Source of the DNA: a virus
Taxonomy: Duplodnaviria; Caudoviricetes
Length of the DNA stretch: 36,244 bases
IMG/VR virus record: IMGVR_UViG_3300020045_018325
Location: 1 to 36,244 of that record
Strand: one strand, 5' to 3'
Shown: positions 1 through 36,244 of the stretch, piece after piece
Layout of the letters: each line of letters begins with the position of its first letter
Position numbering within the stretch: the stretch's first letter is position 1
Position numbers and translations under genes: made by a program
Notes under the pieces: model-generated
The model's database searches: none
What the model was told of the DNA's origin: nothing
What the model saw: only the letters and a program-made list of their open reading frames with translations

Positions 1-121
1 CACTTGGTTCAACTAATAGTACCAGTGCATCTACATTGCAAAGCGGATCGGGAGCTCTAAATGTTACATCTACTAATGGTGCTCTCACTATAAATAGTGG
101 AACAGGCGCATTGAGTATTTC
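1..121. repeat. Terminal direct repeat copy 1 (circular assembly overlap)
   Basis: Identical to 36124-36244 (cacttggttcaactaat...gcattgagtatttc). Confidence 0.97.
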
Positions 122-920
122 TAATGATGCTTCAGCGACTACCTTAACCATAGGAACAGGTGGGGCTGTTAAAGGCGTAACGCTTGGATCAACTAACTCT
201 ACTTCAGCAACCACAGTCCAGAGTGGAAGTGGAGCATTAGCTGTTACCTCCACGAATGGCACGCTTACAGTAAATTCAGGGACAGGAGCACTATCGATCA
301 GTTCAGATGCTTCTGCAACTACAGTAAATATTGCAACGGGAGCTGCTGCCAAGACAGTGACATTGGGTTCAACCAATTCAACAAGTTTATTGGCTTTGAA
401 ATACGGAACTGCAGATTTTACCTTAGCCAGTGCTACCGGTACAGTTATGACTGCCTTAGATACAGGAGAAATAACTCAGGCTCTACAGCCTTCATTTCAA
501 GCTCGCAGATCTGCTGATATAGCTAACGTAACCGGAGACGGCACCGTATATACTTGTACATTTGATACGGAAGTTTTTGACAGAAATTCTGACTATAATA
601 ATGCCACCTATACTTTTACAGCTCCTGTTACTGGATTGTATTTCTTTTCATTAACAGTAGGTGCATATTCTCTTGGCGCTTTACATACTATTGGTGTTAC
701 AAATATTATTACTACTGCTCACACTTATATAAGTAATTATAGTAGCTGGGGCTTAGCTCGTGCTTCAAATAATATATATATGTATACCCAAACAGTATTA
801 GCTAATATGACTGCTGGAGATACAGCTACTACTAATTTTGGAGTTTATAATTCTACTAAAACAGTAGGATTGTATGGTGGTGATACAAACTCAGTATGGT
901 GTGGATATTTAGTAGCTTAA
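3..920 (+). CDS. 3' part of a tail fibre/adhesin that starts at 35160 and crosses the join (about 627 aa in total); C-terminal C1q-like domain
   Basis: In frame with the 35160 ORF across the overlap. Has 60-aa repeats (TLGSTNSTS every 180 nt). C-terminal PSFQA...FDTEVFD...YTFTAPVTGLYFFS matches the gC1q signature. Confidence 0.85.
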   Translation, partial: LGSTNSTSASTLQSGSGALNVTSTNGALTINSGTGALSISNDASATTLTIGTGGAVKGVTLGSTNSTSATTVQSGSGALAVTSTNGTLTVNSGTGALSISSDASATTVNIATGAAAKTVTLGSTNSTSLLALKYGTADFTLASATGTVMTALDTGEITQALQPSFQARRSADIANVTGDGTVYTCTFDTEVFDRNSDYNNATYTFTAPVTGLYFFSLTVGAYSLGALHTIGVTNIITTAHTYISNYSSWGLARASNNIYMYTQTVLANMTAGDTATTNFGVYNSTKTVGLYGGDTNSVWCGYLVA

Positions 921-932
921 TAAAGGATACAT

Positions 933-1232
933 ATGAAAATTTCATTTAACGACAAAGAAATCTATAGCTTGTCAGATATACAATGCAAAGTTATCTGTGA
1001 CTATGTGCATGGTAATATTTTCGAAGATGACATGAAACGTCGTTTAGAATGGGTACTTATGCACTTGTATGAACAATGCATGAAGCGCCTTCGTGAAGAA
1101 TGGATGCCTAAACTTGCTGGACGTATGGATTCAATTCCAACTTCTGATGAGAAGTTTGCAGATCTGGTATTTAGTCAGCCGGATTACATGGATAGAGCAA
1201 CTCGCGATAAATCAAATGCAGTAGTTTTATAG
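933..1232 (+). CDS. Hypothetical protein, possible tail-fibre chaperone
   Basis: AAGGA RBS; small ORF directly after a fibre gene. Function inferred from position only. Confidence 0.6.
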   Translation: MKISFNDKEIYSLSDIQCKVICDYVHGNIFEDDMKRRLEWVLMHLYEQCMKRLREEWMPKLAGRMDSIPTSDEKFADLVFSQPDYMDRATRDKSNAVVL

Positions 1233-1239
1233 GAAATAC

Positions 1240-3291
1240 ATGGTTAAAAGAAGAACTGGGTTAGATCCCTTAGCATATATGGGTGTAGAGCCATCAACTC
1301 CGGCCCAGTTTGTTGAAGATAACCGAAACCCGACTACTAATGATTACGATAACTTTAACTTGATGGCGGTATGGCTCAACCGTGCTACCTATCAAGTATG
1401 GATGCTTGTAGATAAATCAGATTTTATTGCTACTTGGTTGCCTTTCTCTTCAAGCATAGGATCTTTAAATACTTTAACTGCAGATACAGGAACGAATCCT
1501 GTCCCTCCTACAGCAAATAACATTGATATTTTTGGGGGTACCGGAGTTAATACGGTAGGTACTGCAGGCGCTTCTTTGATAACTATTAACGTAGATGATA
1601 GCGTTGCTACTCAATATGATGCCGATATAGGCTCTGCTATTCCGGTTGCTAATATAATTAATATAGTAGGTGGCCCTCATGTGCAAACTACAGGTGCAGG
1701 TAATACAATTACTATTTCACCTATGGGATCAGTTGCAGTGAGTATTCCTACGGATGCTGGTGTAGCAGCTCCAGCTGCTGGTGTGTTGAATGTGCTCGGT
1801 CTTGCAGGTAGAAATATATCTACTTCTGGAGCAGGTAACACCGTTAGTATAGCTGTCAGTGGCACGACTAATAATGCTCTACAGCGCGGTAATGCTACCG
1901 GTAGTTTAACTTCACTAGGTTTAGGTACTGATGGCCAAGTTGTTATTGGTGCAACTGGTGGAGCACCCGCATTTGCTACGATGACCTCTGCTGGTGGTAC
2001 TATTCTCTTTACTCCTGGCGCTAATACCTTAAATTTAGAAGCAGCGGGCGCTGGAGCATTAACTTCTGTACCTTGTGATGTTGGAGCAGCAGCTCCGGCA
2101 GCTAGTGTATTGAATGCTTTTGGAGGCGACAATATAACCACTACTGGTGCGGGTAATACCGTTACCATAGCCGTTTCAGGAACTACTCAATTTGCACCAC
2201 AAATGGGCAATGCGGCAGGTTCTCTTGATGATATTGGTTTAATGAATGATGGTGAGCTTATCATTGGAGCAACAGGCGCATCACCACAGATTAATACTCT
2301 TACTGCTGGTACTGGTATTACCATTACTAATGCTCCCGGTTCTATTACTATTGATGCTACGGGTGCAAGTACTGGTGGAGTGATTAAAACTACTTTCAAT
2401 GCTTCTGGCATGTGGACGAAGAATGCTAATACCAAAATGGTTCGCATGGTTATATATAGCGGAGGTGCCAGTGGCGCAAGTGGTGCAAGAATAACAAATG
2501 GAACAGGGTCCGGTGGCTATGTAACTGGTGGTGGTGGCGGAAGTGTATTTGGTTATACAGATTATACTATTGATGCTGATTATTTAGGTGCTACAGAAAC
2601 TGTAATAGTGGGAGCATCATCATTGGGAGGAGCAGCAGTTCTAATAGATAATACGAGTGGAAATAGTGGAGTAATTGCTAATGTTAGCAGTTTTGGAACA
2701 TCAAACATAGTGAGTGGAGGAAGAGATGCCTCATACCTTCCAGGTCAGGGAGCAATCGGTGGACAAACTTCAGGTGGCCCAGGAATTGGTGGACCTCCTG
2801 GTATCGCCCTTCTTAATTATATAGGAACAGCAGCCTCACCTGTAGCTCCCCCTATGCAAGGTGGAGGAAGTGGATCGACCACTGGTGGTTTTTCTCCAAC
2901 AGCTATTAGAATATGGGGATCACCAACAGCCGGTGGAGGTGGTGGTAGTCATAGGAATGGTGGATCACCAACAGCCGGTGGTGATGGTGGATATATAGGA
3001 AGTACTCCAACAGGTTTATATAGTTATGGAGTTCCAGGGTTAGGAGGAGCGGCGGGAGTTAGTGGCACTAATGGTTCAGATGGCGTCGGCAGTAATTCAC
3101 CATGGAAAGTAGCAGGAACTGGAGGCGGCGGCGGTGGTGGCCATCCAACTAATCCAGGCGATGGAGGAGACGGAGGATTTCCTGGTGGTTGTGGAGGAGG
3201 CGGTGGCGCTGTTGCAAATGGAAACCCATCAGGCGCTGGTGGTGATGGTGCAGCAGGTCAGGTAATAATATATGAATTCTTAGGAATGTAA
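1240..3291 (+). CDS. Tail fibre/spike with internal repeats and a glycine-rich C-terminal domain
   Basis: N-terminal RNPTTND...VWLN motif; repeated DxGxAxPxAxxLNxxG...GAGNTVxI units; Gly-rich C-terminus ending GxGGDGAAGQVIIYEF. Confidence 0.8.
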   Translation: MVKRRTGLDPLAYMGVEPSTPAQFVEDNRNPTTNDYDNFNLMAVWLNRATYQVWMLVDKSDFIATWLPFSSSIGSLNTLTADTGTNPVPPTANNIDIFGGTGVNTVGTAGASLITINVDDSVATQYDADIGSAIPVANIINIVGGPHVQTTGAGNTITISPMGSVAVSIPTDAGVAAPAAGVLNVLGLAGRNISTSGAGNTVSIAVSGTTNNALQRGNATGSLTSLGLGTDGQVVIGATGGAPAFATMTSAGGTILFTPGANTLNLEAAGAGALTSVPCDVGAAAPAASVLNAFGGDNITTTGAGNTVTIAVSGTTQFAPQMGNAAGSLDDIGLMNDGELIIGATGASPQINTLTAGTGITITNAPGSITIDATGASTGGVIKTTFNASGMWTKNANTKMVRMVIYSGGASGASGARITNGTGSGGYVTGGGGGSVFGYTDYTIDADYLGATETVIVGASSLGGAAVLIDNTSGNSGVIANVSSFGTSNIVSGGRDASYLPGQGAIGGQTSGGPGIGGPPGIALLNYIGTAASPVAPPMQGGGSGSTTGGFSPTAIRIWGSPTAGGGGGSHRNGGSPTAGGDGGYIGSTPTGLYSYGVPGLGGAAGVSGTNGSDGVGSNSPWKVAGTGGGGGGGHPTNPGDGGDGGFPGGCGGGGGAVANGNPSGAGGDGAAGQVIIYEFLGM

Positions 3292-3293
3292 GT

Positions 3294-3662
3294 ATGAAAA
3301 ATAGACATGCATTAATAGATCCAAAAACAGGTCTTGTAAGAAACATTATCATATGGGAAGGTGCACCATTTTTACCACCTCAAGACCATTATGTTGTTCA
3401 CAACTGTGATGGTCAGATAGGTGACTATTGGCATCAAGATAGCAATGCGTTTTATACCATTAATGGAAAACGTAGATTTCGTGATGAAAGAGGTAAAGTA
3501 GGCGAATCAGAACTTAATAATCATGAGAAAGAACATATAGAACCTCGCTTGAAAAAGATATATGCTCATGCATTTAAGAAATATAGATGGGAACATTCTC
3601 TTGATCTCACTCGAGAAGATGTAGAAGTACCAAAAATGCTTGAAGAAGTAGTTAACAAATGA
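3294..3662 (+). CDS. Hypothetical protein, tail-fibre accessory-like; paralogue of 3659..3955
   Basis: Follows the Gly-rich fibre. Shares RH..I.IW...LPP...IGD.W....FYT...RR....GE.EL...EK..IE..L with the next ORF. Confidence 0.7.
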   Translation: MKNRHALIDPKTGLVRNIIIWEGAPFLPPQDHYVVHNCDGQIGDYWHQDSNAFYTINGKRRFRDERGKVGESELNNHEKEHIEPRLKKIYAHAFKKYRWEHSLDLTREDVEVPKMLEEVVNK

Positions 3663-3955
3663 GACATGTTGTAGTAGATAATGATACCCGTATAGTTACC
3701 CATATCTTGATATGGAATAACGATATCATACTACCCCCTCCCAATACACTGATCTTTGCTAATGGCATTGCCTGTATTGGAGACTGGTGGTGTGAGCAGA
3801 TGGATACATTTTATACACCAAACAAAAAACGCCGTATGCGCTTGCATCATGAGTGGGGTGAGGCAGAGTTAAGCCAAGATGAAAAAGATTTGATAGAATC
3901 GAAATTAGACGCTGTTTTTCCGAACCGACACTCGCCTTGTGGCGACGGCGTTTGA
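3659..3955 (+). CDS. Hypothetical protein; paralogue of 3294..3662
   Basis: ATGA overlap with the previous gene; aligns with it along most of its length. Confidence 0.7.
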   Translation: MRHVVVDNDTRIVTHILIWNNDIILPPPNTLIFANGIACIGDWWCEQMDTFYTPNKKRRMRLHHEWGEAELSQDEKDLIESKLDAVFPNRHSPCGDGV

Positions 3956-4060
3956 AATAAGAACTATACATAATACCCACTATTTCAAAAACCATACAAA
4001 CTTGAAATAGTGGGTCTTTCACGACATAGCCAAAGTGGCTATGGTGAAACGTTAGCAGAT

Positions 4061-4786
4061 TCATTTAATATCTTTTTTAATTTCACGAATACGTTTAATA
4101 GAAGAAGGGAATATGCTCTTTGGCATATCGGATAGTTTAGTTAATCCAAGTTTATTAAGAATCTCTTGAGAAAGGCTTGGATGATCCTTTAGCTCAGTCA
4201 TTAGTTCTGTATGCTGATCTTGAGTTATCTTTTCTACTATCGGTTCGTCTACTTTAACCTCTTTTTTTTTTACATCTTCTGCAAAATCAACATCTACGCC
4301 ATCAGTATCTTCACTACGAGAGATACCAACCAACCCTTCAAGAATATATTTTTTGAAGTAGGTGATCTGTGTTCCCTGTGCTTGTAGTTCATTCTGTCCG
4401 GCTCCTGGTTTAAGCGATCTTAAACGCATACGACCTTCAATCCATTGACCACTTGCATGAGCAAGTCTGGTATATACGAATCCAGTTTCTGTTGGATCTT
4501 CAACGGGTGGCTGTATAACACACAACCCATTCTTAGAAAGAGCAGGAAGCACCGCATTGAGAAGATCATCAAGTCCGGCATAGTTATACTTAGAAAAGTT
4601 ATGTCTCTTCGTTTTTACGGCAGATTTGAACTCGCCTTGTGCTTTTGCTAAAGCTGAATAAAGATCCTGGGTTTCTTTTGAATGCCACATATATTCTTTT
4701 TTAAGATGAGCTTCATAAAGTTTAAGATGCGCCTGTAAAAGTTCATCATTGAGCTGTTTTATGTAGCTGAGAATTATTCCGTCCAT
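4061..4786 (-). CDS. erf: ERF-family single-strand annealing protein
   Basis: LYSALAKAQGEF...KYNYAGLDDLLNAVLPALSKNGL...TRLAHASGQWIEG...GTQITYFKKY.L. Start moved to ATG 4786, which has an AGAAGGA RBS. Confidence 0.88.
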   Translation of the reverse strand: MDGIILSYIKQLNDELLQAHLKLYEAHLKKEYMWHSKETQDLYSALAKAQGEFKSAVKTKRHNFSKYNYAGLDDLLNAVLPALSKNGLCVIQPPVEDPTETGFVYTRLAHASGQWIEGRMRLRSLKPGAGQNELQAQGTQITYFKKYILEGLVGISRSEDTDGVDVDFAEDVKKKEVKVDEPIVEKITQDQHTELMTELKDHPSLSQEILNKLGLTKLSDMPKSIFPSSIKRIREIKKDIK

Positions 4787-4815
4787 GCATATCCTTCTGA
4801 GTAAATTGTTTAGAA

Positions 4816-4846
4816 GACTCCCCCAAGACATAAGCTTGGGGGAGTC
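4816..4846. promoter_or_regulatory. Perfect 12-bp hairpin in the erf leader
   Basis: GACTCCCCCAAG-acataag-CTTGGGGGAGTC. Confidence 0.6.
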
Positions 4847-4986
4847 CAGTGCATTAATCCTATCGCTGACGAAAGGACAGCTTAAGACATATATAAATAT
4901 AACATATCTATAACGTAAGTCAAACATTTGATTAAACTATTTATAACATGTATGATATATGTATATTAATTTAAACTGGGATCTGT

Positions 4987-5214
4987 ATGATTACGTTACA
5001 AAACTATAAAGAGAGAATTGCTGTGAATCAAGATGAATTAAGAACTACCGTATTAGAGCTTATGGCAAAAGAGAATATTAGTCTGAGTAGATTATCGGTT
5101 GAGGTTGGTTGCAGTTGGGCTACAGTTAAGAAGTTTTTGAGTGACATGGGGTTGGTAAGTCGAGAAACTTCAGATAAATTAAAAGAATGGGTGGATTCAT
5201 ATCCATCAGAGTAA
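4987..5214 (+). CDS. Small Cro/XRE-like HTH regulator
   Basis: ENISLSRLSVEVGCSWATVKKFL helix-turn-helix pattern; divergent from erf across an AT-rich gap. Confidence 0.7.
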   Translation: MITLQNYKERIAVNQDELRTTVLELMAKENISLSRLSVEVGCSWATVKKFLSDMGLVSRETSDKLKEWVDSYPSE

Positions 5215-5227
5215 TATGTATGGCCGT

Positions 5228-5254
5228 GCCATACGAAGCTTTAGCGAAGTATGG
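5228..5254 (-). repeat. REP-like palindromic element (family A)
   Basis: Minus strand reads ccatacTTCGCTAAAGCTTCGtatggc; CCATAC/GTATGG arms. Confidence 0.65.
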
Positions 5255-5325
5255 AGCCGTAGCTCAGATGGTAGAGCAACTGCTTTCACGCAGAAGGGCG
5301 GGGGTTCGAGTCCCTTCCGGCTCCT
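5253..5325 (+). tRNA. Atypical tRNA-like gene, identity undetermined (6-nt anticodon loop TTTCAC)
   Basis: Acceptor GGAGCCG/CGGCTCC; D arm GCTC-AGATGGTA-GAGC; T loop TTCGAGT; anticodon stem CTGC/GCAG; no encoded CCA. Confidence 0.7.
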
Positions 5326-5330
5326 TTTAT

Positions 5331-5406
5331 GGCCCCCTTGATTACCGGTTAGATCGCCAGCCTTTCACGCTGGAGGAAGTGGGTTCGATTCCCCTGGGGG
5401 CTGCCA
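5331..5406 (+). tRNA. tRNA-Glu(TTC)
   Basis: Acceptor GGCCCCC/GGGGGCT; anticodon arm CCAGC-CTTTCAC-GCTGG; T loop TTCGATT; encoded CCA; one mismatch in the T stem. Confidence 0.85.
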
Positions 5407-5656
5407 ATCCGTGACATTTTGTCACAAGTTGAAAAAGTACTACATGTTAACCCCATTTAACACATAGACGGACTAAATGATAAAACCGTATAACATCCAG
5501 TGCCATCTAATTATTCTCGTAGCAAACTTAGTGAATTTTTGTTTACATTCGTACAATACTCGTATAAAGTAATTTCTGGAATTGTATCAGTAAGCTACGA
5601 CAGTCTAAGCAACTGTCACAACGACCACCGTTCGGTGTGTCACGAAAGGAATCTCT

Positions 5657-6250
5657 ATGAGATATCTATTGTTTTTACCTATTTTATTTATACATGTTAG
5701 TGCATATGGATCAGAAATTGATTCACGTGTAGCCAAATGGCCTACGATGGGATCCTCCTACGCCAAGGCTACGGCTGACAGGCGCCTAGCGTTATTAAGG
5801 CATGAAAACCATTATGCATTAAGTGATGGTATGTATGAGAAGGCTATTAGGCCTGAGCTTATAAGCAAGCCATTGCGTTCAATGGATGCATCAAAATTGG
5901 CTGCTCTTTTGGAAACAGGAAAAGCCTACGTAAAGATAGATCAATGTGATGATGGTGAATTGACTATGGACTTAATGCCACGTTGTCCGGGTGGTGGGTT
6001 TGGTGGTGCGCTCGGTGGTTTGGCTTTCGGTGAAGTAGTTGGAAAGATAGTCCCCTTGGCTTGTGGCTATATCATATTGTATGGTACAAAGGGAGTTATT
6101 AGGGTAACTGCGGGCAAAGAAGCTTCAGATGCATTTGATGAACACATTGTACAAGTGTCTATTCCTCATCTTCATGAAGTTACCGAGACAATAGCCCATT
6201 ATGCCGGATTTGTCGGTGGGGCTGCAGGCGGTGTTATGTTTCCTGGTTGA
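5657..6250 (+). CDS. Signal-peptide protein with a Gly-rich hydrophobic C-terminal half (moron)
   Basis: AAGGA RBS; MRYLLFLPILFIHVSAYG leader; PGGGFGGALGG...GFVGGAAGG. Confidence 0.75.
   Translation: MRYLLFLPILFIHVSAYGSEIDSRVAKWPTMGSSYAKATADRRLALLRHENHYALSDGMYEKAIRPELISKPLRSMDASKLAALLETGKAYVKIDQCDDGELTMDLMPRCPGGGFGGALGGLAFGEVVGKIVPLACGYIILYGTKGVIRVTAGKEASDAFDEHIVQVSIPHLHEVTETIAHYAGFVGGAAGGVMFPG
5753..5782 (+). repeat. REP-like element (family A), in frame in a CDS
   Basis: tcctcCTACGCCAAGGCTACGgctgacagg encodes SSYAKATADR. Confidence 0.7.
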
Positions 6251-6261
6251 AAGGATAAAAA

Positions 6262-6615
6262 GTGTTTAAAAAAATAGTGTTAATAGCATTGTTAAGTATG
6301 ACCGGTATGCCGGCATTAGCGATGTCCCCGTCTTCGCTTTCAGCTTCTTCGGGCTTCGCCACTAATGAATCAACAACTACTTTTGAAACAATCAAGAAAA
6401 GTCGAGGGATAGGTAAATGGTTTGGTACTATCATACCGTGTTTTCTATCTCTTTTATCTGCTGAAGTTGCGATTAGACAAAACAGAGATAATCCTGATCG
6501 CAAAGAGGTGGTGTTTGCAGCTAAGTTTATGAGAATGCTGACTGTGGTGTTGGGCTGCTTTTTTCTTGATGATTGGATAAGTACGGACTTAAAAGAATGG
6601 AGTCTGAGTAAGTAA
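6262..6615 (+). CDS. Signal-peptide protein with two hydrophobic segments (moron)
   Basis: AAGGA RBS with GTG start; MFKKIVLIALLSMTGMPALA leader. Confidence 0.7.
   Translation: MFKKIVLIALLSMTGMPALAMSPSSLSASSGFATNESTTTFETIKKSRGIGKWFGTIIPCFLSLLSAEVAIRQNRDNPDRKEVVFAAKFMRMLTVVLGCFFLDDWISTDLKEWSLSK
6329..6360 (+). repeat. REP-like element (variant B), in frame in a CDS
   Basis: cgtcttcgctttcagcttcttcgggcttcgcc resembles the reverse complement of 23422-23458. Confidence 0.55.
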
Positions 6616-6705
6616 CGCCGTCATTTCATTATGGCGGTTCAGGCCTGATTTGTAGTATTAATAGTTAATTAGTTATATAGTTTAATGTGCTTGCTTTTCG
6701 ATTCC

Positions 6706-6736
6706 AGGTCGGTGCTCTCGGGTGTCGGCCTTTTTT
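6706..6736 (+). terminator. Intrinsic terminator between convergent genes
   Basis: AGGTCGGTGCT...GGTGTCGGCCT stem rich in G-U pairs, followed by a T run. Confidence 0.65.
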
Positions 6737-6755
6737 ATTAATCGCCTACAGAAAG

Positions 6756-6956
6756 TTAAGATACTTTTCTTCCTGGTTGTAATAGTCTTGAAGGTCTCTG
6801 TTTGGGTATATATAGATTAGATTTCACAAAAAGAGCCTCTTCAACAAATTTGTTTAAAGACATGCCAGGCTCCCAATAAACGATATCTCTTATTTTTTCT
6901 AACAAATCTTCATTTATTTGTGTGCTGAGTATTTTTTTCTTCATATTGTTTTCCAT
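6756..6956 (-). CDS. Small ribbon-helix-helix-like DNA-binding protein
   Basis: ILSTQINEDLLEKIRDIVYWEPGMSLNKFVEEAL beta-alpha-alpha pattern; overlaps the stop of the recombinase-derived gene. Confidence 0.6.
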   Translation of the reverse strand: MENNMKKKILSTQINEDLLEKIRDIVYWEPGMSLNKFVEEALFVKSNLYIPKQRPSRLLQPGRKVS

Positions 6957-7909
6957 CTTCCGGATTCATCTTGTTCTATTTGATCTGCCATCTCCAAATC
7001 AAATAATAGTTGTTGGACCTCTGTAACATCTTTAGATAGATAGTGCATAATTTCTTCTTGTGTTTTGGGAGTTTTGCAGAATTTACAGAGAGGATTGAGT
7101 CCATATATTTTATTTTCTATAGTATCTATCTTTTTTGTCTTTAATGCATGAGTTGGCAATATGTCTTCATTGATATAAGAAGCTATTACTTTTGTATCGG
7201 TTATTTTTTGTAGATCAAAAAAAACAGTTCCATTCTGTGTATCTCCTATGGCTGACTTTACAACTAATTCCAGAAAGGTATGCATCTTGTTAGGGCTCTT
7301 GAATATTTTGTCATCAATATTGAACATCTTAAGTATAGGTAAAAGAGCAGTACTAATAGTTGTTTCAGTTAAAGCTTTATGAGGAAGTCCAGAATTCTTA
7401 TTTGCGCATATATAATAGGTATATTTTTCTTTCTTTATATCGCCAACCAAAAAGGTATTACATTGAGAGCATCGAATAGATTTCTTATAGAGATGATTAT
7501 ATTTTTTATTACTAATGCCCTGCTTTCTGGGTTTCCCCGACATTACTTCTTGAACTTTATTAAAAATATCTTCATCTATAAATGTTTCATAGTCGTGCTT
7601 GTACTCTTTATCTTTGATGAAAATCTTTCCAATATAAAAAACATTTCTCAAATTGCGATGTAGATTTGATCTATGTATGGGGCGATTGTATTTATTCTGT
7701 AAATGTAGCGCTAAGTTATTGAGCGATATGGTATTGGTTGCATAAAGGCTAAATGCTTCTTTTATTATGCGTGCATCATCATTAGGACATACCCAATTAG
7801 AGCTATTTATTCTCATGTGAGAGTAACCCATAGGAGCCTTAAAGGGGATGTGCCCATCTTCAGCTCTCTTTTGCATACCAAATTTTATTTTTGCTGAGTG
7901 TTGTTTCAT
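6941..7909 (-). CDS. Large-serine-recombinase-derived protein (recombinase domain plus Zn ribbon, no catalytic domain) with a C-terminal DprA-like winged helix
   Basis: KIKFGMQKRAEDG..PFKAPMGY, A.IIKEAF.LY, LRNVFYIG, FIDEDIFNKVQE, IRCSQC...YTYYIC. No YxRxS motif. Tail TQEEIMHYLSKDVTEVQQLLFDLEMADQIEQDESGRW. Confidence 0.8.
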   Translation of the reverse strand: MKQHSAKIKFGMQKRAEDGHIPFKAPMGYSHMRINSSNWVCPNDDARIIKEAFSLYATNTISLNNLALHLQNKYNRPIHRSNLHRNLRNVFYIGKIFIKDKEYKHDYETFIDEDIFNKVQEVMSGKPRKQGISNKKYNHLYKKSIRCSQCNTFLVGDIKKEKYTYYICANKNSGLPHKALTETTISTALLPILKMFNIDDKIFKSPNKMHTFLELVVKSAIGDTQNGTVFFDLQKITDTKVIASYINEDILPTHALKTKKIDTIENKIYGLNPLCKFCKTPKTQEEIMHYLSKDVTEVQQLLFDLEMADQIEQDESGRWKTI

Positions 7910-7965
7910 ATATCTTATAATACCACACTTGTATTAAAAGTAAAGAATGGTATTCTTAATTTACC

Positions 7966-9495
7966 ATGATTATAAAAACACAGTCAGCCGTACTTATCGG
8001 TATAGAAACACAGTTGGTAAAAGTAGAATTATCTGTTCGTTACAAGCAGACCCATAAGTTTAGTATTGTAGGGATGGGAGATAAGTCTATTCAGGAGAGC
8101 CGCAAACGCATTATAGCGGCTTTACATACGGTTGGAATAGATTTAGAACAGCAAGATATTATGGTTAATTTAGCCCCTGCCCATATAAAGAAGGTTGGAT
8201 CTCACTTTGATTTGGCTATATTAGTAGCTCTTTTGACCTACTACAAGATTGTTTCATTTACGTCTGAATATCTGAGTAAGGCAATCTTCTTGGGCGAACT
8301 TTCTTTTGATGGTCATATTAATCCGGTACAAGGAGTTATGGCTATAGGGTTGGATTGCCCAAAGTTAGGAATAAAGAGGCTTATAGTTCCCTTAGATAAT
8401 ATTAAAGATAAGAGTGATCATGTTGAAACTATAGGAGTTTCTACGGTTAAAGATCTTATTGCCTATGCAACTAAAAAAGATTGGAAGCCTCAAGAATCAC
8501 CACCTGTATCTGAATCTTTGGTATCGTACAGTGACTTCAAAGATATAAAGGGTCAAAGACTAGCCAAGCGTATGCTACAGATATCAGCAGCAGGTAACCA
8601 TAATGGCATATTGGTAGGTCCTCCTGGTTCAGGAAAGAGCATGCTTGTTAAAGCACTACCCTCTATTATGCCCCCTCTCACTACTCATGAGATGATGGAG
8701 GTAAATCGGGTCTATTCGGTTGCGACTGAAGTCTACAAGGGTATGAGACAAGAACGCCCTTTCCGTAATCCACATTATGGTATATCTCAAGCAGGTATGG
8801 TAGGAGGAGGAAGCCCCCTGCGTCCGGGAGAAATATCATTTTCCCATAATGGAGTTCTCTTTTTGGATGAGTTAACTGAATTCCGCAGATCTACTATTGA
8901 GTCATTAAGGCAACCATTAGAAGACAGAGTAGTGACCATATCAAGGGCTCATGGATCAATAGAATTGCCCTGTTCATTCTTGATGATAGCAGCTATGAAC
9001 CCATGTCCATGTGGAAATTTAGGCGATAATAAACGTTCGTGTAGTTGTACGCCTCTTGTTATCTATAATTACTTAAAGAAGATCTCAGGGCCATTCTTGG
9101 ATCGTATAGACCTACAAGTATTTATACAGAGTGTAGATATTTCAGAATTACATGCATCGACAGAGGAGACGTCCTCTCAGCAGCTATATGAGGAAGTTAC
9201 TGTAGCACGAGATATGCAGGCAGGAAGATTTAATAACCGTGAATATACTAACAACATGCTTACTCCGGGAGAGATTCAAGAGTATGCAAAGCTTGATATA
9301 AGTTGTCAGAAGTTATTGGATTTTGCTTTTGAGAAGTTTGATATGAGTATGCGTAGTTATCATAAGATTATTAGGGTAGCCCGTACAATAGCAGATATGA
9401 AGGGTATGACATGCATACAAGAGTCTCACCTTAAAGAAGCGCTTATGTATCGTGGTATCGAACAAAAACTCTTAATGTTAAAGAAAAAGCTATGA
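7966..9495 (+). CDS. comM: YifB/ComM-family Mg-chelatase-like AAA+ helicase, full length
   Basis: VNLAPA..KK.GSHFDLAI, LGELSFDG, GPPGSGKSML, RPFRNPH, RPGEISFSHNGVLFLDE, AAMNPCPCG, ISGPFLDRIDL, SMRSYHKIIRVARTIAD. Confidence 0.95.
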   Translation: MIIKTQSAVLIGIETQLVKVELSVRYKQTHKFSIVGMGDKSIQESRKRIIAALHTVGIDLEQQDIMVNLAPAHIKKVGSHFDLAILVALLTYYKIVSFTSEYLSKAIFLGELSFDGHINPVQGVMAIGLDCPKLGIKRLIVPLDNIKDKSDHVETIGVSTVKDLIAYATKKDWKPQESPPVSESLVSYSDFKDIKGQRLAKRMLQISAAGNHNGILVGPPGSGKSMLVKALPSIMPPLTTHEMMEVNRVYSVATEVYKGMRQERPFRNPHYGISQAGMVGGGSPLRPGEISFSHNGVLFLDELTEFRRSTIESLRQPLEDRVVTISRAHGSIELPCSFLMIAAMNPCPCGNLGDNKRSCSCTPLVIYNYLKKISGPFLDRIDLQVFIQSVDISELHASTEETSSQQLYEEVTVARDMQAGRFNNREYTNNMLTPGEIQEYAKLDISCQKLLDFAFEKFDMSMRSYHKIIRVARTIADMKGMTCIQESHLKEALMYRGIEQKLLMLKKKL

Positions 9496-9616
9496 CAACT
9501 TTATGGTCGAAATACAAGGTATAATTTGGTTCTTCATGGTTGTAAATCCAACTTAATTTTGTATACTAGGGACATTTGACTGAGATGAACGTAAGTAATC
9601 TCGAAGCTTTTGAAAT

Positions 9617-9644
9617 AAAAAAGCCCCGGAATTAACCGAGGCTA
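9617..9644 (-). terminator. Minus-strand intrinsic terminator in the initiator leader
   Basis: AAAAAAGCCCCGG-aattaa-CCGAGGCT; the A run precedes the stem, giving a U tail on the minus strand. Confidence 0.6.
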
Positions 9645-9770
9645 AAAACTTTAATTTTTCACACGCACCCAACTACCTATTAGATGATGCCTGTGGAACA
9701 TTAACGTTAACATAAGGAAAGTTACAAACTGTCATGAAAGTAAAATCCCTAATAATACCAACGAGGTTTC

Positions 9771-9800
9771 ATTATGACATATAATGTTACACCTTGTCAA
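9771..9800 (-). promoter_or_regulatory. Antisense sigma70-like promoter overlapping the initiator start codon
   Basis: Minus strand reads TTGACA-N18-CATAAT with an extended TG. Confidence 0.55.
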
Positions 9801-10769
9801 GCATCTTTATATAAAAATAAAAAACAATTATTTCTCAATAGATTACAATTACGTTCTAAGGCATACAAGCGTTTACTCTCTGAAGGATATAACCCTGCTG
9901 AATTGTATGATTGGCTTAATCAACAGAAGAAGTTAGATACGATTGCATATCGTCTTTTGAAGTATGTTCTCTTTTTGGCATCTAAGAATGTTCATGCATT
10001 TCCTTTGGTGCATACATTGCAAGAGATATGCCACAAAGATGGTGTTCTTCCACATGAGAAATCTATATCACGAGTAACGCGCATACTTGCCGATAAAGGA
10101 ATTATACGTAAATGGTATAGAGGTTTTCGTAGATCGGTTGCTCTGTTACTCAATAGGGTATTTAACAATCCAGTTTTGCAGTATCTCATAGCACCCCTAT
10201 TTCCCTTTATGGCTTTTTTAAGTTTTAACATAATTTACCCTACACTTTCTGATTGTCGTGAAGCTTTCGTTTACCGTTCTATATGCTTATTCGCAACGGA
10301 TGTTACCTATAATAAATATATAGAATATATTAATAATATTCGGAGTATTAAGTATCTATTGAAGAGAGAGATACTCTCAAGAAGAGGAGGATTTTATAAC
10401 GCGCGCGCACGCGAGGAGTCAAACTACTTTAAAAGTAATGAAAATCCAAAAAAAGGGATGCAAAGTATTGGTTCTGTTATAAAAAGTGTCCTTGGTGGGC
10501 AGCAGACAGAAGTGTTCTCTCCTTCTTTTAAGCGTCCTATCCCTATAGAAACGGTACGGAAGTCGTTCGTGCTGCCGGAGCAGCCACGAACAGTCGGTGA
10601 ACTTCTAGCATTAAAATTCAAGGAGCAGGATGAATACAATTCTCAAAGATTTGGCAAACAAGATAGCTACACGGTCGATAGAACCTCTTCAAATAGATTC
10701 GATGACTCTTCTGAGGATGAATCAGTTTGGCAAGAGGAAGATGGAGATGATTATCCCGGAAGATATTAG
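9774..10769 (+). CDS. Putative replication initiator (winged helix)
   Basis: GAGG RBS; AFPLVHTLQEIC...EKSISRVTRILADKGIIRKWYR wHTH pattern; internal AT-rich tract followed by GCGCGCGCACGCG. Confidence 0.55.
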   Translation: MTYNVTPCQASLYKNKKQLFLNRLQLRSKAYKRLLSEGYNPAELYDWLNQQKKLDTIAYRLLKYVLFLASKNVHAFPLVHTLQEICHKDGVLPHEKSISRVTRILADKGIIRKWYRGFRRSVALLLNRVFNNPVLQYLIAPLFPFMAFLSFNIIYPTLSDCREAFVYRSICLFATDVTYNKYIEYINNIRSIKYLLKREILSRRGGFYNARAREESNYFKSNENPKKGMQSIGSVIKSVLGGQQTEVFSPSFKRPIPIETVRKSFVLPEQPRTVGELLALKFKEQDEYNSQRFGKQDSYTVDRTSSNRFDDSSEDESVWQEEDGDDYPGRY

Positions 10770-11241
10770 AAATTCTCTGTACGAGAGATACCTCAAAGAG
10801 ACCTCTGGAAATGAATCAAATTTCCCCGTATACGAACGATTCTTCAATGAGTGTCTTGAGCTCTGCAAAGAAATGAATATTCATCTTGGGTCAAATTGGT
10901 CACGATTTTACGATGACTGTGATAAAAGAAAAATTAATGCTAAAAAGATGGTCTGCGCAGAACCGAAAAAACCAGAGACATTTCAAGAACGTGTATTACT
11001 TCCTAATACTGAGGAAGATTTCTGGAAAGTAGAGAGAGATGTAGTTAGTCAGCCAGATAAATGGCATAAGCTAGGATATGTAAGGAATCCATGGGCTGTT
11101 TTTATGTTGTCGTTGGATTTTAATGAATATGAACAGCCAGAACTGTATCTGCACTATTTAAATGCTCACCCGATAGGCTTACTGCCTTTACCGGATGAGC
11201 TCTTGAAATATCATAACCGTCTTAATGAGGTGTTTTTTTGA
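10741..11241 (+). CDS. Hypothetical protein
   Basis: Long ORF overlapping the end of the initiator-like gene; likely start at 10741 or 10747 after GAGGAAG. Confidence 0.6.
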   Translation: MEMIIPEDIRNSLYERYLKETSGNESNFPVYERFFNECLELCKEMNIHLGSNWSRFYDDCDKRKINAKKMVCAEPKKPETFQERVLLPNTEEDFWKVERDVVSQPDKWHKLGYVRNPWAVFMLSLDFNEYEQPELYLHYLNAHPIGLLPLPDELLKYHNRLNEVFF

Positions 11242-11428
11242 CTTGATCTTCTTTATTCTGTCGCCTTTTTCTCAACCAGTCCCATATGGTTCCTTTATAA
11301 AGGTCTTTTATGGTGTATAATTCTGGATGTTTAATATATAAATATCTTCCTACCATAAAGGCAAGGACAAATAATGTAATCTCAATGAGTATCAATATCT
11401 GCCCAATAGCCGCTAATTGTTCAATCAT
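11222..11428 (-). CDS. Small single-pass membrane protein with a basic tail
   Basis: Hydrophobic N-terminal segment; RKRRQNK near the C-terminus; co-oriented with 11440..11691. Confidence 0.55.
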   Translation of the reverse strand: MIEQLAAIGQILILIEITLFVLAFMVGRYLYIKHPELYTIKDLYKGTIWDWLRKRRQNKEDQVKKTPH

Positions 11429-11439
11429 GATTTAAGACC

Positions 11440-11691
11440 TTATTCTATAATAGAAGCTTTAAGCCACTCTATATCCCAATCAGTATTACCTACCATCTCT
11501 TGCTCACTTATGAGCATCGTCGCTATATCTCTGTTTTTAACCAAATCTTTTACAGCTTTTTCTAAAGCAACTAATGCCTTTGCTGAATCAAGTGAAACTT
11601 TCTTCAGTATCAGAATGTCTTCTATTAAATCTTGTACGTATCTTCTGTTTTCTCTGTTCATCTCATTTACCTTTATGTATTTCTCACTCAC
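11440..11691 (-). CDS. Hypothetical helical protein
   Basis: ORF filling the gap; charged amphipathic composition. Confidence 0.55.
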   Translation of the reverse strand: MSEKYIKVNEMNRENRRYVQDLIEDILILKKVSLDSAKALVALEKAVKDLVKNRDIATMLISEQEMVGNTDWDIEWLKASIIE

Positions 11692-11799
11692 TATTAATAG
11701 TATATAACATAACTATAACAAAGTCAACACTAAGTTCTCACTCTTTATATATGTTATAAAAAATGTTATAGTTCCCAAAACCTATACTAGGAGAAGCGA

Positions 11800-12210
11800 A
11801 TGTATATTATTCCCGGAGATCCTGTTCCATTAGCCCGTGCTCGCATTGGCCATGGTGCAAAGCGCATGTATGATTCTCAGAAAGAACTAAAAATGCATGC
11901 CGGCATAATCGTCAATTCCCAGCACAAAAGCGATACTTTCCTCGAAGGGCCATTACACCTCGATGTTACTTTCTTTATGCGTATCCCAAGAAAAATACAC
12001 ACAAAACGTAATCTAGAAAGAACTCATACGTATCATTATTGCCGACCAGATTTATCTAATCTTATAAAATTTGTTGAGGATGCAGTGCAGTCAATTCTAT
12101 TCCATGATGATGCGCAAATCTGTTGCATTACAGCACGAAAGATTTATCATCAAGAGCCACGTACCGAATTCACCCTCAAACAATTACATAAAAATGAAAA
12201 ATACCAGTAA
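11800..12210 (+). CDS. rusA: RusA-family Holliday junction resolvase
   Basis: IPGDPVPLARAR, GPLHLDVTFFM, RPDLSNLIKFVEDA...LFHDDAQI...ARKIY; AGGAG RBS. Confidence 0.9.
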   Translation: MYIIPGDPVPLARARIGHGAKRMYDSQKELKMHAGIIVNSQHKSDTFLEGPLHLDVTFFMRIPRKIHTKRNLERTHTYHYCRPDLSNLIKFVEDAVQSILFHDDAQICCITARKIYHQEPRTEFTLKQLHKNEKYQ

Positions 12211-12709
12211 TAATAGCACAACTGCTAAGAGGGAACTCAAACGCAGGAGGCGTGAACTAAACAACGAAATGTCCTTTACTGATTGGAGAGCAGATGCTTA
12301 TAGTGAAACAACTGTTCTTAGAATGGTCGAAGATTTGGAACTATCTATGCTCGAGGATGAAAAAATGATATCTGTTACTAAGTGGCTACTCAAGTACAAG
12401 ATATCTTATGATTCAGTATCTCGCTTTAAGGATAGATTCCCTGAGTTTAAATATCGTTACGAATCGGTATTGCAGTTATTAGCTTCTCGGATGTCGGATT
12501 ATTCTTTCTGGAAACAGGGAGACTTTAATACGTTTCGCTTTGTCGCTCCGTCTTATTGTAAGAGATTCGAAAAACTTGAAGAATGGAGAGCTAAACTCAA
12601 AGAGGCTACCGAACAACAGAGGCCACAGATTATATATGTAGAACGACCAGATATTCATACAGAGATACCTCAATGCACAACCAAAAAAGAAGAAAAGGAA
12701 AGTGAATGA
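12194..12709 (+). CDS. Putative terminase small subunit
   Basis: Size, helical composition and position upstream of TerL; weak motif support. Confidence 0.5.
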   Translation: MKNTSNNSTTAKRELKRRRRELNNEMSFTDWRADAYSETTVLRMVEDLELSMLEDEKMISVTKWLLKYKISYDSVSRFKDRFPEFKYRYESVLQLLASRMSDYSFWKQGDFNTFRFVAPSYCKRFEKLEEWRAKLKEATEQQRPQIIYVERPDIHTEIPQCTTKKEEKESE

Positions 12710-13152
12710 TTATTATTTTATTTCTAGTTTTTGTGCTCGCATGCTCAGTTACCTTTATCAACATTGTTTGGTATGTGAATTTTTATAGGCAGATGCGGAT
12801 ACTTGATTTCAGTAGTCAGAAAGCTGCCGGTGAGATTGCTAGTATTTGGACCTTCATCCGTGCTCTTGATGAATCTGTAGTTGTGAATGATGAGAGGGCT
12901 AGAAAGCATTTTGAAATGGCCTTGGAGTATTCTCTACCTAAAGATCTCATTGACTTAAAAATGAATGAACTTGTGAAGACGTTACGTGAAGACGAACGAT
13001 TGTGTAATCTTCTTTGCGGCAGAATAGAAGAATTAGAGAGGATCGTGAATTCAGAGAGTCTTAACTCGTATAAGAACAGTAAAGCACCTAAGAAACTTAA
13101 GAGCGTAGATATGTTCACAAAGGCAGAAGGTGAAACGGTGTCTCATGAATAA
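12706..13152 (+). CDS. Membrane-anchored coiled-coil protein
   Basis: N-terminal hydrophobic helix; ATGA coupling to the previous gene; AAGGA RBS. Confidence 0.6.
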   Translation: MIIILFLVFVLACSVTFINIVWYVNFYRQMRILDFSSQKAAGEIASIWTFIRALDESVVVNDERARKHFEMALEYSLPKDLIDLKMNELVKTLREDERLCNLLCGRIEELERIVNSESLNSYKNSKAPKKLKSVDMFTKAEGETVSHE

Positions 13153-13510
13153 TGGAGTATCTGATAACACTCATATAAGATCTTGGCAGACTGTTATAGA
13201 AAACGTAGTAAGCGTAGACGGTGACGAAAAAGAGCTCACTTATGAAGTGTGGGAGGCGTGGCTTAACTATAAGCGTTCTGGCTCAGACCAGAGGGAAGAG
13301 CTACGAAGCTTCTTTAAATCACATGATGTTGTAACTCTTGCTGATATTAAACGTGTAAGAAGAGAAGCACGCACTTGGGTAAAATCATTTCTGTCATTGA
13401 GTAGGGGCGAGTCCTACCCGTTTATGAAAGCTTATAAGATGCTTCTGCTCTACGAACAACTATTGCATTGTGCGATGAAGAAACTAGAGTCTCATGAAGA
13501 TAGCGCTTAA
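13145..13510 (+). CDS. Hypothetical protein
   Basis: ORF overlapping both neighbours in the operon. Confidence 0.6.
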   Translation: MNNGVSDNTHIRSWQTVIENVVSVDGDEKELTYEVWEAWLNYKRSGSDQREELRSFFKSHDVVTLADIKRVRREARTWVKSFLSLSRGESYPFMKAYKMLLLYEQLLHCAMKKLESHEDSA

Positions 13511-14864
13511 ATTTCAACCCAGAGAGTATCAGAAGCCTATCATGGATGCGATACTCAATAAGGGATATAAACGTGTTCTGGCTATCCTTCCTAGACGTGC
13601 AGGGAAAGATTTGACTGCCTTTAATATATGTATTCAGGCCATGCTTCAAAAGACTATGGTGGTCTACTATATACTTCCTACTTATGCACAAGGTAAGAAG
13701 ATCCTTTGGGACAGCATCACGAACACAGGTGAACGCATACTTGATTGTTTGCCTAAAGAATTAATAGAGTCTTCTAACTCTCAAGAGATGAAGATAAAGC
13801 TGGTTAATGGTTCACTCTTTCAGATAGTAGGCTCGGACAACTTTGATGGGTTGGTCGGTACTAATCCTCAACTCTGCATTTTTTCAGAGTATGCATTACA
13901 GGACCCAAGAGCATACCAATATATAAGGCCAATTCTTGCCGCAAATGAGGGGGTTTGTCTTATGATCAGCACACCCCGGGGCAAGAACCATTTATGGGAA
14001 CTCTATAACATAGCTCAACAGTCACCTAACTGGTTCTGTTATCGCATTACCCTTGATGATACTAAGCATATTCCTCTTGAAGAGATTGAAAAAGAAAGAC
14101 AGGAAGGCATCATGTCTGAAGATCTTATCCAGCAAGAATACTACGTATCGTTTTCTATGGGTGTAGAGGGCTCATTTTATTCTAGGTATCTGGATAGAAT
14201 GCGCACTAATAGTCAGATAACCAATGTTCCTTGGGACCCTGCATTGCCAGTCCATACTTCATGGGATATCGGCGTCCGTGACTCGACCAGTATCATTATG
14301 TACCAGTCGACTGCGGCAACAGTTCGCATAATAGATTGCTATGAGAACAATAAGCATGGCCTAGAACATTACAAACAGGTGCTTGATAGTAAGCCTTATA
14401 CTTGGGGAAAGCATTGGGCTCCGCACGATATTGGTGTTACTGAGTGGGGTACCGGGTTATCTCGTCTTGAGAAGGCTCGTCAGCTTGGTATTAAGTTTGA
14501 GTATCGTATGGATGTAAATAACAGGGCTGTTTCTGCATTGCCTAATGTATCTATTATGGATGGAATCGAAGCGGTTCGGTCTCTGTTGCCTCGTTGTTGG
14601 ATTGATGAGGTTAAATGCGCTCCGCTTGTCAAAGCGCTTGAGTCATACAGGCAAGAATATGATCACCGTTTAAAGGTCTATACAACACGGCCACTTCATG
14701 ACTGGTCTAGTCATTTTTGTGATAGTGCGCGGTATATGGCCCTATCTATACCAAAGACACGTGATGGATTAAGCAAAGAAGAGTTGGACAATCAATTTCA
14801 AAGGGCTCATTATGGTGAGCAGGGCACATTGCCTAGGTTCTTTAGAGATAATGACGGATATTAA
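13494..14864 (+). CDS. terL: Terminase large subunit
   Basis: PREYQ, PRRAGKD (Walker A-like), IFSEYA (Walker B-like), STPRGKNH, WDIGVRDSTSI nuclease motif, HDWSSHFCDS. Confidence 0.95.
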   Translation: MKIALKFQPREYQKPIMDAILNKGYKRVLAILPRRAGKDLTAFNICIQAMLQKTMVVYYILPTYAQGKKILWDSITNTGERILDCLPKELIESSNSQEMKIKLVNGSLFQIVGSDNFDGLVGTNPQLCIFSEYALQDPRAYQYIRPILAANEGVCLMISTPRGKNHLWELYNIAQQSPNWFCYRITLDDTKHIPLEEIEKERQEGIMSEDLIQQEYYVSFSMGVEGSFYSRYLDRMRTNSQITNVPWDPALPVHTSWDIGVRDSTSIIMYQSTAATVRIIDCYENNKHGLEHYKQVLDSKPYTWGKHWAPHDIGVTEWGTGLSRLEKARQLGIKFEYRMDVNNRAVSALPNVSIMDGIEAVRSLLPRCWIDEVKCAPLVKALESYRQEYDHRLKVYTTRPLHDWSSHFCDSARYMALSIPKTRDGLSKEELDNQFQRAHYGEQGTLPRFFRDNDGY

Positions 14865-14894
14865 ACAATAATTAAAGGATAGGAATTACTTACG

Positions 14895-15074
14895 ATGGCA
14901 GATAAAAAAATAACATTAAGAAGTGCATATAAACGAGTTATTGAATCTAAACCAAGTGATCTTTATTTATTAATGAAAGAGCATATTCCGGCAATCATGG
15001 AAGAGTCGAATACGCCATTTTGTGAAAAATGCTTAGCTCAATTTATTGAAAGAATGAAAGAACTCTCAGAATAA
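14895..15074 (+). CDS. Small hypothetical protein (59 aa, not in the ORF track)
   Basis: AGGA RBS; MADKKITLRSAYKR...PFCEKC...ELSE fills the TerL-portal gap. Confidence 0.55.
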   Translation: MADKKITLRSAYKRVIESKPSDLYLLMKEHIPAIMEESNTPFCEKCLAQFIERMKELSE

Positions 15075-15148
15075 TTCTATTTCTTGAGAATCTTTTTGAT
15101 TATGCATAGTATGGCCCTCATATAATTAGTTATACATGAGGATGCGAT

Positions 15149-17185
15149 ATGCCTTTATTCCCCGCTCTAGGCCCTGAATACTACGACGAACAAGATCGTC
15201 CCATTATCAGCAAGATGGAAGCGTTTTATTCGCAGGCTATCACTATCAATCAATCTTTCTGGTCAGAAGCTGATACTGATACACGTTTCGAAGCAGGTGA
15301 TCAGACCCTGTGGAATGATTTTTACGGTAATTTACCGCTCAATAGACGTAAGCAATTCAATTTCAATCGTATTCGTCGTGTAAAGAACATGATCGGTGGT
15401 TACCAAAGACGTAATCGTAAATCGACCGTCTGTGTTCCTATAGAGAATGCTGATGATAAGACCGCAGATCAATTCACAAAAGCTTTGTTCTGGCATGCAC
15501 GACAAGAAGGTGTTCTAGAAACCATATCAGAAGCATTCGATGGTGCTCTGGTAACCGGTATGAACCTTCTACAAGTCTGGATGGATTTCAGGACAGACCC
15601 TATTTGTGGCGATATAAAAGTAAATAATTGCTCATATAACGGCTTTCTTATAGATCCATTCTTTCGCAAGTTAGATCTTTCAGACTGTAATGGCTTATGG
15701 AAGCGTACGTTTCTTACCAAGCGCGAAGTAATATCACTCTTGCCTAACAAAGCTGAAGAAATTAAGCAGCTTGTAGGAATAGATTCTCGTGATGGTAAGT
15801 TCCAGTTTCTACCTGAATCGTATAACTTTAGCGTTTATAATCTTCTTTCCTATGATGAATTCTACTATCGTGATTATCGTAGTGCAAAGCTCTTGTGTGA
15901 TACACAAACAGGGCTTACGATGGAGTGGAAGCACAATAACGATGTCCGTTTGAAGCAATATTTAAAGATGTTTCCACAGATAGAGCTTATTGAGCAGGAG
16001 ATTCCTACGGTTAATTTAGCAATCGTTGTACAAGGAAAGGTGATGTATGATGGACCGCAACCAAGTGGGCTCGATATTTATCCCTTTGTTCCTGTTGTTG
16101 GTTATTATCATCCTGAATTACCCTATTTTCCCTGGAGGATCCAAGGTGTTGTCCGTGGATTACGTGATGCTCAGTATCTTTATAATCGGCGTCGCGTTAT
16201 TGAGTTGGATATACTTGAAAGTCAGATAAATTCCGGTTGGAAGTTCAAAGAGAATGCTTTAGTGAACCCCGAACACGTCTATCTTGATGGGCAAGGTCGT
16301 GGTCTAGCTCTCAAATCAGAAGCATCTATGTCAGATGTAGAAAAGATTCAGCCTGCACAGGTACCGCCATCCATGATTCAGCTTTCAGAACTACTAGGTA
16401 AAGAGATTCAAGAGATTTCAGGCGTTAATGAAGAGCTGCTAGGTTCTGCTGTCGATGAAAAGGCCGGGATATTGGCTATGTTACGCCAAGGAGCTGGCCT
16501 TACTACTCTCCAAATACTATTCGATCAGCTTGATTTTGCACAGAAACTGTTAGGTAATATCACCTTAAAGATGATGCAGAATAATTTTACTCAAGGTAAG
16601 GTAGCTCGTATTTTAGGTGAAGAGGCATCTCCTAACTTTTATGATAAAGCTTTCGGTAAATATGATTGTGCTATTGAAGAAGGTTTAAATACTACCACCC
16701 AAAAGCAGATGCAGTTTGCACAGCTTATTCAGCTACGTGAACTAGGAGTTCCTATACCTAATGAGACTCTTATTGATGCTGCAACTATCCAAGATAAGAA
16801 GAAGCTTATTGATGCTATTAAAGCTCAAGAGCAAGCTCAGCAACAACAAGCACAAGCTCAATCACAACTTGAAGCTCAAAACCAACAAGCTGTTATTAAT
16901 ATGTCTGAAGCACGTGCTGAAGCCGATAGAGCTATGGGTGCAGAACGTATGTCTCGCATTGCAGAGAACCAAGAGATGGTTGAAGAGCGAAAAGCTGAAG
17001 CTCAGAAGGATAGAGATTTAGGCATGTTGCATCTGGTAAAAGCTCTAAAGGAGCTTGAGACCGTTGATTTGGAGCAACTTGAAAAGATGATTACCTTGAC
17101 TAAACTGGTACAGGGAGAAGAGATAAAATCTGATCTGCAACGTGCACAGCAGAGAAATAATATTCAAGCTATGCAGGGTTTGTAG
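15149..17185 (+). CDS. Portal protein (P22-like)
   Basis: GDQ...FNFNRIRRVKNMIGGYQRRNR, YPFVP, GVVRGLRDAQYLYNRR, EISGVNEELLG; Gln-rich C-terminal coil; follows TerL. Confidence 0.92.
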   Translation: MPLFPALGPEYYDEQDRPIISKMEAFYSQAITINQSFWSEADTDTRFEAGDQTLWNDFYGNLPLNRRKQFNFNRIRRVKNMIGGYQRRNRKSTVCVPIENADDKTADQFTKALFWHARQEGVLETISEAFDGALVTGMNLLQVWMDFRTDPICGDIKVNNCSYNGFLIDPFFRKLDLSDCNGLWKRTFLTKREVISLLPNKAEEIKQLVGIDSRDGKFQFLPESYNFSVYNLLSYDEFYYRDYRSAKLLCDTQTGLTMEWKHNNDVRLKQYLKMFPQIELIEQEIPTVNLAIVVQGKVMYDGPQPSGLDIYPFVPVVGYYHPELPYFPWRIQGVVRGLRDAQYLYNRRRVIELDILESQINSGWKFKENALVNPEHVYLDGQGRGLALKSEASMSDVEKIQPAQVPPSMIQLSELLGKEIQEISGVNEELLGSAVDEKAGILAMLRQGAGLTTLQILFDQLDFAQKLLGNITLKMMQNNFTQGKVARILGEEASPNFYDKAFGKYDCAIEEGLNTTTQKQMQFAQLIQLRELGVPIPNETLIDAATIQDKKKLIDAIKAQEQAQQQQAQAQSQLEAQNQQAVINMSEARAEADRAMGAERMSRIAENQEMVEERKAEAQKDRDLGMLHLVKALKELETVDLEQLEKMITLTKLVQGEEIKSDLQRAQQRNNIQAMQGL

Positions 17186-17261
17186 TTAGAGGTGTATGTA
17201 TATATTAACCTGTTCCTCACGGAACGTTTCTACAGCCGCCGCTAGAAGGCGGTACAGGAGT

Positions 17262-17528
17262 ATGGCTATGGCCAAGAAAAAATACCATGGACGCGGTGCT
17301 GATAAGCGCATGATGTCTGCACATGAGAATCAAGAAAACAGAGGCGGTATGATCTCTGAAGATCATAGAGCTATGGCAAACTTACCCCAAGAGGTAAAGA
17401 TGCAAGAATATCCTCGCTTTATGTATGGCTTGGATCCGTACCTAGATGACACTATTCGTGGCATTGACGGTCAGATTTATGCTGACGACAGTCAAATGAA
17501 ACGACACATTAGTAAGTCTAAATATTAA
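17262..17528 (+). CDS. Small hypothetical head-module protein
   Basis: AGGAG RBS before ATG 17262/17268. Confidence 0.65.
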   Translation: MAMAKKKYHGRGADKRMMSAHENQENRGGMISEDHRAMANLPQEVKMQEYPRFMYGLDPYLDDTIRGIDGQIYADDSQMKRHISKSKY

Positions 17529-17595
17529 ACTAGGCTTCATTACTCTTTTCCCGGTGGTGCTCCAATTAACCACCGGGAGCCAGACTGTGAAAGGA

Positions 17596-17751
17596 ATGAT
17601 TATGCCTGCGATGCCAAGATATGATAAAAAAGCGATAAAGATTGTTCGTGATCTTATTGGAGCTGCTGATAATCAAGTAGATCAAGAGACAAAGAAGCAA
17701 AAGAAGATGAAGAAATGGCTTCTCTATGAGGAGGGTCAATGGGTAAGGTAA
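17596..17751 (+). CDS. Small basic hypothetical protein
   Basis: AAGGA RBS; MIMPAMPRYDKKAIKI...; preceded by a hairpin at 17549-17578. Confidence 0.55.
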   Translation: MIMPAMPRYDKKAIKIVRDLIGAADNQVDQETKKQKKMKKWLLYEEGQWVR

Positions 17752-18059
17752 GTCACGCCAAAGCTGCGGCGAAGGCAAAAAAGAAAGTTACTATTGGTAA
17801 GGATATTAAGATTAAACGGGGCCAGGAATTAAAGCTCAAAAAAAAACCTGGCGGCTCCAATGTTGGTAAATACAAAGGGGTTAAGAAGGGAGACTTTGCG
17901 GGTCCTAAGGGAGGATCCCCAAGCGGTTCGTTTCCTATTAATACTAAGGGCCGTGCACGTTCTGCTCTTGCTTATTCCCATAATGCTCCTGATCCTGAAG
18001 GGATAAGGAAGTCTGTATATTTGAAGTATCCTTCACTCAAGAAAAAAGGAAATAAATGA
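17739..18059 (+). CDS. Lys-rich small protein
   Basis: GGAGGG RBS; GSFPINTKGRARSALAYSHNAP motif. Confidence 0.7.
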   Translation: MGKVSHAKAAAKAKKKVTIGKDIKIKRGQELKLKKKPGGSNVGKYKGVKKGDFAGPKGGSPSGSFPINTKGRARSALAYSHNAPDPEGIRKSVYLKYPSLKKKGNK

Positions 18060-18223
18060 AAAAACCTTGTTCATACAAAAAGATCAAAGAGCATCTTAAA
18101 GATGACATGAAGACCTTTGATAAAGAAAAAACTGATGATAAGAAGTTGCTTATCGTTTTAAAAAAGAAACCTAAAAAGAACCCGTCTACGCCAAAGGCTA
18201 CGCCGAGGCGCGGAAGAAAATAA
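18056..18223 (+). CDS. Lys-rich small protein (55 aa, not in the ORF track)
   Basis: ATGA overlap and AAGGA RBS; MKKPCSYKKIKEHLKDD...PSTPKATPRRGRK. Confidence 0.6.
   Translation: MKKPCSYKKIKEHLKDDMKTFDKEKTDDKKLLIVLKKKPKKNPSTPKATPRRGRK
18181..18212 (+). repeat. REP-like element (family A), in a CDS
   Basis: cccgtCTACGCCAAAGGCTACGccgaggcg. Confidence 0.65.
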
Positions 18224-18273
18224 ATCTTCGCTTTTCTGTTTTCATGGTTGTTTTCATTACGACTACCTTTTTT

Positions 18274-18310
18274 CCCCTGATAAGTGTGTTACTTATTGGG
18301 GGTTTTTTTT
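18274..18310 (+). terminator. Intrinsic terminator
   Basis: CCCCTGATAAGT-gtgtt-ACTTATTGGGGG followed by T8. Confidence 0.75.
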
Positions 18311-18365
18311 AGATATGGTATTTTCCATGCGCTTATATGTCAATTGAGTGGGAAAAGTAGGAAAA

Positions 18366-18839
18366 ATGATTACAAAAAAAGAAAACGTAGGAAAATCTGC
18401 TTATGATCTCCTTATGCAGGAGCACAAGCAATTTAGCCCCATAGAATATGAACGTGAGATGCACAAGGATTATGAGAAAGAGATCCATGCATGCATAAAA
18501 TATCATAGCGATCTCTTCAAGGAAGATTTCTACGTAGTCGTATTACGTAAACGTGAACGGTTAATGGAGAATGTATTCAGGACCTATTTCTTTGGCAGAA
18601 GATCGTGTCCTACACCAACTTATGATCAGACTGTATACAAATATAGCTATCATCCCGGTGATATAGAGTTCATATGGACTATTCCTGATCTTGAGACATG
18701 CACAATTATGAAGCGTGATGCTCTGTTGGTTCCTAAAGAAGAGCGTGATCTTCTTAATTTTGTATTGGATTTCTATTCAGGAGTATTAGATATGAAGGCA
18801 GCAATATTAAATAATGAAGTTCAACTTATAGAAGGATAA
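18366..18839 (+). CDS. Hypothetical head-module protein
   Basis: AGGA RBS; R.SCPTPTYDQTVYKY...EFIWTIPD; lies between portal and scaffold. Confidence 0.7.
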   Translation: MITKKENVGKSAYDLLMQEHKQFSPIEYEREMHKDYEKEIHACIKYHSDLFKEDFYVVVLRKRERLMENVFRTYFFGRRSCPTPTYDQTVYKYSYHPGDIEFIWTIPDLETCTIMKRDALLVPKEERDLLNFVLDFYSGVLDMKAAILNNEVQLIEG

Positions 18840-18841
18840 GT

Positions 18842-19537
18842 ATGGAAGAAAACCTCATGGAGAATGAAAATGTTACGTCCGGAACAGAAACCGTCATGGG
18901 CCATAATGAGACGCAGGAATCGTCTGTACAAGCAAACACACAGTCTGTATCTCAAACGGGGGGGCAATCAGATAACTTCAGAAACCTTAGACAAGCCAAA
19001 GATCGAGCAGAGCAACGAGCTCTTCTTGCAGAACAACGAGCAAGAGATCTTGAAGCGAAGTACAAGCAGCCTGAACCGGAGTATGCTCCAGATGACCTGG
19101 TCCAACGAGACTATGTAGATCGTAAATTAGAGAATCAGAGACGCGAGATTCAGCAACTTTCTACTGAATATAAGCTCAAGACTAACTATCCTGACTTCGA
19201 TAAGGTAGTAAATACAGAGACTATAGAGCTTCTTAAAGAGAAAAATCCTACCATGGCTCTTGCCCTTTCTCAGGTTCCTGATGAATATGCTAAAGCAGCA
19301 GCAGCCTATGAAGCTATACGCAATTTAGGTCTATATAATGAAGATGTATATGCAAAAGACAGGGATGCTGCACAACAGCGTGCAAATTCACCTCGCCCTC
19401 TGGCCAGCATATCACCACAAAAGAATGACTCTCCTCTTGCACAGGCTAATGCTTTTGCCAACGGACTAACCGATGATCTTAAAAAGTCACTTTGGAAAGA
19501 GATGAATCAATTTAGAAATAATAGCTGGGGATCATAA
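18842..19537 (+). CDS. Putative scaffolding protein
   Basis: Acidic N-terminus, coiled coil NFRNLRQAKDRAE, YPDFDKVV; upstream of the capsid gene. Confidence 0.7.
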   Translation: MEENLMENENVTSGTETVMGHNETQESSVQANTQSVSQTGGQSDNFRNLRQAKDRAEQRALLAEQRARDLEAKYKQPEPEYAPDDLVQRDYVDRKLENQRREIQQLSTEYKLKTNYPDFDKVVNTETIELLKEKNPTMALALSQVPDEYAKAAAAYEAIRNLGLYNEDVYAKDRDAAQQRANSPRPLASISPQKNDSPLAQANAFANGLTDDLKKSLWKEMNQFRNNSWGS

Positions 19538-19538
19538 G

Positions 19539-19580
19539 AAAAGGCGTATATAAGCTTTAGGGATCTTATATACGCCTTTT
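19539..19580. terminator. Bidirectional terminator
   Basis: AAAAGGCGTATATAAG-N10-CTTATATACGCCTTTT (16-bp stem) between convergent genes. Confidence 0.8.
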
Positions 19581-19630
19581 GGAGAGTTGTGATAATAAAG
19601 TATACACTTGAAAAAAAGATAGAGTATAGT

Positions 19631-20272
19631 TTAATAGTATCTATTGTTACAGTTCTCTTTATGAGAGACCCAACGGCAATTACCAGGTTCGTAGTTTCCA
19701 TTATTATCTATGCGATCTATAGTCATTTTTGGTGGCCGATCACCCATGTCTTTATAGAAATTTTCAAATTTAAGCCATTGTTCGCATACTTTTATACCAC
19801 GACCGCCATACCTGTTAAAAAACCTTGATTTGGGATTAGTACAGCGTTGTATCATAGTTCTCCATACAAAATAAATATTGGTTTTATGCATTCCATGAGT
19901 TTTATTATTTTCTGCAACTTCACGGTTATGGCATATAGTACATTGCTTTGACTTTCCTGATCTTAAATCAGCAGCGCAGTGTAATCCTATGGTCCCACAG
20001 TCACACTCGCATTCAAATCTAAGTAGCTTTCTGTGCACATCAACAAATTTCTTTATTGTCCATTTTCCATACTTCTTTCCTATCTCTTTTTCTGGATTAT
20101 AAAGTTTGTAGTACTGACATTCTGCGCACTGTTTAGACCGACCTGCATTCAATGTAGCAGTAGGAATTATTCTTAGGTTTCCACAAGAGCATAAACACTC
20201 ATAGTTTCTACCCGGTTTAACATCAGGTGCATAAGCCAAAACTGTCCATTCACCAAATTTCTTGCCAATCAT
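19631..20272 (-). CDS. Free-standing HNH-like homing endonuclease
   Basis: Two IGKK(F/Y)G.WT...C.C.CG...L..G.SKQC repeats; WRTMIQRC..YGGRGIKVCEQW; TIDRIDNNGNYEPGNCRW...EN..N. Confidence 0.8.
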   Translation of the reverse strand: MIGKKFGEWTVLAYAPDVKPGRNYECLCSCGNLRIIPTATLNAGRSKQCAECQYYKLYNPEKEIGKKYGKWTIKKFVDVHRKLLRFECECDCGTIGLHCAADLRSGKSKQCTICHNREVAENNKTHGMHKTNIYFVWRTMIQRCTNPKSRFFNRYGGRGIKVCEQWLKFENFYKDMGDRPPKMTIDRIDNNGNYEPGNCRWVSHKENCNNRYY

Positions 20273-20291
20273 TTTAGAACCTTTCTATAAT
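20262..20291 (+). promoter_or_regulatory. Sigma70-like promoter for the capsid operon
   Basis: TTGCCA-N18-TATAAT. A promoter is needed here because a terminator follows the scaffold gene. Confidence 0.55.
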
Positions 20292-20297
20292 ACCAGT

Positions 20298-20390
20298 TGA
20301 GCGTAAACCGAAGATGTCGCTAATCTTCACAACTGGACGCAAATCGGGATTCGTCCTCCGATGACGCAAGTTAAAGTCTCGTCAACTTAA
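20298..20390 (+). ncRNA. Candidate cis-regulatory RNA: three tandem H-type pseudoknots
   Basis: Repeating RCG-YAA...TCGY pattern, each unit with a second crossing stem (see findings). Confidence 0.55.
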
Positions 20391-20462
20391 GTTAAATAAT
20401 ACCGATACCCATAATGATACATTAAAAATGGGTATGAGTCAAATAACTTAGGAGGCAATAAT

Positions 20463-21410
20463 ATGCCTATAACAACAACTACAGTGTTACCGGCTCCGGT
20501 GCAGCAAAGTTTTTCAAACAAACTTTTAAGTGTGCCAGTTCCGAACATGATCCATCAAATTCCGGCTATGAAAAAAAATATGCCACGAAATGGTGGAAGA
20601 TTTTTAAGGATGCGTAGATATAATCCATTGCCTACAGCCTTAGTGCCTTTGGGTAATACGGGTGTAACGCCACCTGCTGTACAGTTGACTGCTGTGGATA
20701 TTGATGCACAAATTCAATTCTACGGACAATACATACAGCTTAACGAACAAGTGACCCTACAAAATCAGGACCCTGTTTTGAACGAAGCAGCGGCTCGTCT
20801 TGGTGTTTCACTTCGTCAAACTGAAGACGAACTCACACGTAATATGCTTGCAGCAACTGCTGGCTTTATTAACTGTGTTGGTGGCGTTAATGGTGACAAT
20901 CCTACTGAAATCACCCGTTCAGATGTTGATACGGTGGTACGTACATTGCTTGATAACAATGCATATACCATTCTAGATAACATCGAAGGTGAAGATAAGT
21001 TCGGTACGGCGCCGGTTCGTGATGCTTATTTTGCTCTCTGTTCAACTAACTTGACTGGAGATCTTGATAACGTTGCTGGATTTATTCAAAAGAACCAATA
21101 CCCATCACCAATGAATGCATTGCGTTCTGAGTGGGGTTCTATTGGTAATTTAAGGTTCTTAGTATCCTCTATCGGTTCAGTTACTCCAAATGCTTCTGCA
21201 AATAATGCCAATGTATACGGAATATTCTGTGTTGGTATGGAAGCATATGCAGTTATTGAGCAAGATGGCTATTCAGCAACCTTTATCTATCGCCCACCGA
21301 TCTATGATGGCCCATTGGCTCTCAATGCATCTGTCGGTTGGAAGATGGCTCAAGTTCCGCGTATTACTAACGATCTTTGGATCATTAACCTGCGCGCAAC
21401 GCTAGCTTAA
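20463..21410 (+). CDS. Major capsid protein (N4-gp56 family)
   Basis: AGGAGG RBS; MPRNGG..LRMRRYNPL, QFYGQYIQLNEQV, SEWGSIGNLRFLVS, VGWKM...ITNDLWI. Confidence 0.92.
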   Translation: MPITTTTVLPAPVQQSFSNKLLSVPVPNMIHQIPAMKKNMPRNGGRFLRMRRYNPLPTALVPLGNTGVTPPAVQLTAVDIDAQIQFYGQYIQLNEQVTLQNQDPVLNEAAARLGVSLRQTEDELTRNMLAATAGFINCVGGVNGDNPTEITRSDVDTVVRTLLDNNAYTILDNIEGEDKFGTAPVRDAYFALCSTNLTGDLDNVAGFIQKNQYPSPMNALRSEWGSIGNLRFLVSSIGSVTPNASANNANVYGIFCVGMEAYAVIEQDGYSATFIYRPPIYDGPLALNASVGWKMAQVPRITNDLWIINLRATLA

Positions 21411-21421
21411 AGGAGAATACG

Positions 21422-22474
21422 ATGGCTTTAGATACTGTAATACTACAAGGTAGATTTACCGCTGATGGTAATGCAAAAACTATAGAACTACGTTCCGATT
21501 GGGACTGGATGCGCGTATATAACCAAACGGTTATGTTTGCTGCCGGTAACGATGATGGTGCAGAGTTCTATTTTCAGCGTGGTATGACTGATGGTCGTGG
21601 TGTTTTGTACAATAAAGAAGCAACCATTGGAGCGTTGGTACCAAGCCAATTAGCTGCTAATGAAGGATTCTTTTATGTAGATTCATCTATAGTTACTCCA
21701 AGTGCACGTGCTGCATTGACTGGATTAACTGCGGCTAATCCCCCTGTTGTTACCTCAGCAGGACATGGTCTATCTGTTGGTGATATTGTACGTTTTGATA
21801 CGCTCAATAATCAACCACAAATATCCGGTATGGATTTCTCAGTTACTGCTGCTGGTGCAACATTCACTATTGGTAACATTAACCTACTTAACTCTACGGC
21901 TTCGACTTCAGGATTCTGGAGAAGGATTCCGTATGATGCAATGTTCTATCCTCGTCGTAGATTTATTACCTACGTATCGAGTGAAGCACAATGTAAGGTC
22001 TATATGTCTGTAACTCATGGTTACACCGTAGGCCAATCCATACGTCTACAGTTCCCTGGCGGTTCATCCGTTTGGGGTGATTATGCTGAATTGCATGAAG
22101 TGCAAGCAACTATCTTAGAGATAAATGTTGCACGTGCAGGCAATGAGCCTAATAACGGTGGTACGGCAAATAACATTGTCCTTGATGTAGATACTTCTAT
22201 ATTCACTGCATGGAATGCTTCATTTGGAGCAGGCCTAAACCAAGCTTATCCAGCTTCAACAGCAGTTCCATTTAGCAATGCTCAAGTGGTACCTATTGGA
22301 GAAGATACAGCCTTTGCATTGACTCAAGGTGCAGACATTTTGGATGATGCTACAAGAAATACAGCAGTACTTGGTGTACGTCTTTCCGCTGGTGCTAATT
22401 CACCTGCTGGTCAGGCTGATGACGTCATTTATTGGGTTGCAGGTAAATCGTTCAGTAATAACGATGAAGTGTAA
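21422..22474 (+). CDS. Virion protein (decoration-like) with FCCH-like beta domains
   Basis: AAGGAG RBS; TAANPPVVTSAGHGLSVGDIVRF and THGYTVGQSIRL motifs. Confidence 0.7.
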   Translation: MALDTVILQGRFTADGNAKTIELRSDWDWMRVYNQTVMFAAGNDDGAEFYFQRGMTDGRGVLYNKEATIGALVPSQLAANEGFFYVDSSIVTPSARAALTGLTAANPPVVTSAGHGLSVGDIVRFDTLNNQPQISGMDFSVTAAGATFTIGNINLLNSTASTSGFWRRIPYDAMFYPRRRFITYVSSEAQCKVYMSVTHGYTVGQSIRLQFPGGSSVWGDYAELHEVQATILEINVARAGNEPNNGGTANNIVLDVDTSIFTAWNASFGAGLNQAYPASTAVPFSNAQVVPIGEDTAFALTQGADILDDATRNTAVLGVRLSAGANSPAGQADDVIYWVAGKSFSNNDEV

Positions 22475-22496
22475 TTAATCTGTAATTAAACGGTAA

Positions 22497-22524
22497 GTAC
22501 CCCGTGGGGCGCCCCACGGGGTAC
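22497..22524. repeat. Perfect 28-bp GC-rich palindrome
   Basis: GTACCCCGTGGGGCGCCCCACGGGGTAC. Confidence 0.9.
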
Positions 22525-22543
22525 AAGAAAGTAGGAAAAAACT

Positions 22544-22993
22544 ATGACTCAATCAGTACAAAGTTCAGTTGCTATCCAAGAAAGCACACGATTAGATACG
22601 CTTAAAAATCTCAAAGCGATGTGTGAACGCGATAGAGAGAAAGTTAAGGGTATATTCCGTTTTTTTGAATGCCCAGGTGGTTCGCTTAATTTCTGTTTCA
22701 GAGCTTATAAATGGGATCCCGTAGAACGCTATGATTTAACTGATGGCGAAATATGCACCATACCTCTTGGTGTGGCTAAGCATCTTAATAAGAATGGCTG
22801 GTATCCACAGCACCATTATTTAATGAATGAAAGCGGTTTACCTCAGATGCGTATAGGACAAAAGAAGAGAAGATTTGGATTCCAAAGTCTCGAGTTTATT
22901 GATCCTGCTGAAATTGGTGAAGCTACTGAAACACAAATGTTGACTGCAGAAGAGCTTACCACATCAGAGAAAGCTTCATTGCGCAAAAAATAG
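22544..22993 (+). CDS. Hypothetical structural-module protein
   Basis: AGGA RBS; DGEICTIPLGVAKHLN. Confidence 0.7.
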   Translation: MTQSVQSSVAIQESTRLDTLKNLKAMCERDREKVKGIFRFFECPGGSLNFCFRAYKWDPVERYDLTDGEICTIPLGVAKHLNKNGWYPQHHYLMNESGLPQMRIGQKKRRFGFQSLEFIDPAEIGEATETQMLTAEELTTSEKASLRKK

Positions 22994-23011
22994 CTTTTTG
23001 GAAGGACCATA

Positions 23012-23371
23012 ATGGCCAATATCTTTGCTATAGAATTTCCTACTTATCTGCCCGCTATGCGCATTATTACCAATATAACACAAGATCTTGAGGCTGTAAT
23101 AACAACAAGCTTTGATCATAATTATATTTCTGGGGAAATAGTGCGCATTAGCGTACCTACGGTTCATGGAACATATCCATGGGGTATGGAGCAGATATTA
23201 AACCAACAGGGTGAAATCGTGGTTTTGTCGCCCACGACATTCAGTATAAGCATAGATACTCGCTATTATGACCCCTTCATTACCCCTGTAGGAGCAACTC
23301 AACGTCCGTTTGTAGTTCCTATAGGGGAAAATTCTGAGATGTTGACAGCAGCTACAAGAAATGTTTTGTAA
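23012..23371 (+). CDS. Virion protein with an FCCH-like domain
   Basis: ITNITQD..AVITTSFDHNYISGEIVRI resembles the domains of 21422..22474. Confidence 0.7.
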   Translation: MANIFAIEFPTYLPAMRIITNITQDLEAVITTSFDHNYISGEIVRISVPTVHGTYPWGMEQILNQQGEIVVLSPTTFSISIDTRYYDPFITPVGATQRPFVVPIGENSEMLTAATRNVL

Positions 23372-23417
23372 TAATTTTAGGATTGGTATGATAGCATCTG
23401 AATTAATAAAAGGAATA

Positions 23418-23463
23418 ACATGGCGAAGCCTGAAGAAGTCCTGAAAGGAACGAAGACATGGCG
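23418..23463 (-). repeat. REP-like element (variant B) flanked by an ACATGGCG direct repeat
   Basis: ACATGGCG-aagcctgaagaagtcctgaaaggaacgaag-ACATGGCG. Confidence 0.55.
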
Positions 23464-24453
23464 GATAGTTCTTTAGTTGCTATACAAACATTAGTACGTA
23501 GATTAACCAGGAGTCCTACTCCGGCTATTCTTAGTAATGTTGATCTTAATGAGCAGATAAATACTTTTATTCAGTATGACTTTCCTCAGCATCTTCGTTT
23601 GTGGAAGTCTAAAGTTACCTTTACGTTCTACACTCAACCTAATGTAGATGTATATGAGCCATCAGCTAATCCACTAGATCCACTTTTTCAATTTGATCAG
23701 ATATATACCTCTTTTGAGGGTCCGGTTTATTTCTCCGGCCAAGAAGGTAGGCTCACACAGAGTCGTGAAGAATTTTATAGAATATGGCCATTCACCAACA
23801 GCATTATTAATACACAGCTTGTGGGAGATGGTGTAACTTTGGCGTTTAACGGTACATTATCCCAGATACCGGTTCTTCCCCGCCAGGTTACCTTTACGGT
23901 TACTGATATAACTGGTGTAGCACTTGTGCTAAATGACAATGCGGGTACATTAGTGAGCCCAAATGTCGGGCAATTAGATAGCCCTGATGGTGTGAGTAAT
24001 GGAACGATAAATTATATTACTGGTGTTTTTGCTCTCAATTGGGGAACTGCTCCAGCAAATGCCAGTCCTATTATCGCCGAAGTATTTCCATATTCGCCCG
24101 GATATCCGGCTCTTATACTCTATTATGATACGCAGTTTACTATTAGACCTGTACCGAATATTGCTTATAAAGTGACCATGAATGCATATATACGCCCTAC
24201 AGAGTTATTAGCAGCAAATCAGTCACCTGAATTAGAACAGTGGTGGACTTACATAGCGTACGGTGCTAGTATAAAGATATTTCAGTACAGAATGGATATG
24301 CAGTCTGTTGAGATGATTATGCCTGAATTTAAGAAACAAGAATTGCTTTGTTTGAGAAGTACGATTGTTCAACAAGCTAACCAAAGGATATCTACAATTT
24401 ATACTACGCAGGTCGCACCTACTGGTTTTAATCCATACGGAAATCCATTTTGA
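23458..24453 (+). CDS. Putative head-tail adaptor
   Basis: IQTLVRRLT...LNEQINTF, FTIRPVPN..YKV, WTYIAYGAS; position in the structural module. Confidence 0.65.
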   Translation: MADSSLVAIQTLVRRLTRSPTPAILSNVDLNEQINTFIQYDFPQHLRLWKSKVTFTFYTQPNVDVYEPSANPLDPLFQFDQIYTSFEGPVYFSGQEGRLTQSREEFYRIWPFTNSIINTQLVGDGVTLAFNGTLSQIPVLPRQVTFTVTDITGVALVLNDNAGTLVSPNVGQLDSPDGVSNGTINYITGVFALNWGTAPANASPIIAEVFPYSPGYPALILYYDTQFTIRPVPNIAYKVTMNAYIRPTELLAANQSPELEQWWTYIAYGASIKIFQYRMDMQSVEMIMPEFKKQELLCLRSTIVQQANQRISTIYTTQVAPTGFNPYGNPF

Positions 24454-24459
24454 GGTATT

Positions 24460-25137
24460 GTGATGAATTTGAACAGGAAATGTAAGCATTGTGCAATAGA
24501 ACTGACAACAGAAAATGCTGCCAAAAAGAATGCATTTTATTTTAGAAATGAATGTAAAAAATGTCGCAGTAAAGAAATGATGAATTATCATACAGGTAAT
24601 CTGAAACGTAAGGCGTATATGAATGATTACAATCGTCGTATAGGAAAAGTAAAACAATATCCTTGTGAAACCTGTTCAGTGCTTTGTTACAAGAAATATA
24701 AAAAAGCCTTTTGTTCCGATATGTGCAGATTTTTATCATATGTCGACAAAACAGAAACGTGTTGGCTTTGGAATGGTGGAAAAGGAAGAAAAGGATATGG
24801 CAAATTCTCTTTTAGAGGGAATAAAACTGCTGTAGCATCTCGCGTGTCTTATGAATTATTTCATGGTCCAGTTGAAGAAAATATGTTTGTATGTCACACA
24901 TGTGATGTGCCTTTGTGTGTAAATCCTGAACATCTTTGGATGGGAACTCATCAAGAAAATATGATGGATATGACTCAAAAAGGTAGGCAAAGTTCAATCC
25001 TTACTCCAAAAATAGTTTACCAAATTAGAAAGTTATTTAATGAAGGTATAACCAATTCTGAATTGTGTGAAAAGTTTAAGAAAAGTTCTTCACAGATTAG
25101 TAATATAATAGCTCGAAGAATATGGAAGCATGTATAA
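24460..25137 (+). CDS. HNH homing endonuclease with N-terminal Cys motifs and a C-terminal HTH
   Basis: CWLWNG...GYGKF...SRVSYELFHG...VCHTCDVPLCVNPEHLWMGTHQENMMD. Confidence 0.9.
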   Translation: MMNLNRKCKHCAIELTTENAAKKNAFYFRNECKKCRSKEMMNYHTGNLKRKAYMNDYNRRIGKVKQYPCETCSVLCYKKYKKAFCSDMCRFLSYVDKTETCWLWNGGKGRKGYGKFSFRGNKTAVASRVSYELFHGPVEENMFVCHTCDVPLCVNPEHLWMGTHQENMMDMTQKGRQSSILTPKIVYQIRKLFNEGITNSELCEKFKKSSSQISNIIARRIWKHV

Positions 25138-25158
25138 AAATTATCAATAGGATAAAAA

Positions 25159-25737
25159 ATGGCATTCACACCAGACATCCCGCAGGCAAACCAAACGCTT
25201 GCGTCTACCCAACAACCTATATTAGAAAACTTTCAAGGGATTGATGTTCTCATAAATGTTAATCACGTAGATTTTGATCTTGCCGATCAGGGTAAACATA
25301 AATGGGTTTCTATGCCCAATCAGGGTGCTAATCCAACTACTACAGCCACAGAAGTTGCTATTTATTCACGGATAGATGCAACAACTACAGTTGCTGAACT
25401 TACCCTTAGAAGACCAAGCGATGGCACCGTTATTCCTATGAGTGCTACTGCTGGGACCACAAACGGTTGGACTATGTTACCATCTGGGATATTGATGAAA
25501 TGGGGCACTACAAATGCCACAGGGTCGGATAATATTAATGCAAACGCTTTTGGTAAAGCATTTACTACCCTTTATAGTGTGCAATTAACCAATAATACTA
25601 TTTTGAGTACAAGCGACACCTATGTTATGGGTGGTAATATTGTCGGAACAACTTTTGATGTATATGTCGGAAATAGAACTACACCTGGTACGGACGCTAC
25701 AGTTAATGTTAACTGGTTGGTGATAGGAGTACCATAA
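25159..25737 (+). CDS. Tail protein (gp53-like C-terminal domain)
   Basis: NGWTMLPSGILMKWG...F.KAFTTLYSVQLT...NWLVIG. Confidence 0.75.
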   Translation: MAFTPDIPQANQTLASTQQPILENFQGIDVLINVNHVDFDLADQGKHKWVSMPNQGANPTTTATEVAIYSRIDATTTVAELTLRRPSDGTVIPMSATAGTTNGWTMLPSGILMKWGTTNATGSDNINANAFGKAFTTLYSVQLTNNTILSTSDTYVMGGNIVGTTFDVYVGNRTTPGTDATVNVNWLVIGVP

Positions 25738-28013
25738 TGGCTCAAGAACGATTTCTTATTGCGCCTTCAGTTTCAGGAATTGTTCAAAATGTCAGGAGTT
25801 GGTTAATTCCTGACGATGCCTTTTTTTCTTTAAAAAATCTTTATGTATGGCGTGGTTTTGTACGCAAACGAGTGGGTGCAGGACTTTTATATGGAAATAC
25901 TGCACAAGTAGAGCCTCAACTTATATCTCGTTTACGAGTACAAGTAGGAGTTACGGTAGGTGGAGGACTAGTAAGTACTGTACCGGGAGCAAGTTTCCAT
26001 ATAGGACAAATGTTTTCTATTGGTGATCAGATGTTTACGGTATATCAACTTGGTGCACCTGCAGCTATGCTTTTTACGGGGGTAGCAGTAACAGCTACGT
26101 ATGATACAACTAATGGTAACTTTGATATTGCTGGAACAGGCCAACCTGATGGAATGACGGTATATTTCTATCCGGCAGATCCTGTAATGAATTTTTTCAC
26201 GCTCTTTACTAATACGCTTGTAAGAGAACGTTATTTGGCCTTCGATGAACAATTTGCCTATGAGATACAACCTGGAGGTGGATGGCGTAGGCTTGATACA
26301 GGAGCAGCTACCTGGACAGGATCAGATAGTGATTTCTATAGTGCTGCTAACTTTAGCGGTATAACAGACTATGACTTCTTTTTGTTTGTGGTTAATAACA
26401 CAGCTGCTGATGGTATTCGTTATCTTGATGCAACCACAAATACGTGGGTGCAATATGCAAGATCATATAGCTCGGCAGCAAATACCGAAATATTAACATG
26501 TGCAGTGGTTATACAGTTTAAAAATAGATTATTGTTACTTAATACTCTTGAAGAAGATGGTGGTGTTGGCACACAACGCAGATACCAAAGTCGGTGCCGT
26601 TATAGTTCAATAGGTGGCATTGCTGCTGTTGAAGCTTTTTATGAACCACCTGGTTTCTATGGTAGAGGTGGATTTGTCGATGCTCCGACCAAAGAAGAAA
26701 TAGTAGGTGCACAAATCCTAAAGGATAGATTGATCGTATACTTTGAGTATAGTACATGGGAATTGGTCTATCAGAACAATGAAATTGCGCCATTTAAATG
26801 GATTAGTATAAATATAGAGCTTGGAGCTCAATCATCTAATTCTATTGTTCCCTTTGATGCCGGTATTTTAGGTATAGCTAATATTGGAATTCATACGTGT
26901 AATGGAACCAATGTTAATAGGATAGATCTTCAGATTCCTGATCAAGTATATACCATACGAAATGAACAAGAGGGTCCACAACGGGTAGCGGGTGTAAGAG
27001 ATTACGAAGCGGAACTGGTCTATTGGACTTTCCCATCCATATATTTTCAGGTCAATAATGCAACGTATCCTAACAGGATATTCGTATATAACTACCGAAA
27101 TAATACATGGGCTATTTTTGAAGATTCTATTACAGCTTTTGGCTACATTCAGCTTACCAGTGGATTAAGTTGGGGAAATCTTGACTATATTTTATGGGAA
27201 AATGCCTTTAACCATTGGGGTGATGGTGATGGACAAAGTTTTAAACAACTTGTAGTTGCTGGCAACCAAGAGGGATATACGTTCTATATGGACAAAGATG
27301 TCACTCAGAATGCTCCTGGATTACAGATATCAAATATATTTACTATTACTCATCCCGATTCTAGAACTACTCGATTTAGAATGACCATATTTAACCATAA
27401 TCTGGCTATCGGGGCTTTCTTGCTTCTAGAGTCTATACAAGAGGAAGTTACTATCCCTGCGGGAAACCTTGAAGATATGAATGGCCATATAGTTTTAGTA
27501 ACTGATGTATTTACGACTAATGCTATAGAGGTAACATTAATAAGTACTGCAAATCCTCCTGTATTATACGATGGTATTTATGTAGGTGGTGGCACTTGTA
27601 CGTTGGTAAGTAATATCTATGCTGAAACCAAACAATATAATTTTTATATTGATAAAGGTGTGAATTTTAGTGTTAATAAATTGGATATGCTTGTTACAAA
27701 AGTAAATCGTAATATGAATGATCCAGCAGATACCGGATCGGTTCTTACTATATTATTCAATCCAAACACAGGACATACCTCACCAAGTTCAACAGAGTTA
27801 TCATTGAGCGCATATGATCCGATATTTTATCCATATGAGCAGTTTCAGAGTAGGCTATGGCATACGGTATATCCAAACATTACTGGTTCTTTTATACAGC
27901 TAGAAATAGGATGGACTGGAGCTCAGGTACTAGATACTCGTATATCTTTGGCTAACGTAGAAATTCATGCCATGTTATTTTATACAGAGGTCACTGATAG
28001 CAGATTACAATGA
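25737..28013 (+). CDS. Tail nozzle/stabilisation protein (tail tubular B-like)
   Basis: 758 aa, beta-rich; FKNRLLL...CRYS, DRLIVYFE, IFVYNYRNNTWAIF. Confidence 0.75.
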   Translation: MAQERFLIAPSVSGIVQNVRSWLIPDDAFFSLKNLYVWRGFVRKRVGAGLLYGNTAQVEPQLISRLRVQVGVTVGGGLVSTVPGASFHIGQMFSIGDQMFTVYQLGAPAAMLFTGVAVTATYDTTNGNFDIAGTGQPDGMTVYFYPADPVMNFFTLFTNTLVRERYLAFDEQFAYEIQPGGGWRRLDTGAATWTGSDSDFYSAANFSGITDYDFFLFVVNNTAADGIRYLDATTNTWVQYARSYSSAANTEILTCAVVIQFKNRLLLLNTLEEDGGVGTQRRYQSRCRYSSIGGIAAVEAFYEPPGFYGRGGFVDAPTKEEIVGAQILKDRLIVYFEYSTWELVYQNNEIAPFKWISINIELGAQSSNSIVPFDAGILGIANIGIHTCNGTNVNRIDLQIPDQVYTIRNEQEGPQRVAGVRDYEAELVYWTFPSIYFQVNNATYPNRIFVYNYRNNTWAIFEDSITAFGYIQLTSGLSWGNLDYILWENAFNHWGDGDGQSFKQLVVAGNQEGYTFYMDKDVTQNAPGLQISNIFTITHPDSRTTRFRMTIFNHNLAIGAFLLLESIQEEVTIPAGNLEDMNGHIVLVTDVFTTNAIEVTLISTANPPVLYDGIYVGGGTCTLVSNIYAETKQYNFYIDKGVNFSVNKLDMLVTKVNRNMNDPADTGSVLTILFNPNTGHTSPSSTELSLSAYDPIFYPYEQFQSRLWHTVYPNITGSFIQLEIGWTGAQVLDTRISLANVEIHAMLFYTEVTDSRLQ

Positions 28014-28486
28014 TAATATTATTATATATTCTTCCTTTATTTTTTATGGTGATGGTGAAGGGTAGTGATGATATGCATATAGATATGATTCCTGAAATTA
28101 TTGAAATTTCGGGCAATGATGATATTTCAGAATCCATTATAAACGGATTTTTTCATGAGCATGAAGAGGGTCTTAGAGCAAAAATAAAGCCTATTCTTAT
28201 GAATCGTATAGAACGAGAAAGTTCAGATACTAAAATGTTATTGCTTAGGTTCTCTCATATACATACACCACTTGCTCAAACTGAACATGATCCAATTGGT
28301 GCTAAAGCATTAGAACTTATGACCGCTGCACTGAAGGAAGTTATTGAAGATGGAGAGCGTGAAAAAAGATCTCGTTGTACACGATTTACTACTGTCGCTT
28401 TAAGTACAGGATTGGCATTAGCTTGCACTACAATTGGAGCTATCGTTTCAGCTGTTGTTACAGAATCAGTAACCAATAACTGTTAG
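28010..28486 (+). CDS. Signal-peptide protein with a C-terminal TM helix (moron)
   Basis: Hydrophobic N-terminus MIILLYILPLFFMVMVKG; C-terminal VALSTGLALACTTIGAIVSAVV. Confidence 0.65.
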   Translation: MIILLYILPLFFMVMVKGSDDMHIDMIPEIIEISGNDDISESIINGFFHEHEEGLRAKIKPILMNRIERESSDTKMLLLRFSHIHTPLAQTEHDPIGAKALELMTAALKEVIEDGEREKRSRCTRFTTVALSTGLALACTTIGAIVSAVVTESVTNNC

Positions 28487-29019
28487 AAAGAGTCTTTCAA
28501 GTATTCAAGAACTATATAACAGTTGGTAAATGCAGAATAATCTATAGCGGTTGTTACATGCACATTTGTAGCATCAGCGGTTAGTTTAATGTTTTCATTA
28601 AGCGTTGGAGAACTAAAGGGTAAAGTTAAACCATTTGCCGCTGCATCGGTTGCTGCACCTTTTATATTTGTCCATGAGAAGTTTCCTGGTGTAATACCAG
28701 TAATGTTATGAGCTACTGATTTAGTTGCCGTATTGGGCAATGCACCAAAATTAACTACTCTACGCACTCCAAAGCTGAACGGATTATTAGGTGATCCATT
28801 CGCTTGACGAAACCATTGCTGTCCAGTTACAAATTCAACCGGTATGTAATAAGCCGATTCTTTTAGATTAACTACCGCAGCTATATCCTCGTAAGATAAA
28901 TATTGTAAGGTTAAAACCTGAGACAATCGTTCTTCTTGGGAAAGCTCTCTGCCCAATTGATCGGGGTTAAACACCTTAGTGTTTGGCAAAAACAGACCAT
29001 TGTCACTTGATAAAGGCAT
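28483..29019 (-). CDS. Virion/tail-type protein on the opposite strand
   Basis: AGGA RBS; NFGALPNTATKSVAHNI...VTTAIDYSAF...IVLEYLK. Confidence 0.7.
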   Translation of the reverse strand: MPLSSDNGLFLPNTKVFNPDQLGRELSQEERLSQVLTLQYLSYEDIAAVVNLKESAYYIPVEFVTGQQWFRQANGSPNNPFSFGVRRVVNFGALPNTATKSVAHNITGITPGNFSWTNIKGAATDAAANGLTLPFSSPTLNENIKLTADATNVHVTTAIDYSAFTNCYIVLEYLKDSF

Positions 29020-29099
29020 AGCGTATCCTATTTTTATAGAATTTTTTTCTATCTCCGATTAGAGTACTCTTGATTATATATTTTAATAAGGAAATTATT

Positions 29100-30029
29100 A
29101 TGCCAATAAATCCAACAAACCCTGCACCACTACCAGGAGCTCCCGCTACAAGAGCACCTTTTGCTACCATACCTATGCCAGGAGCTACTAAGCAAAAAGG
29201 ACCAGTAAAGCCATGGCGGATAAAAGGTAGAAACTTTCTCCTGAGACCCATGTTGGGAATGATTGGTATTAATATTCCTGCATATAATGAAGAAGGATAT
29301 TTAGATGATCAGAAATTAATGGAATTTGTTGAAACCTTACCTGATGAAGTAAGAATTCCACTTAACCAAATGGTCGATTCTATTGCAGATCAGATGCCTG
29401 ATATAACTGGGCCCCTCCCCGAGCTTACCTTTGATGAACTTCAAAAATTTTTACCTGAAGGAATGCTTCCTACCCCAGAAGATCTATCAAGAATGATACC
29501 TAGTCTAGCTCAAACTGATTTTGCACCGATTGCTCAAGAGGCAGAAAGACGGTTCCAGCAAGAGACGGTTCCTGGAATTCTCAATCAACTTACCGGCTTA
29601 GGTCAAAGTGGTCGATCGTCTGCATTTCAAGGAGCCTTAGGTAGAGCTGGCTCAGATTTGCAAAGCAAATTAGCTGCTATGGAATCAGGTCATAATCTTG
29701 AAAGAGGAAAGCTTCAATTGGGACAAGGTGAGCTCGGTGGAAGGCTGTATGAAGCAGCTTCAAAGAGAGCAACTTTATTGGGAGGACTTCAAGGTGATCA
29801 AAGTAGACTAGGATTATCGCGTGCTCAATCACTTGGTCAATTACAACTTGGTCAGCAAGGAAATGTTTTGGGTCAAAAAGGCCAGCTTCTAAATACTTTA
29901 TCTGGCCAGATGAATAGACCAACAACGTCCTATCAACCAGGATCTCCGGCAAATCCATGGGCGCAATTTGGACAAGATGTAACAATGCCTTTAGCTAAGG
30001 CAGGACTTAAATATGGCTTAGGGATATAG
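29100..30029 (+). CDS. Putative ejection (internal virion) protein
   Basis: Q/G/L-rich, RSSAFQGALGRAGSDL; AAGGA RBS before ATG 29100. Confidence 0.6.
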   Translation: MPINPTNPAPLPGAPATRAPFATIPMPGATKQKGPVKPWRIKGRNFLLRPMLGMIGINIPAYNEEGYLDDQKLMEFVETLPDEVRIPLNQMVDSIADQMPDITGPLPELTFDELQKFLPEGMLPTPEDLSRMIPSLAQTDFAPIAQEAERRFQQETVPGILNQLTGLGQSGRSSAFQGALGRAGSDLQSKLAAMESGHNLERGKLQLGQGELGGRLYEAASKRATLLGGLQGDQSRLGLSRAQSLGQLQLGQQGNVLGQKGQLLNTLSGQMNRPTTSYQPGSPANPWAQFGQDVTMPLAKAGLKYGLGI

Positions 30030-30037
30030 GAGTTATT

Positions 30038-31372
30038 ATGGCATATTCATTTACTCAGTTGAGACCACAAGAACCTAACAATAACTTTTCTGGCATTCGG
30101 GATATTATTGAAGATTTAGGTCCAAAATATGTTAAAAAACAACAAAATACACAGTTATATCAAAGTTTATTGGGTTTACCTGAAGAACAAGCGCGTGCAT
30201 TAGCCGCATATGATCTTCCTGATGCAGTTAAATTCTTAGAGGCTATTGGTCAAAGAGAAGGAGGTATGGAGGCCCTTCAGGGTCTTAGTGGTGGTGGCCA
30301 GCAACAACAGATGATGCAGCAAAGACAGCAAATGCAGTCTCAACAGCAGCAACCCTCCTATGCTGAAGCTACGGCGGGCAGGCAAGCCCCTACTCAAGAT
30401 TCCGTTGACCAAATGGCACAATTATTGCGCCAACCTCGTGGATTAGTTGACCAACAACTTAAGATGATTCAACCACAAATGGTTCAACAATTAGTTGATC
30501 AGCATGCTCAACAAAAGCCTGGTGAATCATATCCTTTGTCTGTAGCACAAGTTCTCGCTAAGCCAACCAGAAAAGAGATGCGTGAAAGGCAGACTTTAGA
30601 TCTGAAAGAGAGAAAATTTGCATCAGAACAAGAGGCTCGTAAAGAGACAAGGGAACTAGATACCTATAAATTTGTTCAACCATATTTGGATGAACTTAAT
30701 AGTAAAGCTCATCGAGCATCTGAACTATTAACAGTTAATGAACGTTTAAAAGAATTAGAAACTGAAGGTGGAGGAGTAAGCTCACAGTCTTGGAATGAGT
30801 TTTTGACTTCTAGTGGACTGGATACCGAAGCTTTACGAGATCCAAATTCTGAAGAATTTCAAAAATTACAACAAGCTTATACCAAAGGCGCAAAAGATAT
30901 TTATGGTTCTCGTGTTACTAATTTTGATCTTGAGCAGTTTTTAAAAGGAATTCCTCAATTGAGTAATACTCCAGAAGGTAGAAAACGGTTGATAGCCAAC
31001 TTTGATATGCAATACAATCTTGCGCGAAAAGAACGTGATCTTGCTTATGATATTATTGAAAAAAATAAGGGTATACCTCCAAAAAATCTAGCCTATCTTG
31101 TTGATAAAAAGATGTCTAAGGCTAAGGATGAAGCGGCTAAACAGTTCAAGAAAGATTTGAAGAGACCTGTCCCTGGAGCAAGTTCAAAAGCAGCTGTTTT
31201 AGGAGCCAAACTTGCCGGAAAAGGTGTAGCACTAGCTGGAAAAACGATTTCGACACTAGCACCAGCTGCAGTTGGAGCCGGTCTGGGTACCTTAGTTGGC
31301 GGACCTGTCGGAACTGCTATCGGAGGGACTGCTGGTAGTATTTATTCATTACTTAATAAATTAGGCCAATAA
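30038..31372 (+). CDS. Putative ejection (internal virion) protein with a glycine-zipper tail
   Basis: Gln-rich and helical; C-terminal AVGAGLGTLVGGPVGTAIGGTAG. Confidence 0.65.
   Translation: MAYSFTQLRPQEPNNNFSGIRDIIEDLGPKYVKKQQNTQLYQSLLGLPEEQARALAAYDLPDAVKFLEAIGQREGGMEALQGLSGGGQQQQMMQQRQQMQSQQQQPSYAEATAGRQAPTQDSVDQMAQLLRQPRGLVDQQLKMIQPQMVQQLVDQHAQQKPGESYPLSVAQVLAKPTRKEMRERQTLDLKERKFASEQEARKETRELDTYKFVQPYLDELNSKAHRASELLTVNERLKELETEGGGVSSQSWNEFLTSSGLDTEALRDPNSEEFQKLQQAYTKGAKDIYGSRVTNFDLEQFLKGIPQLSNTPEGRKRLIANFDMQYNLARKERDLAYDIIEKNKGIPPKNLAYLVDKKMSKAKDEAAKQFKKDLKRPVPGASSKAAVLGAKLAGKGVALAGKTISTLAPAAVGAGLGTLVGGPVGTAIGGTAGSIYSLLNKLGQ
30353..30383 (+). repeat. REP-like element (family A), in frame in a CDS
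   Basis: ccctcCTATGCTGAAGCTACGgcgggcaggc encodes PSYAEATAGR. Confidence 0.7.
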
Positions 31373-31519
31373 TTATGTTTCCTTTTTATATAACAATAAC
31401 TGCTTAATAATCATATTCAATAAGAAATCCTTCATTGTCTGATCTTGAGAAGTTGCTGCATTTTTAATATCTGCATGTAGCTTCTCATGTACATCCAGAA
31501 CTATACGTTTTCTCTTCAT
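31373..31519 (-). CDS. Small ribbon-helix-helix protein (48 aa, not in the ORF track)
   Basis: GAGG RBS; MKRKRIVLDVHEKLHADIKNAATSQDQTMKDFLLNMIIKQL. Confidence 0.7.
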   Translation of the reverse strand: MKRKRIVLDVHEKLHADIKNAATSQDQTMKDFLLNMIIKQLLLYKKET

Positions 31520-31608
31520 ATTTGCCTCATATGTACATACTCTTTGGTATGCACGTTTTAGGTGTGTTTTTCTCTAGATATAATATTTTTTAATTCTAGG
31601 GAGTATAT

Positions 31609-33894
31609 ATGCCTTTAAGTTTAACCAGACAACAGTTTGTATATGAAGCAGGAGGAACTCTTTCCCCTCTTTATGGCCCTCCTGTTGTAGTAAATAGAGC
31701 ACCTGCAACAAATGATTTTGCATTGCCTGGCCAAGTATGGGTAGATTCATCAACTGACTCTATCTATATGTTAGCAAGTATAACTGCTAATTCAGCAAAT
31801 TGGACTACAAGTCCTGCTTCAGGTGTTGGAACTTTTACATCTGTAGTGGTAAATCCGGGTGATATTCAAATAGTGGCCGGAGATCTACTTGTAGATGCAG
31901 GTAATGTATTAATAAGTGCGGGCAATCTAGACGTTGGGGGAGATCTTACTGTAACCGGAACGACTACTTTAAATGGCGACATTGATATAACCTCTGCTTT
32001 ACTGATAGATCTTACATCTACCCTTGATGCAGCTCCTTCTATATTGCTTCAAGCAGATGGTGGAACCAGCGAACAGATTCGTCTCTACTCTAATCAGGGA
32101 ACCGCAGCGGATAGTATTTATCTATTCTCAAATGCAGGTGGTATAACCTTAAGAGCAGATCTTGCTAGTGATGATGCTATTAATTTTACAGCACCATTTG
32201 GAGGATTAGATGTTGATTGTGCTTTACAGATCAATATAGCTTCGAGCGAAAGTGCTGTTGATGCTATTGTTATTTCTTCTCTAGCTGGTGGTATTGATAT
32301 AACGGCATCAGGTACGGCCGGTGAAGATATTGATATTACTAATACTGCTTCAGTTAATCTTGCCAGCTCAGAAGCAGTTGCTGATGCTGTAACTATTATA
32401 GCTAGTCATGCTGCTGGTGGTGTAACCATCGATGCTGGTACAGGTGGAATAGAAATTGGTAATACTGCTACCTGTTCACCTATTGATATTGGTGATTTTG
32501 TCCCAACTGCTTCACGTCTAATCACTATTGCCGGTGGTACAGTAACTACAGCCGTTACCGATCGTGTAGATATTGCTGTTGACGGATTGAATACAAATGC
32601 TGGCGCAGTAAAACAAGTTGATATTGCTTCAGGCAATATTCTTTTGGGAACCTCAACAGTTAATGTTAACTCAGGAACAGCTGCTTCCGGAACAAGTACG
32701 GTAAATATATCGACCGGAACAGGCGGCGGAACCAAGGCGGTAAATGTCGGTAATGCTGATGGGTTAACCACCGTTAATATAGATGCTATTACTCTCATAA
32801 ACGATAGCATTAACGTTAATACTTCAATTAATACAGGCACTTCAACTGGTGCAGTTGCTATCGGTAATGCTCTTGCTGGTGCGATAACCATTGATACAGC
32901 TGCTGGTATCAGTCTTGATGCTGCTACAGCTTCCAATTTTACCATAACTGGTGCTGCTGATCTCACTCTGTCTTCTACTCTAGGTAGTTCCATTCTTTCT
33001 TCAGGAGAAGCAGCTGTCGATGCGGTGAGAATAAATGCATCTAATGCAGCAGGAGGTATCGATATAGACTGTGGAACCGGAGGAGCTACCTTTGATTCTA
33101 CTGGCGCAGTATCTATTCAAGCTGCAGCCGCATCTGACTTTAGTGTATCTGGCGCAGGTGTTGATCTAAGTCTAGTATCAGCAGCTGGCCGTGTAGTTGT
33201 TAATGGTGAAGAAGCTGCAGCTGATGCTGTACGCGTTCTTTCTGCAGCTGGTGGTTTAGATGCAAACGTAGCATTACAGATGAATTTAGACTCATCTCAA
33301 GCTGCTGCCGACGCAATTCGTATTTTTGCTAGCAATGCTGCAGGCGGTATCGATATTGATTATGGAACAGGCGGTATGACCGTAACAGGTGCTAATGGTG
33401 TATTAACGGTAGCTACTGGAACAGGTGCAATAAACGTATCTGCTGACGCTGCTGCAACTACAGTAAACGTAGGCACAGGAGCTGCTGTTAAGACTGTAAC
33501 AATCGGTTCGACTAATACAACTTCAGCGACTGTTATAAACTCTGGTAGTGGATCTATTACTCTAACCAATGGTGGATTAACCAGTGTAAGTAGTTCTAAT
33601 AACACCATTGCTTCTCCAACTGCTTCTACGACATTGAACGTTAATGTGGGAAGTGGTACATTTACCGGTTTCACGACTGCTGCTGCTGCCACTCAGGACT
33701 TTACGATTACTAATAGTTTAGTAACCACAAGTTCTAAGATATTGTGCACGGTGTGCAATGAGGGGGCCAATGACGCTCAAATGGAAATTCGTAGGATCAC
33801 CAGAGCGGCTGGAAGTTTCGTTGTGAAGGTCGTAAATAGTGGAGCGGCTGCACTTAACGGAAACGTAATTATCACCTTCTGGGTATTGAATTAA
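31609..33894 (+). CDS. Tail fibre/spike with repeats
   Basis: N-terminal RAPATND...GQVWVD; repeated E(A)AxDAxxIxAxxAAGGIDID units. Confidence 0.8.
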   Translation: MPLSLTRQQFVYEAGGTLSPLYGPPVVVNRAPATNDFALPGQVWVDSSTDSIYMLASITANSANWTTSPASGVGTFTSVVVNPGDIQIVAGDLLVDAGNVLISAGNLDVGGDLTVTGTTTLNGDIDITSALLIDLTSTLDAAPSILLQADGGTSEQIRLYSNQGTAADSIYLFSNAGGITLRADLASDDAINFTAPFGGLDVDCALQINIASSESAVDAIVISSLAGGIDITASGTAGEDIDITNTASVNLASSEAVADAVTIIASHAAGGVTIDAGTGGIEIGNTATCSPIDIGDFVPTASRLITIAGGTVTTAVTDRVDIAVDGLNTNAGAVKQVDIASGNILLGTSTVNVNSGTAASGTSTVNISTGTGGGTKAVNVGNADGLTTVNIDAITLINDSINVNTSINTGTSTGAVAIGNALAGAITIDTAAGISLDAATASNFTITGAADLTLSSTLGSSILSSGEAAVDAVRINASNAAGGIDIDCGTGGATFDSTGAVSIQAAAASDFSVSGAGVDLSLVSAAGRVVVNGEEAAADAVRVLSAAGGLDANVALQMNLDSSQAAADAIRIFASNAAGGIDIDYGTGGMTVTGANGVLTVATGTGAINVSADAAATTVNVGTGAAVKTVTIGSTNTTSATVINSGSGSITLTNGGLTSVSSSNNTIASPTASTTLNVNVGSGTFTGFTTAAAATQDFTITNSLVTTSSKILCTVCNEGANDAQMEIRRITRAAGSFVVKVVNSGAAALNGNVIITFWVLN

Positions 33895-33895
33895 T

Positions 33896-33931
33896 AAAAA
33901 AAGGCCCTTCTCATTTTTTTTGAGAAGGGCT
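33896..33931. terminator. Hairpin/terminator after the fibre gene
   Basis: A run then GCCCTTCTCA-T7-TGAGAAGGGC. Confidence 0.6.
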
Positions 33932-33969
33932 ATAGTCTTGTTAGTTTATTAATCTATCTAGGAGTAACT

Positions 33970-34203
33970 ATGGACTTGTATAACACAGTTCAATTTCGTA
34001 AAGAAATAAATGGCAATCTATATGTATTTACAATGCCCTCAACGGCACCACTTGGAGAAGCGTATGATGTTCTTCACGAAGCTTTACGACATATTGTTAA
34101 AGTGTCTCAGGACAATGTACAACGCATGGTAAGACAAGCTGCAGAAGAATCTACAGCTAAGTCAGATTATGTTGAAACTAAACCAGAAGAGATAGCACAA
34201 TAA
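33970..34203 (+). CDS. Hypothetical protein
   Basis: AGGAG RBS; clean ORF. Confidence 0.7.
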   Translation: MDLYNTVQFRKEINGNLYVFTMPSTAPLGEAYDVLHEALRHIVKVSQDNVQRMVRQAAEESTAKSDYVETKPEEIAQ

Positions 34204-34227
34204 AACACGCCTTACGGGGCGTCATAA

Positions 34228-34258
34228 TCCGCCGTCGCTAAAGCTATGGCGTGACAGG
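34228..34258 (+). repeat. REP-like element (family A), intergenic
   Basis: tccgcCGTCGCTAAAGCTATGgcgtgacagg; its end runs into the AGGAG RBS of the next gene. Confidence 0.7.
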
Positions 34259-34267
34259 AGAATTAAA

Positions 34268-34618
34268 ATGAGTTTATATTCACTCGCAATACGATGGCGC
34301 CCCGAAGAACTTCGCTCCTTAGCTTTTGGTTCGGTGGCTGCTGGATATACCGCTTTGGGTGGTCCTATGGACAATCCAGTGGTCAATTATAAGATTAGCA
34401 ATCTAACCGATGCTAACATTCTGGTATCATTTGATGGTAGTACCGACCATGATATTGTAGCTGCTAATGGCTTTGTACTTTATGACATAGCGTCCAATAA
34501 GGGTAAGGGAGACGTTTTGGCTCTTACTAAAGGTGCACAAGTATACGTCAAACGGGAATCAGCAGCTCCTACTAGTGGTAATGTATATCTTACTGTTTTT
34601 TATACAGCAACCAACTAA
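34268..34618 (+). CDS. Small beta-rich virion protein
   Basis: ISNLTDANILVSFDG...VYVK...PTSGNVYL. Confidence 0.7.
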   Translation: MSLYSLAIRWRPEELRSLAFGSVAAGYTALGGPMDNPVVNYKISNLTDANILVSFDGSTDHDIVAANGFVLYDIASNKGKGDVLALTKGAQVYVKRESAAPTSGNVYLTVFYTATN

Positions 34619-34627
34619 GGAGGCAAA

Positions 34628-35149
34628 ATGTCACAGGCTGGTTCAGTTAATCAACTTATGCCACCTCCCGGAACTACACTCTTTTTAGAGGGTGATGTTG
34701 GGGGTGCCGTAGCTCCAGATGGTGGTGGGGTAATATTCGTAGTTGGTGGTACCAATATATCAACTGTAGGTAATCCAGGAACCAACACTATTACTATTAA
34801 TGCTGGTGAAACACCTTATGATGTAACCACAGTAGATGCAACTCCAACCCTTATTGCTACCGTTACGGTAGCAGCAGGAACTGCAAGTAATATAAATTGT
34901 AGCTTTATAGCCCTTCAAGATACATTTGCTACGACAATTGGTGGTACGGCATTTACTGTTGCACGCAATGTTGGTGCAGGTGCAGTGCTAGCAGGAGGAG
35001 CTGGGGGCCATCAAAATATCATTGATGATTCAGCAGGATTTCCTGAGATAACGTTTGTTGTTTCAGGAAATGATGTAGATATTTTTGTAACCGGTGTAGC
35101 TGCTACTACGTATGATTGGCGTATGTTAGTATCTATGCTTACCATATAA
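34628..35149 (+). CDS. Tail-associated protein
   Basis: AAGGAGG RBS; LEGDVGGAVAP...GGTNISTVG...TITI unit shared with 1240..3291. Confidence 0.7.
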   Translation: MSQAGSVNQLMPPPGTTLFLEGDVGGAVAPDGGGVIFVVGGTNISTVGNPGTNTITINAGETPYDVTTVDATPTLIATVTVAAGTASNINCSFIALQDTFATTIGGTAFTVARNVGAGAVLAGGAGGHQNIIDDSAGFPEITFVVSGNDVDIFVTGVAATTYDWRMLVSMLTI

Positions 35150-35159
35150 AGGAGCGTAG

Positions 35160-36244
35160 ATGGCTGAAAGATTAAGTTTAAGAACTAATGCCAATGGCGA
35201 CATCTATGTATATATAGAAGATACCTCTGGTGCATCCTTAGCATTTGGTGCTGATAGTGCCAATGGTGTAGTCGCACTCAATACATCAGGCATGCCTAAT
35301 GTTGAACCATTAGACCCTACTGCTAATATGACCGTAGATCCTACGGCTAATGGAGATATACTCTTCAGGCCGCATGGTACAGGTAAATCAGAGTTCAATA
35401 CCGGTAATGTACAAATAACAGCTGGCAATCTAACTTTTCCTGCGACAAGCGTTGGCCTTACCGAAGGTGCTATTCTGTGGGATTCTACCGTATTACAGCA
35501 TGCTTATGGTGTACAAAATTTCTTTATTGGTGAAAGTTGCGGTAATACCACGCTCAATGTAGGCGCTGCACAAGGCAACTATGCTATAGGTATATTAGCG
35601 CTATCAGATCTTACAACTGGTTCAGGAAATAACGTACATGGTTGGTCAGCTGGTGCCGATATAACCTCTGGTATACGTAATGATCTGGTTGGGTATCAGG
35701 CCGGAACTAATATTACCCAAGGAAATACTAACGTTATGATCGGTTATCTTACTGGTTTTGGTGTTACGACGGGCAGCAATAATACTTTGTTAGGATCATC
35801 TTCAGGTTCTAACTATACAGGCACAGAATCCAGCAACATTATTATTAAGAATGCCGGAGTTGCAGCAGATAATAATGTAATTAGAATAGGGACCCAAGGA
35901 GCTGGAGCGGGTCAACAAAATGTAACATTTGTGGCAGGTATTGCAGGAGCCACAAATGCAGGGGCTTCAACAGTTCCCTATATAGAAACCGCAACCGGGC
36001 AACTTGCTACTGTTCCAGGTGGTGCTGTATTAATGAATACTGGTACACAAAGTCTCTCAATATCTTCAGATGCTTCAGCTACTACGGTAGCAATAGCCAC
36101 CGGAGCTGCTGTTAAGGGACTTACACTTGGTTCAACTAATAGTACCAGTGCATCTACATTGCAAAGCGGATCGGGAGCTCTAAATGTTACATCTACTAAT
36201 GGTGCTCTCACTATAAATAGTGGAACAGGCGCATTGAGTATTTC
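35160..36244 (+). CDS. 5' part of the tail fibre/adhesin continuing into 3..920
   Basis: AAGGAG RBS, ATG 35160 (MAERLSLRTN...), no stop before the window end; short N..IG..AG..ITTG repeats. Confidence 0.85.
   Translation, partial: MAERLSLRTNANGDIYVYIEDTSGASLAFGADSANGVVALNTSGMPNVEPLDPTANMTVDPTANGDILFRPHGTGKSEFNTGNVQITAGNLTFPATSVGLTEGAILWDSTVLQHAYGVQNFFIGESCGNTTLNVGAAQGNYAIGILALSDLTTGSGNNVHGWSAGADITSGIRNDLVGYQAGTNITQGNTNVMIGYLTGFGVTTGSNNTLLGSSSGSNYTGTESSNIIIKNAGVAADNNVIRIGTQGAGAGQQNVTFVAGIAGATNAGASTVPYIETATGQLATVPGGAVLMNTGTQSLSISSDASATTVAIATGAAVKGLTLGSTNSTSASTLQSGSGALNVTSTNGALTINSGTGALSI
36124..36244. repeat. Terminal direct repeat copy 2
   Basis: Identical to 1-121. Confidence 0.97.

What the first reader, a model, noticed from the sequence alone, without database searches (positions are those of the whole stretch)
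6756..9495. Phage-borne ComM helicase paired with a catalytically dead serine-recombinase DNA binder carrying a DprA-like winged helix: candidate site-specific helicase-recruitment system
Seen: an intact comM lies head-to-head (56-bp gap) with a 322-aa gene that has LSR recombinase and Zn-ribbon motifs, no catalytic domain, and a ~50-aa tail resembling the DprA C-terminal winged helix. An RHH gene is coupled downstream. Known: ComM is a hexameric branch-migration helicase of natural transformation, often encoded near dprA. As I recall, the DprA winged helix has been reported to recruit ComM in Gram-negative bacteria. Mobile elements usually disrupt comM rather than carry it. Inference: the fusion could load ComM at a specific DNA site, for origin unwinding (no other helicase was recognised), for recombination with ERF and RusA, or to hijack or block host transformation.
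Basis: partly seen in the sequence, partly recalled or inferred. Interest (0 to 1): 0.9.

Follow-up and report, generated by a model that had tools for sequence, protein, structure and literature searches.

The report
Phage helicase with repurposed integrase adaptor
A family of small phages carries the bacterial DNA-uptake helicase ComM next to a cut-down integrase that has lost its cutting domain and gained the hook bacteria use to grab ComM, so it likely steers the helicase onto chosen double-stranded DNA; our literature searches found no description of this pairing.

Summary
Confirmed, and not a one-off. The window is a complete circular P22-like phage, probably of Babeliae. It carries an intact comM head-to-head with a 322-aa protein. 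That protein keeps the two DNA-binding domains of a large serine recombinase, has lost the catalytic domain and the ~107-aa coiled coil, and ends in an acidic DprA-type winged helix (WH). 49 such WH-tailed proteins were found; 0 of 148 full-length recombinases have the tail. A profile of the tails retrieves only DprA among 2101 bacterial ORFs. The gene sits beside comM in 8 viral records, in several positions and layouts, including single or tandem recombinase domains and twin paralogues. It is absent from 17 of 17 complete relatives that lack comM. The family's ComMs form one clade with intact motor residues. Only 1 of 18 complete capsid-relatives has comM, so the cassette is accessory, and a replicative-helicase role is unlikely. 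Most likely it is a rewired DprA-ComM unit that loads ComM on phage DNA to drive ERF/RecT recombination intermediates.

The parts
6756..6956 (-). 66-aa RHH-like small protein, overlapping the end of the adaptor gene by 16 bp; likely autoregulator of the divergent promoter
   Evidence: 48-49% identity to homologues in L002, L003, L008; no family hit in the window protein; seen only with the head-to-head layout
6941..7909 (-). 322-aa adaptor: end of helix E, recombinase domain (RD), zinc-ribbon domain without coiled coil, linker, DprA-type winged helix; no catalytic domain
7535..7846 (-). Recombinase (RD) DNA-binding domain, about residues 22-125
   Evidence: Pfam PF07508 E 7e-8; family RD profile
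7205..7492 (-). Zinc-ribbon domain, about residues 140-235; the coiled coil is cut from about 107 residues to 5-20
   Evidence: PF13408; C147, C150 and C168 invariant in 33 of 33; gap measurement
6944..7099 (-). Acidic DprA-type winged helix, about residues 271-322; predicted ComM hook
   Evidence: (pLDDT 87)
7910..7965 (.). 56-bp divergent intergenic region; one sigma-70-like site pointing at the adaptor gene; a loosely shared core, which is a perfect 20-bp palindrome in L002
   Evidence: (site count not above shuffles)
7966..9495 (+). Intact ComM/YifB helicase, 509 aa; K224, E302, R315, R380, R463 and the C4 zinc site are kept
4061..4927 (-). Context: ERF single-strand annealing protein
   Evidence: Pfam ERF E 1e-20
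11800..12210 (+). Context: RusA Holliday-junction resolvase
   Evidence: Pfam RusA E 2e-22

Best explanation
The phage carries an intact ComM helicase and a recombinase-derived protein with a DprA-type winged helix; the recombinase domains likely bind double-stranded phage DNA, the winged helix is predicted to dock on ComM's C-terminal domain, and ComM would then drive branch migration on the phage's own recombination intermediates. SHOWN: domain anatomy; loss of the catalytic domain and coiled coil; a DprA-type acidic tail; intact motor motifs; purifying selection; strict pairing of the adaptor with comM; accessory distribution. INFERRED from known families: RD/ZD bind DNA as in serine integrases; the WH binds ComM as DprA's does; DprA-ComM pairs are species-specific, so carrying both would give the phage a private pair insulated from host DprA. 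INFERRED from context only: the substrate is an ERF/RecT- or RecA-made D-loop, used for circularising terminally redundant genomes or for recombination-dependent replication, and resolved by RusA. My odds: WH recruits ComM about 0.8; binding is sequence-selective about 0.6; purpose is the phage's own recombination about 0.5.
For: Tail identity: a profile built only from 31 phage tails hits 13 of 2101 ORFs in 80 bacterial comM loci (826 kb). The 10 best were scanned and all 10 are DprA, best E 2e-9. The profile aligns without gaps to Rhodopseudomonas DprA 3MAJ 343-374 (E 0.27, weak). ESM Atlas: 10 of the 10 best family-bearing hits are DprA_WH or kin (0.87, a lead only). The WH is as conserved as RD and ZD (33%, 33%, 32% mean identity; linkers 15-17%). 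Its net charge averages -4.7 (range -8 to 0), against +2.8 for RD, which suits protein binding rather than DNA binding. Pairing: the adaptor lies next to comM in the window, L002, L003, L008, L174, L306, L329 and L331. 0 of 17 complete comM-less relatives have RD or tail. 11 of 26 adaptor clusters looked up share an exact contig length with one of 120 listed ComMs. In L174, L306, L329 and L331 the adaptor directly follows comM, where dprA sits in bacterial operons. The 3 family ComM lineages without a WH partner have lost the C-terminal Arg and helix that the other 20 of 23 keep. dN/dS between G047 and G048: adaptor 0.11, comM 0.07, capsid 0.09. Context: comM lies in the ERF/RecT transcription unit in G033, G046, L318, L325 and L342, and in the decayed L302/L303. 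Literature: the DprA WH binds ComM's Mg-chelatase domain, species-specifically (10.1101/2024.10.21.619469); ComM prefers three-strand branch migration to fork unwinding (10.1101/147660).
Against: No DNA target site was found: no repeated 11-mer occurs 4 or more times in the window, and no repeat near the cassette stands out. The window's own tail is below the Pfam cut-off, and Foldseek on the tail model returns only generic winged helices, with DprA not among the rows shown. The ComM C-terminal loss concerns one clade, so it may be a single event. The DprA paper also notes that the R497-E353 contact is not conserved in H. pylori, and Legionella ComM has Lys there. In G047/G048 and L008 the cassette sits among packaging genes, and in the window, L329 and L331 it lies upstream of the putative initiator rather than in the ERF operon. 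Most relatives do without it (1 of 18), and one lineage has deleted it (L302/L303). The tails of L329 and L331 score weakly (E 0.08 and 0.6). No expression data.
Confidence: 0.5

Rival explanations
1. Conflict weapon: the adaptor binds sites in host or competitor DNA (for example attachment sites of rival serine-integrase elements, or comM itself) and loads ComM there to displace proteins, collapse D- or R-loops, or disturb rival elements.
For: The DNA-binding part diversifies strongly: 22-39% identity across the family, 1-4 tandem RDs (up to 5 stretches), two paralogues 31% alike behind one comM. The cassette is patchy, mobile and sometimes lost. comM homologues are the commonest LSR target, 12.4% (PMC10083194).
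Against: 0 of 81 loci of related full-length LSRs carry a comM or DprA-WH fragment (a partial sample, not the nearest relatives). dN/dS is low, with no sign of positive selection in the one close pair tested.
Confidence: 0.2
2. Replication module: the adaptor marks the origin and ComM, an MCM-related AAA+ ring, opens it or serves as replicative helicase.
For: ComM's ATPase is MCM-like (10.1101/2024.02.15.580443). The cassette lies directly upstream of the putative initiator in the window, L329 and L331. No other helicase was found in the window.
Against: 17 of 18 complete relatives lack comM, and no DnaB-type helicase was seen in them (G039 has an SF2 helicase, G018 an unrelated AAA). Cassette-bearing phages keep a gene in the HTH-initiator slot. 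ComM has poor fork processivity (10.1101/147660), and its dodecamer faces the opposite way to MCM's (10.1101/2024.02.15.580443).
Confidence: 0.13
3. The fusion is only a transcription regulator or DNA-binding protein; the tail is an ordinary winged helix and the link to comM is shared ancestry.
For: The fold search sees generic wHTH proteins (IclR, MarR, Z-alpha). The layout in the window is divergent.
Against: The tail is acidic in all 31 aligned copies, its profile is DprA-specific, and it persists when the zinc domain is lost or RDs multiply.
Confidence: 0.08
4. The pair helps an integrase-less phage, or host DNA that it carries, recombine into the host chromosome, as DprA and ComM do for gene-transfer-agent DNA.
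For: No tyrosine integrase or resolvase domain in 5 of 5 cassette genomes tested for each. RcGTA recipients need DprA and ComM (PMC12378983).
Against: Phage and Babela ComM are only 47% identical, too distant for homologous integration at comM. No integrated copy was seen, though Babeliae genomes could not be reached.
Confidence: 0.07
5. Assembly chimera or chance capture of host genes.
For: The adaptor gene is GC-poorer than the genome (32% vs 40%).
Against: The same three genes occur in independent records at three positions; family ComMs form one phage clade; both genes are under purifying selection.
Confidence: 0.01

Closest known systems
[not shown]
   Same: Intact ComM plus a partner ending in a DprA-type winged helix; in four lineages the partner sits directly behind comM, as dprA does in many bacterial operons.
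   Different: The partner has no DprA core (PF02481, the ssDNA- and RecA-binding part); LSR double-strand DNA-binding domains take its place. It is phage-encoded, and no uptake genes are present.
Large serine recombinases (A118/LI, Bxb1, phiC31, SPbeta); nearest named relatives are from Dependentiae/Babeliaceae (P0020, P0070)
   Same: RD and zinc-ribbon domains, by sequence and by fold.
   Different: No catalytic domain or serine, no coiled coil, an added WH; some members have 2-4 tandem RDs or the RD alone.
LSR elements that integrate into comM (PMC10083194; phage WO)
   Same: An LSR-type gene next to comM on a mobile element.
   Different: There the LSR is whole and comM is split and belongs to the host; many such loci appear. 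Here comM is whole and phage-borne, and the LSR is dead.
Loader-motor pairs such as RuvA-RuvB, TniQ-TnsC, and the MCM-like Cch helicase beside ccr recombinases in SCCmec (all recalled, not tested)
   Same: A DNA-recognising protein positions an AAA+ motor.
   Different: No shared loader fold; none is known to me to use ComM or a DprA WH.

Membership tests
ComM/YifB helicase | Lon-like, AAA+ with C4 zinc site, and Mg-chelatase C domains; score above the family cut-off | tested here: met
   (TIGR00368 473 > 362)
ComM/YifB helicase | Walker A K224, Walker B E302, sensor R316, R381, arginine finger R463 | tested here: met
   aligned to Legionella ComM 8RXD, residues; invariant in 15 of 15
ComM/YifB helicase | ATP-driven branch migration | not testable with these tools
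   needs purified protein
Large serine recombinase | N-terminal catalytic domain with serine nucleophile | tested here: not met
   0 of 49 tail-bearing proteins have the motif; 0 of 30 hit PF00239; 13-39 residues precede the RD start vs 152-184 in full LSRs; none encoded separately in 5 of 5 genomes
Large serine recombinase | RD and zinc-ribbon DNA-binding domains | tested here: met
Large serine recombinase | Coiled coil inserted in the zinc domain (synapsis) | tested here: not met
   5-20 residues in 33 members vs 106-109 in the 11 of 100 full LSRs where it could be measured
DprA | DNA_processg_A (PF02481) core | tested here: not met
   no hit in the window protein or in 30 homologues
DprA | C-terminal DprA_WH (PF17782) | tested here: met
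   at family level: 4 of 30 above cut-off and 2 of 9 more; reverse search finds only DprA; the window's own copy is below cut-off
DprA | WH binds ComM | not tested
Ribbon-helix-helix regulator (66-aa gene) | match to an RHH family or fold | tested here: inconclusive
   one homologue hits BrnA_antitoxin at E 0.007; no hit for the window protein

The most novel reading that the evidence does not exclude
Phages have built a modular, re-targetable helicase-delivery system: a swappable sequence-reading front end (one to several integrase recombinase domains, or in a sister lineage other nuclease-less DNA-binding repeats) joined to a DprA hook that loads a private ComM motor at chosen double-stranded sites, taking ComM out of natural transformation altogether. 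Swapping the front end would then give a programmable branch-migration motor.
Probability: 0.4. Interest if true: 0.92.

Novelty: new variant of a known kind. Interest (0 to 1): 0.82.

Why it matters
ComM is known as a transformation-only helicase that mobile elements break; here a phage family keeps it and appears to have rebuilt its loader. If binding holds, this is natural evidence that the DprA winged helix is a portable ComM hook, and that integrase DNA-binding domains can be recycled as address labels. It gives a direct way to test open questions in the ComM field: whether recruitment alone is enough for loading, what sets direction, and whether ComM acts on substrates other than incoming single-stranded DNA. 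It also points to a large, little-described phage family of protist-dwelling Babeliae (533 capsid matches in IMG/VR; host inferred).

Tried and rejected
VIA-align searches of the tail: machine busy, no result. Metagenome scan with the adaptor alignment: stopped at 11 of 64 parts and was swamped by ordinary LSRs. Genome scan with the ComM C-terminus: stopped at 1 of 64 parts with no Dependentiae row, so prophage state and the host's comM-dprA order are untested; its loci served as the DprA control. Idea that the ancestral LSR targeted comM or dprA: 0 of 81 loci, not supported but under-sampled. Target-site hunt by repeats and palindromes: nothing convincing; the gap palindrome may be an RHH operator or a shared -35 element. 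GenBank phages and plasmids: no record covers 80% of the adaptor; comM hits in 'phage' records were 32-46% and not followed up. PHROGs has no ComM family match better than E 5e-5. Sequencing runs: no RNA holder listed; four DNA runs gave only short pieces, none bridging the cassette. L006 and L170 are ordinary full LSRs; L304, L305 and L307 were chance pattern hits (3 of 6). The careful tree did not finish; both trees are quick IQ-TREE runs with SH-aLRT only. Literature searches (listings only) showed no paper on a phage ComM with an LSR-WH partner.

Full report
OBSERVATION. The window is a whole circular virus record with direct terminal repeats (121-bp overlap). It has a P22-like portal, terminase, capsid, ERF and RusA. 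ComM is complete and passes the YifB cut-off. It aligns end to end with Legionella ComM 8RXD and keeps the residues that the structure paper names as catalytic (passages seen). The 322-aa protein starts at the end of helix E. Its AlphaFold model (pLDDT 70) matches serine-integrase DNA-binding regions (26 PDB hits at E<=0.001; the 24 of them that are listed are all serine integrases). It lacks about 130 N-terminal residues and the coiled coil of about 107 residues. These are the catalytic and synaptic parts (PMC11722253, passages).

A FAMILY, NOT AN ACCIDENT. The word-indexed search gave 6 clusters of 318-322 aa. The exhaustive search added many more that align to the last residue. Among all proteins fetched, 49 carry the tail at E<1e-6: 43 with RD plus zinc ribbon, 5 with 2-4 RDs and no zinc ribbon, and 1 fragment. 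None has the catalytic motif, and 0 of 148 full-length LSRs has the tail. The tail profile was built from 33 of these, so they match it by construction. The nearest named full-length relatives are from Dependentiae/Babeliaceae.

THE TAIL. It folds as a winged helix (pLDDT 87). Structure alone does not tell it from other winged helices. Sequence does: 16 of 30 homologues hit DprA_WH at E<=0.5 and 4 pass the cut-off. In reverse, the tail profile hits 13 of 2101 ORFs in 80 bacterial comM loci; the 10 best were scanned and are all DprA. The consensus Q-x-x-L-x-D-L-Q-L lines up with DprA's ILLELEL (3MAJ). The tail is acidic (mean -4.7) and as conserved as the DNA-binding domains.

PAIRING. Eight viral records show the adaptor beside comM. 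Head-to-head with the small RHH-like gene: the window (between ERF and the putative initiator), L002 and L003 (between terminase and portal), and L008 (before terminase). Directly behind comM: L174 (RD+WH only, 201 aa), L306 (two paralogues), and L329 and L331 (two RDs, weak-scoring tail). For proteins without DNA, 11 of 26 adaptor clusters share an exact contig length with one of the 120 listed ComMs. This is indirect, and four of the misses are contigs too short to hold both genes. For a denominator I took 46 of the 80 best capsid relatives (of 533 matches, longest records first): 1 of 46, and 1 of 18 complete ones, has comM. None of the 17 complete comM-less genomes has an RD or a tail. L302/L303 hold a deletion scar that joins the first 70 codons of comM to the end of the tail. 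Four records (L317/G046, L318, L325, L342; three lineages) have comM without the adaptor. There comM is followed by other DNA-binding-type genes, then ERF.

ORIGIN. In a quick tree of 48 ComMs, the 21 family ComMs form one clade (SH-aLRT 93) inside a group with Babeliae sequences (87). Partner type follows the tree: no-WH (94), RD-only (100), window type (100) (one search agrees on the window-type clade). Only two of the presumed cellular rows are named (Babeliales; Babela massiliensis, 47%), so the host is inferred. A likely history is one capture of a comM-dprA operon, followed by replacement of DprA's core with LSR domains. Whether Babeliae have that operon order was not testable. dN/dS between G047 and G048 is 0.11 for the adaptor, 0.07 for comM and 0.09 for capsid. 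The three WH-less ComM lineages have lost the C-terminal Arg and helix kept by the other 20 of 23. This is the region that DprA contacts in Vibrio (L455, R497), but it may be one event, and the residue mapping is by numbering only.

MECHANISM. The DprA WH binds ComM, recruits it, and does so species-specifically (10.1101/2024.10.21.619469; I read the abstract, Results part 1 of 3, section 9 and the Discussion; its supplementary alignments were not seen and bear on the residue mapping). ComM is a monomer until it meets DNA and ATP, unwinds 60-bp forks poorly and prefers three-strand branch migration (10.1101/147660, passages). The simplest reading is therefore a DprA replacement that reads double-stranded DNA and loads a private ComM. 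For the purpose I favour the phage's own recombination. ERF-cluster genes are in 19 of 21 genomes and RusA in 20 of 21, and comM often lies in the ERF/RecT unit. That P22-type phages need ERF recombination to circularise is recalled knowledge. A replicative role fits poorly with 17 of 18 relatives lacking comM; a P-loop scan of 1032 called genes and a Pfam scan of 65 of 95 non-core representatives showed no DnaB. A conflict role is the main rival, given tandem RDs, paralogues and loss. No target site was found.

COMPARISON AND NOVELTY. The adaptor is not a large serine recombinase (two defining parts absent) and not DprA (core absent); it works like DprA by inference. It is the reverse of the common LSR-in-comM insertion (12.4% of site-specific LSRs, PMC10083194, passages; review PMC12378983, passages), of which one search shows many. 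Eight literature searches (listings only, open-access library) and three look-ups of earlier scan findings showed no description of this pair.

VERDICT. A real, conserved, accessory two- or three-gene phage module. It is a new variant of the DprA-ComM unit, with a 0.4 chance of being a new class of site-directed helicase loader. Interest 0.82.

Noticed in passing
L317:5494-6276, L318:5494-6855, L325:4514-5584: In family phages whose comM lacks the RD-WH partner, comM is directly followed by Cys-rich HNH-associated repeats with an acidic N-terminus (L317, L318), or by zinc-finger repeats plus HTH with an acidic C-terminus (L325), then ERF. These may be alternative ComM adaptors; the N-termini of L317 and L318 are only weakly alike (30%, E 0.7).
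   Followed up: partly
L351, L359, L373, L384 (about 3977-5500 in each); also L352, L370, L374, L375, L387: A second, unrelated group of viral records with full-length, divergent comM among phage-like small genes and no RD or WH nearby; three tested form their own long-branch clade.
   Followed up: partly
L303:4775-5070 (same DNA in L302): Deletion scar: the first 70 or so comM codons are joined to the last 28 or so codons of the WH tail in another frame.
   Followed up: yes
window 5253-5406: tRNA-Val(CAC) and tRNA-Glu(TTC) between the Cro-like gene and the cassette.
   Followed up: no
G046, G029, G039, G033 (L217:3800-5431, L209:19168-19635, L214:16036-16809, L211:9851-10672): The family often carries host-type genes: GroEL, RuvC, SPFH, an RNA ligase; also ankyrin and Fic proteins.
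   Followed up: no
L002:5908-5927 (approx.); window 7910-7965: Perfect 20-bp palindrome in the adaptor-comM gap of L002, one mismatch in L003, degenerate in L008 and the window; possible RHH operator or shared -35 element.
   Followed up: partly
G000, G033, G046, G047, G048, G051: No tyrosine integrase or resolvase domain in the complete genomes tested (5 for each family), despite a lambdoid divergent early region; lifestyle unclear.
   Followed up: partly
window 19631-20272 and 24460-25137: Two HNH-type genes among the head genes; the second hits HNH_3.
   Followed up: no
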